The notes: a model not told the origin generated them from the sequence alone. Counted from the stretch's first letter, positions 1 through 64,000 are shown. The stretch is 64,000 bases of DNA from Candidatus Cloacimonadales bacterium (GCA_963665815.1 OY762463.1:512001-576000), one strand, 5' to 3'. Numbers and translations: made by a program.

Positions 1-1510
1 TTGCACAAATAGGTATATGACTAATCTGTTCATCATTATTTTTTTGATTATTCATAATGATTTCCATCATCGCTTTTTGCCTGGTTATGTCCCTTATTTC
101 AAGAAATCCGGCATTTCTCTTATTGAATATTACAGATTGTGCGTATACCTCAACAACAAGTTCTTTACCATTCTTCAGGGTAACAGTAGATTCATATCTG
201 GTTCCGTCGGATATAATCATATTACCATTAAGCAATTGAGAAACAAGTAACATTACTCTGCCAGGATTATTATCAAAATTTAATTCTTTTTCAGAATATC
301 CAAGCAGATTTCTAAAAGCAGTATTCGTGAAAGTGAAAAAATTATCCTGAATAATTACAATTGATGAAGATGAGTTTTCTATAAGCATACGATATTTTGC
401 TTCGCTTTCTTTAAGTATTGACTCTGCTATTTTCCTGTCAGTAATATCTTTTGCCGATGCCAGTAAATATCTTCTACCATTGAGATTAATGATTTCAGCG
501 GAAATAAGCGCATAAACCTCTTTATCTGAATGTGTTTTGAGTTTGATTTCAAAGTCTTCAATATAGCCTTTTTCCTTTATCATCTTAGTGATAAGATTTC
601 GATCAACCTCATTTTCAAAAATACCCAAACCAATGGATGTACGCCCAATCACATCTTCTCTCTCAAGATCAAGAAATTTGAGAAATTTCTTATTCACTTC
701 AACAAACTGTCCTGATTCAATATCACTTATAGACATACCTGATGTATTAGAATGGAAAGCTTTATTGAATTTTTCCTCTGATGACTTTAAACTTGTTATA
801 TCTGTATGGGTTCCAATCATCCTTAAAGGTTTATTCTTATCGGTAAAAGAAACTATTTTCCCTCGATCAAGAATCCACTTATATCGTCCGTCCTTGCATA
901 AAACCCGGTGTTCATTTTCGTAAATTTTTGATTTCCCGTCAAAATGTTTGTTAATATCCTTGAACACATTATCAAGATCATCAGGATGTACGCGTTTCTC
1001 CCATTCTTCAAGGCTTCCTGATATTTCATGATCTTCAAATCCTAACATTCTCTTCCATTGTTTTGAAAAAAACACTTCGTTTGTAGAGATATTCCAATCC
1101 CATAAACCTAATTCACTTCCATCAACAGCAAACTGCCATCGTAACTCACTTTCTTTAAGACTTTTCTGAGTAGCTAATAGTTTTTTGCGTTCAGATTCCA
1201 ATTTTGTGACTTCATCAGCTTCATATAGGTATACTTCAGTGATCTCATCCCACATAAAAGGTGATATCTTAAATCTGAATATCCTTTTGTTTTTTTTGTC
1301 ATGAAAATCCCATGATCTAACAATAGGTAATTGCTCTTGAAGATTTTCTGAGATGAATTCAGGGCATATTTCGAGTACTTCTGAAGTTTTGCTGTTTTTG
1401 AAACAAACTATCCCTGTTACGGGATCTGCAATAAATGCACTGATACTTAGAGTATTCAGAATATTCTTGAATGTAGATATATTGATTGAACTCATTTTAC
1501 TGTGAATCAT
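1..1510 (-). CDS. Multi-PAS domain sensor protein (kinase or cyclase output lies beyond the window edge; partial)
   Basis: Manual minus-strand translation from ATG 1510 (MIHSKMSSIN...) gives ESELRWQFAVDGSELGLWDWNISTNEVFFSKQWKRMLGFEDHEI...EWEKRVHPDDL, a typical PAS_3 pattern. Absent from the ORF track, consistent with the frame running off the window start. Confidence 0.85.
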   Translation of the reverse strand, partial: MIHSKMSSINISTFKNILNTLSISAFIADPVTGIVCFKNSKTSEVLEICPEFISENLQEQLPIVRSWDFHDKKNKRIFRFKISPFMWDEITEVYLYEADEVTKLESERKKLLATQKSLKESELRWQFAVDGSELGLWDWNISTNEVFFSKQWKRMLGFEDHEISGSLEEWEKRVHPDDLDNVFKDINKHFDGKSKIYENEHRVLCKDGRYKWILDRGKIVSFTDKNKPLRMIGTHTDITSLKSSEEKFNKAFHSNTSGMSISDIESGQFVEVNKKFLKFLDLEREDVIGRTSIGLGIFENEVDRNLITKMIKEKGYIEDFEIKLKTHSDKEVYALISAEIINLNGRRYLLASAKDITDRKIAESILKESEAKYRMLIENSSSSIVIIQDNFFTFTNTAFRNLLGYSEKELNFDNNPGRVMLLVSQLLNGNMIISDGTRYESTVTLKNGKELVVEVYAQSVIFNKRNAGFLEIRDITRQKAMMEIIMNNQKNNDEQISHIPICA

Positions 1511-1738
1511 TTCATCTTCTTCCTGTCTTAGGTATTGGTGGTCATAAGAAAATATATGCTAGAATGTCTGGAATACAAAAAATAAAGTATCACTTTGTTT
1601 TGTTAAGTTAACTCCTTCTTGATAATAAATTTCATTTAAAGTAGAAACCTGATAAATTTGGATATCAATCACAAATAAGTTGCAAAACACTGAATCTAAT
1701 TTTTTGCAAATTGGCAGATTAAAGTAAAATTAGTAAAA

Positions 1739-1769
1739 ATCCCGATTCGCTATGTAGAGAATCGGGATT
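1739..1769 (-). terminator. Rho-independent terminator of the beta-helix gene
   Basis: ATCCCGATTC/GAATCGGGAT inverted repeat preceded by an A-run on + (U-tail on -), about 20 bp past the stop codon. Confidence 0.7.
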
Positions 1770-1788
1770 AAACATTAAATAACTTTTT

Positions 1789-3507
1789 CTATTTGAGTAG
1801 CAGCATTTTACTTGTCTCAGAATGTTTCTCAGTCTTTAACTTATAGAAGTATACTCCACTGGAAACATCGTTGTTATTTGAGTCTTTACCATTCCAAACT
1901 ATTGAGTGTTCTCCTTGATTAATATAATCATTAACAAGTGTTCTCACTTTTTGTCCCTTCAAATTGTATATAGACAATTCTGCACGACCTTCTTCAGCGA
2001 TTGAGAATTTTATCTCAGTCTGAGGATTGAATGGATTAGGGTAATTACTCAAAGATATGATGTCATAAGCATAGCTTTCATTATTACTTACATTTACCTG
2101 ATTTTCAATTGCTCCCATGTCGATTTCCGTTCCGAAAATTCTTGGATTACCAAGAAAGTCAAATTCAGTAAGAGTTACAATAGTTGTATCACTGATTCCT
2201 GTATCAATACAGGGTGAACTTGATTGAAGAGAGAAATCAAAGTTAGCTTCATCTGTGAACATAGGGTTTACTTCAATATTATTTTGTCCATAGTTGTAGG
2301 TTGGATCTCCCATACTTGATTCACTTATAGATGAAACACCGTATTCTACGTTACAGTAATCAATATCAACATTACCGTCAATCATGAAGAATTGGTTCTG
2401 TCTGTTTCCATAGAAAATACAGTTATAGAACTTGTCAGATCCACTGTAGCGCCCCAGCATAACTCTTCCATTTGTTGCAGAATTCTCATACATCACGCAG
2501 TTTATAAATGAACTATATGCATATCCTGATCCAAAATAAACTCCTCCGTAACGAGCTCCGTTGTTATAGAAGACGCAGTTGTTAAAACAAGGTGAAGAAC
2601 TGTATACTGTAACTGCTCCTCCCGAATCATTGCCTCTGTTTTGAGTGAACACGCAATTCTCAATCAGTCCATTAGAATTATACCATATTAATAATCCACC
2701 ACCATCATCACCAGCTTCATTATCATGAAATAAGACATTCTTAAGATGATATGTTATGTCTCTGGAAAATCCAAGTCCTCCACCTCTAACTTCCGCCTCA
2801 TTACCGCTGATTTCGCAATCATACATTTCAAGATGACAGTATCTTGCATGGATTCCACCAGAGAAACTGCTTCGATTGTTCTTTATCTCTGAGTTAGTTA
2901 TAGTGATTGAGGAAGAATGCATCAAGATTCCACCTCCGGTTCTTATTGTATGATTCGGAGTTCCATAAAGCCTGTTATGCTTTACAACACAATGATCCAG
3001 GTTACTTGTTGAGTTCTTAAAGAATATTCCTCCACCTTTACCAAATGATGTGTCTACACCAGCGTAGTTATACTCAATACTGCAGTATGAAATCGTTGGT
3101 GACGCATCAACGCAGAGAATTCCTCCTCCATAATTATACTCGAATCCAGGATTCTCAAAATCTCCCCAGGTTCCATTACCATTTGTTATTGTAAATCCAA
3201 TGATTTTTGTGCTGTCTGATTCCTGAGAATTGAAAGTAACAACAGATGTGCTGTCTCTACCATCAATAATTGTCTGACTAATGTATGAAGTATCACTTGC
3301 CGTAATAAACTCTGAGGTCAGAACAATATTTTTACCCATCAGGTTAATATTCTCATAATATGTACCCGGAGATACTATTATTGTGTCCGGCTCTACAGCC
3401 GCGTTAATTGCACTCTGAATAGACAGGAAATCTGCAGGAACATATATTACAGCTGAAGCCCCGCAAGCAATAATCAATATTAATAGAAAACTAATTTTTT
3501 TTAACAT
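1789..3507 (-). CDS. Secreted right-handed parallel beta-helix protein with choice-of-anchor-Q-like motif and FlgD-Ig/T9SS-like C-terminal domain
   Basis: Signal peptide MLKKISFLLILIIACGASA after a GGAG-type RBS; VPADFLSIQSAINAA; repeated GGG/N-x-A motifs; FSLQSSSPCIDTG...IDMGAIE; C-terminal NYPNPFNPQTEI...WNGKD...SGVYFYKL. Confidence 0.88.
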   Translation of the reverse strand: MLKKISFLLILIIACGASAVIYVPADFLSIQSAINAAVEPDTIIVSPGTYYENINLMGKNIVLTSEFITASDTSYISQTIIDGRDSTSVVTFNSQESDSTKIIGFTITNGNGTWGDFENPGFEYNYGGGILCVDASPTISYCSIEYNYAGVDTSFGKGGGIFFKNSTSNLDHCVVKHNRLYGTPNHTIRTGGGILMHSSSITITNSEIKNNRSSFSGGIHARYCHLEMYDCEISGNEAEVRGGGLGFSRDITYHLKNVLFHDNEAGDDGGGLLIWYNSNGLIENCVFTQNRGNDSGGAVTVYSSSPCFNNCVFYNNGARYGGVYFGSGYAYSSFINCVMYENSATNGRVMLGRYSGSDKFYNCIFYGNRQNQFFMIDGNVDIDYCNVEYGVSSISESSMGDPTYNYGQNNIEVNPMFTDEANFDFSLQSSSPCIDTGISDTTIVTLTEFDFLGNPRIFGTEIDMGAIENQVNVSNNESYAYDIISLSNYPNPFNPQTEIKFSIAEEGRAELSIYNLKGQKVRTLVNDYINQGEHSIVWNGKDSNNNDVSSGVYFYKLKTEKHSETSKMLLLK

Positions 3508-3625
3508 ACTCTTTCTCCCTAATATACTAAATTGACCAGTACTCATTTAGTCAACTTTTTATTTTATTGTGATATAATTATCTATTTAAATGTTTTATTG
3601 TATGAATTAATTTTCATGTAAAACA

Positions 3626-3651
3626 AAACCCCGCTTTTTCGAAACGGGGTT
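3626..3651 (-). terminator. Rho-independent terminator
   Basis: AACCCCG...CGGGGTT hairpin with an adjacent A-run, downstream of the 3677 stop. Confidence 0.65.
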
Positions 3652-3676
3652 AATGTATGATTGAGAGATGTGCTTT

Positions 3677-6130
3677 CTATTTAAGCAGCAGCATTTTACT
3701 TGTCTCAGAATGTTTATCAGTCTTTAGTTTATAGAAGTATACTCCACTGGAAACATCTTTGTTATTTAAGTCTTTACCATTCCAAACTATTGAGTGTTCT
3801 CCTTGATTAATATAATCATTAACAAGTGTTCTCACTTTTTGTCCCTTCAAATTGTATATCGACAATTCTGCACGACCTTCTTCAGCGATTGAGAATTTTA
3901 TCTCAGTCTGAGGATTGAATGGATTAGGGTAGTTTCCTATGATTTGAGTACAATAAGGTTCAATAAAGCCATCTGTGTTAGGAGTAATAATAGTATTGTT
4001 CAGTATTTCGAGGATTTCCCCGGATGAGGTTGCAAATACTATATCAATAGAATTATTGTTGTCAATATCACCTGCTGTTAATGCTGTTATTAAATTGTTT
4101 TGCGCAAGTACATTATTAGACCAGTTCGTCATTGAACCGTTATTCTCCAGAACTCCAATAACATTCATAGGTTGACTTGAGTTAAGATAAGCGAAATCAA
4201 GGTCTCCATCGTCATCAACATCAATTATTTCACCGTAATCATAGTAGTCAAGATATCCGATTACTTGTGGAGTAGATGAGAACTGTCCAAAATTTATCGT
4301 ACCTGTATATACTGAAATGGAATTATCCTGATAATGTGGAGGGACGATAATATCCAGGAAACCATCATTATTCATGTCGCAGCATTTGAAAATATTAACT
4401 CCATCTTCATTAAAAACCAGATCGGAAAGTCCAAAAGACATATTTCCGTTGTTATAACTAACTCTGATGTATCCATTGGGTACAGAATAAAGCATATCCG
4501 GTAGATTATCATTATTTACATCAACAAGCTCGAGATGATTGAAATCTTCCTGACTAACAATTATGCCGTTACTGAAAGTTCCCTGTGAGTTCTCGTATAT
4601 AGTTATGTGATCACCATCATTCCTGTTGCAAGCATATACAATGTCGAGATCTCCATCATTGTCCATATCTTTGAAACAGCAACTCGAGTTCCCATACAAA
4701 TAATCAGTTGAGTTTAACACAGTTTTCTGTCCATTCTGATAATAACATAACTGTTCTATTCGTGAATATCTTGAATAAAGGTCATCTATGACTACATAAT
4801 CTAAATCTCCGTTAAAATCGATATCTGCACAGTCATAGTTGTGAATATTATTCATGTCTGTTTCAGGAACTGTCGTTGGAAGAAATACATTGTTATCTAC
4901 TTCGATTTCACTGATAAAAGCCCAGCTAGAGTAAGTAATAAAGGGACTTCCTCCGGCTTCAGCAACTTTCATGTTTCTAATAGATTTATATGATTCCAGA
5001 CTTCTATTGTCAAGATTGAAAACACCTGCATTGTTCTGATAGACAAGATAGCAGCCTGCATCAAGTTCACAGTTGATTTCCGGATAGCCATCATAGTTAT
5101 AGTCAGCAATGAAAAAGTACATTCCGGATGTTTCAAGGGAATAAGCTTGAGAGTATCCACCAGTTCCTGCATAATAAACGTCAAGTTCATTGAAATCATG
5201 TTTTACACAGAAATCATCAATACTATCGTTGTTCAAATCTGCAACTGTAATGCATCTCGCATCAAGAACAGAGTCAGCAAGAACTACAGAATTGCTGAAG
5301 CTCTGGTTAACATCATTCTCGTAAATTACAAGCTGTTCCTGACTGGAATCATAATGAAGAATATCCTTCAAACCGTCATTGTTATTGTCTACTAATGCAT
5401 ACTGATCCTGATAATCAAACATGGCAATATCGTGATTAGTTATGAAAGTATTTGCCGAAGAATCAAACTCCAGCCATTTCAATGGTGAATTATATTGAGA
5501 AACACCAACAATATCCATATCACCATCGTTATCCATATCAGCAATAATATTATAATTATTATGCAATTGATCTTTACGTTGATTGTACACTGAATTGTTA
5601 AGATTTACTATAGCGAAAGTGTCTGTAAGTGTTGCTCTGGAAAGGTATTTTCCCATATTATAGTTACCCAGATAGATGTCTTTAAATCCGTCGTTGTTGA
5701 AATCATAGTAAAGAGTAGTTTCGCATTTATCAAAACCTATATACACCGGTGATTCCATTGTGAAGTTTCCTGCCCCGTCATTTGTGAATATGTATAGGTT
5801 TTCTTCTACAAGAACAGTTACAACGATGTCATTGTATCCATCATTATTCATATCGGTAAACTCAATTGATTCCAGCCAATATGAGAAACTTCCCAGATTG
5901 TGCATCTGATAGTAAGACCCATCTCCGTTTGTGTCCTCTTGCCACACAAGATCATTTTGATTATTCTCAATATAATCCATGTCTCCATCATAGTCAATGT
6001 CTGCAATAGTGCATTTTCCTATGTTCGTTAATCTGTTTTGTCTAAGCATTGATTGAGATGGTGAATAATCAACTGCCCCAACATGACTTGATAATAAAAA
6101 AAGAAATAGTGTAAAATGAAAATATCTCAT
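3677..6130 (-). CDS. Secreted FG-GAP/VCBS-repeat beta-propeller protein with FlgD-Ig/T9SS-like C-terminal domain
   Basis: Signal peptide; many DxDxDGDxD repeats; same C-terminal NYPNPFNP domain; AGGAGG RBS. Confidence 0.9.
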   Translation of the reverse strand: MRYFHFTLFLFLLSSHVGAVDYSPSQSMLRQNRLTNIGKCTIADIDYDGDMDYIENNQNDLVWQEDTNGDGSYYQMHNLGSFSYWLESIEFTDMNNDGYNDIVVTVLVEENLYIFTNDGAGNFTMESPVYIGFDKCETTLYYDFNNDGFKDIYLGNYNMGKYLSRATLTDTFAIVNLNNSVYNQRKDQLHNNYNIIADMDNDGDMDIVGVSQYNSPLKWLEFDSSANTFITNHDIAMFDYQDQYALVDNNNDGLKDILHYDSSQEQLVIYENDVNQSFSNSVVLADSVLDARCITVADLNNDSIDDFCVKHDFNELDVYYAGTGGYSQAYSLETSGMYFFIADYNYDGYPEINCELDAGCYLVYQNNAGVFNLDNRSLESYKSIRNMKVAEAGGSPFITYSSWAFISEIEVDNNVFLPTTVPETDMNNIHNYDCADIDFNGDLDYVVIDDLYSRYSRIEQLCYYQNGQKTVLNSTDYLYGNSSCCFKDMDNDGDLDIVYACNRNDGDHITIYENSQGTFSNGIIVSQEDFNHLELVDVNNDNLPDMLYSVPNGYIRVSYNNGNMSFGLSDLVFNEDGVNIFKCCDMNNDGFLDIIVPPHYQDNSISVYTGTINFGQFSSTPQVIGYLDYYDYGEIIDVDDDGDLDFAYLNSSQPMNVIGVLENNGSMTNWSNNVLAQNNLITALTAGDIDNNNSIDIVFATSSGEILEILNNTIITPNTDGFIEPYCTQIIGNYPNPFNPQTEIKFSIAEEGRAELSIYNLKGQKVRTLVNDYINQGEHSIVWNGKDLNNKDVSSGVYFYKLKTDKHSETSKMLLLK

Positions 6131-6553
6131 ATTTCCTCCTTAAATTAAAATAAATCCGTAAATAAAAAAAAAGTAAAGATAATTCTTCCGGAATTCAGTA
6201 AAAAAGTAGATACTGCAAAATGCATTTCTTGTAAAATCCCAAACTGCAAAATATCTTAATGTACACATTTGCTATCATAGCAAATTAAGTTCCAATGTGG
6301 AATATTATCCATATTACATTGAAGATTCAATATTGGAAATATTTGTAAAATCATAAAATCAATAAATTCAGGAGAATTAATATGGTAAAACTTTTTTCGA
6401 TGCAACATAAAACATCAGGAACATTTATAGTATTGATGATTACTATTGTATATGATATTGTCAATATACATAGACGTATGTGTTTGGTCAAGAAGATGAC
6501 TTATTAATTCAACAAAGAAACTATTTTGTTCTTCAAAAATTATTTTTTTGGGT

Positions 6554-7719
6554 GCGTTCAAATAACTGGGTCTGAAGGAGACCCTAATTAGTTTTGACAA
6601 AAAGAGTTACATTAGATTATTCGCATGTCATGCGGATAAAGAAAAAAAACGATGTCCTCTTTGTGAAAGTTTGAACACAAAAAAGAAAGGTTTTACAACT
6701 AGGATTATTAGTACAATGCGAGGTAAAACACATAGTAAACTGCAACGATACTATTGTAACGATTGTCAGCATAGTTTTACATCTCAAGGTTATAATAAAC
6801 GGAAATCATTTTCCAGCGATCTTAAAGAGAAAGTGATACTTGATTACGTATTAACAAAAAGTTCTCTTTCTGAGACAGGGCAAAGATACAACGTTAGTAA
6901 AAGTAGTATATGCAATTGGATCATAGAGAACAGTGCTAAATTTTCATCAATAAACAAGTTGCCTATGTATCAGAAAACAAGTGGATACATTCAGTTTGAC
7001 GGTAAATTTCCAACAATTGCGGGAACTGCCTATTGCTTGCTGCATGCATCTGATGCACACACAAATGAACCAATATGTTATGGACTCTATCGCCGGGAAG
7101 ATACTGAAGCAACTAATACTTTTCTCAAAATGTTAAAAAGAATCTATCCATCCGAAATTAAGGGAATTATCAGTGACTTTGGTAAAGGAAGGTGCTTCAT
7201 TAAGCCAATAGAACAGTTATTCCCTGAAGCCTTGCACCAGATATGCATTGTACACTATCTAAGGTATGTAAGTATGTTCTTACCCAGAACCAAACGCAGT
7301 CAATATTTCATAAGAAATCGATTTATGAAAGGACTTATACGCAATATGTTAAGAGCACCGGACAGAAGTGAATCGGAATTTTGGTATCTACTATTTAATC
7401 ACTTCATACCTTTCTTCAAAGCAGATTATCATAAGCGATTTATTCGTTCCATAACAAAACATTATAGTAAATTAACTGCATTCTATGAAGATGAAATGTT
7501 AATATCAAATACCAATATGATTGAAAATAGAAACAGACAACTTGAAAGAAAACTGAAAAACATAGATGGCTTTGGTGCAATTAACAATGCAAAAAAGTTC
7601 TTGCAAATATGGTTTCACTTTCAGAAAATGAAATACAAATAAAAATCAGAATAACTTCAACAATAATTTTGAAACTATTCTGATTTGAAAATAATTATTA
7701 GACCCAGTTATTTGGACGC
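6554..7719 (+). mobile_element. Insertion sequence, IS256-like with N-terminal zinc ribbon
   Basis: Terminal inverted repeats GCGTTCAAATAACTGGGTCT (6554-6573) and AGACCCAGTTATTTGGACGC (7700-7719), 19/20 match, flank a transposase ORF. No target-site duplication seen. Confidence 0.85.
6630..7642 (+). CDS. Transposase (IS256/Mutator-like DDE with CxxC...CxxC ribbon and HTH); start uncertain, may need a -1 frameshift at A8C
   Basis: Frame open upstream of 6671 reads RCPLCES...RYYCNDC; motifs FDG, ISD, HQICIVH, NTNMIENRN. The nearest usable ATG (6630) is one frame off. Confidence 0.8.
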
Positions 7720-7722
7720 TGC

Positions 7723-7978
7723 TGATAAAACAGAAATTGATACGTTTGAATCATCTGCTACAGGTGTTCCAGATTTAGTCGTGGGTAGCTTAAGATATTC
7801 TACACATGAAAAATGGCACAGGGCTCAAAAATTGTTTGGAATTCCTGAAAGCTTTCAAAGTGAGTGGAGTTCACTTGAATTTAAGGAAAAATTAAGATAC
7901 AGTAATGATATCAATGAATATGATTGCATACAAAATATGAACAAATTCTTTGGTGGAACGGAAAGGGAATATCATTAA
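7723..7978 (+). pseudogene. 3' remnant of a cassette ORF truncated by the IS
   Basis: Open frame starts at the IS right end (DKTEIDTFESS...EREYH*). It occupies the same position relative to a propeller gene as ORF 9998-11011. Read past the TAA, the frame continues to a second TAA at 8020 beside the next RBS. Confidence 0.55.
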
Positions 7979-8024
7979 GATTTCCTCTTACCGACCAAGC
8001 ATTCTGAAGAACAGGAGTAACAAT

Positions 8025-9665
8025 ATGCATTTTAAAAAAATAGCGATACTGACATTAATTCTTTTTACTCAGTTTGTTATTATTAAAGCTGAAGTAATAG
8101 ACACAATTAATATACCTGAGAGAATAAAAAATCATTCAAACAATATTGGTAGGAATGATGACATCATAGCTTTATTTGTCGAAAAATCAAACTCAGATAT
8201 GGAACATTTCGATGAGTTCAATCTTCTACTTAAAAATACAGATAGTAGGGGCAATGTTGTATTAGAAAAACAATACTCCTATTATTGTACTAAAAGCAGG
8301 TATAGCAGCAATTACGGAATACATGAAGCAACTTGCGATATTCAAGGTAACATTTATGTTTTTGGATATTTCACTGGAATTATTGAAATTTTCGGAGACC
8401 TGCTAAAGTCCGAACCTTGCAGGGTATCTTTGCAGTTTGATATTTTTGAGCGTGATAAAGTTACCACAAATACATTGAAGATTTACAATGGTTTTGTTGC
8501 AAAACTTGATAGTCTGGGAAATCCCTTGTGGGTCGTAAAAACAACCGGTCCAAAGCGTGATTACTGCTGGGATGATGACGGTAATTTATGCCTCTTAAAT
8601 GGATATAGATCCAGATGGACATATATGTCTGGACAAAGAGATGATGAAAAATATATTTCATCTGCATTGAAAATTAATAGTGATGGGAAAATAATCAGTT
8701 CATATTTTCCTGGTGATGTATCTTTCTTCAAGGAGTACTTTTATACATGGAGTAAATCAGGTAAGCTCTATATTATTGGACTTCAGGGAGCACCATCGAA
8801 ATATAATGAATTACTTCTGGCAACAAGAGTAAACACGGAATTACACTTTCAGAAGCTCAATATCTCTGCGATCAGGGGAAGTAAAATAATCACCTGTGCG
8901 TTCCTGGATAGTTCTGAGAATCCGGTTTTTACTCTTTACAGTAGGGATTTTTTTAGGTTGGGAGAGTATAGCAAAAAAGACACACTTATAATAAATGGGG
9001 AGAAAATATTTCAGGATAGCCCAATAACGTTCAAGTACAATATAAGATCTGATAGCCTTGATTTTGATTTGAATAAGAGCAATGGACGTAGAACCAGTGT
9101 GATTGAGAGAACAGGTAACTTTGTAATCAAGGAATCTATCTCGGATACTGTTAGAATATCATATAAAAATTTATCCAGTCCAATGTTTAGAATTTTTCAT
9201 AACGACTTTTGGCGTAAGAGAGAAAAAGGAAATGAAAGAGAGTTTTTGATCGAGGATATAGATAATAACGAAGTTGCTCGATTTAGAACTAAAGGATATT
9301 TTGAGGTACAATTCGTAAGACCATTGGATGAAGGATACCTGATATTAGGCCAGATGGGGAACACTTTAAGGATAAACGGACATATGGTTATCAAGAATGA
9401 ACAACAAAAGTCAAACTGGATTGAAATACTGGTAGATCGGGATAATAATATTTATCATTTAGCATTTATGGATTTCCGTCCGTCAATATATCCGGGATAC
9501 TTTAACAAATATTTAGAAGATATTTTCTTAAACAACAGTGATCATATTATTTATTATATGATAGAAAATGATAAGTCAGATAATGAAACTGACTCTAAAA
9601 AGGAAGTTCTTAATATATATAAGTATGGAATTCCCTCAAATCCTGAAGGAAATTTTATCAAATAG
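8025..9665 (+). CDS. Secreted beta-propeller-like protein (SBBP-type repeats), putative partner or immunity protein
   Basis: AGGAG RBS then ATG 8025; signal peptide MHFKKIAILTLILFTQFVIIKA; DIQGNIYVFGYF and FVAKLDSLGNPLWV motifs. Confidence 0.7.
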   Translation: MHFKKIAILTLILFTQFVIIKAEVIDTINIPERIKNHSNNIGRNDDIIALFVEKSNSDMEHFDEFNLLLKNTDSRGNVVLEKQYSYYCTKSRYSSNYGIHEATCDIQGNIYVFGYFTGIIEIFGDLLKSEPCRVSLQFDIFERDKVTTNTLKIYNGFVAKLDSLGNPLWVVKTTGPKRDYCWDDDGNLCLLNGYRSRWTYMSGQRDDEKYISSALKINSDGKIISSYFPGDVSFFKEYFYTWSKSGKLYIIGLQGAPSKYNELLLATRVNTELHFQKLNISAIRGSKIITCAFLDSSENPVFTLYSRDFFRLGEYSKKDTLIINGEKIFQDSPITFKYNIRSDSLDFDLNKSNGRRTSVIERTGNFVIKESISDTVRISYKNLSSPMFRIFHNDFWRKREKGNEREFLIEDIDNNEVARFRTKGYFEVQFVRPLDEGYLILGQMGNTLRINGHMVIKNEQQKSNWIEILVDRDNNIYHLAFMDFRPSIYPGYFNKYLEDIFLNNSDHIIYYMIENDKSDNETDSKKEVLNIYKYGIPSNPEGNFIK

Positions 9666-9669
9666 TTGA

Positions 9670-10033
9670 AAGCCTGCCTTGAGCAGGCTTTTCTTTTAAT
9701 CACATGTATTGCAAAGAAAGAATTGACTAAAAAAAGGCTATACTAAGGGTATTCATTGTAGTAGGTCATTGAAAAGAATAGGAAAGTTCGTTGTATAAGC
9801 AATATACAAAGTTCTTTAAATGTATCTCCTATGGTCTTCGAACTGACGTTCTACAAACCTGATGAAAGATTCTCGGGTATGCACCCTACGAACTTGTGGA
9901 GATGAGACTCTCGGACATATGTCCTACGAGCTCATAGCTTGACGGAGCTTTAGCAGCATCCGGATGGGATTTCGGGCAATTACTGAAGTATCACCAGATG
10001 AAAATTCAGGCAGAAGAAAGAATGAGATATCTG
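9670..10033 (+). repeat. ~360-bp cassette-junction repeat, copy 1 (terminator, spacer, two GTAG-REP-like palindromes, conserved coding stub)
   Basis: Highly similar to 12413-12776 (offset 2743). Starts with the AAGCCTGC...GCAGGCTTTT terminator. Contains GGGTATGCACCCTAC and GGACATATGTCCTAC. Confidence 0.93.
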
Positions 10034-11011
10034 AATTCTCTGGCAAAAGCAAAAGCAGAGTGTGAAGCAGCTAATAAATATTATTGGGATCGAGCTAAAG
10101 CTGAACATGATGCCTGGTCGGATGAAATTGCAGAACTGGGCTGGGAAATGATAGAGGAAGCACTTGCTATTAAGGAGTTGTTAGAGACACTTGATGCATT
10201 GAAGGTTATGGGATTTAATGATAAAGACAATATTCCTGAAAACTATCCTACAAATGAGCTTTCAAAAGATAAAGAAGAAAACAAAAATCCTTCTAGAGTG
10301 CTTCAGGAAAAACTTACAAAAGTTATCAATGATCATTTCAGCACAGATTTTGAAGCAAGTATTCTAAAAAATCTGACAATAGGATCATTAGTTGGCGAAG
10401 GTTTCATTGACAAATTTGTTCAAGGATTTAGTGATATGCTTGAGCATGGTGGAACTGAAGGTTATGATCTAGTCAACAGTTTACTTGATGGCTTTGAAAA
10501 TGGGAAAAAACTTACCTTATTTGATACTTCACTAATTCCAGATGATTCTTCAACTGGATTTAATGGTATTCTACCTTTTACTAATGAAAAGAAACTAACA
10601 AACAATGTTCATTTGTATCTTGACTTACATACTTCCGTTGATGATAAAATGACTTCAACATTGCATACACAGTATATTACTTTAACACCTTTAAGAAAAA
10701 TGGTTCATGAGTTAACTCATGTGGCAGATTATTTTGGGTTTGAAAATTATGAAGAGTATACTGAATATAGAAAAGATTACAAAAAGTTTGGTAAAACGAG
10801 CATTATGAATGTTGGAGGAAGGAACTATAAACTTGATGTTCCAAATCCTGGAGAACTGAGTGCTCTAATGACAACCAATATAATTTTGAATAATATTCAG
10901 AATTCAAAAGGTATTCGGGACCAAGATGTGAGAACAGTATATGGAAGATTTAAGAATGAAGACTATAGCCCCATTCATTTTGAAACAGATTTGTATGGAA
11001 ATAAACTTTAA
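9938..11011 (+). CDS. HExxH zincin-like putative toxin or effector cassette, probably 5'-truncated (first ATG 9998)
   Basis: MVHELTHVAD motif with a downstream E (GELSA). The frame is open from 9938 (LDGALAASGWDFGQLLKYHQ) with no clear RBS before ATG 9998. Confidence 0.7.
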   Translation, partial: LDGALAASGWDFGQLLKYHQMKIQAEERMRYLNSLAKAKAECEAANKYYWDRAKAEHDAWSDEIAELGWEMIEEALAIKELLETLDALKVMGFNDKDNIPENYPTNELSKDKEENKNPSRVLQEKLTKVINDHFSTDFEASILKNLTIGSLVGEGFIDKFVQGFSDMLEHGGTEGYDLVNSLLDGFENGKKLTLFDTSLIPDDSSTGFNGILPFTNEKKLTNNVHLYLDLHTSVDDKMTSTLHTQYITLTPLRKMVHELTHVADYFGFENYEEYTEYRKDYKKFGKTSIMNVGGRNYKLDVPNPGELSALMTTNIILNNIQNSKGIRDQDVRTVYGRFKNEDYSPIHFETDLYGNKL

Positions 11012-11026
11012 CAAGGAGCAAATCAG

Positions 11027-12406
11027 ATGGTTAGATATATATACTTAGTAACATATTTTCTTTGTTTTACTTTCATCCTTAGCACAAATTGTTTTGCCAA
11101 GGATTTATGGGAATCTATTAAATTTGTTAAGCCTGAAAATGAAAATGAGGATTATTTTGTAGAGGATATTCAAAAGGACAAATTATTGATACAGAAGAGA
11201 ACTATATCATATCCTAATAAAGGAGTAAACCGACCATTTCAAGAGTCTTCTATTCTATTTGTTATGGATACATCAAATTCTCGAATTGATAGTATTATGT
11301 ATGCAGGATCAAATGATTTTTCTATAAGTAGTCCAAAGTTTAGTAAAGATGCTCAAGAATTATTTATGTATATATCATATAGAGATTCCTTATATGTTAA
11401 TGACTCACTCACTGCTGTTTATGATTATCCACAAAAAAATAACGGTCTTTTTGCAAAATTTAACAACAAGAAAGAGATTCAATGGATATTTTTTCCAGAA
11501 GTTAAATACTTACGATCAGCAAGATCTGGAAGAATAATTGGACAAAATAATAAATCTGATGTGTTTACTTCATTCAATTATCAAAGAATTGATAGCTTGA
11601 GTGAAAACTACGTTAAAAATGTAGTATACACAAAATTTTCTAGTTCTGGGCAGATACAATGGCAGCGAGAAATCGAGTACAATCTCGTTGAGATATCAAA
11701 CCCAATTACTTTTTTGTCAGATAATAATCTTTATTGTGCTACTGCTTTTAAAGATAGTATAAAACTTGAATCAAAGACAATCAAATCGAAATTCAATGAA
11801 TCGATAATAGTCTTAAAATTTGATACAGATGGTAACATCTTATGGCACAAACAAATTAATAAAGATTCGATAATTGAGGAAAAGAGAATCTGTAAAGGAG
11901 AAGATGGAAATTTATACTTAGCATTAATGTGTATAAATGATGTTGCTTTTGATGATAAAGTTATTAAATGTGCTCCCCTGAGTCTCGATGATGTTAATTC
12001 ATTAAGGAATTACGGTAGATGGTTAATTATTAAGTTTGATGATAATGGTGAAATTTTAAATGCAGGTTCAACAGGAATTTATGGATCAAATAGAGTAGAC
12101 TTCATGCGCATTGATAGTAATGGTAATGTTTTCTTTCAAGGAATCTTCTCGACATTATATAATGAAATGGCAAGTAAGAAACTTACTAATGACACCTATG
12201 ATCGATATTTCGAAGCGGTATTTGATTCTGACTTAAATCTAATCGAATACAAAATCTGTGAGGAAACATTTCCAGCAAGAATTCAATGGATGGACAATTT
12301 CATTATTAGAGAAGAGTTTGAGCAAAAAAAAGATTGTGACGATGTTAAATACAAAATACTGAAAGCAGATCTCCCTTTGCTGTTAAAAACAAAACCTGTG
12401 GAGTAA
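11027..12406 (+). CDS. Secreted beta-propeller-like protein (SBBP-type repeats), putative partner or immunity protein
   Basis: AAGGAG RBS, 15 bp after the upstream stop; signal peptide; KFSSSGQIQWQR, LKFDTDGNILWHK, IDSNGNVFFQG repeats. Confidence 0.75.
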   Translation: MVRYIYLVTYFLCFTFILSTNCFAKDLWESIKFVKPENENEDYFVEDIQKDKLLIQKRTISYPNKGVNRPFQESSILFVMDTSNSRIDSIMYAGSNDFSISSPKFSKDAQELFMYISYRDSLYVNDSLTAVYDYPQKNNGLFAKFNNKKEIQWIFFPEVKYLRSARSGRIIGQNNKSDVFTSFNYQRIDSLSENYVKNVVYTKFSSSGQIQWQREIEYNLVEISNPITFLSDNNLYCATAFKDSIKLESKTIKSKFNESIIVLKFDTDGNILWHKQINKDSIIEEKRICKGEDGNLYLALMCINDVAFDDKVIKCAPLSLDDVNSLRNYGRWLIIKFDDNGEILNAGSTGIYGSNRVDFMRIDSNGNVFFQGIFSTLYNEMASKKLTNDTYDRYFEAVFDSDLNLIEYKICEETFPARIQWMDNFIIREEFEQKKDCDDVKYKILKADLPLLLKTKPVE

Positions 12407-12412
12407 ATATAT

Positions 12413-12800
12413 AAGCCTGCCTCGAGCAGGCTTTTCTTTTAATCACATGTATTGCAAAGAAAGAATTGACTAAAAAAACGCTGTACTAAGAGTATTCATT
12501 TTAGTAGGTCATTGAAAAGGATAAGAAACTTCGCTGTATAAGCAATATACAAAGTTCTTTAAATGTATCTTCTATGGTCTTCGAACTGACGTTCTACAGA
12601 CCTGATGAAAGATTCTCGGGTATGCACCCTACGAACTTGTGGAGATGAGACTCTCGGACATATGTCCTACCAGCTCATAGCTTGACGGAGCTTTAGCAGC
12701 ATCCGGATGGGATTTCGGGCAACTTTTGAAGTACCACCAGACAAAAGTTCAGTATGAAGAAAGAATGAAGTTTCTGGAAGCTCTTGCTATTAAGGAGTTG
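12413..12800 (+). repeat. Cassette-junction repeat, copy 2, with a degenerate coding stub
   Basis: Matches 9670 onward. The ATG equivalent is ACA (12741). The stub reads ...QLLKYHQTKVQYEERMKFLEALAIKELL and stops soon after. Confidence 0.92.
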
Positions 12801-12999
12801 CTATCTAAGCTTCATGAAATGCGGATTCCAAAATTTTTTGTTTATGGTAAGATTTGTTTCTGATACTCACAAATAAAAGGAACATGTAAGTTTGTAGATT
12901 TCCTGAACATTTTACACCTGATCAATGTTTTTAAGTATCAACAAAATAATGAATATACTTCATAACGGATTAAACACAAAATATTTACAGGCTTTAAAA

Positions 13000-13099
13000 T
13001 GGTCGGGATGACAGGATTTGAACCTGCGGCCTCGCGGTCCTGAACCGGAAAGCTGAGTTTACTCAGTCTTCGAACGCTACCGAACTGCGCTACATCCCG
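13000..13099 (-). tRNA. tRNA-Pro-like gene (probably a pseudo-tRNA) with CAG anticodon and a 23-nt insertion in the anticodon stem
   Basis: Minus strand reads CGGGATG TA GCGC AGTTCGGTA GCGT T CG[AAGACTGAGTAAACTCAGCTTTC]CGG TTCAGGA CCGCG AGGCC GCAGG TTCAAAT CCTGT CATCCCG ACCA. Removing the bracket gives a 77-nt cloverleaf. Confidence 0.85.
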
Positions 13100-13674
13100 A
13101 CTATGAAGTATAAAAAAACATGCTGACATTTGCTGTAAAGTAATTTTTCAAGTTAATCTGTGATTTGTTGATTTATATCAGGAGCTAATGGCTATCAGGT
13201 TTCGGGATGATCCCGATTTATCGGGACGGCCTCACGGTCCTGAACCGGAAAGCTGAGTTTACTCAGTCTTCGAACGCTACCGAACTGAGCTACATCCCGA
13301 CTATGAAGTATAAAAAAAACATGCTGACATTTGCTGTAAAGTAATTTTTCAAGTTAATCTGTGATTTGTTGATTTATATCAGGAACTAATGGCTATCAGG
13401 TTTCGGGATGATCCCGATTTATCGGGACGGCCTCGCGGTCCTGAACCGGAAAGCTGAGTTTACTCAGTCTTCGAACGCTACCGAACTGCGCTACATCCCG
13501 ACTATGAAGTATAAAAAAACATGCTGACATTTGCTGTAAAGTAATTTTTCAAGTTAATCTGTGATTTGTTGATTTATATCAGGAGCTAATGGCTATCAGG
13601 TTTCGGGATGATCCCGATTTATCGGGACGGCCTCGCGGTCCTGAACCGGAAAGCTGAGTTTACTCAGTCTTCGA
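13003..13674 (-). repeat. Tandem array of ~3.3 units of 200-201 bp, each with a tRNA-Pro-like remnant and its upstream leader
   Basis: CGGCCTC anchor at 13027, 13227, 13428 and 13628; units differ by a few substitutions and A7/A8. Confidence 0.95.
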
Positions 13675-13726
13675 TTTATTCTGAGAGAAGTAATTTTTTC
13701 ATTTCCAAATAATCTCAAATTTATAC

Positions 13727-13754
13727 TTGACTTACAAACTATATGTACTATAAT
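13727..13754 (+). promoter_or_regulatory. Sigma70-like promoter of the HD gene
   Basis: TTGACT-16 bp-TATAAT, followed by an AAGGAGG RBS. Confidence 0.65.
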
Positions 13755-13786
13755 TTCTTGTTAAACTAAAAAACAAGGAGGATAAT

Positions 13787-14593
13787 ATGGAACGATCACC
13801 CAAGCAACTTAGTATGGAACGAAAAATCCTCAGGATTGCCAGTGGTAAAGCTGTAACCCTACTGGAAAGAATATTTGCAGATGATGAACTGCAGGCCATG
13901 CAGGATTATGCAAATTATGTGTCAATTAAACGTCTTGGATTCAACGATCATGGTCCTGTCCACATGAGAACAGCGACATATAACGCTCTGAAGATGTTCA
14001 ACCTGCTTAGAGAAGCAAATGTGAAGTTCACTTTGGAAGAAGAAGGAATTGGTGCTTCTGACGACAGTTTATGTGCTGTTGTAATGGGATCACTTTTTCA
14101 CGATCTCGGTATGACAATCACTCGCAGTAATCATGAATTCTACAGTTTTCAACTGGCTTTACCGTATATCCAGAGATTTCTGGATGAGATATATTCACCA
14201 GACCAGTTACTATTAAAAAAAGCAGTGCAGTCTGTTACTCTGGAAAGTATTATAGGACATATGGCAACAACTAAAATAAACTCTCTTGAAGCCGGTTTGG
14301 TTTTGATTGCCGATGGTTCTGACATGGAAAAGGGGAGAGCGAGAATACCGACTTTATTGTCCGGGGACCCAAAGCCCGGAGATATTCACAGAACATCAGC
14401 AGGAGAAATTGAGAATGTGATAATCTGTAAGGGTGAAGAAAAACCTATTAAGATTATTGTTAAGATGAATGCTTCGGTTGGACTATTCCAGATTGAGGAA
14501 GTGTTCTATCCAAAAATCAATTTTTCCCCAGTTAAAAAGTATATAGAACTTTATGCCGGTGTGAAAGAAAGAGAGCTGCTGAAATATCTTTAG
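13787..14593 (+). CDS. HD-domain metal-dependent phosphohydrolase (COG3294-like)
   Basis: NDHGPVH, LFHDLG, IIGH, IADGSDMEKGRAR motifs. Confidence 0.88.
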   Translation: MERSPKQLSMERKILRIASGKAVTLLERIFADDELQAMQDYANYVSIKRLGFNDHGPVHMRTATYNALKMFNLLREANVKFTLEEEGIGASDDSLCAVVMGSLFHDLGMTITRSNHEFYSFQLALPYIQRFLDEIYSPDQLLLKKAVQSVTLESIIGHMATTKINSLEAGLVLIADGSDMEKGRARIPTLLSGDPKPGDIHRTSAGEIENVIICKGEEKPIKIIVKMNASVGLFQIEEVFYPKINFSPVKKYIELYAGVKERELLKYL

Positions 14594-15093
14594 CAATGAT
14601 TGTGTGGGGTGAATACGGAGGATAGTTGTATTGTCAAATTAAAGGAAATTATCGGGATACCCTCTGAATGCTGAATCAGTATTATACACCGTGTATCCTG
14701 ACTTCTTATGATATTTTCAGAAGTTAAATAGTAATCCTTTAAATAACCTCTTAATTTATACAACCAACAGGAAAGATTTTTCTGAAAACAGTTCTGATGA
14801 CAGGAACGGCAAAAAGTAACTGCAACAGAATAGCTGATGTAAATCTGTGGGGAATATTCATAATTCAGACCGGGATAGTACTTGCTGATAAACCAATATG
14901 ATGATTAGCACCAGAGAGTTACCTGTAAGTGAGTTAATTAGTTCATGATATTTAAATTATACGTTTTAAAAATGGGGCAATAAATAATATGGCGATTGCT
15001 GTAATTTTCAAAATGTAGGAATTTTGTGTAAAAAATATATTGACAAACAGAAAATATGCTCAATTAGTTTGACAGTAAACTAAGGAGGTGCTT

Positions 15094-16308
15094 ATGTATA
15101 GAACTCTTATGTTAGTTCTTATAGTAATATTATTCACTGGATGTTCAACATCTGTAAGAAGCGGCTTAGATGAAATCGATACTGCTCCTGCTGCATCCTC
15201 ACATATGGAAGGTTACGGGTATAGACCAGAGGATACAGATTATGATTCAATGACAATGTACGAGTTATTAGAGAAACACAAGTTTGAATTCATTATCAAA
15301 AAATATGCCGGATGTGATACTCTAAAACCACATGAAACATCAATAGTAGGTCAAGCATACTATTTTCTGGATGATGATTTAAAAGCCATCGAATTTTTTG
15401 ATAAAGCAATAGACTCCGGCATGGAGAAAGCTCCTACATACTATTATAGAGCAGGCGCATATGCTATGCTGGGAAAATATGAAGAGTCCCTGAAAGATTA
15501 CAGAAAAGTATTGGAGATAGATCCATATGATGCCATGGCTTTTAATAAAATGAGTGAAATGTTTCTTAAAATGAATTTACCGGATTCAGCAATTGCATTA
15601 GGAAACAAAATCATTGAATTGAAAAGCGAAGAAAGAACTCCTCCAGTTTTCCTATATACTATTATCCCTAAAGCGTATCTGCATAAGGGAGAGACAGAGA
15701 AGGCTCTGGCGAAAATCGATGAAATTGCTCCTATGATCCCGAATGATGAAAATGAAAGAGCTATGTTCCTTTATCTGAAATTTGATATCTGTGCATATGA
15801 ATTACAGGATACATTAAGGGCTGAAAAAGCCCTCTTGGATATTATAAATGATAACCGGAAAAGCTATTTAAGTTATTCGGTCGTTATGAGGGGACTGAAT
15901 GAAATAAAGAAATATGAAAAAGCTGATTCATTGTTCAGAGTATTGAAAGATTTTTATGATACTGGGGTTTTGGCTGAAGCAGTCGGATCTGATTATAACT
16001 CTGTTATTTATGAACAGATTTTCCTGAAGGATGGATACAGAATTTATGTTTGGAGAGAATTGAAGTATCCTGAAAAGTTTCCTGAATCAATTTATATTGC
16101 CGAATTATATGACCCTTATGATAAAATGATCAGGCGAATTCAGACTGAGCTGGGAAAATCAATATTTTCTGAAGAACCTTCCCATTTTCTCGGAGAATAC
16201 CTGGTTAATGGACACCAGACTTTTCAATATGGGTGGAATTCAAAAGATATACCTTATGAATCTTTCCGCAGAATAGCTGTGGAAATACTGAAGTCAGGGA
16301 TTGAATAA
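15094..16308 (+). CDS. TPR-repeat lipoprotein
   Basis: Lipobox LFTGC; TPR patterns (YYYRAGAYAMLGKYEESLKDYRKVLEIDP); AAGGAGG RBS favours ATG 15094. Confidence 0.8.
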   Translation: MYRTLMLVLIVILFTGCSTSVRSGLDEIDTAPAASSHMEGYGYRPEDTDYDSMTMYELLEKHKFEFIIKKYAGCDTLKPHETSIVGQAYYFLDDDLKAIEFFDKAIDSGMEKAPTYYYRAGAYAMLGKYEESLKDYRKVLEIDPYDAMAFNKMSEMFLKMNLPDSAIALGNKIIELKSEERTPPVFLYTIIPKAYLHKGETEKALAKIDEIAPMIPNDENERAMFLYLKFDICAYELQDTLRAEKALLDIINDNRKSYLSYSVVMRGLNEIKKYEKADSLFRVLKDFYDTGVLAEAVGSDYNSVIYEQIFLKDGYRIYVWRELKYPEKFPESIYIAELYDPYDKMIRRIQTELGKSIFSEEPSHFLGEYLVNGHQTFQYGWNSKDIPYESFRRIAVEILKSGIE

Positions 16309-16323
16309 AGAGGTTTATAATGG

Positions 16324-16354
16324 AAAAACCTGCCGAGTAATCAGCAGGCTTTTG
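16324..16354. terminator. Bidirectional terminator
   Basis: CCTGC...GCAGG hairpin with A and T runs between convergent genes. Confidence 0.6.
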
Positions 16355-16366
16355 TTTATGTATAGT

Positions 16367-17227
16367 TTATACTTTTTCTGCCATTAATTCCTGATAAAAG
16401 TGATAAATTTCTTCATCATCATTATCGTTCGCATCCATATACTTTTTCAGGATAGATTTTGCATGGTTCTTCTTTCCGGTTGAAGCATACATCAGGGCAA
16501 GATTATAATACGCGTCAGGATTGTCCGGTTCAATTACAATTGCTTTTATGTAGTAACCTTCGGCGTCTTCTATTCTGTCCAGTTTCTCATAAAGAACAGC
16601 AAGATTAAGGGCAGCAGATGAATAGTCCTGAGAAAGTTTCAGGGCTTCATGATAATGGGTTTCAGCTTTTTCAAAGTCTTCTTTGTTTTCCTGCAGGATT
16701 GCATAATTATAGTGTGTTTCCGCGTTTTCAGGATCATTCTCCAGGCTTTTGATATAGAGCTCTTCAGCTTTGTCATTTTTACCTACATTATTAAAGAAAT
16801 CAGCAGCAACATTAATCAGGCTTGCATCATTCGGGTATTGTTCCAGAGCTTTGAGCAGAATGTCTTCAGCTTTTTCCAATTCATCAGAATCCAGATAAAA
16901 ATAAACTATGTTAAGAATATCGAATGTGTCAGAATTTGGAGATTCCATATTCATGATAAATTGCTTTTCTGCTTTTTCAGACATATCATTAATAAGGTAA
17001 AGCATTGCCAGATTCTCATAAGAATCTCTATACTCGGGATAACGTTCTATGGCGTTTTTATATGCCTGTTCTGCATTCTCGAATTCTTCAAGTTCATTGT
17101 AGAGAGCACCGAGATAATTGAACGCGTCTGCCTCTACTTTCATTGTTTTAATGTAGTGATTCACAACAGCAATCTCCTGCTTTATCTGCGATTCTTCAAG
17201 ATCATGTATATCTTTAAATTCTATCAT
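16367..17227 (-). CDS. TPR-repeat protein
   Basis: Consecutive TPRs (AFNYLGALY, AYYNLALMY); GGAG RBS before ATG 17227. Confidence 0.85.
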   Translation of the reverse strand: MIEFKDIHDLEESQIKQEIAVVNHYIKTMKVEADAFNYLGALYNELEEFENAEQAYKNAIERYPEYRDSYENLAMLYLINDMSEKAEKQFIMNMESPNSDTFDILNIVYFYLDSDELEKAEDILLKALEQYPNDASLINVAADFFNNVGKNDKAEELYIKSLENDPENAETHYNYAILQENKEDFEKAETHYHEALKLSQDYSSAALNLAVLYEKLDRIEDAEGYYIKAIVIEPDNPDAYYNLALMYASTGKKNHAKSILKKYMDANDNDDEEIYHFYQELMAEKV

Positions 17228-17428
17228 TTTGACTCCATTTTTTATTAGTGGAGGAATCTTCAAATAAGGGGTATTCATGTCAAACAAATAGTAATGTTTA
17301 TTTTTACAAGATTCTTTTAATGATGTCAATTATTTTTGAGACACTTAGAATTCTTCTGATAAAGTTATTGACTTTTAAAAATATCAAGATATTCTTTACT
17401 ATAGAAAAAATTAGTTTAAGGAGAAATT

Positions 17429-17830
17429 ATGAAAGTTATTTCGGCAACCGATGTAAAACTTGAAGAAGTGAATATTGAAGGAGCTAAAAAGACGAAGATC
17501 AGATGGTTGATTTCTCAAAAAGATAAAGCTCCCAATTTTGCAATGCGCATGTTCGAAGTAGAACCGGGAGGATTCACACCATACCACTCTCATTCATGGG
17601 AACATGAAGTATTTGTCGTTGAGGGAAGCGGAACATTCGTTACTGAAGAAAAAGAATATCCATTCAAAGCCGGTGACGTCATTTTTGCGGATCCGGAAAT
17701 GAAGCACCAATTCAGAAATGCAGGAGAATCTGTAATGAAGTTTCTCTGCCTTATTCCTTTGAACGATAAGCCAGTGCAGAAGAAAAAAGCAGCAAATCCT
17801 TTTGCTGCCGGAACTGCAAATAACTGTTAA
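17429..17830 (+). CDS. Cupin domain protein
   Basis: HSHSWEHEVFV...HQF metal-binding cupin motif. Confidence 0.9.
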   Translation: MKVISATDVKLEEVNIEGAKKTKIRWLISQKDKAPNFAMRMFEVEPGGFTPYHSHSWEHEVFVVEGSGTFVTEEKEYPFKAGDVIFADPEMKHQFRNAGESVMKFLCLIPLNDKPVQKKKAANPFAAGTANNC

Positions 17831-17855
17831 CCAACAGAGAATGTTATATATTTAA

Positions 17856-17915
17856 AGCAGGATACATTGTGTATCCTGCTTTTTTAACAAAAACAGCCTC
17901 CAATATAGAGGCTGT
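17856..17915. terminator. Two back-to-back terminators between convergent genes
   Basis: AAAGCAGGATAC/GTATCCTGCTTTT and ACAGCCTC/GAGGCTGT hairpins. Confidence 0.75.
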
Positions 17916-17936
17916 AGAACAAAATATCAACTTTAT

Positions 17937-19967
17937 TTATTTCAGTAATACCATTTTTTTGATTAGTTGCTTACCTCTATTGGTTTCTGCCTTAATAAGA
18001 TAAATTCCATTGGAAACAGACTTATTATGTTCATCCTTACCATTCCATTGAACAGATTTCACAACTGAATTTTCTGAATGAGTAATAGTTTTAATAAGCT
18101 GGCCCTTAATATTATAAATTTTAATATCACCCCTGAGTGATTCGTTTCTACCCGTTGAAGAAAATGATATATTGAGTAGATTAGATTTTCCGGTACAGAA
18201 AGGATTAGGATAAAGACTAAGCTTGGATATTGAATTCTCAATGTCATTATTAACAGTACTTGTTCCGTTCACATATACTTTTTGAAAACCGTTTTCCGGG
18301 TATGAAGTGAAATTAGGTGGAGTACCGTTATCCGCAGTATGAATTCTATAGAAAAGGGAATCTGCTTCGTTCGGAGGGGAATCAAAAGTATATGTCCAGG
18401 TGTTTGCATCCTGTTGTATAAACTGTGCATATTGTGCAATACCGACTGTCTTGTATTCTATAAGCACGGTTGAAACAAATCCGTCATCTTTAACATCTGC
18501 AGTTAATGTATAGGGGAAATCTGTGGCGGAAATTACTGTATCCGGTGTATGGTTGATTACGGGTCGCATAATATCATTAGTAATTGTGAAAGCAAACGGA
18601 TCGATACTGCCCATAACAGGAAGATTTACACTTCGTCCGGACATATCTGCAGCATGAATATAGTAATATACAGTTGTTCCAAGAGGTTGAGCAGGGATTT
18701 GACCTCTATATGTATCTTCGTTATGATAACTCATTTGTACAGGCTGATAAGTATCATTATAAGCTGTCTTATAATATACAAGAAGAGAATCCGTATAAAG
18801 ACTATAACCACTGTAAGCAATAATCTCAGCATCAATAATTATGTCGGAACGTGTAACATCAACAGTTGTCTGAGGCATATGTCCAATATGAAGCATGTAT
18901 TTATCTGGAACTTCATGAGTTCTACAGTGAAGAGCATCAGTGCTTCTCCAGGCAATAGTTCCGCTGCTGTAGTATCCCCGCACGTGATAACCGGGCATTG
19001 CCATTCTGTAGACGTTAAGAGCAATTGAATCCTCAGCTGTATCTGTAAGAGGAACATAAACATTATTGTTAAGTATCAGCGAGTTTGTATATGGTTCATC
19101 ATTATTTGTATTTACACGAAATATCCTATAAGGTGTCCCATAACAGGAGAGAGTATTCAGGAAATAGTTATATGTGTTTTCAAGCTCTTGAAACTGGGAG
19201 TGTGTGGGACTGACTGACCTGAGTAGAATTTTATCAGGTGCCAGGAATTTTCCCCAGCAGTCGATGTGATCAATATATGTGTTATTCGGATCGCTTATAG
19301 TAAAATATCTTGTAGTACCAAGATATTGGGCAAGACGATTTTTAATCTCCAATTCATTCATATGAGGATTTTCATTAATTACCAGATCGGAAGATGCACC
19401 GGTTGATACACCATCATTCATATAGTTTCCACCTGTGTGAATGATATCCATTCCGTACATATCAAGTGTGTCCGCAGTGGCAAAAAAGGGAGGAAAATCA
19501 TTATCAAGTGGACGGTATGTTCTGTTATAGGGGAAATCCACAACAGCAACTTCATTGTTGCCGTCAACAACGAAGAAAGGACCGAAATCCCTTGTCCAGT
19601 ATGAATTAGTATTATAAATAAGGAATTCGCAATTACTCATATTGATTCCATTATCTGTTAATTGAGTATCTGCGATCTGCCTTGTACTCTCATCTTCAAC
19701 AGCAATAATCAGTTTTGTATCATTTGCCAGGTCGTTAATCAGCTCCATGGGTATTCCAAAGGGATATGCTATTATAACAGCTGACATCTGCTCGAACTCT
19801 GCAACAGGTCGTACAGGTGATGCTGGAGGTTGAGTTTCATTAAAATCTCTTCCTATAAGGTAACGGTCTCTTTCCTCAGCTTCTGTCATGCGATGAGGAA
19901 AAGCAAATTGAGCGAAAACTGTGCTGCAAAACACAAAAAACATAAATATAGATATAATTCTCTTCAT
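17937..19967 (-). CDS. Secreted agmatine/peptidylarginine deiminase family protein with FlgD-Ig/T9SS-like C-terminal domain
   Basis: AEFE, YWTRDFGP, GGN, HID, YTNSL and LHCRT motifs; signal peptide; C-terminal YPNPF...WNGKD. Confidence 0.88.
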   Translation of the reverse strand: MKRIISIFMFFVFCSTVFAQFAFPHRMTEAEERDRYLIGRDFNETQPPASPVRPVAEFEQMSAVIIAYPFGIPMELINDLANDTKLIIAVEDESTRQIADTQLTDNGINMSNCEFLIYNTNSYWTRDFGPFFVVDGNNEVAVVDFPYNRTYRPLDNDFPPFFATADTLDMYGMDIIHTGGNYMNDGVSTGASSDLVINENPHMNELEIKNRLAQYLGTTRYFTISDPNNTYIDHIDCWGKFLAPDKILLRSVSPTHSQFQELENTYNYFLNTLSCYGTPYRIFRVNTNNDEPYTNSLILNNNVYVPLTDTAEDSIALNVYRMAMPGYHVRGYYSSGTIAWRSTDALHCRTHEVPDKYMLHIGHMPQTTVDVTRSDIIIDAEIIAYSGYSLYTDSLLVYYKTAYNDTYQPVQMSYHNEDTYRGQIPAQPLGTTVYYYIHAADMSGRSVNLPVMGSIDPFAFTITNDIMRPVINHTPDTVISATDFPYTLTADVKDDGFVSTVLIEYKTVGIAQYAQFIQQDANTWTYTFDSPPNEADSLFYRIHTADNGTPPNFTSYPENGFQKVYVNGTSTVNNDIENSISKLSLYPNPFCTGKSNLLNISFSSTGRNESLRGDIKIYNIKGQLIKTITHSENSVVKSVQWNGKDEHNKSVSNGIYLIKAETNRGKQLIKKMVLLK

Positions 19968-20582
19968 AGTTTCTCCTATGTCAAACTTAGATATGATTAC
20001 ATAAATTGAAAAGAGTTTTTTTTAATTGATTGTTTTTTCTTTTTTTTTAAAAAAATATTTTTTTGGAATAACTATTGCATATTAGATTAGGCAGAAGGGT
20101 ACTGTAAACACGGGAGCAGAATCTACAAAAAGTTTGTTCTCGTTTTAAAAATGTGCTTTATTAGTCGGGTAAGAATAATGCACAGCATTCTGCCTCAGTT
20201 TCTGAAATTCATCCTTTGGATGTTTTTCAGAGGCTGACAATGTTACTACTTATAGATTAACTTCCACAAAATACAATAATAATATCGAGATCATTGTATA
20301 ATCAACTAAAAGCGAACACTTTTGCTATATTGGACATCTTGCAGGTACTGTATACTTTGTGTACAACTATTGACAATTAAATATTGAAAATCTTTGTGAG
20401 ATAAACCATATAATACAATACCAATGAATTAACATAAAAGAAATGTATATACTGCAGGTATATTAATAATTTTTTCAATTGATTTATCATGTATTTGACA
20501 TATTTGGATTTTCCCTCCTTGACATTACACCATGAATTATTATAAAAGAATTTCAAATTCTAACCACACTTAAGGATGTATA

Positions 20583-22625
20583 ATGAAAACACTGATTTTA
20601 GCAGAGAAGCCTAGCGTAGGTAAAGAGATTGGACGTGTTCTAAACTGCAGAAGCAGGGGGAAAGCCTTTATGGAAGGAAACACCCATATTGTAACCTGGG
20701 CAATGGGGCATCTTGTAGAACTTGTTGAACCGCACTATTATGATGCTAAATATAAAAATTGGAATCTTGATGACCTGCCAATAATTCCTGAAAAGATGAA
20801 ACTGCGAGTAATGAGGAAAACATCACATCAATATAAGTCTGTTTCTTCTCTTATCAAAAGAAAGGATGTAAATGAAATAATCATTGCGACTGATGCTGGT
20901 AGGGAAGGAGAGCTTGTTGCTCGCTGGATTCTTAAACTTTGCGGAAACAGAAAGCCAATTAAGAGACTCTGGATTTCTTCCCAGACAGATAAAGCAATTA
21001 AAGACGGGATGAACAACCTACAGCCAGGTGAAAATTATATGGGATTGTTCCGAGCAGCAGAATCTCGGGCTTATGCAGATTGGATTGTAGGTCTAAACAT
21101 TACCAGAGCATTAACATGCAAACATGATTCTCAGTTGAGTGCTGGCAGAGTACAGACTCCAACTCTGGCAATGATGGTTCAAAGAGAGGAAGAAAGAAAG
21201 AATTTTGTCAGTAAGAAATACTGGAAACTTTATGCCGATATAAACGGTTTAAGATTCCATAGAGTGAATAGTAAGAACTCAGCAACATCATTCGATTGTG
21301 ATAAGCTTCTTGCTGTTAAAAACAAGTGTAAAGATTCAGGAGAATTCAAGATAACTGAGTTTACCCAGAAAAAAGTCAGAAAACAACCGCCATTAGCTTA
21401 TGATCTTACGGAACTTCAGAGAGACGCAAACAAGCTGTTCGGATTTTCTGCAAAGAAAACACTTTCCTGTGCCCAGACTCTGTATGAAAGAATGAAGCTG
21501 ATTACATATCCCAGAACGGACTCGCGCTGTATAACTGATGATATGGTCGCAACCCTTAATGAAAAACTTACAGCCTTAACCGTGTATCCAGGAACCTCTA
21601 AAGCATCGAAAAAACTGTTAAGCGATGGCTATATTAAAAGAAAAAGTTTTATAAACAATGATAGAGTATCTGATCACCATGCACTTTTGCCAACTGAGAC
21701 AAAACCTCACTTTTCTTCAGGAGATAATGATGAGAGAAAAATCTATGAACTGATTGCATTCCGATTTCTGGCTGTATTGTCTGAAGATGCTGTTGTAAGT
21801 AAGATAAGTGCTTCTGCTGAATGCTGTGGTGAGAAATTTACATTTTCAGACCAGATTGTCATGGATAGAACCTGGATGGATCTTCCTCATCAGGATAATT
21901 CCTCGGTGTCTGTTAAAAGAGTCTCTCTTAAACCGGGACAGACAATAAAAGCATCCCGCATAGAGACGTCTGAGCATGAGACTGAACCTCCACCAAGATA
22001 TACTGAGGCAACACTGCTGACAGCTATGGAATTCTGTTCCAAGTTTGTAAAGAATCCGAAACTGAAAGAAAAGCTGAAGGGTACAGGACTGGGAACTCCG
22101 GCAACAAGAGCAGATATTATAGAAAAGCTCATAAGTAATCATTATGTAGAGCGTGATGGTAAGCAGCTTGTTCCTACAGGTAAAGCAAGTGAATTTATAA
22201 GGATTGCTCCTGAAGAACTTGTTTACCCGGATTTAACTGCTATATGGGAGAATCAGCTTGATTTGATTGCAAAGAGCAAAATGGATTCACGGAAGTTTCT
22301 TGATGAAATAAAGCAAAGAACTGTCGATATTCTTATCGGTGTTAAAAAGAATGATGTTAAGTTTGTACCGGATAATCTTTCAAAACAGAAATGTCCTGTA
22401 TGTGGTAAAAATTTGATGTTTGTACAGAAGCGAAACAAGAAAGTTCTGATTTGTCCTGATGGACGTTGTGACTATAATGGTGAAAAGCAACAGGAAGGTA
22501 TGAGATCCGGAAGAAAGTCAAAGAAACAGTTTAAACAGGATAAATATCTGGTTAGTAAATACGGAAAACAGAATCAGCAGACTGAAACTCTTGGCGATCT
22601 GTTCGGAGATCTGTTCGATGATTAG
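20583..22625 (+). CDS. topB: DNA topoisomerase III
   Basis: LAEKPS, ATDAGREGE, SAGRVQTP, ITYPRTD, GLGTPATRA, C-terminal zinc ribbon. Confidence 0.93.
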   Translation: MKTLILAEKPSVGKEIGRVLNCRSRGKAFMEGNTHIVTWAMGHLVELVEPHYYDAKYKNWNLDDLPIIPEKMKLRVMRKTSHQYKSVSSLIKRKDVNEIIIATDAGREGELVARWILKLCGNRKPIKRLWISSQTDKAIKDGMNNLQPGENYMGLFRAAESRAYADWIVGLNITRALTCKHDSQLSAGRVQTPTLAMMVQREEERKNFVSKKYWKLYADINGLRFHRVNSKNSATSFDCDKLLAVKNKCKDSGEFKITEFTQKKVRKQPPLAYDLTELQRDANKLFGFSAKKTLSCAQTLYERMKLITYPRTDSRCITDDMVATLNEKLTALTVYPGTSKASKKLLSDGYIKRKSFINNDRVSDHHALLPTETKPHFSSGDNDERKIYELIAFRFLAVLSEDAVVSKISASAECCGEKFTFSDQIVMDRTWMDLPHQDNSSVSVKRVSLKPGQTIKASRIETSEHETEPPPRYTEATLLTAMEFCSKFVKNPKLKEKLKGTGLGTPATRADIIEKLISNHYVERDGKQLVPTGKASEFIRIAPEELVYPDLTAIWENQLDLIAKSKMDSRKFLDEIKQRTVDILIGVKKNDVKFVPDNLSKQKCPVCGKNLMFVQKRNKKVLICPDGRCDYNGEKQQEGMRSGRKSKKQFKQDKYLVSKYGKQNQQTETLGDLFGDLFDD

Positions 22626-23787
22626 CTCTGTTACGGAGATTACTTCCGCTCAGGCTCGGAGTCTTGCTATCAATTCACAGAAGCTTTATGGAAACATCAA
22701 AGCAGATAAGATGAGTATTCTGGAGTTGATTAAGGCTCTTGGTTATGTTCAGATTGATACGATAAATATTATTAACAGGGCTCATCATCATACTTTGTTT
22801 ACAAGAACCAATGGATATTCACCAGCATATCTTGATGAGTTACTGAGCAGAGATAAATCTGTTTTCGAGTTCTTTGGACACGCTTTGTCTTATCTGCCAA
22901 TGGAAGATTACAGATTTTACAGTAGGAGAATCAGGGAGTTCCCCACTAAAGCATGGGAGAAGCAGTGGCTGAAAGAAGCTGAACCATATATTGATAAAGT
23001 GCTTCAAAGAATAAAGGATGATGGTCCACTTGGTATCAAAGACTTCAGCAAAGTAAGAGGAGATAAACAGACCATCTGGACATACAGTCCGATTAAAGTA
23101 GCCTTGGAGACACTCGTCTGGCGAGGTGATCTGATGATTGATCGACGTGATAATTTTCAGAGAATTTATAACTTAACTGAACGGATTATTCCTGAAGATA
23201 TTAATGCTTCTAATCCTGATGATTTGGAAATGGGGATTTTCTTTGTGCGAAAAACACTATCTGCTCATGGTATTCTTACTGCGAAGGAAATGGAAAAATT
23301 TGTAAATATTAATGCAAAGAAGATCATAAAAGCAGGTATTGCACATCTTATAAACAGTGGGGAAGTTATAAAGGTCAGGCTTGAAGGTGATACTACTGAA
23401 TATTTCATGCTTGAGTACAAAATGGAAAATATTGATAAACCGATTGAAAATGAAATAAGGATACTATCACCGTTTGATAATCTGATAATTATCAGAGAAC
23501 GGATTGAAAAATTGTTTAATTTCTCATACAGGTTAGAATGCTATGTACCTGAAAAGAAAAGGATTTTCGGTTACTTTGTTCTTCCTGTAATCTGGAGAGA
23601 TAAATTTGCCTTAAGAATTGATGTTAAAGCTGAACGCAAAAAGAAAGAACTTGTTATAAAAAGACTGCATAAAGAACTTCCTGAAGCTGACAGCAAGGAA
23701 TTTAAGAATATTTTTGAATATGAACTACAGAGATTCATGAAATTTCAGAATTGTGAGAAAATTGTCTGGGAGTGTGAAAATTTATAA
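22618..23787 (+). CDS. YcaQ/AlkZ-family winged-helix crosslink-repair DNA glycosylase
   Basis: VQIDTI (QxD), LSPFDNL, YRLECYVP..KR.FGYFVLP motifs; ATG overlaps the end of topB. Confidence 0.85.
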   Translation: MISSVTEITSAQARSLAINSQKLYGNIKADKMSILELIKALGYVQIDTINIINRAHHHTLFTRTNGYSPAYLDELLSRDKSVFEFFGHALSYLPMEDYRFYSRRIREFPTKAWEKQWLKEAEPYIDKVLQRIKDDGPLGIKDFSKVRGDKQTIWTYSPIKVALETLVWRGDLMIDRRDNFQRIYNLTERIIPEDINASNPDDLEMGIFFVRKTLSAHGILTAKEMEKFVNINAKKIIKAGIAHLINSGEVIKVRLEGDTTEYFMLEYKMENIDKPIENEIRILSPFDNLIIIRERIEKLFNFSYRLECYVPEKKRIFGYFVLPVIWRDKFALRIDVKAERKKKELVIKRLHKELPEADSKEFKNIFEYELQRFMKFQNCEKIVWECENL

Positions 23788-23789
23788 AA

Positions 23790-23816
23790 AAGACTGATGA
23801 AAAAATCACCAGTCTT
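23790..23816. terminator. Bidirectional terminator
   Basis: AAGACTG...CAGTCTT hairpin between convergent genes. Confidence 0.55.
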
Positions 23817-23844
23817 AATATTTATATGATTTATTATATATGAT

Positions 23845-26292
23845 TTATCTTTTTCGTCGTTTATTACCGAAGCTTTTTCGACCTCTATCGCTGTCTTTGT
23901 CCCGATCTCGGTCTCTACCTTTGTAACCGCCACGGCTTTTGTTTTTATCTCTATCTTTGTCTCTATCTTTATAGCTGCCTCTGGATCTACTACTGTCTTT
24001 TCCTTTATAGTTCCCACGAGGTCTTCTGTTATCACCGGATCGTCCGCTATCCTGCTGAACATTATCCTGAACAAGTCCCAGATAAAGGTCATCATCTACA
24101 CGTTCAATTCTGACTGACAATCTGTCTGCAAGCCTGATCTTCTGATTTTTGCGTTTACCAATCATTGTAGCGGACTCTCTGTAGAACACATAGTAGTCGT
24201 CATTGAAATAGCTCATTGGCAGAACACCGCTTACAGGAATGTCATCCAGTTCTATAAAAAGGTTAGAGTTATTCATGCCAGTAACAAGCCCGGTAAACTC
24301 TTCTCCAACTTTGTCTTTCAGGAAGCTGAGTACATTAATTCTGTTTACGCTTCTTTCTGCTTCGTCAGCCAGTATCTCCTGTTTGGAAGCAACTTCAGCC
24401 AGATTTATCAACTCCTGCTGAGTGAACTTGGTTGTCTGAGAGTTCAACAGGAATGACTTGCATAACTGATGAATAACCAGGTCACACAAACGTCTGATAG
24501 GTGATGTAAAGTGAGTATAAGTCTCCATTGCCAGACCAAAATGTCGCTTATGCATAATGGAATACTTTGCTTTTTTCATGCTTCTGAGAATCTTTCTGTC
24601 AAATACTCTGTGGAAGTCCTGACTCGGTAATTCAGCAAGAACGTTTTGAACGGTTAAGTTCATGTTGCTGGAACGTTTAATAGGAATCTTATATGTTTTA
24701 AGCAGATTAAGGATTTCGGATACCTTTCTTTCTTCCGGATCTTCGTGAATTCTGAAGAGAGGGAAGAGAGGCTGCTTTCTTTTCAGTCTTTTTAATCGGC
24801 TCTCAAGACTCTGAGCTACAAACTCATTTGCAATAAGCATGAAGTTCTCAACCAATAGATGAGAGTCTGTTTCTTTTGATCTGGTAAGTTTACCAAGATA
24901 ACCCAGTTCGTCGAACTTGAATTCGACTTCAGGAAGATCAAAATACAGCGCGCCTTGTTTACGACGCTTCTCGGACAGTTTCTGTGAGAGCTTAAGCATC
25001 ATTTCCAGAGTCAGATAGAACTCATCCGGCACTGCTGTTTTATCTCCATCAAAGAACTTGTCTATATCCTCATATGCAAAACGATAATCCGATTTAATTA
25101 TAGATTCGTACAGCTTCTGAGCTTTTATATTGAAATCAAAGTCGAATGTTGTTTTCACGGTCATGGTCAGCTTTTCTTCATAAGGTCTCAAACTGCATAT
25201 ACCGTTGGATAACGCTTCTGGAAGCATAGGTATCACTTTACGAGGAAAATAAAAACTGTTTCCTCTGTTTACCGCTTCATGATATATAGGTGTTTCCTTT
25301 GTTATATAATGAGATACATCTGCGATGTGAACGTAAAGGTTGAAGTCATTCTCGTTAAGTTCAAGAGATATAGCATCATCATAATCCTTGGCAGAAACCG
25401 GGTCGATGGTGAATGTCTGTAAATCTCTGAAATCCTGACGCCTTTTATATTCTTCTTCAGGGATCTCAGGACTGATTTCCTGAGCGGCTTCAAGAACTTC
25501 TTCCGGGAAATCAAGAGGCAGATCATATTCTCTGATAACACTCATGAATTCAACATCTGGTTCTCCTGCCATACCGAGTATCTCTTTAACTCTGGCTCGG
25601 GGTGAAATGTTGAATTTGTGATCACCCCAGTCATAGACTTCAACGAAAGCTTTCTGGCCTGATTTTAATCCTGATTCGGGATCAAGCTGAAACGATCTAT
25701 GAACTTTTGGATTATCACAGATCAGCAGAAACTTGTTTTTATAACCTTCAATTCTGCCGGTAAAAGTGGTTTTGTGTCTCTCAAGAATATCTGTAACAAT
25801 ACCATAAGCACGTTTTTCTCCTCCACCTTTGCGGTAAAGAATTTCAACTTCAACCAGGTCGTTATGGTAAGCATTACCAACATCTTCACCTGAGATGAAA
25901 ATATCCTCGTTCTTAGTAATAACAAAGGCGAAAGAAGCATTCTTGGATAGCGGAGTAGCGTCAAATTTTCCTACTGCGATCCTGGTATCACCGGACTTGG
26001 TCATTCTTCTCTCTGTTCTGGTTAGTTTGCTTTTTTCAGCAGGTTTACTGCTTGTAAGAACTTTACTCTCTGATCTACGGTAACGTTGTTTTCCGTCTTC
26101 AGCACTGCTGAAGTATTTACGCTGCCTTTTGATTATTTTTTCCTTAACCATGCTGTTTAATGTGGTTTGAAGGTATCTGTAATCATGTTTACCAATATGC
26201 AGTATAGCAGCAAGGTCTTGCATATTGTATTTTCCAGCCGGGTTAGCATTTAGAAATCTAACTATTTTATCGGCAAATTTTTTATTATACAT
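23845..26292 (-). CDS. rnr: Ribonuclease R
   Basis: FTIDPVSAKDYDDA, HFTSPIRR, S1 domain, basic tail. Confidence 0.95.
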   Translation of the reverse strand: MYNKKFADKIVRFLNANPAGKYNMQDLAAILHIGKHDYRYLQTTLNSMVKEKIIKRQRKYFSSAEDGKQRYRRSESKVLTSSKPAEKSKLTRTERRMTKSGDTRIAVGKFDATPLSKNASFAFVITKNEDIFISGEDVGNAYHNDLVEVEILYRKGGGEKRAYGIVTDILERHKTTFTGRIEGYKNKFLLICDNPKVHRSFQLDPESGLKSGQKAFVEVYDWGDHKFNISPRARVKEILGMAGEPDVEFMSVIREYDLPLDFPEEVLEAAQEISPEIPEEEYKRRQDFRDLQTFTIDPVSAKDYDDAISLELNENDFNLYVHIADVSHYITKETPIYHEAVNRGNSFYFPRKVIPMLPEALSNGICSLRPYEEKLTMTVKTTFDFDFNIKAQKLYESIIKSDYRFAYEDIDKFFDGDKTAVPDEFYLTLEMMLKLSQKLSEKRRKQGALYFDLPEVEFKFDELGYLGKLTRSKETDSHLLVENFMLIANEFVAQSLESRLKRLKRKQPLFPLFRIHEDPEERKVSEILNLLKTYKIPIKRSSNMNLTVQNVLAELPSQDFHRVFDRKILRSMKKAKYSIMHKRHFGLAMETYTHFTSPIRRLCDLVIHQLCKSFLLNSQTTKFTQQELINLAEVASKQEILADEAERSVNRINVLSFLKDKVGEEFTGLVTGMNNSNLFIELDDIPVSGVLPMSYFNDDYYVFYRESATMIGKRKNQKIRLADRLSVRIERVDDDLYLGLVQDNVQQDSGRSGDNRRPRGNYKGKDSSRSRGSYKDRDKDRDKNKSRGGYKGRDRDRDKDSDRGRKSFGNKRRKR

Positions 26293-26301
26293 GGTTCTCC
26301 A

Positions 26302-26796
26302 TTAGTATTTTCGTAAGTTTTTAGATTCGAGCAGTTTCATTAAGGAATCTTTTTCAGCCTGATCCTTACTGAACCGTATTGATATTCCCCTGAATCTGTC
26401 AATTCGTCTTGGACGCATGAAAGTGCCCAGCATAACGCCTTTTTTATCAGCATAAAAACAGCGGAAATCAGTGAAATTTTTTTTAATTTTAGTGATTGTG
26501 TAATCAATCGTAACAGTATTATTATCTATAATATAATAAGTGGGGAAGAAGTAATTGCCAAGACTTAAAACAAAGATCAGCATTCCAAGAAGATAATAAT
26601 AAAACATGTGCCATTCAACAACTGCGATATCCCACAAAAGCCAGGCAAAGAATATAATGAAGGCTGAGAGAAAAATACTGCTCTTAGGGTAGTCAACTAA
26701 CGGGAAAGATCTCCATTCAAGAGGTTCTTCCAGTACGAATTTCTCTTTGTTATCTATTTGTTTCTTTTCTTCAGTCTTATTCGACATTCTGTACAA
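26302..26796 (-). CDS. Hypothetical two-TM membrane protein
   Basis: Coupled between yicC and rnr; two hydrophobic helices; start may be a few codons downstream. Confidence 0.7.
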   Translation of the reverse strand: MYRMSNKTEEKKQIDNKEKFVLEEPLEWRSFPLVDYPKSSIFLSAFIIFFAWLLWDIAVVEWHMFYYYLLGMLIFVLSLGNYFFPTYYIIDNNTVTIDYTITKIKKNFTDFRCFYADKKGVMLGTFMRPRRIDRFRGISIRFSKDQAEKDSLMKLLESKNLRKY

Positions 26797-27655
26797 GCTC
26801 CCTGCACTTCTCTATTTCTTCTTTGATTGTGAGAATTTGTGAAAATACTTTGCTTGAATTGAATTTTGCACTTATAGTATTGGCTTCTCTCTGCATCTCT
26901 AATAAGATGAAGTTCATCGATTTACCAATCTCAACATTTTCTACGTAAAGCTTTTCACGGAACTTCTCAATATGGTCCTTCAACCTGACAATTTCTTCGT
27001 TAATATCTGCCTTTTCAACAAATACTGCAGCTTCCAGCATGAGTCTTCTTTCTTCTTCTTCAGTAAGTGTTTTCTGTAATAATGAAGTGATCTGCGTATT
27101 ATATTTCAAGAAAATATCGTTCTTGTACTCAGGGAATTCTGATTCAATTGTATTGAGTGCACTTGTGATACGGGATAGGGAAGAGACGAAGAAATCCTGC
27201 ATTGATTCACCTTCTCTCAGTGCCATTTCCTCATGCTTCATCAAAGCAGATTCCAGATTAGTATCGATGATTCCGGTAAACTCATCGGTTTCACTATTCT
27301 GATTCCTTTCAATCAGTAAAGTCTTGTTTTCCAATATTTTCTCAATAGATATCTGCTGTGTTACATTAAGATGCTCAATAGCTGAATTGTAGAGATTCCA
27401 CAGCTTTTCGAGTTTATGCATATCTATTTCAAGGTCGGGGAGACGTTTGTCTCTGACAGTTATTCTTACTTCCAGCTTTCCCCTCTTTATATATCGGGAA
27501 ATCATTTCACGCATCTGGAACTCGTACCAGTTTAATTCTCTTGGTGTCATCAATTTCAGATCCAGGTATCTGTGATTCACAGATTTAACTTCAATATCAA
27601 GTTCATAGTTATCATCAATGTAGGAAGCTTTTCCATAGCCTGTCATACTCTTCAT
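26777..27655 (-). CDS. yicC: YicC/YloC family endoribonuclease
   Basis: MKSMTGYG, SVNHRYLD, EEIVRL..H, EMQREANTISAK, ELVQNVE. Confidence 0.93.
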   Translation of the reverse strand: MKSMTGYGKASYIDDNYELDIEVKSVNHRYLDLKLMTPRELNWYEFQMREMISRYIKRGKLEVRITVRDKRLPDLEIDMHKLEKLWNLYNSAIEHLNVTQQISIEKILENKTLLIERNQNSETDEFTGIIDTNLESALMKHEEMALREGESMQDFFVSSLSRITSALNTIESEFPEYKNDIFLKYNTQITSLLQKTLTEEEERRLMLEAAVFVEKADINEEIVRLKDHIEKFREKLYVENVEIGKSMNFILLEMQREANTISAKFNSSKVFSQILTIKEEIEKCRELVQNVE

Positions 27656-27904
27656 AAGATCTCCTTAGGACATAATTCTTTTATATACAAAATAGTTACA
27701 GCCACTATTCTGTCAAAGTAAATTCGATTGATAGATTGTAATAATGATAAAATATCGGAATTCAGGTCAGTTTTGCATATATTATCCGGATATATCAGGA
27801 ACTCAGAGACTTGGTTAGTATCATCTATAAGCGAAGTTCATTGAAAGACTGTGTGGAGCCGACGTAAAATATAAAATTACAAATTATTTATGTCTCAGAT
27901 TTTC

Positions 27905-29050
27905 CAGATTCTTCGGAGCTCAATCTACTTATCTTACTGATAATGATAATGATGAAAGCTCCCTGAGTCCCGATTATGTCGGGAAAGGGAATTTGCCGTG
28001 AACAAAAGAAACGACCAAAATCACGTTTTACACACACTGTGAGCGGAGTCGAAGGGGAAAAGATACATAAAGAAAGAATAAAGTAATTAATCCGGGAAAT
28101 CAATTGTTTGCTCAATAGCAAAATTACCCGACCTCGAAAAATCGATTCTAAGCGACGATAATAATTTCCGAATGATATTAGACTCGGAATATTAAATTAA
28201 ATCCCAAAACAGCCTTAAAATCGATATTTACATTTTTACATAAAACTTGACAGCTTGCTGAGATTAACAAAACTTAATACATCTTAACCAAAAGAACCCC
28301 AAACAATTAAATAAACATATTAAAGTTTACATAATGTAGATTATAATACATTGTGACTGTTTTTAAGAAAAGGGTACCCTATTCACTTTTTTCAGTTATT
28401 TTTGCATCCATCAAAAACACGAAAGTATTGATTATCAAGTTCAATGATACATACCTTTGGAATGGTCGAAGATCTTTATCAATCATTCCCTTCTCAATGA
28501 TTCTCGAAGTGATCCTTGTGAATGGTGTAAATATGCAATGGTCGTATCGAAAACTTCTTTGAAATGTCTGAACCTTGATCTTCATGATTTTCTTGATATA
28601 ATGATTTATGATGCAAAGCATCGTTTGCAGGGAACAATAATCATTGCTCCGTCTTGTATGATTATTGATAGGAGAGATGCTGCAATGTATGAGCCTCAGT
28701 CTCAGAATTATATACCCAGCTCTACCCTATGATTCTTTTCAACAACGAAAAACATGAAAGGACACGAAAAAGAAATTGAATTATTGAAAATATGTAGCAG
28801 ATTTTCCCGATAACTCGGGACTCAAGCAGCTTAACTTACTGATAAATACCAGGATAGAAGATCCCTGAGCGGAGTCGAAGGGAAAAGACTGAGAGCAAAA
28901 GTACGATAAAATTTACTTTTTTACACAGTCTGTCAGGGAACTTTTTAACTATATCTTTATCTATAGGTTAAATCCCCGTAGTCTTGATTAAGTCGGGAAA
29001 GGGAATTAATTTCAAATGAACAGAACAACATAAATGAGGTTTTACACATA
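27905..29050. repeat. Cluster of degenerate REP-like composite repeats
   Basis: 27905-27990 resembles 28798-28883; TGAGCGGAGTCGAAGGG at 28040 and 28866; TCCCGAT-Nn-TCGGGA at 27968, 28805 and (degenerate) 28982. Confidence 0.75.
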
Positions 29051-29128
29051 GAATTAATGGGGACAACAATATCACACTATTATGGAATGTCTCTGACCAT
29101 TCCAAAGATGTTTATCCAGGTACAAAAA

Positions 29129-29858
29129 CCACCTCTTCCCTATTTTGTTTGACATTTTTATCAACTGATTGTTAATTTTGCCAAAAAGGATGTTACTATG
29201 GATTTGGCATACTTTATTTTTTAAGGAGTTTAAGATGGAAATAAAAATTAACTACAATTATAAGGATTATGAAAAGGCAAACAATATTCATTATTCTTTA
29301 TTATTCATGAAACCAATATATTTACTATTTAAATTATTAATTATATACCTTGCTCTCGTGCAAGTTGGAACAATTTATACTAAAGGTTTTTCATTTTACT
29401 CAGCATTCTGGTTATTCTTCTCTCTAAACTATATTTTTCCTAATTTGATTATATTGAAGATAGCATATCGAATATCATTTAAAAAGCAAAAAATGCTGCA
29501 AAACGAAAATACAATTCAAATATTTGATGATTATATTATAGAAAATACCGGAATAAGTGAATCAAAGTTTACTGAATTTGAGAAAATTGTTATTACTAAT
29601 GAGACTATTCTTCTATATAATACAAGAGTTACTTTTATCATTATTCCCAGAAGAGCTTTGAATGAGATTGAGTTTGAGAGAGTAATTAGCATTGTTAAAG
29701 AATTTAAAACGAGTAAATTAGTTAATAAATTTCGTAAAAAATAAGTCCGTAATTTCGTTTTAAAATGATCTTGTACTTTATATCCACCTCTTCCCTATTT
29801 TGTTTGACATTTTTATCAACTGATTGTTAATTTTGCAAAAAAGGATGTTAATATGGAT
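29129..29858 (+). repeat. 75-bp direct repeat of promoter, RBS and start (29129-29203 and 29784-29858)
   Basis: 73/75 identical; contains TTGACA, AAGGA and ATGGAT. Confidence 0.9.
29235..29744 (+). CDS. YcxB-family membrane protein
   Basis: AAGGAG RBS; MEIKINYNYKDY; two TM helices; C-terminal ILLY...FIIIPRRA. Confidence 0.75.
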   Translation: MEIKINYNYKDYEKANNIHYSLLFMKPIYLLFKLLIIYLALVQVGTIYTKGFSFYSAFWLFFSLNYIFPNLIILKIAYRISFKKQKMLQNENTIQIFDDYIIENTGISESKFTEFEKIVITNETILLYNTRVTFIIIPRRALNEIEFERVISIVKEFKTSKLVNKFRKK

Positions 29859-30260
29859 ATTGATTACGCATTTACAGATAAAAAGACCGTACCTACAGCC
29901 GAGACCTTACAGGAAGCATTAAAAGAAGTACACAGCTTTTATCTCGATATGCTTGCTGTTACAAATGCATTTGATACTAAATGGACATTTTACAAAGGCT
30001 GGACCCTCAAGATATTCTCCAGGTAGAAAGCCCTCTGTTACATTATCCCCTGTAGTTCCCATTTCCACCTCAATATGGCAATCCGCCCCAAAGAAAGAGA
30101 CGCATTCCTCGCCGATCCTGAAATGCTGCCTTACCACCACGACCTTTCCAACTCCGAGAAGTTTATGGAAGGCTATGCAATGAGATTTAAGGTTATAGAC
30201 AAACCCAGCTATGACTATTGCAAGAGGTTTGTTGAGAGGTTAGTTGGGGTTAGGGGGTGA
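29853..30260 (+). pseudogene. DUF3788-like protein interrupted by an in-frame TAG (30024-30026)
   Basis: MDIDYAFTDKKTVPT...KWTFYKGWTLKIFSR*KALCYIIP...MAIRPKE...EGYAMRFKV, all in one frame. Confidence 0.75.
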
Positions 30261-30302
30261 CTATTTCAGGAGCTTAAGAAACTACAATTATTACTTCAAG
30301 GT

Positions 30303-31130
30303 TTACTCATTTTGCATCATCACTTCACTTATTTCAGCAATCTTTTGTCCAACACTTGTTAGATCAAATCTCCATAGATTACTTCTTGAGTATGTCCCAA
30401 AAATATTGTGAGATTCTTCTGATATATTTTGGATAGTTTCCTTAAAATAGGTAAAGTTTTGATTACCCAGTATACTGGAATAAAGTTTATAAAACTGAAA
30501 CAATGGTCTATCACTTTCAAGCGTATACAATGGTCTAAGTGTAATAGATTTACAATAGTCTAAATGTCGTATATCCAGGTCGGTGAATGCAAACTTTGTA
30601 TTCAAAGGTATTATTTTTTTTTCTACAAATTCTTGAAAATCACTAATGCTATTTACTGACTCATCCTTAAACGTGAGCAAGTATATTAGTCTCAATGTGA
30701 AAATTTGGTTTCTATTCATTAATGGGATAGTCTGAATACAAGCATCTAAAATAATTTTTAACAGATCATTGTTGCTATTCAATGCTCTCTCAATCAAAGT
30801 TTCCAACAACATTGTTTTGTGTTCTATCCTTCCAGATTTTGCGTATTCTATTTCAGCATTCATAAGAGATACTTGCATGCTGGGCTCCTTAAATACTTCC
30901 AAATTATCTGGGCATGTTTCAATAAATCTTCTCGCAAACTCAATATTGAAATCTTTAAATCGTCTATTTGCCGTTTTTCTGGATTCTTCAAAGTATGGAA
31001 ACATTTCTCTAATTTTTAACTCAACAATATTTTTTATTGCATCCTCATCAAGTGCAATATTGTTTATTATTAAATTTTCTGCTTGTATATTATTATTGCT
31101 ATTCTTACCTACTGTTTTCTTGATTGTCAT
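30303..31130 (-). CDS. LPO_1073/Vpar_1526-like protein
   Basis: EPSMQVSLMNAEIEYAKSG...LLETLIER...IILDACIQTIP pattern; N-terminal NSNNNIQA. Confidence 0.65.
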   Translation of the reverse strand: MTIKKTVGKNSNNNIQAENLIINNIALDEDAIKNIVELKIREMFPYFEESRKTANRRFKDFNIEFARRFIETCPDNLEVFKEPSMQVSLMNAEIEYAKSGRIEHKTMLLETLIERALNSNNDLLKIILDACIQTIPLMNRNQIFTLRLIYLLTFKDESVNSISDFQEFVEKKIIPLNTKFAFTDLDIRHLDYCKSITLRPLYTLESDRPLFQFYKLYSSILGNQNFTYFKETIQNISEESHNIFGTYSRSNLWRFDLTSVGQKIAEISEVMMQNE

Positions 31131-31330
31131 TTGTTTTTGTCCTTACTATCTTCATTATTATTTATATTCACATTTCCATTAATCTGTATATTATTATTGG
31201 ACTTATTACCTATTTTTTGATTATTGCTATTACTTCTCCTAATCAGACTGAAAATAGTTGTTATAATTAATACGCCAATACCACTAAAAATCCATTTATA
31301 ATTAAATTTAATAATATCTATAATATCCAT
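31127..31330 (-). CDS. Small single-TM protein with Asn-rich tail
   Basis: NYKWIFSGIGVLII; AGGAG RBS; ATGA overlap with the downstream gene. Confidence 0.7.
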   Translation of the reverse strand: MDIIDIIKFNYKWIFSGIGVLIITTIFSLIRRSNSNNQKIGNKSNNNIQINGNVNINNNEDSKDKNK

Positions 31331-31469
31331 ACATATCTCCTTTTACACAAACAATCACAGTTGCATTTCATATAAAATTATCATAACACCAATGGCTATA
31401 TATCATAGCTTCCCATAAACATAACAAGGAATGAGCATCATTTCATATTTTGTCAATTCAAAAATAAAA

Positions 31470-31497
31470 AGAGGGTGAACTAAATTCATTCACCCTC
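31470..31497 (-). terminator. Terminator
   Basis: GAGGGTGAA/TTCACCCTC hairpin preceded by an A-run on +. Confidence 0.65.
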
Positions 31498-31535
31498 AAC
31501 ACTTAATAATCAATAGAATAAATTTTGTTAATTGT

Positions 31536-32033
31536 CTATATCAATTCATATATTTTTGCAAGCAAACGAAATGCTTTCATCTTATCTTGCATTACTATAT
31601 GGAAATTGTTTCCTTCAGAGTTAGTTTTTAATTTCTTCACACCTGTAAAATCTATCTCTGAGATAGATTTGAGTTTCCATTTACAATTAGTTTGATCATT
31701 ACAAACTTCTCTTTCAAATAGATTTCCTATATCACTATTAATGATACAATAAAGTGAATATACAAACTCATCTTTAGAAGTCAGAAACTCTGTAATATAA
31801 CGTCTCCTTAGAATCTTTATCACTTCAGACATTTCAGTTTTCTTCAATAAACTTCTACCTTTATCTGATTTACATTTTACACTAAATCCAGCTGCTTCAA
31901 CTGATTTTGTATAAATGCCAGTTGCAGCATATTCTATGCAGAACCTTATTTCTCTTAAAGACAGTTTAGAAATGTATTCTTTTAGTTCAAGAATATATTT
32001 TCCCTCATCTACATGATTTTTTGTTTTTTTCAT
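31536..32033 (-). CDS. Phage terminase small subunit-like protein
   Basis: LSLREIRFCIEY...TKSVEAAGFS...GRSLLK HTH pattern and C-terminal DKMKAFRLLAK; AAGGAGG RBS. Confidence 0.7.
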   Translation of the reverse strand: MKKTKNHVDEGKYILELKEYISKLSLREIRFCIEYAATGIYTKSVEAAGFSVKCKSDKGRSLLKKTEMSEVIKILRRRYITEFLTSKDEFVYSLYCIINSDIGNLFEREVCNDQTNCKWKLKSISEIDFTGVKKLKTNSEGNNFHIVMQDKMKAFRLLAKIYELI

Positions 32034-32247
32034 TATAGCCCTCCTTAAAGGCTAATATTTATTCTCATCAATTATTAAATGTTTATAAAGAGTATTTTTT
32101 TTACATAAGAAGATTTAATAATGTTTTCTACATTAGTAAATGACCTCATTAATTAAGAATAAGAAATCGTCACTATATTGTCAATAACAAAAAAACACCC
32201 ATCTAACGACAGGTGTTCTAAAAGTATTTTATATTAGCTAAAAACTG

Positions 32248-33618
32248 TTACAGAATGTATCTCGAAAGATCTTCATTCTTCACGAGATCGCTCAGTTTTT
32301 CAACAACTATTTCTTTATTAATGTTAATGCTCTTGTACTTGGTTTCCGGCATTTCAAACAGGTATTCTTCCAGGAGAGTACTCAGGATTGTGTGCAGTCT
32401 TCTTGCTCCAATATCTTCCATCTTTTCGTTGGCATCGGCCGCATAAGCAGCAAGCTCGGAAATAGCCTCTGCTTCAAAGCTGAGTTTTACGCGTTCTGTT
32501 TTGAATAAGGCTTCGTACTGCTTAATAAGAGCGTTTTTAGGTATAGTGAGTATCTTTTCAAAATCTTCTCTCGTCAGACTGTTAAGCTCAACGCGGATCG
32601 GGAATCTACCCTGCAGTTCCGGAATTAAATCGGACGGCTTGGCTGTATGGAATGCACCGGCAGCAATAAACAGAATATGAGATGTATTGATAATACCGTG
32701 TTTTGTCGGCACGTTAGATCCTTCTACAATCGGGAGTAAATCGCGCTGTACACCGGATCTGGAAACATCGGTTTTGTTATCTTTATTTGTAGAAGCAATT
32801 TTATCAATCTCATCAATAAAGATAATGCCGTGGTTCTCTACCTTATCTTTGGCAATCTCCATAACCTTTTCTTTATTCACAAGTCTGGTTTCTTCCGCCT
32901 GCTGCAGATGGGCAAGAGCCTGAGGTACTTTCATACTCTTAGCTTTCTTATCTTTCTTCTGCGGCATCATATTGGAGATCATCTCCCCTATGTTCAGGTC
33001 AAAAGCTTCGAACCCGATGTTAGAGAATACTTCCACATGGGGTGGTCCTGCATTCTCAACACTGATTTCCACATCTCTGTCGTCAAGCTGTCCGTCTTCC
33101 AGTTTCTTAAGGAACTTGGCTCTGGTTCGCTTGTAGCTTGCCAGTTTTTCTTCATAATCAACATCTGAGTTCTCGCTGGTGAAAGACTTCTTAGGTGGAG
33201 GCAGCATCTGATCGAGAAGCTTATGTTTTGCATTCTCAAAGGCCTTTGCTTTAACCTGCTCAACAAGTTCCGCTCTGGTGTCATTGATTGCAACATCCAT
33301 GAGCTCACGCACCATAGATTCCACATCACGTCCAACATAACCGACTTCGGTAAATTTTGAAGCTTCTACCTTAATGAAAGGGGCATTGGCGAGCTTGGAA
33401 AGCCTTCTTGCTATCTCGGTCTTCCCCACTCCGGTTGGCCCGATAAGAATTATATTGTTTGGCATAATCTCTGACTGAATATCTGTTTTAACATTCTGTC
33501 TACGCCATCTGTTTCTCATGGCAATAGCAACATGACGCTTGGCTTCATCCTGCCCGATAATGTATTTATTGAGTTCTTTTACTATTTTTCTTGGTGTCAG
33601 TGTTTTCATTTCCGCCAT
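32248..33618 (-). CDS. hslU: ATP-dependent protease ATPase subunit HslU
   Basis: GPTGVGKTEIARR, GYVG, FIDEIDK, PELQGRFP, DLSRYIL. Confidence 0.97.
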   Translation of the reverse strand: MAEMKTLTPRKIVKELNKYIIGQDEAKRHVAIAMRNRWRRQNVKTDIQSEIMPNNIILIGPTGVGKTEIARRLSKLANAPFIKVEASKFTEVGYVGRDVESMVRELMDVAINDTRAELVEQVKAKAFENAKHKLLDQMLPPPKKSFTSENSDVDYEEKLASYKRTRAKFLKKLEDGQLDDRDVEISVENAGPPHVEVFSNIGFEAFDLNIGEMISNMMPQKKDKKAKSMKVPQALAHLQQAEETRLVNKEKVMEIAKDKVENHGIIFIDEIDKIASTNKDNKTDVSRSGVQRDLLPIVEGSNVPTKHGIINTSHILFIAAGAFHTAKPSDLIPELQGRFPIRVELNSLTREDFEKILTIPKNALIKQYEALFKTERVKLSFEAEAISELAAYAADANEKMEDIGARRLHTILSTLLEEYLFEMPETKYKSININKEIVVEKLSDLVKNEDLSRYIL

Positions 33619-33619
33619 A

Positions 33620-34153
33620 CTAAATTTCCTCAATTACCAGATTATTGTTTGTATAAATGCAAATCTCCGAAGCGATATTCAGAGACGTTTCGACTATCTC
33701 TTTCAAATCCAGATCAGGATTTTTCATAGTAAGAGCTTTAGCAGAAGCCAGAGCATACGAACCGCCTGAACCGATTGCAGCAATGCCGTCGTTTGGTTCA
33801 ACTACATCACCGTTACCGGTAAGGATCAGAATTGTTTCTTTATCAGCCACAATAATCATAGCTTCCAGTCTTCTCAGAATCTTGTCTGAACGCCAGTCCT
33901 TAGCAAGCTCGACTGCAGATTTTCTTAAATTGCCTTTATATTCTTTTAGTTTAATGTCAAATTTTTCGAAAAGCGTAAATGCATCGGCTGTCGCACCGGC
34001 AAATCCGGCGATAATTCTGTCGTAATACAGTTTTCTGATCTTCACTGCATTAGATTTCAGTACGGTATGCCCGAATGTAACCTGTCCGTCCCCGCCAATA
34101 ACTGCTTTTCCGTCTTTAATAATACCAAGTATTGTTGTTCCTCTGATATCCAT
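33620..34153 (-). CDS. hslV: ATP-dependent protease peptidase subunit HslV
   Basis: [25 protein letters not shown]. Confidence 0.97.
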
Positions 34154-34177
34154 TTTTACTCCATAATCTATCTAAAA

Positions 34178-36199
34178 CTAAGATTCTTTCGAATCATCAG
34201 TTTCATTTACTTCTATATTCTCAGTTTTTTCAGCTTCTTCAGTTTCTTCTGCTGCTGCTTCGATATCCTCATCATGCATTTCGGAACTGAGAACCATTTC
34301 CAGAGCGATTGCTCTGCGCTTCTCAATAAATTCCTTCATATCGTCATCAACATGCTTCATCACAGTATCAAAAATTTCGGTAGCTCCCATTGTCTCTTTT
34401 TCATAGAGCTCCATGGACAGTACTTCAAGCAATTCCTTATGTTCTGTCAAGATAGCCATAGCTTTCTCATGTGCTTCATGAATAATATCCCTGATCTCCT
34501 GATCAATAATCTCAGCAGTTTTCTCAGAATGATAATCACTTTGCGTTAGCTCTTTACCAAGGAAGACCTGCTCGTTTTCCTTACCGACTTTCATAGGACC
34601 TATCTTCCTGCTCATACCCCAGTGACAGACCATTTTGGTTACAATATCAGTTGCTCTTTGAATATCGTTTCCTGCACCGGTTGTAAGTTCGTTGAAAATA
34701 ATCTCTTCGGCACAACGTCCACCCAGCAGAGAAACAAGTTTCTGCTCCAGATAGCTTCTGGAATAACTGGATTTATCTGTCTGCAGATAGTGAGTAGCTC
34801 CACCGGTAAATCCACGAGGTATGATAGATACTTTATGCACCGGTTCAACCTTATCCAGAAAAACTGATGTGAGTACGTGTCCAACTTCATGATAAGATGT
34901 ATTTTTCTTTTCCTCTTCGGAAATTACTTTCGATTTTCTTGCTTTTCCAAGTACTTGCTTGTCTTTAGCTTCTTCAAAGTCATCCATCTCGATTCTTTTC
35001 TTGTTTTTACGGGCAGCAAGAAGTGCGGCTTCGTTTACAAGGTTAGCAAGGTCTGCCCCGCTGAATCCGGATGTTCCTCTGGCAACAATAGAAAGATTAA
35101 CTGAATCAGCAAGCGGGAGCTTTTTAACGTGTACTTTAAGAATAGCTTCACGACCTTTAATATCCGGCAGATCAACCACAACCTGTCTGTCAAAACGCCC
35201 CGGACGAAGTAACGCCGGGTCAAGTACATCAGGTCTGTTTGTTGCGGCGATAATTATGACTGAATCATTTGCTTCAAAACCGTCCATTTCAACGAGTAAC
35301 TGGTTAAGAGTCTGTTCTCTTTCATCGTGACCACCACCGAGACCGCTTCCTCTGTGACGACCGACAGCATCAATCTCATCGATAAAAGCTATACACGGTG
35401 AGTTTTTCTTTGCGTTTTCAAAAAGGTCTCTAACTCTGGATGCACCTACACCAACGAACATTTCCACAAAATCAGATCCACTGATACTGAAGAAAGGCAC
35501 TTTGGCTTCTCCTGCTACTGCTTTGGCAAGAAGGGTTTTACCTGTACCCGGTCTACCGAGAAGAAGTACACCGCGAGGGATTCTTCCACCAAGTTTCTGG
35601 AATTTAGAAGGTGATTTAAGGAATTCAACGATTTCCTCAAGTTCTTCTTTAGCTTCTTTAACTCCTGCGACATCTTTAAATGTGATGTTGGTTTTACCGC
35701 CAAGGAAGAGTTTCGCTTTGCTTTTACCAAAACTGAAAGCTTTTCTGCCACCACCCTGCATTGATCTCATCATGAACAGCCAGAACCCTATAATTAAGAG
35801 GAATGGCAGAATGTTCATCAGGAAAGCGAACATCTTGGATGGTTTCTTGGAAGAAACATTGATTCCTGCAGATGTAAGCTCTTTCATGAAATCAGGATCA
35901 GGATACATAGGGAGAAGAGTATGATATTTCTGGCTATCTGCATCAATGTACTCAACATCTCTGTCTACAAATTGGGCTTCCATGATACTGCCGCTCTTTG
36001 CCATAGACATGAATGTTGAATATGTTACTTCTTTTATCTGACTTTTTCGTATCATCGGCTGAATGTTCCAAAGGGCAGCCATAATAAGTGCTATGACAAT
36101 CCACATTGTGACTGTCTGCATCTTTTTAGGTCTGTTCGGCGGCATTCCACCCGGTTTATTATTATTGTTACGATTATTATCGTTTCTATTTTGCATCAT
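34178..36199 (-). CDS. ftsH: ATP-dependent zinc metalloprotease FtsH
   Basis: Two TM helices, [22 protein letters not shown]. Confidence 0.97.
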
Positions 36200-36732
36200 T
36201 TATAAACTTCCTCCTTAAGGATTCCGATGTAAGGCAGATTTCTGTATTTTTCAGCAAAATCTAACCCGTACCCGACAACAAATTCATTTCCGACTTCAAA
36301 ACCGACATATTCCAGATGAAGATCAGCCTTATGAGCTTCAGGTTTATCCAGTAAGACACATGCTTTGAGTGACGCTGGTTTATGTTTTGACAGATATTTA
36401 AGAAGATACTTCAAAGTCAGACCACTGTCCACAATATCCTCAACGATAATAACATGACGGTCTGTAATGTCTGTATCAATATCTTTTCTGATTTTTACAA
36501 CTCCGGAAGACTGTGTACTGGCTCCATAACTGGAAATACTCATGAAATCCATTTCAACCTGTGCTTCGATAGCACGTACAAGGTCAGCCGTAAATATTGC
36601 GGATCCTCTCAGAATGCAGATTAGTACCGGATTTGTATCTTTATAATCTTCAGCTATTTTCTTTCCTAATTCGTTAATTTTTCCCTGAAGCTTTTCTTTA
36701 GAAAGTAGAATTTTCTCTATATCGTTATGCAT
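36196..36732 (-). CDS. hpt: Hypoxanthine phosphoribosyltransferase
   Basis: [27 protein letters not shown]. Confidence 0.97.
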
Positions 36733-36741
36733 TGTATCCTC

Positions 36742-38166
36742 TTACTTTTTCCTTTCGGCTGAACGCGGTCTGCCTGAGATGATTTTTTCCAGTTTTATCA
36801 TCAAGATATTTTTGGTTTCATCAGAAATAACAACTCTGTTGTCAATTCGTTTCCCACAAATCCAGATGATCTTATTATTATCAGTTAAAACTATAACCTT
36901 ATCTCTGTCGAATTTTGACACTTTTTCGTCAATGAAAAAATCCTTTAATTTCTTATGATGCTTCATGCCGAACGGTATGAATTTATCCCCGGGGAGTCTG
37001 TGACGGAATACAAGAGGAAGCTCCAGTTTGTCATAATCGAAGTAAGCTGTATTCTTATCTTCAAACTGATTCTTCTTCTTTGGCATAACCCTGAACTTTT
37101 TCATGGAAACTCTGTAATTCTCGAATGTGAAACGGTTTCTAACAGAATCTATTATCCTTTCCTGAGGTTCATACTCTTCTATTTTCTCTTTGGTTGTGAA
37201 TATCAGATTTTTGTAGTCTTTCCTGACTATGACATCAGACGGGAGATTGAGTTCTTTACAGCCTTTGGAATGAATTATCTCCTCAATTGCTTCGTAATGA
37301 GATGTATAAAAATCATTTTCATGACCTGTAAACTCACAATATATCTGACGGTAAATGTAAAAACGAATAAGACGTTTCTGTTTGAGTAGATCACGCAGAT
37401 CGAGCGAATGAAACTCCTCTTCAGAATCATCTGTAAGTCTGTGCAGTCTGGAGTTTGTCATTTCTCTGAAGATTTCATCGGCATCCTGAAAGATCAGGCT
37501 CATATCGTAGAGCTTGTCCACAATCTTATGTGACAGGTTTTCTTCCATGCATGGAATAAGAACGTTGCGTACTTTGTTACGATCAAAGTCATTCTTGAAG
37601 TTAGACTGATCTGTGCGATACTCCTGATTCAGTTCTGCGAGAAAACGCTTGATCTCTTTTTTGGTGAATATCAGGAGCGGATGAATCACGTTACCGCTTT
37701 TGACTTCAATTCCCTTCATCCCGGAGATGGCAGAACCGCGTCCCATGCGCAGAAGCAGTGTCTCAGCCTGGTCGTCCTTAGTGTGTCCCAGAGCAATTCT
37801 GTTGATCTTGTATACCTTGAGAAGTCTGTTAAACTGCTCGAAACGAATTTTTCTGGCAGTGTTCTCCAGATTGGCTTTATCAGTTATTTTTGCATTCTTA
37901 ACAACAATATTAACAGCATTCTTGAAGCAATATTCTTTCACAAACTTTTCGTCATTGTCAGAGTCTTCCCCTCTCAATCCGTAGTTGATATGCACGGCAA
38001 GGAGAAAGAGCTTGTATTTGGGTCTGAGTAAACGAAGAGCTTCAATTAACGCAGTGGAATCCGGACCTCCCGAAAAGCCTACAATAAGCTTGTCACGCTG
38101 GTGTATCAGATTGTTTTCGAGCAGAAAAGACTCGAATCTGGCTAGGAATTGTTCTACAAACTGCAT
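36742..38166 (-). CDS. tilS: tRNA(Ile)-lysidine synthetase
   Basis: SGGPDS PP-loop, HTKDDQAET, C-terminal KKLKDFFID. Confidence 0.96.
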   Translation of the reverse strand: MQFVEQFLARFESFLLENNLIHQRDKLIVGFSGGPDSTALIEALRLLRPKYKLFLLAVHINYGLRGEDSDNDEKFVKEYCFKNAVNIVVKNAKITDKANLENTARKIRFEQFNRLLKVYKINRIALGHTKDDQAETLLLRMGRGSAISGMKGIEVKSGNVIHPLLIFTKKEIKRFLAELNQEYRTDQSNFKNDFDRNKVRNVLIPCMEENLSHKIVDKLYDMSLIFQDADEIFREMTNSRLHRLTDDSEEEFHSLDLRDLLKQKRLIRFYIYRQIYCEFTGHENDFYTSHYEAIEEIIHSKGCKELNLPSDVIVRKDYKNLIFTTKEKIEEYEPQERIIDSVRNRFTFENYRVSMKKFRVMPKKKNQFEDKNTAYFDYDKLELPLVFRHRLPGDKFIPFGMKHHKKLKDFFIDEKVSKFDRDKVIVLTDNNKIIWICGKRIDNRVVISDETKNILMIKLEKIISGRPRSAERKK

Positions 38167-38506
38167 GATACTTCCTGTTATTTTTATTCCACTACACTAT
38201 TTAGAAGTAGTTTATAAATGTCAAATAAAAATGTCTTTTGTCGGTATTATGAGTAGAATACCAGTATAAACTCATTATAGCACTTACAGAACTTGAGTTG
38301 TTACGATTTATCGGAATGACTTGAGTTCTCTATTGCAATTCGAGAAGCATATTCTCTACCTGGCAAAGCTATTTGAAGTAGAAAACATTTGTATAAGAGA
38401 AAGTAAGTCTATCCAGATGCAAGATCGGTATAAACTCATTATAATGCTCGTGCTATCGCGTAGAGGCAACCGGACGGTTGTCTTATTTAAAGCTGTTTAC
38501 TAACAC

Positions 38507-40210
38507 TTAATTCTTCTTTTGCAAGGCGTTAAACTTTTCCCTGAACTCATTCAGTTTCCATTCAGGTATATTAGAAGACTGAATAATTAATTCAAAATCA
38601 GGATTCTTTGCAAAGTACATGTCCAGAATTGGATTCAGATCAAGATTCAGATTGTTAAGGTAGAGTTTCTCTAAGTAGGGAGTTTTGATATTCTTTAAGC
38701 TAGTAACATTATTATCTGAAATGTCCAATTCTCTTAATTGATAGAATCGATCACCAATATCAATATTCTCAAGTTTATTTCCGTTAACATATAGCTTCCT
38801 TAAGTAATCTCTTTGAGTAATTGATCTAATTTTCTCCAGTCTATTATTGGAACACCTTAGTTCTCTTATTCTATCAAGGGAAATCAAATCTAAAACCTTG
38901 AACTTATTATTAGAAATGTTCAATACTCTAATATCATTGAAAGCACAGAATTCAGGTAACTCATGCAGAAGATTGTTACTTACGTTAACTTCCTCTAAGT
39001 TAGTAACATTTCTTAAACCTTCAATGCTAACAAGATTTCCTTCTGTTATCCGCACGGATTTCAATTCTTTGAAATTTGATAAATCAGGAATATATGAAAT
39101 TTCTAAATCTCTCAGGTTAATTCGTTCTAAAAAGATTAGTGCTGACAATTCTCTCAGATCATTATTTCTAAGTTCCATTTTTACAGGTTCTTTGAAGTTC
39201 CCATCACGAGTAATAATTTTGCTTTCAAAAATCAAACTTCTCAAATTGGATAAGTATTTAATACCTCGAAGACTTTTGCACTTATCCATCAGTATTGCAT
39301 GATATGGTTCTAAGTTCTCTATATCAATATCAAAATTCATCTTAAATAATGATACACCAGCATCACTTACACCCTTCCACTTATTCAGGTCTATTTTATT
39401 ATCAATTAAACGGAGCAAATGAATTTTTTCCAAATCTGAGGGAAAAATAGATCTATCATGGATATCTGTAACATCTCGGATATATTCCTCAAACGCATCA
39501 TCATCGAATCTTACAGGTTTTTCTTCCTCCCAGAGTACTACAGATTTATCTTCAAACCATATCCACTCAAGTGAATCCAGCACTGAAAGTACCTCTAAAT
39601 CTTTCACTGGATTATTATTAATCCAGACTTCTCTTAGTTTTCTGCATGTCAATAAAGGCTTTACACTTTTTATATTATTATTGCTTATCCAGACCAACTG
39701 TAGCTCAGAGTTACTACTTAGTGCTGAGATATCTGATATGTTGTTATTTTGCAAATCTACATCAATTAGTTTTGGCAGATTTGATAATCCTGCAATACTC
39801 TCTATATTATTGAAAACTGCACTGAAGCGTTCAAGCTTCTTATTCTTCATCTTTTGATCAATCTTCTTAATGTTATTATGATTAAGACTCAGTATTCTCA
39901 ATTCTTTCAGTTCAGATAATGGAGATATGTCATCGATCAGATTATCATCCAGATACAACTCTTTGAGCTTTTTTAGTTTTCTTAATGGTTCCAGATTCTT
40001 AATATTATTAGCTCTTAATTCAAGGTGTTGAAGATTCTTGAATTTGGATATTCCGGATATATCCTCGATATCACGGCAATTCAGAATGATAGATTTAACT
40101 GTGTCAGGATCAGATACTATTTTATAGTAATCATTGATAACATCAGCCATCAATATATAGATAGAAAAAGTCATTGTAAAAACTAATATAAGCACTCTTT
40201 TCGAAAACAT
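38507..40210 (-). CDS. Secreted internalin-like leucine-rich-repeat protein
   Basis: Signal peptide; two blocks of 22-aa LxxLxLxxNxIxD repeats separated by a FDDDAFEEYIR cap. Confidence 0.9.
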   Translation of the reverse strand: MFSKRVLILVFTMTFSIYILMADVINDYYKIVSDPDTVKSIILNCRDIEDISGISKFKNLQHLELRANNIKNLEPLRKLKKLKELYLDDNLIDDISPLSELKELRILSLNHNNIKKIDQKMKNKKLERFSAVFNNIESIAGLSNLPKLIDVDLQNNNISDISALSSNSELQLVWISNNNIKSVKPLLTCRKLREVWINNNPVKDLEVLSVLDSLEWIWFEDKSVVLWEEEKPVRFDDDAFEEYIRDVTDIHDRSIFPSDLEKIHLLRLIDNKIDLNKWKGVSDAGVSLFKMNFDIDIENLEPYHAILMDKCKSLRGIKYLSNLRSLIFESKIITRDGNFKEPVKMELRNNDLRELSALIFLERINLRDLEISYIPDLSNFKELKSVRITEGNLVSIEGLRNVTNLEEVNVSNNLLHELPEFCAFNDIRVLNISNNKFKVLDLISLDRIRELRCSNNRLEKIRSITQRDYLRKLYVNGNKLENIDIGDRFYQLRELDISDNNVTSLKNIKTPYLEKLYLNNLNLDLNPILDMYFAKNPDFELIIQSSNIPEWKLNEFREKFNALQKKN

Positions 40211-40272
40211 TCTTCACCCTTTATAGTAATTTGATTAATTATCAGAAATTTGCATTTGATGTCAAGAAAGAG

Positions 40273-40959
40273 TTATTTATCAAAAACTCCAAAATAATCT
40301 CTATTCCGAATTAACAGTGATAATTCGATTGATCCTGGACAAATACCTTTGTTATATCCGTATCCAGCTTCAAATACATATTCGTCTCTATTCTGTAAAT
40401 TATCTGGATGTGAAGCATTTAAGAATAAATCTGATAATAAAATAAGGGCTTTGATAGTTCCAGATATTACCAGCACATCTCTTGATTTCATCTCACTCGC
40501 ACACTTTACAATTTCTGTGTCATTTGTAAGATAGAATCCAGGATTATTATAGTGGTCATTAAGTTCTTCAAATGGGTGTTTCTCGTACTCATGAACGTTA
40601 AAACTGTAAAAATCAGGTTGCATGCAAAAATTTATATCATCAAAATACGGTTTATTATGATCAAATCTTAGCTTTATTTTACTGATCTCCGAGTGCTTAT
40701 TATCTATGATGATACATATTTCACTCATTTCATTTGAAAAAAGCAATGCAAGAATCAAGAGTCCAAGATTTCTCAATGAATTTTCTGTCATGTATACAAA
40801 AAGCTTATCATAGGCAATATCTCCATAACTATGAGAACCTTTTTTAATAATTATTTTCTCAGAAAAATATTTCATTTTCGGCTCGAAAGAAGTTTCATTG
40901 AACTTGATTATATTATAATCATTGTTAAAATGTTGTGTGAACATATCATTCATCTTCAT
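40273..40959 (-). CDS. Hypothetical protein, paralog B2 (Imm32-like C-terminal region)
   Basis: Shares NLGLLILALLFS, EYEKHPF, KSRDVLVI, NRDEYVFE, CPGS.EL with 41775-42440. Confidence 0.75.
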   Translation of the reverse strand: MKMNDMFTQHFNNDYNIIKFNETSFEPKMKYFSEKIIIKKGSHSYGDIAYDKLFVYMTENSLRNLGLLILALLFSNEMSEICIIIDNKHSEISKIKLRFDHNKPYFDDINFCMQPDFYSFNVHEYEKHPFEELNDHYNNPGFYLTNDTEIVKCASEMKSRDVLVISGTIKALILLSDLFLNASHPDNLQNRDEYVFEAGYGYNKGICPGSIELSLLIRNRDYFGVFDK

Positions 40960-41647
40960 AGGATATCTTCCTTCTGGTTATCAATTAAATGAATTGCAAA
41001 TTCTGAACTATCCATATTAGTACTAATCTTCCCAGGTGCGTTTTCAAAAGAATAGTACTCAGTTTTATGATTCGGATTACTGGCATTAAGCAGAAAGTGA
41101 GACAATATAGCCAATGCGTAATGGTTTCCCATAATTAAAAAGATGTCAGGATAAAACTTTTCAGCTTCGAGATTTCCTTTATTCTCATTGGATATCCAGA
41201 AACTTGGCAAATTGGAATCCTTGTACTGAGACATGTACTTTAACACATAAAATGGATACTTGGAGAATTCGGTTTCAGAGTATATATATGACATAGGTTT
41301 CTGTTCAAAATCAAGTTGATACCTTGGGCTGAAAACATTGAAGGTTTCTATATTCATATACTCTATGTCAGTTTCTTTGTTCGTTAGCTCTATACTCACA
41401 CTTTTTTTATCTGAAAAGAGCATAGACAAAAACAATAATCCTAAATTGCATAATTCTGTCCTTGATATATACATATTACATCTTTCATTGAATACTAATG
41501 AACTGTAGTTATGATAGTCTTTTTTAAGAATTATACTACCTGATTTATATGATCTCTCTGAATAAAGAAATTTTTCTTGCAAACAATATTGTCGAATCTG
41601 CTTCTGAAGGCAATTTCAAATATATCCGGCTGTTCTTTTATTGGCAT
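40956..41647 (-). pseudogene. Paralog A2, split by a -1 frameshift near 41570
   Basis: ATG 41647 frame gives MPIKEQPDIFEIAFRSRFDNIVCKKNFF (matches the N-terminus of 42437-43132); the rest (YSERSYKSGSIILKKDYHNY...) is in the -1 frame. Confidence 0.75.
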
Positions 41648-41774
41648 ATAACATTACTCTCCTGTATGGATTATGCGACGTATGTTAGTATTTACTATAA
41701 TGCTCGTGCTATCGCGTAGAGGCAACCGGACGGTTGTCTATATGTGTATGCCGGAGCATTGATATAATTGCAAA

Positions 41775-42440
41775 CTACTCTTTATTATGTATCCATAAAC
41801 AGAGTTCTGCTGAACCGGGACAGGTACTTACATATCCAGGTTCATTTTCAAAAACATATTCATCACGATTTTTAAAATGTTTTGGGTGAGAAACATTTAT
41901 CAAAAAATCTGCTAATAGAATTAATGCAACATAAGATCCTGTTATTACCAATACATCACGTGATTTTATGTCTTCTTTTGATCTGATTTGTTCTTTATCG
42001 TTAGTCAGAAAAAAACCTGGTAAATCGTAGGTAAATTCATTATAATCAAATGGATGCTTTTCATATTCAATCATCTTATATCTGTATTTATCAATCTTCA
42101 TGAGTAAATGTAAGTCATCAAAATATGATTTTTGCTTATCGAACCTGATTTTAAGCTTTTTGATTTCTGATTCTTTATGACTCAAATTAATGCAGACTTC
42201 TCTTGAGTTCTCAGAGAACAGCAAAGCCAGAATTAATAAACCGAGATTACATAATTCATTTACAGGTATATGCAAATGCAATTGATCATTGTATACTGCT
42301 AATCCATAAACATGACCAATATTTTTGATACCTATAAAATCTGTAATATATTCCTCAGAAAGAGTAAAGAATTCCTTCTTACAGTTAATTGATCTATATT
42401 TTTCATTGAATAGTTGTTTAAAAATATCAGGCAATCTCAT
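41775..42440 (-). CDS. Hypothetical protein, paralog B1 (Imm32-like C-terminal region)
   Basis: Paralog of 40273-40959; ATGA-coupled to the upstream gene. Confidence 0.75.
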   Translation of the reverse strand: MRLPDIFKQLFNEKYRSINCKKEFFTLSEEYITDFIGIKNIGHVYGLAVYNDQLHLHIPVNELCNLGLLILALLFSENSREVCINLSHKESEIKKLKIRFDKQKSYFDDLHLLMKIDKYRYKMIEYEKHPFDYNEFTYDLPGFFLTNDKEQIRSKEDIKSRDVLVITGSYVALILLADFLINVSHPKHFKNRDEYVFENEPGYVSTCPGSAELCLWIHNKE

Positions 42441-43132
42441 ACATCAATCTCCTCAAACTTTTCAATAATACTGACTGTCAATTCTGAACTACCAGATCCG
42501 ACAGATCCTTTACCTACATTGGACTCAAAGGCATAAGTTTTATCATTCTTCTGAGCATAGCAAATATTCAAGATAAAGTGCGAAAACAACACTAAGGAAT
42601 GAATACCACCCTCAACAGAGAAAAAGGTTTGTTCGGCATGTTCCAGACCAAATCTTTCATAGAAATTATAAATATAGAATCTTGGTAGATTAGGTTCTCT
42701 ATATTTTGCTTTCTGCTGCATATCATAGAAGGGATACTCGGAGTATTCTGTATGTGAATACTTATAATTTAAAGGTACAATGGAGCAGTTCATCAAATCT
42801 GAAGAATAAAAATCAATTTCCGGGTTTATTTTAAAAATCTCTAACTCAGTTTTCTCGTTAGTCAAATGTATTTGTATTTCTTTAGTTCTTGAAAATAACA
42901 TTGATAAAATGAGCAGCCCTAAATTACGTAATTCATCTTTTGCGGCATACATATTCAATCTTTCTACGAAAACTAACGAATCATAATTATGATAGTCTTT
43001 AGTAACAATTATCTTATCTGTTTTATATACTTTAGCCGGCTTGAAAAAATTTTCTAAACATGTTATATTGTTGTAATCACTATTGAAAACTTTGCTAAAA
43101 ATATCGGGTAAATTCTTTACTTTTGCAGTCAT
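42437..43132 (-). CDS. Hypothetical protein, paralog A1 (Imm32-like C-terminal region)
   Basis: AGGAG RBS; shares KDYHNY, NLGLL.LSMLFS, YPFY, NLP.F, FE...G...SSE with A2. Confidence 0.75.
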   Translation of the reverse strand: MTAKVKNLPDIFSKVFNSDYNNITCLENFFKPAKVYKTDKIIVTKDYHNYDSLVFVERLNMYAAKDELRNLGLLILSMLFSRTKEIQIHLTNEKTELEIFKINPEIDFYSSDLMNCSIVPLNYKYSHTEYSEYPFYDMQQKAKYREPNLPRFYIYNFYERFGLEHAEQTFFSVEGGIHSLVLFSHFILNICYAQKNDKTYAFESNVGKGSVGSGSSELTVSIIEKFEEIDV

Positions 43133-43850
43133 TAATACTCTCCTGTACTAAATATGTACTTTGTTTATGTAATTGTCATCTGATTGTCAAGGATATTCGT
43201 TTCATGAGTTTGAATCCCTCCCCCGTTTTTTCTTGAAAATCTGACTTCAAGATAACAGTAAGGATTTTTACAGACATTTCTTTGAAAAATGCACTCTTCA
43301 TTTTCTTTGGTGCCAAAGAAAACGAAAGAAAAGAAAATGGAGAAGTTGATGAAATTGTAAATTTCATCTAAATGTATTTCCAGTAAACTGGAACCATAAA
43401 TTTTTCCTGAAATCCTTCCAAGGCTTCAGGATTTCTTAGCGGGAAAATTTACTATACGGACAAAAAAGAGAAAATACTATCATCAATGCAAAACAATCAT
43501 ACTTAGTTCAAAGCTATTACATTGATTCATATTTTCCACTGATTTACTGTTTCAAAACTTTTATTTATAATAAGTTATATATACATTGTATTTGGTTTTC
43601 GGGGGGATGCCTGTATTCGTTTCTTGAGTCTTTCCATTAATGCAATACTGGAAAAGAACACTACCTTCCATCAGATTTGCACACCCCATCCGTCTTGGTT
43701 GTAACTACGCCGGATTGCCCCTCTTGATTTTAAAATTAATGAAGAGGGGATTCATACAACGCTTTGCGTCGTTATAATCATGAAATCCTGCAATCCTTCT
43801 AATCAAGGTTCGGACATTTTGTTTTGGAAAGTCCACCCTTGCGAACTTCA

Positions 43851-43984
43851 CTGGATGTGTTCCTTCGGAAACATCTACGTCAATTCTGGATGTGTTCCTT
43901 CGGAAACATCTACGTCAATTCTGGATGTGTTCCTTCGGAAACATCTACGTCAATTCTGGATGTGTTCCTTCGGAAACATCTACG
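43851..43984 (-). repeat. Perfect 35-bp tandem repeat x3.8 (GTAG-type REP-like hairpin)
   Basis: CTGGATGTGTTCCTTCGGAAACATCTACGTCAATT at 43851, 43886, 43921 and 43956 (partial). Confidence 0.95.
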
Positions 43985-44211
43985 GGTCTAAGTACCATTC
44001 GCAAGGTCTTTACATTAAATCTTCTCATTTCCGAGTCCTTCCGTTCATTCCGTGGTTAATAGAATGCGTTTTTTTTCAATAGTTTGGCGATCGAAAATTT
44101 AACCGGTATATGCTCTATTATCATTATTATTAGTATGTTTCTTAAAATTCATTTACAAAAATACAAACACTAAATTAATTGATACAAAAAAAATAGACTT
44201 ATGGAGGATTC

Positions 44212-45672
44212 ATGAATTACAAGATTGGTTCACTTAATGACGTTAAAAAGTATATTGTCTTTTTCGGTTACGAAGACAATAGTGCAAACCTTGCACAATA
44301 CGATGATTCACTCTCAATCGAAAAGCTTAACAAGTTCATTGAGCTTAAAGAATGGAAATGGAAAAAAGAAGCTTCAGCGAGTTATATTGACGTGGAAACA
44401 GGTCAGGAAGTTATGCTTTGCGGACTTGGTAAGAAAGACAAGTTAACTAAAGTTATTCTTCGTCAGGCAATGGCAAAACTCACTGCTGCAATCGCTAAAG
44501 TCAAAGCAGAAGACATCTATGTTGTTATTCCGGAATTCGAAGATAAAGAGCTTAAAGTTGCTTACATCGAAGCACTTATTGATGGACTTGAAAGCGTGGA
44601 ATACGACTTTATCAAATACAAAGAAAAGAAAAAAGACGATAAAGAAGACGAAAAGAAAGATAAAAACGTAAATCTTCTTAACTGGGATTTATGCGAGCAT
44701 TTCTTAAATGAATGTGTTTATGTTGCAAAAGCAAAATCCATTACAAAAAACCTTGTTAACGAGCCAGCAAATGTTATGACTCCTCAAAAGCTTGCTGATA
44801 CAACAAAAGCACTTGGTGAAGAATTCGGTTTTAAAGTTGATGTATACGATGAAAACTATATTCAGGAAAAGAAAATGGAGTCTTACTGGTCAGTTGCTAT
44901 GGGTTCCGACCTTATGCCAAGACTGATTGTCTGTAAATACATGGGAAATCCTGACAATAAAGAAGACATCATTGCTCTCGTTGGAAAAGGTTTGACATAT
45001 GACAGTGGCGGTTATGCTATTAAAACTGCCTCAGGAATGGCTACAATGAAAAGCGACATGGGTGGTAGTGCAGCTGTAATCGGAGCTATTACCGCTATTG
45101 CAAGAATGAAACTGAAAGTTAACGTTGTATGTGTTGTTGCTGCTTGTGAAAATATGATTTCCGGCAGAGCTTACAGAAACGGTGATATTATCGGATCAAT
45201 GGCAGGAAAACACATTGAAGTCCTTAATACTGATGCGGAAGGTCGTCTTACGCTTATTGATGCAGTTACTTATGCTGTTAGAGAAATGAAAGCAACTAAA
45301 GTTGTAGATATTGCAACTCTTACAGGTGCTGCACTTGTCGCATTAGGTTCTACAAGAACTGCAGTTGTTTCGAATAACGACGAGTTCTTTGCTGAACTTG
45401 AAGATGCTTCAGAACAGGCTAACGAAAAAATCTGGCGTCTTCCTCATGATAAAGAATACAAAGACCTTCTGAAATCAGATATTGCTGATCTTAAAAACAT
45501 CGGTGGAAGGTATGCCGGCACAATCACAGCAGGACTGTTTATTGGTGAGTTCGTTGAAGAAAAACCCTGGCTGCACCTCGATATCGCTGGAACATCCTGG
45601 AATGATAAAAAAGGTTCAACCGGTCACGGAGCTAAATTACTTTACCACTTAGTGAAAAATACGGAAAAATAA
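44212..45672 (+). CDS. pepA: Leucyl aminopeptidase (M17)
   Basis: VGKGLTYDSGG, MKSDMGG, NTDAEGRL, DIATLTGA, HLDIAG. Confidence 0.95.
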   Translation: MNYKIGSLNDVKKYIVFFGYEDNSANLAQYDDSLSIEKLNKFIELKEWKWKKEASASYIDVETGQEVMLCGLGKKDKLTKVILRQAMAKLTAAIAKVKAEDIYVVIPEFEDKELKVAYIEALIDGLESVEYDFIKYKEKKKDDKEDEKKDKNVNLLNWDLCEHFLNECVYVAKAKSITKNLVNEPANVMTPQKLADTTKALGEEFGFKVDVYDENYIQEKKMESYWSVAMGSDLMPRLIVCKYMGNPDNKEDIIALVGKGLTYDSGGYAIKTASGMATMKSDMGGSAAVIGAITAIARMKLKVNVVCVVAACENMISGRAYRNGDIIGSMAGKHIEVLNTDAEGRLTLIDAVTYAVREMKATKVVDIATLTGAALVALGSTRTAVVSNNDEFFAELEDASEQANEKIWRLPHDKEYKDLLKSDIADLKNIGGRYAGTITAGLFIGEFVEEKPWLHLDIAGTSWNDKKGSTGHGAKLLYHLVKNTEK

Positions 45673-45674
45673 TT

Positions 45675-46964
45675 ATGAAACATCTCAGTTTATATGTATT
45701 GATTTTAAGTTTACTTTTTACTGCCTGCGGCAAAAAGGAAGAACCTTCAATTCAGACAGCAATTCAGCAGGATCCACAAGTTCTGGAAATGCTCTCAGAC
45801 AGTCTTCTACAAAACATGATATCTGAAGCCTTGATTGAACGAACAAGCTTTTCTACAGAATTTACAAACCGGATTACTCGAAGAATAATGGAATCTGCTG
45901 TTGCAAACAGAATTGAGTTAAGTGAAATTGTTCCTGAAGAACAGGTATATAATGGTAATTACGTAAAACAGACATATAAACTGAGATTCTCTTCTGAATA
46001 CAGAGAACTTCTTAATTTTGTTAAAGATTTGGAGAATTCCACAATTCTTGGTAAAATTGAGAGTTTTACTCTTAACCAGGGAGAAGAAAAACCTGTTACT
46101 GCCGGTATTGACTTCAGTATTTTCCGAATTGTTAACAAAAAAGTCGTAAATACGGCAGAACTGAAGCATCTTTCTTATGATATAAAATCAGAGCAAGTCA
46201 GAGCAAAAAGGATCGGAATTTTCTGTGAGTTATATGCCCAGAATTATCACTGGTCAGATCTGCTTAACTGGTTAGGTAAATCTTTGCAAGAAAATGTTTC
46301 ACTAAACAGTCTTGAGTACAAAGATGCAAAAATGATCATTGAATTCAGGAGTATATCTGATGAGCATTCAAATAATTACTCGTTAATATATAAAGTAATA
46401 GATGAGATTCAGAAGCTTCCTGATTCTAAACTTTTTTTTGATGGTATAGTTTTTGAGGGAAGTAAGAAAGATCCTGATTCTGATAATGTTACTTTCTTCA
46501 CAGTCTCTGCTGCCGAGAAGGAAAAAGTTATTGTTACAAGAAAGCTATATAAAGCTCTGAAAAGTATTAAAAACTGTATGAAGCACCAGCCAGTTGTTAT
46601 TGATTCCATTCTCAATAATCCGTTTAATTTTGTGTCAATTGCAAAAGAAGACCAGGCACCTGTTCTCATAAATCAAGAAGAAGCAGGTTTTCGTATTTCA
46701 AGCACTATGAAAAACAGTAGCGGAAAATACTTTGCAATGATAACTGTTGGCGACAAAAAAGAGCTTATGTCTGTAGGTGAACATGTTTATGAATACACTA
46801 TTACCGGAATCAGTCGTGAAGAAGTTAACCTTGAAGATGAAAAGGGTAATAAATTTATACTGCAGGTTGCAGGTATAATCAAAAAAACGCCTGAAGAGAT
46901 ACAAGAGAAAACGATTGAAGAAAGAAAAAAAGCTAAGAACGATGAAAAATATGGAGATTATTAA
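45675..46964 (+). CDS. Lipoprotein with PilO-like, PilN-like and PilP/GspC-like segments
   Basis: Lipobox LFTAC; YKLRFSSEYRELLNFVKDLEN; WSDLLNWLGKSLQENVSLNSL; NPF...FAMI...VGEHVYEYTITGISREEV. Confidence 0.55.
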   Translation: MKHLSLYVLILSLLFTACGKKEEPSIQTAIQQDPQVLEMLSDSLLQNMISEALIERTSFSTEFTNRITRRIMESAVANRIELSEIVPEEQVYNGNYVKQTYKLRFSSEYRELLNFVKDLENSTILGKIESFTLNQGEEKPVTAGIDFSIFRIVNKKVVNTAELKHLSYDIKSEQVRAKRIGIFCELYAQNYHWSDLLNWLGKSLQENVSLNSLEYKDAKMIIEFRSISDEHSNNYSLIYKVIDEIQKLPDSKLFFDGIVFEGSKKDPDSDNVTFFTVSAAEKEKVIVTRKLYKALKSIKNCMKHQPVVIDSILNNPFNFVSIAKEDQAPVLINQEEAGFRISSTMKNSSGKYFAMITVGDKKELMSVGEHVYEYTITGISREEVNLEDEKGNKFILQVAGIIKKTPEEIQEKTIEERKKAKNDEKYGDY

Positions 46965-47769
46965 GAATAACTTCCAGTCTTATATACAGGGATTTGGACT
47001 AGAAAATCTTCTTGAAACCATATCTGAAATTTTTACAACATCTTTGAGTGATAACCTTATTGGTATTTACCTGCATGGCTCGCTTGCTATGGGCTGTTTC
47101 AACGATAAATACAGTGATATAGATTTGCTTGTAATTGTCGAAAATGAATTTTCACCGGAGATAAAAAAAACTATCATTGATAAAATTATTGAGTTATCCG
47201 ATTCTGGAAAGTTTCCACCAAAGGATCTGGAATTCAGCATTGTAAAAAAGAACTACCTTAAGCCATTCTTCTACCCTACTCCTTATGAACTGCATTATTC
47301 TTTATACTGGAAAGAAAAACTCAGAGACAAACCGGCTGATTTTTTTGTTAGTGAAAAAAGAGTTGATAAAGATCTGGGTACACATTTCAGAGTTCTCTAT
47401 GAACGAGGATATACTCTATATGGCACAGACATCAAGGATGTTCTGGAAAAACCATCCAATGACATTTATCTTGATGCAATTATGTATGACATTGTTGACA
47501 GCAAAGAAGAGAATGTAAGCGATAAAGAATATCATATCCTCAATCTGTGCAGAACTTATGCATTTCTTAAAACGAATGATATAATGTCCAAGAGAGAGGG
47601 TGGTGTATGGATGTATAGCACTTCTGATATTGAAAATCGAGATGTGATAAAAAAAGCTCTGGACTATTATTCAGGGAAAAACTATATTAAGATCGAAATA
47701 AATGAATTCAAAAATTTTGTACAGCAACTAATGAGTATGATCAAGACTCAGCTATCTGTACTACAATAA
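46942..47769 (+). CDS. Aminoglycoside adenylyltransferase-like nucleotidyltransferase (ANT(9)/AadA-like)
   Basis: GIYLHGSLAMG...SDIDLLV, LEFSI, ILNLCR, SKREGG.W. Confidence 0.8.
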   Translation: MKNMEIIKNNFQSYIQGFGLENLLETISEIFTTSLSDNLIGIYLHGSLAMGCFNDKYSDIDLLVIVENEFSPEIKKTIIDKIIELSDSGKFPPKDLEFSIVKKNYLKPFFYPTPYELHYSLYWKEKLRDKPADFFVSEKRVDKDLGTHFRVLYERGYTLYGTDIKDVLEKPSNDIYLDAIMYDIVDSKEENVSDKEYHILNLCRTYAFLKTNDIMSKREGGVWMYSTSDIENRDVIKKALDYYSGKNYIKIEINEFKNFVQQLMSMIKTQLSVLQ

Positions 47770-47815
47770 AATACCTTAAACATTGAATTTAATTTTTTAC
47801 TATTGAGGAGTTAAG

Positions 47816-48733
47816 ATGAAGAAAATACTTTTAACTGTTTTAATTATTTGTATGGCATTGTTTATTTATGCCGGAACCCCTTCATACAAATTCAAATCAG
47901 GAAAATTTGTTACTAAAACTACTGGTCCGTTCCAATCTACAGCCATTACTTATTTTGATGATTATGGCAAGAAGATATATGTCGAGAATTCTATGGAAAT
48001 AAGGATGTATGGTGAAGTGCGGAAGCAGAATAATTCAATGCTTATACTGCCAGATAAATCATACATGATTCAACATGACCAGAAATCATACCTGAAAGTA
48101 CCTGATGATGAAGAAATTAGTATTGATGAAGAATTTATGAACCATAAAGACGACATGGGTAAGAAAGTAGGTACTGAAAAAATCTTAGGCAGAACCTGTG
48201 ACATTTATGTAAAAGATAATATGAAATTCTGGATTTGGAAAGAAATGCCTTTGAAATACGAAATTACTGAAGAAGGTGAAACAATTGTTTCTGAAGTGAT
48301 TAGTATTGAAGAAAATGCAAAAATCCCAGCAAGCAGGTTTAAACTACCTGAAGGTTATTCCAGTCAAGCAGCTCCATCCTTAAACAGAATGAATATGGAT
48401 ATGGAAGCAATGCAAAAAGCAATGGAAGCTCAGGAAGTTCAAAGCAGTGATGCTAAAGTCAAAGCGACACAGGAGACGCGAACCAAACGTCTTGAGCCTG
48501 TTTCTGCAGATAAATTTCAGAAAACAAAATCAGCAGAAAGACTTGATAAAAGCAGAAATAAACGTCTTAAACCTGTTTCTGCAGATAGATTTGAGAAAAA
48601 AGCAACAGAAACTGATAAAGCGGCTGAAGCAAAGAAATTAGCCGAAGAGGAAAAGAAAAAACCAGCCGTAGAAAAAGAAGATACAATCAAGAAAATCAAA
48701 AAATTGAAGAAACTAAAAAATCTCTTCAATTAA
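47816..48733 (+). CDS. Secreted hypothetical protein (DUF4412-like) with charged repetitive tail
   Basis: Signal peptide; VGTEKILGRTCDIY, IPASRFKLPEGY; KRL.PVSAD.F twice. Confidence 0.7.
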   Translation: MKKILLTVLIICMALFIYAGTPSYKFKSGKFVTKTTGPFQSTAITYFDDYGKKIYVENSMEIRMYGEVRKQNNSMLILPDKSYMIQHDQKSYLKVPDDEEISIDEEFMNHKDDMGKKVGTEKILGRTCDIYVKDNMKFWIWKEMPLKYEITEEGETIVSEVISIEENAKIPASRFKLPEGYSSQAAPSLNRMNMDMEAMQKAMEAQEVQSSDAKVKATQETRTKRLEPVSADKFQKTKSAERLDKSRNKRLKPVSADRFEKKATETDKAAEAKKLAEEEKKKPAVEKEDTIKKIKKLKKLKNLFN

Positions 48734-48753
48734 TATAGAATCTTCAGAAATTC

Positions 48754-48782
48754 GCCCTTTGAGAAATCAAGGGGCTTTTTTT
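48754..48782 (+). terminator. Rho-independent terminator
   Basis: GCCCTTTGA/TCAAGGGGC followed by T7. Confidence 0.75.
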
Positions 48783-48905
48783 GCACATGAATTTCCTGGA
48801 AATTAGCAAACAGTTATTTCTTGTTCATCGACAACATATATGAAGAGATAGTTGAGTCAGAGGATTTATAACAATTAATTCCGTGTCCTTACGCTCTTTC
48901 CATGG

Positions 48906-49844
48906 TTAGAGTTGAAAATCTTTCCCCTGCTTGATTCCCTCTGCCAGCAAATGCTTTCTCAGCTTTTCTATCCACTGAGTCTTATGCCCCGGGAATGGAT
49001 TCAGTACTTTCGCACTATCTGCAACATGCGATGTAAACAATCTTGAAATCACAATATCAGGATTAAGCCTTTCAATAACTTTACTGAGCATCACAATATA
49101 CTCTTCATAATCAGGAATCTGATCCTTCACATCTTCATAAATTCCAGACAGCCTTGTTCCCTCATATGCAACCATATTATGAAATTTCACTTCTGATATT
49201 ACTTTAGATTCTGACACGTAATCGATTGTATTCATTATATTTTGCTCAGTTTCTCCGGGTATACCTAATATAAGGTGAACACCAATATGCCTTATGTACT
49301 TTGAGGTAATCTTCAGAGCTTTTTCAAAATCTGCAAACGAGTGTCCCCTATTGAGAAAGCTCAGGCTTTTATCATGTATCGACTGCAGACCGAACTCAAC
49401 AGATACAAATTTCTCCTGCCTGCTGAGGAACTCCAAAACTGACTCCGGTATATAATCAGGTCGTGTTGAGATGATCAGTCCCAGACATTCATCAAGTTCC
49501 AGAATCTCCTTGAATGTGTTGATCAACAGCTCAGGAGAACCTGCCAGAGATGTTTCATCCTGAAAATAAGCCAGTAAACCTACATCCCCAAACATATCTC
49601 TTATTCTTTCAGCAGATTTCCTGAATTGCTGCAGTACATCAGACTCAGATGCCTGGTTCTCCCCTACGAACGTAGAGGGATTGCAGTAAATACAGCCTGA
49701 GTTATTTACTCGATGTGGACATATAAGCCCGGTACTTAAACCTGCTTTATAGACTTTTCTTCCGAATTTTTTCTTGATGAAATCGGAATAGGAATTAATC
49801 AATTCGTTAATCTGCATAGTCAACCTTTCTTCAAAATACGGCAT
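48906..49844 (-). CDS. YhcC/TIGR01212-family radical SAM protein
   Basis: CPHR...GCIYC, AYFQ, STRPD, EFGLQS, NRGH, HLILGIPGE; start may be about 9 codons later. Confidence 0.85.
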   Translation of the reverse strand: MPYFEERLTMQINELINSYSDFIKKKFGRKVYKAGLSTGLICPHRVNNSGCIYCNPSTFVGENQASESDVLQQFRKSAERIRDMFGDVGLLAYFQDETSLAGSPELLINTFKEILELDECLGLIISTRPDYIPESVLEFLSRQEKFVSVEFGLQSIHDKSLSFLNRGHSFADFEKALKITSKYIRHIGVHLILGIPGETEQNIMNTIDYVSESKVISEVKFHNMVAYEGTRLSGIYEDVKDQIPDYEEYIVMLSKVIERLNPDIVISRLFTSHVADSAKVLNPFPGHKTQWIEKLRKHLLAEGIKQGKDFQL

Positions 49845-50041
49845 TACAGTTCATATTCAATATCTTATGACAAATTTTTGTTTACAAATATCATGCACAA
49901 GTTTTTTTTACAATATAGAATTTTGCACTATTTATTGCATTTGATTCAACAAATAGATGCATTAGATCACAAGCAAATATGTTTGACCAAAGTATGTTAA
50001 ACTATTTTGCTGACAATAATTATTTACATTCAGGAGATACC

Positions 50042-50818
50042 ATGAGAAACAGAGACCTTCAAACTGAATCGGTAAAGATACAGAATTTCATCAAAAAGCA
50101 ATTGGAAAATGCCGGAAAAGAAAAGATAATCATTGGTCTTTCCGGTGGAATAGATTCCTCACTTTCAGCCACTCTTGCAGTTAATGCAATTGGGAAAGAA
50201 AATGTTATAGGCATTATGCTTCCGTATAAAACAAGCCATCCGGACAGTCTGAATCATGCAAAGCTCATAGCAGATCAGCTTGGAATAGAAACAACAACAA
50301 TTGATATATCTCCTATGGTGGATGCATATTTTGATTACTACGAAAAAGATGCTGACAGACTCAGAATAGGCAACAGAAAAGCCAGAGAAAGAATGTGTGT
50401 TCTGTACGATTATTCTTCAAAATACAATGGTTTAGTACTCGGTACAGGTAACAAAACAGAGCTTTTAATCGGTTATTTTACTCAATATGGTGATGGCGCA
50501 TGTGCATTCGAACCATTAGGACATATTTACAAGACAGAAGTATGGGATATGAGCAGACTTCTCGGTATTCCTGAAGTTATCATTGATAAAAAACCAACGG
50601 CTGATCTCTGGGATGACCAGACTGATGAAGGTGAACTTGGAATAACATATAAGAACCTTGATGAGCTTCTTTACAGGATCTTTGAAATTGACACAACTAT
50701 CACAGAATTAATGGACTCAGGGTTCTCTCATGATGATATCCTGAAAGTCAAAGCTCTCGTTAAGAATTCTTCATTTAAAAGAAAACTCCCTCCTGTAATG
50801 GAAGAAATTGACGTGTGA
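50042..50818 (+). CDS. nadE: NH3-dependent NAD+ synthetase
   Basis: GLSGGIDS, GNRKARERM, GYFTQYGDG, PTADLW..QTDE; AGGAG RBS before ATG 50042. Confidence 0.95.
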   Translation: MRNRDLQTESVKIQNFIKKQLENAGKEKIIIGLSGGIDSSLSATLAVNAIGKENVIGIMLPYKTSHPDSLNHAKLIADQLGIETTTIDISPMVDAYFDYYEKDADRLRIGNRKARERMCVLYDYSSKYNGLVLGTGNKTELLIGYFTQYGDGACAFEPLGHIYKTEVWDMSRLLGIPEVIIDKKPTADLWDDQTDEGELGITYKNLDELLYRIFEIDTTITELMDSGFSHDDILKVKALVKNSSFKRKLPPVMEEIDV

Positions 50819-50846
50819 ATCTGCCTGATTGAAAGAAAGGATATTA

Positions 50847-52052
50847 ATGCTGAATTTAAAAAAACTATTTAAAACTGATAGATGTGTAAAATGCAAGGAC
50901 AACAAAGGCAGCAGATTCTGCCTGAGACTCGGTAAAGATATATGCTGGAGCTGCTGTAACAAGCTGAGAATTGACCTTACATGCTCTGAAAACTGTAAAT
51001 ACGCATTGCAGGAATACGAACAGAAAGGAATGTTCCAGTTTAAAGCACATACAGAGTCATTTTCAGAATATATTTCTTTGATTAAAGAAAGCATGACTAA
51101 ATGGATGATGTCTGAACAGGAAGCATTCGACAATCAGGTTCCGATACTGATGGCAGACGATCCTGAGAATAAAGAAATACTGCAGAAATACTTGAATTCT
51201 GTCAATTTCCCTGATTTCTTTCCTGTAAAATACCTGTACAAAAAGTTAAAACTTCCGGCAAGAAATACACCGGTTCTCATAAACCATGAGTCTGTGGCAA
51301 ACAGATTTCTTGACTTGTCAATTGAGAATAGCTGGGATGAAGCTGTTAAACTGCTTGACTATTACAGAGATGAAGTTCCTATAGAAATTATAAAAAAACA
51401 CTTATTGCTATGTAAACATCAGGATAGGATACGATCACGTGATGTTCTAACCTCTGCAACAACCAAAGACAATAATTCTGCATTGGTACATTATGAGATA
51501 AACAAAGCTTTTGAGTTGACCCTGCATGTTGTTAACAGAAACGGAGAATGGAGAGTAAAAAGCAGAATTTTCGGTCCTCCAACTCTATTTCACGATGAGA
51601 CAACTATTTGCAAACAGATTGCTGTGTTTTTGCAAACTCAAGATCTCAGTACAACCTTTGATATGCTCAAGAAGTACCTTGATGTTTATCCGGATTCTCC
51701 TGATTTGAACTACTATCAGGGAATGTATCAGTTATTCCATAACAGATTCGAAGCTGCAGCAGAATGGTTTGAAGCTGCTCTTATATTAGAGCCATCAGTC
51801 TATGAGGCTAAGTACAATCTTGCATTTATCAACCAGGTTACTAAAAAGACAGATATTGCAGAGAAAATGTACAAAGAGCTGCTTACAAGAAATAAACAGG
51901 ATGTCAGAGTTCTTAATAATCTGGCATCGATTAATTACGAAAACAATAAACTTGAGGAAGCAAAGAAATATGTTGATGAATGCCTCAAGCTTCATCCTGA
52001 CTACGAAATTGCTCTCAAGAATCTCGAAAGAATAGAGAAAGCACTTAGTTAA
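50847..52052 (+). CDS. TPR protein with Cys-rich N-terminal putative zinc-binding region
   Basis: CVKC...RFC...ICWSCC...CSENC; C-terminal TPRs. Confidence 0.75.
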   Translation: MLNLKKLFKTDRCVKCKDNKGSRFCLRLGKDICWSCCNKLRIDLTCSENCKYALQEYEQKGMFQFKAHTESFSEYISLIKESMTKWMMSEQEAFDNQVPILMADDPENKEILQKYLNSVNFPDFFPVKYLYKKLKLPARNTPVLINHESVANRFLDLSIENSWDEAVKLLDYYRDEVPIEIIKKHLLLCKHQDRIRSRDVLTSATTKDNNSALVHYEINKAFELTLHVVNRNGEWRVKSRIFGPPTLFHDETTICKQIAVFLQTQDLSTTFDMLKKYLDVYPDSPDLNYYQGMYQLFHNRFEAAAEWFEAALILEPSVYEAKYNLAFINQVTKKTDIAEKMYKELLTRNKQDVRVLNNLASINYENNKLEEAKKYVDECLKLHPDYEIALKNLERIEKALS

Positions 52053-52068
52053 ACTTCGGAGTAAGTTA

Positions 52069-53136
52069 ATGAAAATCGTTAGTATTATAGGGGCAAGACC
52101 TCAATTTATAAAGGCAGCAACTGTCACAAGAGAAATTGGTAAACACGATGATGTAACAGAAATTCTGGTGCATACCGGGCAGCATTACGATAAAAACATG
52201 TCAGATGTTTTTTTTGAAGAACTGCAGATTCCACAACCGAAATACAATCTTGAAGTTGGTTCCGGTACTCATGGAGCACAAACAGCAAAAATGCTGATCA
52301 AAATTGAAGAAGTTCTTCTTGAGGAAAAACCTGACTGGGTACTGGTATACGGTGATACAAATTCTACAATAGCAGGTGCACTCGCTGCTGTGAAACTTCA
52401 CATACCTGTAGCACATGTAGAAGCATGTCTCAGATCGTTCAACAGGAAAATGCCAGAAGAAATAAACAGAATAACAACTGATCATGCATCAAGTCTGTTA
52501 TTCACTGCCACAAAGAAATCAATCATGCAGTCAGCTAAAGAAGGACTGGAAGAAAAAACTGTGTTCTCCGGAGATGTTATGTATGATTCAATCCTTTTCT
52601 ATAAAGAGTTTCTGAAAAACAATCCTGATTCTCACTCTGTTGAAGGCATACCTGACAAATTCTATCTTGCAACCATTCACAGACCACAAAACACAGACAA
52701 CCCTGAAAGAATGAAATCCATTTTTTCGGCATTTGAACAACTGAAGTATCCTGTTGTTCTCCCCCTTCACCCGAGAACTCATAAGATAGTTAACGAAATG
52801 GGTTTAAACGGAGATAACATTGTGATAATCCCTCCTGTAAGTTATCTGGAAATGATAAAATTGCTGAATGACTGCGAAAAAGTCCTCACAGACTCAGGTG
52901 GTCTTCAGAAAGAAGCTTACTTCATGCAGAGGCAATGCATAACAATGCGTGACGAGACCGAATGGGTGGACACTCTGCACAATAACTGGAACACTATAAC
53001 TAGTGCAGACGAAGAAAAAATACTTGCCGCAGTAAATTCTGAAATTACCGATTACAAACAAGTTAATGAATTCGGTAACGGTAATGCTGCTGAAATTATA
53101 GTTAATACTCTTAAGAAATCAAATATAACATTATAG
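52069..53136 (+). CDS. wecB: Non-hydrolysing UDP-GlcNAc 2-epimerase family (WecB/WbpI-like)
   Basis: GARPQFIK, HTGQHYD, GDTNST, MPEEINR, TDSGGLQKEA. Confidence 0.9.
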   Translation: MKIVSIIGARPQFIKAATVTREIGKHDDVTEILVHTGQHYDKNMSDVFFEELQIPQPKYNLEVGSGTHGAQTAKMLIKIEEVLLEEKPDWVLVYGDTNSTIAGALAAVKLHIPVAHVEACLRSFNRKMPEEINRITTDHASSLLFTATKKSIMQSAKEGLEEKTVFSGDVMYDSILFYKEFLKNNPDSHSVEGIPDKFYLATIHRPQNTDNPERMKSIFSAFEQLKYPVVLPLHPRTHKIVNEMGLNGDNIVIIPPVSYLEMIKLLNDCEKVLTDSGGLQKEAYFMQRQCITMRDETEWVDTLHNNWNTITSADEEKILAAVNSEITDYKQVNEFGNGNAAEIIVNTLKKSNITL

Positions 53137-53155
53137 AACAGTTTCAGGAGCTCTA

Positions 53156-54226
53156 ATGAGAAAACAATATTTATTGTATTTATTTATAACTTGTCTATTG
53201 CAGATTGTTTCCTGCAAAACGTCAGTTTCTCGAAATATTGACGGTGTAAATATCATAGAGAATAAAAACTGCGATATTGTTAATTTCAATTATGAACCTG
53301 AAACTACCATATCAGATAGTGAAGAACACGAAATCTTTTTTTCTAGAATTGTTGATTTAGATGTTGATTCTGATGGTAATATTTACATTCTTGATGGAGA
53401 TAAATGCAGTTTGTTCAAATACTCAAAAAATGGGGACTTTGAAAGACAATTCTGTTCTCAAGGTAAAGGTCCTGAAGAATTGCTGTTTCCTGAAAGCATG
53501 ACAATAACTGAAAACAATGAGATATTTGTTTATGATGGAGGTAATCAGAGAATATCTATCCTGAATACTGAAGGCAAATACTTAAGAACAATTAAAACTG
53601 ACATTGTTTTAGGTAGATTAGAATCATATATGAGTAATATTCTTGTATCTTCAAGCAGTTTAGAAAGCTTTAGTGAAGCTCAGGAATATTATTTCCATGA
53701 ATACGATTCAAACATGAAGCATATTAAGTCTTTTGGTGAATTTATGCCTGAACTGAAAACTGAGGAAAACTATCTGTTGAAATGTTCAGTGACTTCCACA
53801 TGTAACAATATTGCAGTTAACTCATATATAGCTTCAACTGTATCTGATATTTTCAAAGATGGTGTTCTATCTTACAGAGTAGTAAGACCTTTACCATACA
53901 AACCTGCTAAATCAGGTCAAAAAGAAAAAAACATTTATGAAGTTGATGTTGTCACAAAAAGTGTTGCAGTATCTGATGAGGGTGAAATTTTTTACCTGAC
54001 TGCCGGCTATAAAGAACATAAGGACGGACAACCTGCTCTCAGTTATTTAGACGTTACTACATCTGATGGCTTGATGTACAACCGTTATAGCATTAATAAA
54101 AATATCAGCATGATTCATGTTGATTCATTCAAAAGACTATTTCTTGTAGATTCCGAAAATCAGAATATTCTTGTCTATAATTCTGTTGTTGATAATGTTG
54201 AATCTGCAATGAAAAAAAAGAAGTAA
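53156..54226 (+). CDS. 6-bladed beta-propeller (NHL-like) lipoprotein
   Basis: Lipobox IVSC; DVDSDGNIYILD, GKGPEEL..P. Confidence 0.8.
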   Translation: MRKQYLLYLFITCLLQIVSCKTSVSRNIDGVNIIENKNCDIVNFNYEPETTISDSEEHEIFFSRIVDLDVDSDGNIYILDGDKCSLFKYSKNGDFERQFCSQGKGPEELLFPESMTITENNEIFVYDGGNQRISILNTEGKYLRTIKTDIVLGRLESYMSNILVSSSSLESFSEAQEYYFHEYDSNMKHIKSFGEFMPELKTEENYLLKCSVTSTCNNIAVNSYIASTVSDIFKDGVLSYRVVRPLPYKPAKSGQKEKNIYEVDVVTKSVAVSDEGEIFYLTAGYKEHKDGQPALSYLDVTTSDGLMYNRYSINKNISMIHVDSFKRLFLVDSENQNILVYNSVVDNVESAMKKKK

Positions 54227-54266
54227 AATAATTTTAAATATTAACGATAATTCAATAGAGGTAAAA

Positions 54267-55301
54267 ATGAAAGAATTAAAATTTAATCTGATCGGATGCG
54301 GAAGAATATCTAAAAATCATTTTGAATCTTTCCAGCAGATTGAAGGGGCTGAAATTACAGCTTGTGCAGACATAATCGTTGAGAGAGCTGAAGAAGCTGC
54401 TCAGAAATACAACATTCCTAAATTCTATCAAGACTACATCGAAATGCTGGAAACAGAAAAACCTGATTGTGTAATCATCTGTACTCCTAGCGGAATGCAC
54501 CCTGAAATGGGTATCGAAGCTGCAAACAGAAAAATAAATGTTGTCACTGAAAAACCAATGGCAATTAAACTTGATGAGGCTGATGCTCTTGTAAAAGCGT
54601 GCGACAGAAACGGTGTAAGACTTTTTGTTGTTAAGCAGAACAGACTCAACACAACTATCCAGCTTCTAAAACGGGCAGTTGATAAAGGCAGATTCGGTAG
54701 AATTTACATGGCTCATTGTAATGTTTTCTGGCAAAGACCTCAGAGCTATTACGATCTGGCTAAGTGGAGAGGAACCTGGGAATTTGACGGTGGCGCATTT
54801 ATGAATCAAGCCAGCCACTATGTTGATAAAATGCATTGGTTGATCGGGCATGTGGACCATGTTCTTGCAGAAACTGCCACTCTCGACAGACATATTGAAG
54901 GGGAAGATACCGGTTCAGCTATCCTTAAGTTCCGTAATGGAGCAATAGGAACACTCAACGTAACGATGCTTACCTACCCGAAAAACTTTGAAGGATCTCT
55001 AACAATACTCGGAGAAAAAGGTACCGTAAAAGTAGGTGGAATTGCCGTTAATAAAATTGAAAAATGGGAATTCGAAGATTATGATGATGATGACAGAATT
55101 GTCCATGAAAGCAATTACCAACCACCAAATATCTATGGTCTTGGACACCTTCCATATCACAAGAATGTTGTGGAAACACTTCGTGGTAAAGCAGAAGCCA
55201 ATACAGACGGTCGTGACGGAAGAAAATCTCTCGAGATAATTCAGGCAATCTACCTGTCAGCAAAAACAGGTAAAAAAGTTTCCTTACCACTTTCGATCTA
55301 A
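54267..55301 (+). CDS. Gfo/Idh/MocA oxidoreductase, WbpB/WlbA-like UDP-sugar 3-dehydrogenase
   Basis: IGCGRIS, EKPMA, VKQNR, WRGTWEFDGGAFMNQASHYVD. Confidence 0.85.
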   Translation: MKELKFNLIGCGRISKNHFESFQQIEGAEITACADIIVERAEEAAQKYNIPKFYQDYIEMLETEKPDCVIICTPSGMHPEMGIEAANRKINVVTEKPMAIKLDEADALVKACDRNGVRLFVVKQNRLNTTIQLLKRAVDKGRFGRIYMAHCNVFWQRPQSYYDLAKWRGTWEFDGGAFMNQASHYVDKMHWLIGHVDHVLAETATLDRHIEGEDTGSAILKFRNGAIGTLNVTMLTYPKNFEGSLTILGEKGTVKVGGIAVNKIEKWEFEDYDDDDRIVHESNYQPPNIYGLGHLPYHKNVVETLRGKAEANTDGRDGRKSLEIIQAIYLSAKTGKKVSLPLSI

Positions 55302-55302
55302 T

Positions 55303-55818
55303 ATGGCTGGATTTGTACTCTGGTTTACAGGACTTTCAGGTTCAGGAAAGACTACACTTGCAAAGTCTGTGATCTCTGCTATAGAAGGCAAAACTCCGGT
55401 TGAGCATCTTGATGGAGATGTAATCAGAGACAGGTTTCCCGGAACAGGATTTACAGGAAAAGAAAGAAAAAAACATATACAAAGGGTGGGCTTTATAGCC
55501 CACCTTCTCGAAAAACACAATGTGGCTGTTGTCGTATCATTAATTTCTCCGTTCAGAGAAACCAGAGATGACATCAGAGCAATGTGTACAAACTTCATTG
55601 AAATTCATTTATCAACCAATCTCTGTGTGTGTGAAAACAGGGATGTAAAAGGACTTTACCGGAAAGCCAGAAATGGTGAAATAAAACATTTCACAGGAAT
55701 TGACAGTCCTTACGAACCACCATTGAACCCAGAGCTTACCATCAATACTGAAATCATTTCTATCGAAAATTCCACTACCGAAATTGTTAATTACCTGATC
55801 TCAAGAGGTTTAATATGA
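55303..55818 (+). CDS. cysC: Adenylyl-sulfate kinase
   Basis: [32 protein letters not shown]. Confidence 0.95.
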
Positions 55819-56693
55819 ACGATCTGCAAAAACTTGAAAGCAACAGTATTCAGATAATCCGAGAAGCCTATGCCTGTTTTAAAAACATGGGAATGCTCTG
55901 GTCTATAGGCAAAGACAGTACTGTTTTGCTCTGGCTAACCAGAAAAGCCTTTTTCGGTCATGTTCCGTTTCCATTAATTCATATTGATACGAAGTACAAG
56001 ATTCCTGAGATGATACGTTATAGGGATGATCTTGTCAGAAGATGGAAACTGAAGATGGTCGTGGGCAGCAATATAAAAGCTCTTGCAGATAAGGAAACCT
56101 ATCCTGATGGAAAAACAGACCGACTTACTTGCTGTAAAAACCTTAAATCCGAAGCATTGAAGAATACATTGAACGGCTACTGGAGAAGACAGATTTTCGA
56201 TCATGAAAAAGACTGCTACGTAAATGATGAAAACAGATATGCATTTCAAGGTGTTATCGTTGGTATCAGAGCTGACGAAGAAGGTTCCCGTTCTAAAGAA
56301 CGCTACTTCTCTGCACGTAATTATGATAACGACTGGGAAATTGCCAGCCAGCCTCCTGAATTCTGGAGTTATTTTAAAACAGACTTTGCTCCGGGAACTC
56401 ATGTAAGAGTTCATCCGCTTCTGGACTGGACAGAACTTGACATCTGGAGATACATTGAGCATGAAAACATCCCAATGGTTTCCCTTTATTATGATCAGGG
56501 AGATGGTAAGCGATATCGCTCTTTAGGCTGCGGCACCTGCACCTTCCCTATTGACTCAACTGCTGCTGACAATGCAGATATTATCGAGGAACTGGAATCA
56601 GGGCAGCTTGCTAATATTGGAGAACGTTCCGGTAGAGCTCAGGATAAAGAAGATGGTGGTCTGGAAACCCTGAGGAAGAACGGGTATATGTAA
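55815..56693 (+). CDS. cysD: Sulfate adenylyltransferase subunit 2
   Basis: [37 protein letters not shown]. Confidence 0.93.
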
Positions 56694-56701
56694 GGAGTGT
56701 G

Positions 56702-58495
56702 ATGATGGAAACAATGAAGATAGTTATTGCCGGACATGTAGATCATGGTAAATCAACCATTATTGGACGCCTGCTTGCAGATACCGATTCACTCCCTGAA
56801 GGAAAGCTGGATCAGGTAAAACAGTTTTGCCACAACAACTCCCGTCCCTTCGAATACGCTTTTCTGTTAGATGCGTTGAAAGACGAACAGGCTCAGGGAA
56901 TTACAATAGACTCTGCACGGGTTTTCTTTAAATCAGCGAAACGTAAATACATTATTTTCGATGCTCCCGGGCACATAGAGTTTCTCAAAAACATGGTAAC
57001 CGGTGCTTCACAGGCAGAAGCTGCATTACTGGTTATAGACAGTTCTGAAGGTATTAGGGAGAATTCAAGAAGACATGCTTACATGCTTTCTCTGCTTGGA
57101 ATAAAACAGATTGCCGTTTTGGTTAATAAAATGGATCTCGTTAACTGGTCTGAAGAAGTCTTCAACAGCATAAAATCGGAATTCACAGAGTTCCTCAAAG
57201 GTCTTTGTATAGAACCGAGAGCATTTATACCTGTCAGTGGGCTCACAGGTTCCGGTATAACCGATACTGTTAAGAACCAATACAGCGAGTATGAAAACCA
57301 TGTCCTGAATGTACTGGATACGTTCGAATCAGTCAGTTCGTCATCTGATCTGCCGTTCAGGATGCCTGTACAGGATGTCTACAAATTCACCGCAGAGGGT
57401 GATAACAGAAGAATTGTTGCAGGATCTATAAGATCAGGATCAATCAAAACTTCTGATGAAGTCGTTTTCTATCCATCTCTGAAAAAAAGCAGGATTTTCT
57501 CTATAGAGAGTTTTCCTCCAGTAAAAACCGGTAAACTTTCTACCGGAGACCACTGCGGTTTTACTCTGGAAGAGCAGATATTTATCACCAGAGGTGAAAT
57601 TGCTGCCTTGCAGAATGAAACACCTCCTCACGTTTCCGGCAAACTTCTGGTTAGTCTGTTCTGGTTGAGTAAAAACAATCTTGTGTTAAACAAAGAATAT
57701 CTGATAAAAATAGGAACAACCAAAGTTCCCTGTAAAATAGAACAGTTTAATAAAATACTCAACAGCTCAGATCTCAACATTATCTCTGATAGAAAACATC
57801 TTGAGAACCACGAGGTCTGTGAATGTGTCATATCCTGCAGAACCCCAATTGCATTTGATGCGGATAACAGACTACCCGATACATCCCGTTTTGTTCTGAT
57901 TGATGATTATGAGATTTCCGGTGGTGGAATCATTAGAGAAGCAGTTTCCGACGATCAGCAGAAGATACGCGATGATGTCAGGATCCGTGAATCTAAATGG
58001 ATACACAGTAATATAAACCTTGCCGAACGCTCAGAACGATACAACCAGAAACCTTTACTGATAATGATTACCGGTAAAGGGAAAACCGGACGTAAGACTC
58101 TCGCACGTGATCTTGAGAAAAAAATGTTTGAAAAAGGAAAGTTCGTTTATTATCTTGGTATGGGAAGTGTCCTTTATGGTGTAAGCTCTGATCTGAAAGA
58201 ACGTGATGCTGATAGCAGACAGGAAATCATAAGAAGATTCACGGAGGTTGCCAATATCATGCTTAATGCCGGGCTTATCCTGATTGTAACAGCTCTTGAA
58301 TTCACTCTTATTGAGCAGAGAATGCTGGAAACAATCATAAACAACGTAGATGTTAAAACTATCTGGACAGGAAATGAGATCAGTACAGATCTTAAACCGG
58401 ATATACATTTCAGCAATGATATGGATCTACAGTCCCGTACATCTGAAGTTCTCGATATCCTCGGAAATGAAGGTTATATATTTAAGTCGTGGTAA
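56702..58495 (+). CDS. cysN: Sulfate adenylyltransferase subunit 1 with degenerate C-terminal APS-kinase domain
   Basis: [28 protein letters not shown]-terminal [11 protein letters not shown]. Confidence 0.9.
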
Positions 58496-58774
58496 AACTA
58501 TGGTAACTTTTATTCAATGCAGTTTGCGGAGTAATATTCATAAAATTCTTTATCCTTCAATTCATGTTCAAGAATATTCTGGAATTGATATTTCAACATC
58601 ATTTTGTGTCTCATAGGCATTTCATTGTCAAACCTTCAGCAATTTTATCTGGATTTAACTCGTCGAAAACATTATCAATATTAGAGCATTCCACTGGTGT
58701 TCAGGATAAATCAACCGTAGGATTGTCTCTACGCGATATAAAAAAAGAGGAACAAACTGTTCCTCTTCTATAAA

Positions 58775-61591
58775 CTATTTATATATCACACCAATTCTGG
58801 CCTGATATTTCTTCAGCCATTCCTGATACTTCTCTTCCCGAAGCTGCTCACGAAAAGCTTTTCTTTCTTTGTAATAACGAGATTTATTCCCCTTCACAAT
58901 TCTGTCTACTCTATAGAACATGTAGTGGTCATCATCCAATCTGATAGGAGAACTGTAATCACCAGGTTTTCTTCTCAACAAATCTTGAATAACAGCGTCA
59001 CTGTATTTTATTCCAGGGATTTCACTTTTGATAGAAAGATCCTTTAATGTTACCCATTCTCCAAAAACTTTCAGCAGGTAATCCGGAGAGCGTCCCAGCT
59101 TCAACTCAGAAATTAACTCGTTAATGTATTCTTTTATCATAACCTGTCTTGATTTCTCATAGAGCTTAGTTTTTATCAAAGGTAAAGCTGTTTCAAAATC
59201 AGCAGGTTCAGATGTCCTCTTTTTGATAAGGAAAACAACTGCTGCACCTGTTTCGGTTTTGACAATACTTGAGTACTTCTCGTTGTTCCAGAGCAACATC
59301 AGTTTACGTTTAAGGTGTTTGATATTACCAAGAGGAGGAAAGTCCAGATCAGCATCCTGAAACTCAGTTTTGAACACAAGAGAGTCACCATATTTAATGC
59401 ACTCACCAAAATATGTGAGAGAATCAAACACAGCCTTAGCTTTAGAAAAAGCAGTATCTCTCGCTGCTTCCATTCTCAGTTTATTTCTAATGCTTTCTTT
59501 GGTCTGATTAAATGTAAGATAAGCAGGGCTGTAATTCTTAATCTTATAGAATATAAACCAGCCATTATCATAAAAAACAGGTTGAGAAACATCTCCTTCG
59601 GAGACCTGTCTGAGCATCTTAGATATTTCTTCAGGCAAGGATTTGTATTCCCTTCTACTGTTACGCACAAGACTGTAAGGATCAGAAATTACACTACCTG
59701 ACATCTGGAAAACCTCGGCACTTAGCTGAAAACTCAAATCAGTAACATACTTGTTTCTAATCTTCTTCTCATCTTTTATATAAATATAGTCATACAAAAC
59801 CGACTCATCCATATAATATTCTTTCTCATGCTGATCGAAGTAATCTTTCAACACATCGTCTTCAATCTCAATGTTTGAGGCGTCATATGGGAAATACACA
59901 CCTCCGAGCTGAAGGCTGTCCGGAATAGTAAAACTGGATGAATTCTCTTCAAAGTATTTTCTGTGCATTTCAGTGTCGTACTCAATTTCATCTCTGGTCT
60001 TTATCTTCTGAATATCCTGAGCAACTTCCTCATATGCAGGAATATAGCCAGGGATAAGAGTATTAAGTTTATAGAAATAGTATTGACCATCAATGTAAAC
60101 AAATCCCGGTGTTCCATCATAACTTTCATCATTGATCACTTCACCAATAAAATCCAGAACCTTGGTTTTATTTTCCATTTTCTCAAGATAAATCCGTTCA
60201 TCCGATATTATAAAACCATATTCAGAACAGATTTTCTCAAGTTTCTTTGTCCTGAAACTGTTTTTAAGAATCAATTTTTTAATATTCTCAATCTTTTGCT
60301 CAGTTTCCCTGTTCACAATAGCTGTATGAATTTTATCTTTAACTTCTGCATAAGGCATCACCTCTCCAAAAGTAGTAAATTCCATGATGTTATCTTCATA
60401 GTATTTTTTCTTTTCAGTTTCAGTGATATTCCTGACTACTTTTACTTTGGATGTATCAATTGGAATAGTAGTAACACGAGCAATTTTCACTTTGAATGAA
60501 TCAATATTTGCCCTGAAATATTCTATATTATCTGTACTGAATTTACCTTTTCTACTGGAATTTATATAATCTTCCCAGACCTGATCCGATACTTCTTCAA
60601 ACTCAGCAAGAGATGGCTCAATTCTGTTCTTAACTTTGAGAATAAGATAACCGTTTCGGAATTCCCGTATTACCGGTTGAGATGAAACTACATCATGAAA
60701 TGCATCGGCAACAATATCCTTTGACTCTGGATAACTACCGAAGCTTTGACCTTCCTTAAGGTAATCCGTATCAAGACTATAGAACTCAGATTGAAAGTTA
60801 TACCTTAAGTTATTTGCAAACTTGAAAGCTTCTTCGTGAACCAGTATTTCCTTAACAACAACTGCGAGACTGTCCTTAACTTCCGGGAACGTTGCCTGAG
60901 CTCCGATACCTGAATCCACATAGTATTTTGTCAGAACAGAGTCAGTCACTTTTAGATCATTCACGAAGAGGCTATCAGGTATATATGTAAACATGAGCTT
61001 TATTTTTTCAGGAGATTTATATTTTTCTCTATTACTCTCAAAAAAAGCATATGCTTCTTCAGGATGAAAGTCTGTTGAAATATCCAACTTATTATCATCT
61101 ATTACAATGTAGCTCATATCAAAACTGATCTTTCTTTTTACATATTCTTCCTTAAGCTGTTCATCGGAAATATTGAAAGTATCGAACACAATTGATTTCA
61201 TCTTGCTTATAAGCAGATCGTGTTTAAGGTCATTCAATATCTTTTGTACTTTTTTCTTCTGCTTAGCTTTTATATACTTTGCCTTACTGAATGATCCATT
61301 GTCCTGAAACATCGGGTGATTCCCATATTCAGTAATGAAAAAGTCATCAACTTCCTGTTCGGAGACATTGACGCCAATCTCTTCAGCATAGTTCATCAAG
61401 GTCTTTTCTTCAATAAGATTGTTTATGATCTTATTATATTTAGCTCTACCAAGTAAATCGGATTTATCTGCTAACCATGCCCTGTCAATCTCCTTACGAG
61501 TGATTGTTAAGTCACCGACTGTAATTTTTGTTACAGCATTAAGTGATAATGCAATTGCTAACAGGACAAAACACAATACATGTTTTCTCAA
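58775..61591 (-). CDS. SurA/PpiD-like periplasmic chaperone with repeated parvulin-like modules
   Basis: Signal peptide; SurA-N-like start; repeated Y(F/Y)xxN...F...EV motifs; GDVSQPVFYDNGWFI. Confidence 0.7.
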   Translation of the reverse strand: MRKHVLCFVLLAIALSLNAVTKITVGDLTITRKEIDRAWLADKSDLLGRAKYNKIINNLIEEKTLMNYAEEIGVNVSEQEVDDFFITEYGNHPMFQDNGSFSKAKYIKAKQKKKVQKILNDLKHDLLISKMKSIVFDTFNISDEQLKEEYVKRKISFDMSYIVIDDNKLDISTDFHPEEAYAFFESNREKYKSPEKIKLMFTYIPDSLFVNDLKVTDSVLTKYYVDSGIGAQATFPEVKDSLAVVVKEILVHEEAFKFANNLRYNFQSEFYSLDTDYLKEGQSFGSYPESKDIVADAFHDVVSSQPVIREFRNGYLILKVKNRIEPSLAEFEEVSDQVWEDYINSSRKGKFSTDNIEYFRANIDSFKVKIARVTTIPIDTSKVKVVRNITETEKKKYYEDNIMEFTTFGEVMPYAEVKDKIHTAIVNRETEQKIENIKKLILKNSFRTKKLEKICSEYGFIISDERIYLEKMENKTKVLDFIGEVINDESYDGTPGFVYIDGQYYFYKLNTLIPGYIPAYEEVAQDIQKIKTRDEIEYDTEMHRKYFEENSSSFTIPDSLQLGGVYFPYDASNIEIEDDVLKDYFDQHEKEYYMDESVLYDYIYIKDEKKIRNKYVTDLSFQLSAEVFQMSGSVISDPYSLVRNSRREYKSLPEEISKMLRQVSEGDVSQPVFYDNGWFIFYKIKNYSPAYLTFNQTKESIRNKLRMEAARDTAFSKAKAVFDSLTYFGECIKYGDSLVFKTEFQDADLDFPPLGNIKHLKRKLMLLWNNEKYSSIVKTETGAAVVFLIKKRTSEPADFETALPLIKTKLYEKSRQVMIKEYINELISELKLGRSPDYLLKVFGEWVTLKDLSIKSEIPGIKYSDAVIQDLLRRKPGDYSSPIRLDDDHYMFYRVDRIVKGNKSRYYKERKAFREQLREEKYQEWLKKYQARIGVIYK

Positions 61592-61594
61592 AAA

Positions 61595-63139
61595 CTACTC
61601 CCATTCGATTGTTGCAGGAGGTTTAGAGCTGATGTCATACACTACTCTGTTAACTCCCCTGACTTCATTTATTATTCTGCTCGATACTTTTTTAAGGAAC
61701 CAGTAAGGAAACTCTGTCCAATCTGCAGTCATTCCATCAGAAGATCCAACTGCTCTTAAAGCACAAACATTCTCATATGTTCTCTCATCCCCCATAACAC
61801 CAACAGACTGAATAGGCAGAAGTACTGCAAATGCCTGCCAGGTTTCATGGTACAAGTTTTCCTTGTATAATTCTTCAATGAATATGGAATCTATTTCCTG
61901 AAGTAATGTTACTTTTTCAGGAGTAATATCACCAATAATTCTGATTGCCAGTCCGGGACCGGGAAATGGATGTCTGTCAACCAGACGTGAAGATAGTCCA
62001 AGTTCTCTACCGGCAAGTCGAACTTCATCTTTGAACAATTCTCTTAAAGGCTCAACAAGTTTGAGATTCATTTTCTCAGGTAAACCACCAACATTATGAT
62101 GTGATTTTATTGTTGCAGAAGGTCCCTTAAAGGAGACACTTTCGATAACATCCGGATATAAAGTCCCCTGAGCCAGAAAGATAGCATCAGAATGTTTTTT
62201 AGCTTCCTGATCGAATATTTCGATAAATGTATGTCCTATGATTTTACGTTTTTCTTCAGGATCAGATACACCTTTCAAACGTCCAAGGAACAGATCTCCT
62301 GCTCTAACTGTATTCAGTTTAAGACCAAAAGCAGATGCAAAAGCTTCTTCTACATCCTCAACTTCGTTCTTTCTTAACAGTCCTGTATCAACAAAAATCG
62401 GAATAAGCTGATCTCCAATAGCTTTATAAAGAAGTCCGGCTGTTACAGAGGAGTCTACACCACCGCTGAGTCCAAGTATTACTTTATTGCTACCTATCTG
62501 TTCTTTCATCTCTGCAATAGAATTACTTACGAATGAAACAGGAGTCCAGTCTCTTTTAAAATCATACAGCTTCAGGAAGTTATCAATAATCATCAAACCG
62601 TTTTCGGTGTTAACAACTTCCGGATGAAACTGAAGTGCATACAAACCCTTTTCGATATTGGCAATTGCAGAGTATGGTGAGTTTTCAGTATGAGCAATTT
62701 TTTCGAATCCTTCAGGAAGGTTCACAACACCGTCTCCATGACTCATCCACACGTTTTCCTCTTCATTCAATCCAGCAAAGAGATTATCATGTGTATCAAT
62801 TTTGATTTTTGCATAACCGTATTCTTTTTTGTCAGCAGTTTCCACTTTACCTTTGAAGTGTGATGTCATAAGCTGCATACCGTAACAAATCCCCAGAATT
62901 GGAATATTCAAGTCCCATATTCTTTCATCAGGGATAGGTGCATCTACTCTGTTTACACTGTATGGTGAACCGGAGAGAATCAACACTTTTGGCTGTTTCT
63001 TTTCAATCTCAGAGAATTCAATATTAAAAGGCACAATTTCTGAGTATATATTTAGTTTTCTAATACATTTTGCGATTAATTGGGTATACTGAGATCCAAA
63101 ATCCAGGATCAATGCTGTCTCATGCTGAGTATACGACAT
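61595..63139 (-). CDS. guaA: GMP synthase (glutamine-hydrolysing)
   Basis: DFGSQYTQLI, GICYGMQ, QFHPE, SGGVDS, KPPATIEWE. Confidence 0.98.
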   Translation of the reverse strand: MSYTQHETALILDFGSQYTQLIAKCIRKLNIYSEIVPFNIEFSEIEKKQPKVLILSGSPYSVNRVDAPIPDERIWDLNIPILGICYGMQLMTSHFKGKVETADKKEYGYAKIKIDTHDNLFAGLNEEENVWMSHGDGVVNLPEGFEKIAHTENSPYSAIANIEKGLYALQFHPEVVNTENGLMIIDNFLKLYDFKRDWTPVSFVSNSIAEMKEQIGSNKVILGLSGGVDSSVTAGLLYKAIGDQLIPIFVDTGLLRKNEVEDVEEAFASAFGLKLNTVRAGDLFLGRLKGVSDPEEKRKIIGHTFIEIFDQEAKKHSDAIFLAQGTLYPDVIESVSFKGPSATIKSHHNVGGLPEKMNLKLVEPLRELFKDEVRLAGRELGLSSRLVDRHPFPGPGLAIRIIGDITPEKVTLLQEIDSIFIEELYKENLYHETWQAFAVLLPIQSVGVMGDERTYENVCALRAVGSSDGMTADWTEFPYWFLKKVSSRIINEVRGVNRVVYDISSKPPATIEWE

Positions 63140-63143
63140 AATA

Positions 63144-63725
63144 TTATCCTTTTTTAATTTTTTTAAATTCTATTTCGTAGTTTTTGTATTGTAATTTATG
63201 AGTTGTATATCTGGATGGAATACGTCTGAAAAAAATGAAACCGGATTTCTGATTTCCGGGGTTGAGTTTACCAAAGTAGAAAGAATTCTGCATCAAATTT
63301 CTTCTTGTAATCTCATAGTCATTTTCCAGAGTATTAATTGATTCAGTATCATTATATAGAATTGCCCTTTTTGACAATACTCTCTGACCATAGAAATCCA
63401 GAACATCTTCATCCGGGAATGCATCATATTGATTCCCGTACTCATCTGCAAGTTTCAGATCTTCAGCCTCAATAACAATCTGTTTATCAGACCTGTTCTT
63501 AATAATAACATAGTAAGTGGTATAGTATTCAGACACATCCATGGGATCCATATTCCAGTATCTGTTTGCTGCAATCAGCTTGATATCATCAGTTTGAAGC
63601 ACACCATATTCCTCATCTGTTTTAACAGAATCGGTTGCGATCGGCATAAACTGCTGACCACAACCAATTACTGATAATATCATTAAGACAAGAACGTACA
63701 ATGTGACTCTATACTTCGTCTCCAT
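63144..63725 (-). CDS. Hypothetical lipoprotein
   Basis: Lipobox VIGC; start overlaps the gyrA stop; exact start uncertain. Confidence 0.7.
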   Translation of the reverse strand: METKYRVTLYVLVLMILSVIGCGQQFMPIATDSVKTDEEYGVLQTDDIKLIAANRYWNMDPMDVSEYYTTYYVIIKNRSDKQIVIEAEDLKLADEYGNQYDAFPDEDVLDFYGQRVLSKRAILYNDTESINTLENDYEITRRNLMQNSFYFGKLNPGNQKSGFIFFRRIPSRYTTHKLQYKNYEIEFKKIKKG

Positions 63726-64000
63726 CAGTTTCTTCATCTTTGTTGCTCTCTTCTTCATCGAATTCAGACACGTCATCATCACCTAAGTTATCAGAACTGT
63801 CATCTTCGATTTCTTCATCAATATTCTCTACAGAAACTATATCAGCTTCTGTTATTTCTTCATCATCATCTTCTTCTGCGATAATTCTTGTAATGTCATA
63901 AACTCTGTCTTTCTCACTAAGGTTAATCAGTCTTACTCCCTGAGTATTTCTTCCAATAACACTTATTTTATCAACACCTTGTCTGATTATCATTCCGGAA
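63709..64000 (-). CDS. gyrA: DNA gyrase subunit A, C-terminal end (partial)
   Basis: IIR...ISVIGRNTQGVRLINL pinwheel repeat followed by an acidic tail. Confidence 0.9.
   Translation of the reverse strand, partial: SGMIIRQGVDKISVIGRNTQGVRLINLSEKDRVYDITRIIAEEDDDEEITEADIVSVENIDEEIEDDSSDNLGDDDVSEFDEEESNKDEETDGDEV

Follow-up and report, generated by a model that had tools for sequence, protein, structure and literature searches.

The tRNA-like sequence at 13000..13098 (minus strand) of the window, by which the whole 64,000-nucleotide stretch of Candidatus Cloacimonadales DNA is meant, is the last of four head-to-tail copies in a tandem array. With moderate confidence it is interpreted as the terminal unit of an array of crippled, non-decoding copies of tRNA-Pro(CGG), which would have arisen by a tRNA-linked process of hairpins and nuclease cassettes and would have been amplified later. 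The locus looks like what hairpin insertion and duplication at the DNA level leave behind at a tRNA gene, rather than a new type of tRNA intron; a tempting false lead, that of a bacterial tRNA mini-intron, is removed by this finding. It also means that a genome can lose one tRNA isoacceptor and yet keep amplified, altered copies of it. In full-text searches of the literature no account was found of tandem crippled tRNA-Pro copies with hairpin-replaced arms.

Anatomy of the tRNA-like sequence and of the array

The flagged feature, referred to here as unit 4, was delimited by its match to the Rfam tRNA family and by alignment with the tRNA-Pro(CGG) genes of relatives. It is composed of an acceptor stem and a D arm of the proline type, a 23-nt insert, a CAG anticodon, a canonical T arm and an encoded CCA. 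The acceptor stem has 7 bp (CGGGATG/CATCCCG) and is followed by A as the discriminator, the D arm is normal, and the T arm is normal as well (GCAGG-TTCAAAT-CCTGT). The tRNA match (RF00005, 13003-13099, minus strand; 43.7 bits at a gathering score of 29) is the sole Rfam match within the 64-kb window, unit 4 alone passing the threshold, and it skips 38 nt in the anticodon arm, where 15 are expected.

No tRNA gene was called by ARAGORN in the 64-kb window or in the unedited stretch of unit 4. When positions 13048-13070 were sliced out, a 77-nt tRNA was called and labelled Leu(cag), with a CGCGG/CCGCG stem and the CCA encoded. The program is permissive in this respect, and the exact borders of the insert are ambiguous, because most deletions of 19-29 nt between about 13040 and 13085 likewise yield a call. 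When 7 canonical tRNA-Pro(CGG) genes from related genomes are aligned with it, they show a clean 23-column gap exactly opposite the insert. The hairpin described in the first-pass annotation is therefore real, its removal does restore a 77-nt cloverleaf, and the body of the molecule is indeed Pro-like by alignment. The CGG anticodon given there has to be corrected: the loop reads TTCAGGA, with CAG at 13040..13042 (minus strand) by sequence, alignment and ARAGORN, as against TTCGGGA, that is CGG, in the relatives.

The insert (13048..13070, minus strand), recognized from the alignment gap, from ARAGORN with and without it and from its fold, is a near-perfect palindrome. It interrupts the anticodon stem on its 5' side, after tRNA position 28 and before position 29, and is placed so that the cloverleaf stays intact. 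It consists of a 5-bp CTGAG/CTCAG stem, a TAAA loop and an extension GAAG/CTTT, and folds as a plain hairpin with one bulged A.

The picture of a single interrupted gene is incomplete, the flagged sequence being one of four units of an array. Tandem Repeats Finder placed the array at 13027..13674 (minus strand) with a period of 200 bp, 3.2 units and 98% matches. Each unit is made of an AT-rich spacer of about 100 nt and a tRNA-Pro-derived part of about 100 nt, and every unit contains the identical 23-nt insert, starting at 13048, 13248, 13449 and 13649, always on the minus strand. A 14-nt core of the insert has 4 exact copies on the minus strand of the window; at up to 2 mismatches it gave 10 matches, where 0.67 were expected, eight of the ten being the four palindromes counted on both strands.

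Unit 4 is the only array unit with a canonical T arm (loop of the TTCRANY type). In units 1-3 the sequence GTCCCGA-TAAA-TCGGGAT stands in place of the T arm and the 3' end is CATCCCGAAACC. The substitute, which also occurs in both copies of the sister species (G001), is a hairpin of 6-7 bp with a 4-nt loop. It was located at 13210-13227 in unit 3 (13198..13299, minus strand; insert 13248-13270; 3' end CATCCCGAAACC), at 13411-13428 in unit 2 (13399..13500, minus strand; insert 13449-13471) and at 13611-13628 in the truncated unit 1 (13599..13674, minus strand; insert 13649-13671). A TCCCGA-loop-TCGGGA hairpin thus stands in for the T arm in five of six copies: two of the three full units of the window, truncated unit 1 and the two copies of the sister species. 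Unit 1 begins at tRNA position 27 (TCGAAG...), 3 nt ahead of the insert, and adjoins the upstream region of a divergent gene with an HD motif; the remnant in the sister species starts at the same tRNA position.

In three short-read DNA runs of one sample, which is probably the source sample, the contigs break at the repeat, and their depth there is 2.3-3.3 times that of the flanks. This depth fits a real multi-copy array, though it is not independent support for it.

Distribution and conservation of the copies

In the complete genome from which the window is taken (3.96 Mb) the 23-mer has 4 exact copies, all within the array, the next best match showing 5 mismatches. A 15-nt core of the insert gave 14 further genome matches at up to 2 mismatches, compared with 1-22 for twenty shuffled cores. 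At up to 3 mismatches a 24-mer was found in two of the 203 genomes of the order, namely in this genome (4 copies) and in the sister species (2 copies, each carrying the insert with 1 change). When metagenomes were scanned with a pattern that spans the insert, the 3 loci returned were chance matches in GC-rich coding DNA. The two sister copies flank the ortholog of the HD-motif gene, one on either side; their T arms are both replaced, and their anticodons are CAG in one and CTG in the other.

An ordinary, insert-free tRNA-Pro(CGG) of 77-78 nt was called by ARAGORN at 10 of 11 related loci, the exception being that of the sister species, where a BLAST query returned only the two insert-bearing copies and tRNA-Pro(GGG), and no canonical tRNA-Pro(CGG). 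Among the 41 tRNA genes of the genome under study there is likewise no canonical tRNA-Pro(CGG); its proline tRNAs are TGG and GGG only, and tRNA-Leu(CAG) is present. By standard wobble rules the CCG codons (7.0 per 1000; CUG 19.3 per 1000) would be read by tRNA-Pro(UGG), and a CAG tRNA charged with proline would be harmful. With CAG as the anticodon here, and CAG in one sister copy and CTG in the other, neither species has a tRNA-Pro(CGG) decoder in these copies, and ARAGORN rejects the sequence as it stands, which agrees with the earlier proposal of an inactivated gene. From the anticodons it is predicted that no RNA transcribed from the array would read codons for proline. An intact tRNA-Pro(CGG) elsewhere had been named beforehand as part of what would speak against a function; since none exists in this genome, a role at the RNA level may still be considered. 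In the same tRNA complement ARAGORN reported a 95-nt tRNA with anticodon GCA, a long variable arm and a 6-bp anticodon stem (G000:C1:3767207-3767301), a shape resembling that of selenocysteine tRNA; a normal tRNA-Cys(GCA) is located at 3848885.

The comparison of the window copies with those of the sister species showed 3-5 differences in 98 nt, the units being 91-96% identical overall. About 50 nt upstream of each unit are conserved between units and between species, each unit having its own copy. At four-fold degenerate sites the two genomes are identical at 62.6% (67/107) in the HD-motif gene and at 63.6% (151 sites) in the C-terminal part of UvrC. The copies are far more alike between the species than the synonymous sites of these core genes, a feature that stands against the preferred reading and points to constraint or recent exchange, and not to old junk. 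The local background of identity is uneven. In a block of the window at 1789-6130, which contains two T9SS cargo genes, identity with the sister species is 85-88% at four-fold sites and 85-97% in intergenic DNA, and the block looks as if it had recently been exchanged between the lineages; since it is far more alike than the core genes, parts of the neighborhood seem to have been exchanged recently.

This similarity bears on an alternative that is rather unlikely, namely that the copies are a conserved, tRNA-derived noncoding RNA working outside decoding. It would be built of acceptor stem, D arm, anticodon arm and two added hairpins, would act in regulation or processing, or would titrate, as a decoy or sponge, a factor recognizing the tRNA-Pro body, and would be kept by selection and amplified for dosage. 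The few differences between the species, the upstream region carried by each unit, which would fit a transcribed gene, and the absence of a canonical tRNA-Pro(CGG) in either species all favor it, as does the fold of unit 3, which is more stable than its shuffles (z = -4.2). It is weakened by the kind of substitutions found among the six copies: three are wobble or loop changes, four or five are stem-breaking, and no compensatory pair occurs. The stem-breaking sites lie in the D stem of unit 3, in the insert stem and pair 1-72 of one sister copy (copy A) and in the T-replacing hairpin of the other (copy B). Neither the anticodon nor the 3' end is fixed (ACCA as against AACC), the folds of the other copies (z -0.4 to -2.6) were not distinguished from shuffles, and a promoter scan restricted to the sigma-70 type gave no site on the minus strand. 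Moreover, the copies are known from two species only, and their similarity could stem from recent exchange, as in the block at 1789-6130.

The T-arm-replacing hairpin and small GIY-YIG genes

The hairpin that replaces the T arm belongs to a dispersed family, with several copies at unrelated sites. TCCCGA/TCGGGA hairpins were counted at about 40 loci of the genome, where by a rough estimate about 2 would occur by chance. The idea of mobile mini-hairpins put forward in the first-pass annotation thus holds for the locus, by virtue of this dispersed hairpin, and fails for the 23-nt insert to which it had been applied. The insert does not resemble the TCCCGA hairpin family in sequence and lacks any independent copy; what would tie it to the process behind that hairpin is their co-occurrence.

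The tRNA-Pro(GGG) locus shares the architecture of the window array, with T-arm-replaced copies. This second array (L001:1446-2385, equal to G000:C1:3904945-3905884) contains three tRNA-Pro(GGG) pseudo-copies whose T arm is replaced, at a period of 269 bp, followed by the true tRNA-Pro(GGG) and then by a lone 3'-half module. The sister species instead shows four modules 57 bp apart after its true tRNA-Pro(GGG), and in another genome (G159) three modules 64-65 bp apart lie behind a canonical tRNA-Pro(CGG). Partial 3' copies were further observed behind tRNA-Asp and tRNA-Arg(CCT) (G000:C1:2530390-2530700 and 3423530-3423720). The 5' part of the T arm in these 3'-half copies is the TCCCGA...TCGGGA hairpin, and behind tRNA-Asp the trailer plus module is repeated. 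Small hairpins replace arms at four different tRNA genes of one complete genome, and the link to a nuclease is seen in the sister species.

Away from tRNAs, a TCCCGA-N4/5-TCGGGA hairpin forms the center of a dispersed repeat some 200 nt long, of which the genome has about 30 copies at 71-88% identity; about 23 copies are among the roughly 40 hairpin loci. Two copies lie in the window at about 27900-28050 and 28760-28900 (G000:539965 and 540823), and look-alikes exist in the sister species. The possibility that the hairpin is a copy of the tRNA-Pro acceptor stem was ruled out by the identical hairpin behind tRNA-Asp and tRNA-Arg and in the dispersed repeat.

The exact module pattern was found in 7 of the 203 genomes of the order, and a covariance model detected further, more diverged modules in about 17. 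In a species-level genome collection the exact pattern occurred in 78 stretches, 40 of which were classed as tRNA-type by their flanks. The record titles name Cloacimonadota, Ignavibacteria, Chitinophagaceae, other Bacteroidota, Balneolales-type genera and one Peregrinibacteria. Among 64 distinct rows the seventh pair of the hairpin is UA in 45, GC in 4, AU in 1, GU in 1 and other in 11, the remaining pairs being nearly invariant; with an alignment fitted to the model, such covariation is weak evidence for a structure.

The link to small GIY-YIG nucleases is clearest in the sister species, in which an 87-aa GIY-YIG ORF on the minus strand lies behind two tRNA-Asp genes (L188, G001:C13:1239800-1243000). 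The last codons and the stop of this ORF are inside a TCCCGA hairpin, and the ORF is flanked by tandem units of about 150 nt that consist of the 3' half of tRNA-Asp with the hairpin replacing part of the T arm. In other phyla small GIY-YIG ORFs abut crippled tRNA-Pro copies at 4 of the 40 tRNA-type loci; for the ORFs at L050 and L111 Pfam confirmed the assignment. In these two, whose record titles are Ferruginibacter and Bacteroidetes, the stop of the ORF is the conserved T8-A9-G10 of the tRNA-Pro copy, and the D arm of that copy is replaced by a GC-rich hairpin. The module-bearing genomes of the order have several small GIY-YIG genes. No intact small GIY-YIG gene was found in the genome under study, its three Pfam matches being UvrC, a 349-aa ORF and a broken 95-aa frame.

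Because the T-arm hairpin is dispersed, replaces T arms behind other tRNAs and overlaps the end of a GIY-YIG gene in the sister species, the array is read as a nuclease-less residue of DNA-level hairpin insertion into the stems of a tRNA copy. The tRNA-Pro(CGG) gene of the genus ancestor, or a spare copy of it, would have acquired three changes: a 23-nt palindromic hairpin would have been inserted on the 5' side of the anticodon stem, position 35 of the anticodon would have been altered to give CAG or CUG, and a TCCCGA-loop-TCGGGA hairpin would have supplanted the T arm in most copies. Recombination of the tRNA with a trailing 3'-half copy may have produced hybrid copies, and unequal crossing-over would then have amplified the 200-bp unit together with its promoter region. 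What was observed directly is the anatomy, copy numbers and distribution, the absence of a canonical tRNA-Pro(CGG), and the hairpin family together with its link to a nuclease in the sister species. We infer the order of these events, the mechanism of insertion and a similar mode of origin for the 23-nt hairpin and the T-arm hairpin. If the hairpin/nuclease process is real and general, it would be a source of pseudo-tRNAs mislabelled by annotation pipelines, and possibly a new selfish or defence-linked element at tRNA genes.

It is tempting to go further and to speculate, with little confidence, that a class of tiny palindromic DNA elements not described before, a part of which travels together with mini GIY-YIG nucleases, colonises the tRNA genes of Cloacimonadota, Ignavibacteria, Bacteroidota and Balneolales-type genera. 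These elements would insert into or rebuild the T arm, the D arm and the anticodon stem in register with the cloverleaf, the 23-nt hairpin being a private member. The arrays might then be kept since their RNA or single-stranded DNA hairpins act, for example as decoys or substrates of nucleases.

Genomic surroundings, weaker alternatives and known systems

The divergent neighbor of the array is the HD-motif gene (13787..14593, plus strand; 268 aa; no Pfam family), a single-copy core gene present in 183 of the 203 genomes of the order and 97% identical in amino-acid sequence in the sister species. It is not part of the element. In three genomes of the family that were checked (G003, G006, G004) the 8-kb stretch around tRNA-Pro(CGG) does not contain its ortholog. 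No functional link to the array is seen, because the gene is a core gene whose ortholog is absent near the tRNA-Pro(CGG) of these three genomes, and such a link was rejected.

Directly 3' of unit 4 lies a genome-specific 6.5-kb segment (6490..12997), absent at the same place in the sister species. It encodes an IS256/Mutator-type transposase of 323 aa at its far end (6671-7642, plus strand) and three ORFs without a Pfam family. In another genome (L115:4963-19661, G144:C115) 14.6 kb of defence-type genes, comprising an Eco57I-like methylase, an SNF2/PLD helicase, Fic, Schlafen/AlbA_2 and Bro-N, are enclosed by a canonical tRNA-Pro(CGG) on one side and a 3'-half hairpin module on the other. Since the module borders this stretch, modules also mark variable DNA.

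These borders invite the interpretation that the copies are scars of attachment sites, left by an integrase-borne island which repeatedly entered tRNA-Pro and at each entry supplied a 3' part made by the element (hairpin, altered anticodon and T-arm substitute), leaving hybrid and partial copies. Partial tRNA copies at island ends are described as a known and widespread product of integration (PMC9897764; bioRxiv 10.1101/2020.12.28.424599). In addition to the variable DNA next to unit 4 and in the 14.6-kb case, the truncated unit begins at tRNA position 27 in both species, and in a Chitinophagaceae genome one integrase adjoins a T-arm-replaced tRNA-Pro copy. Nevertheless this interpretation is considered improbable. 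None of the 4 tyrosine recombinases of the genome lies near either tRNA-Pro locus, no integrase was present among the 8 ORFs scanned in the 14.6-kb island, and a scan of 66 ORFs flanking 38 tRNA-type loci revealed an integrase domain at 1 of these loci. A search of the rest of the 64-kb window for a partial tRNA-Pro 3' end gave none. Tandem units of 57-269 bp are too small for integrating elements, and the hairpin also occurs in the dispersed repeat of about 200 nt away from tRNAs.

The proposal that the flagged hairpin of 23 nt is a mobile palindrome in its own right, which jumped into the tRNA gene and killed it, is nearly refuted: it is a clean palindrome that keeps the cloverleaf, and the genome has another small hairpin family that is mobile or dispersed, but the insert has no copy outside tRNA-Pro-derived units, the matches to its core are within the shuffled range, it is confined to 2 of 203 genomes, and the metagenome hits are chance matches. 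The suggestion that unit 4 still works as a tRNA, the insert being either accepted as an additional arm or excised as a mini-intron, is almost certainly wrong: acceptor stem, D arm, T arm and CCA are kept, the Rfam score is above threshold and the genome has no other tRNA-Pro(CGG), but CAG sits on a Pro-type body where CUG is frequent and tRNA-Leu(CAG) already exists, no sister copy and few of the others have a canonical T arm, the EndA-type splicing endonuclease domain (PF01974) is absent from the genome (4 archaeal controls were positive), and the insert, whose size is far below that of group I or II introns and which gave no Rfam match to either in the window, interrupts one strand of a stem, away from position 37/38.

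Known bacterial tRNA introns are large group I/II elements. With the bacterial group I introns and with the archaeal bulge-helix-bulge introns at non-canonical positions the flagged sequence has in common an intervening sequence inside a tRNA gene. It differs from both in that neither a splicing endonuclease domain nor an intron RNA match was found here, the insert being a plain hairpin in one strand of a stem and the anticodon a mismatch to the body. Very small dispersed repeats of 21-27 nt, reportedly mobile, are known from cyanobacteria; they resemble the insert in size, in being palindromic and in leaving the host RNA structure able to form, but their defining trait, many dispersed copies, is absent for the 23-nt insert.

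The array is like the partial or hybrid tRNA copies left by mobile DNA (attL/attR; PMC9897764) in that non-canonical tRNA-like copies occur beside a tRNA gene or in its place, share sequence with it over a part of its length, border variable DNA and may mislead tRNA finders. It differs from attL/attR fragments in its tandem units of 200 bp, each with a nearly whole tRNA and its own upstream region, in the lack of an integrase nearby, and in arms that are replaced or interrupted by perfect hairpins instead of being cut off.

The last comparison is with the Ssn family, single-domain GIY-YIG nucleases acting on single-stranded DNA, whose genes are reportedly flanked by hairpin repeats of 20-50 nt (NTS/SRM) (Chenal et al. 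2025, PMC11893778). The main text of that paper contains no mention of tRNA (0 occurrences), the 23-nt insert does not resemble the NTS, and the genome under study has no intact small GIY-YIG gene; a hairpin flanking such a gene was found in the sister species (TCCCGA, at tRNA-Asp), and neither in this genome nor for the 23-nt insert. As in the Ssn systems, a short inverted-repeat hairpin with many copies per genome flanks a small GIY-YIG gene, in the sister species behind tRNA-Asp, and its motif GTCG-TCCCGA...TCGGGA-TC resembles the NTS consensus as printed in the main text (PMC11893778).
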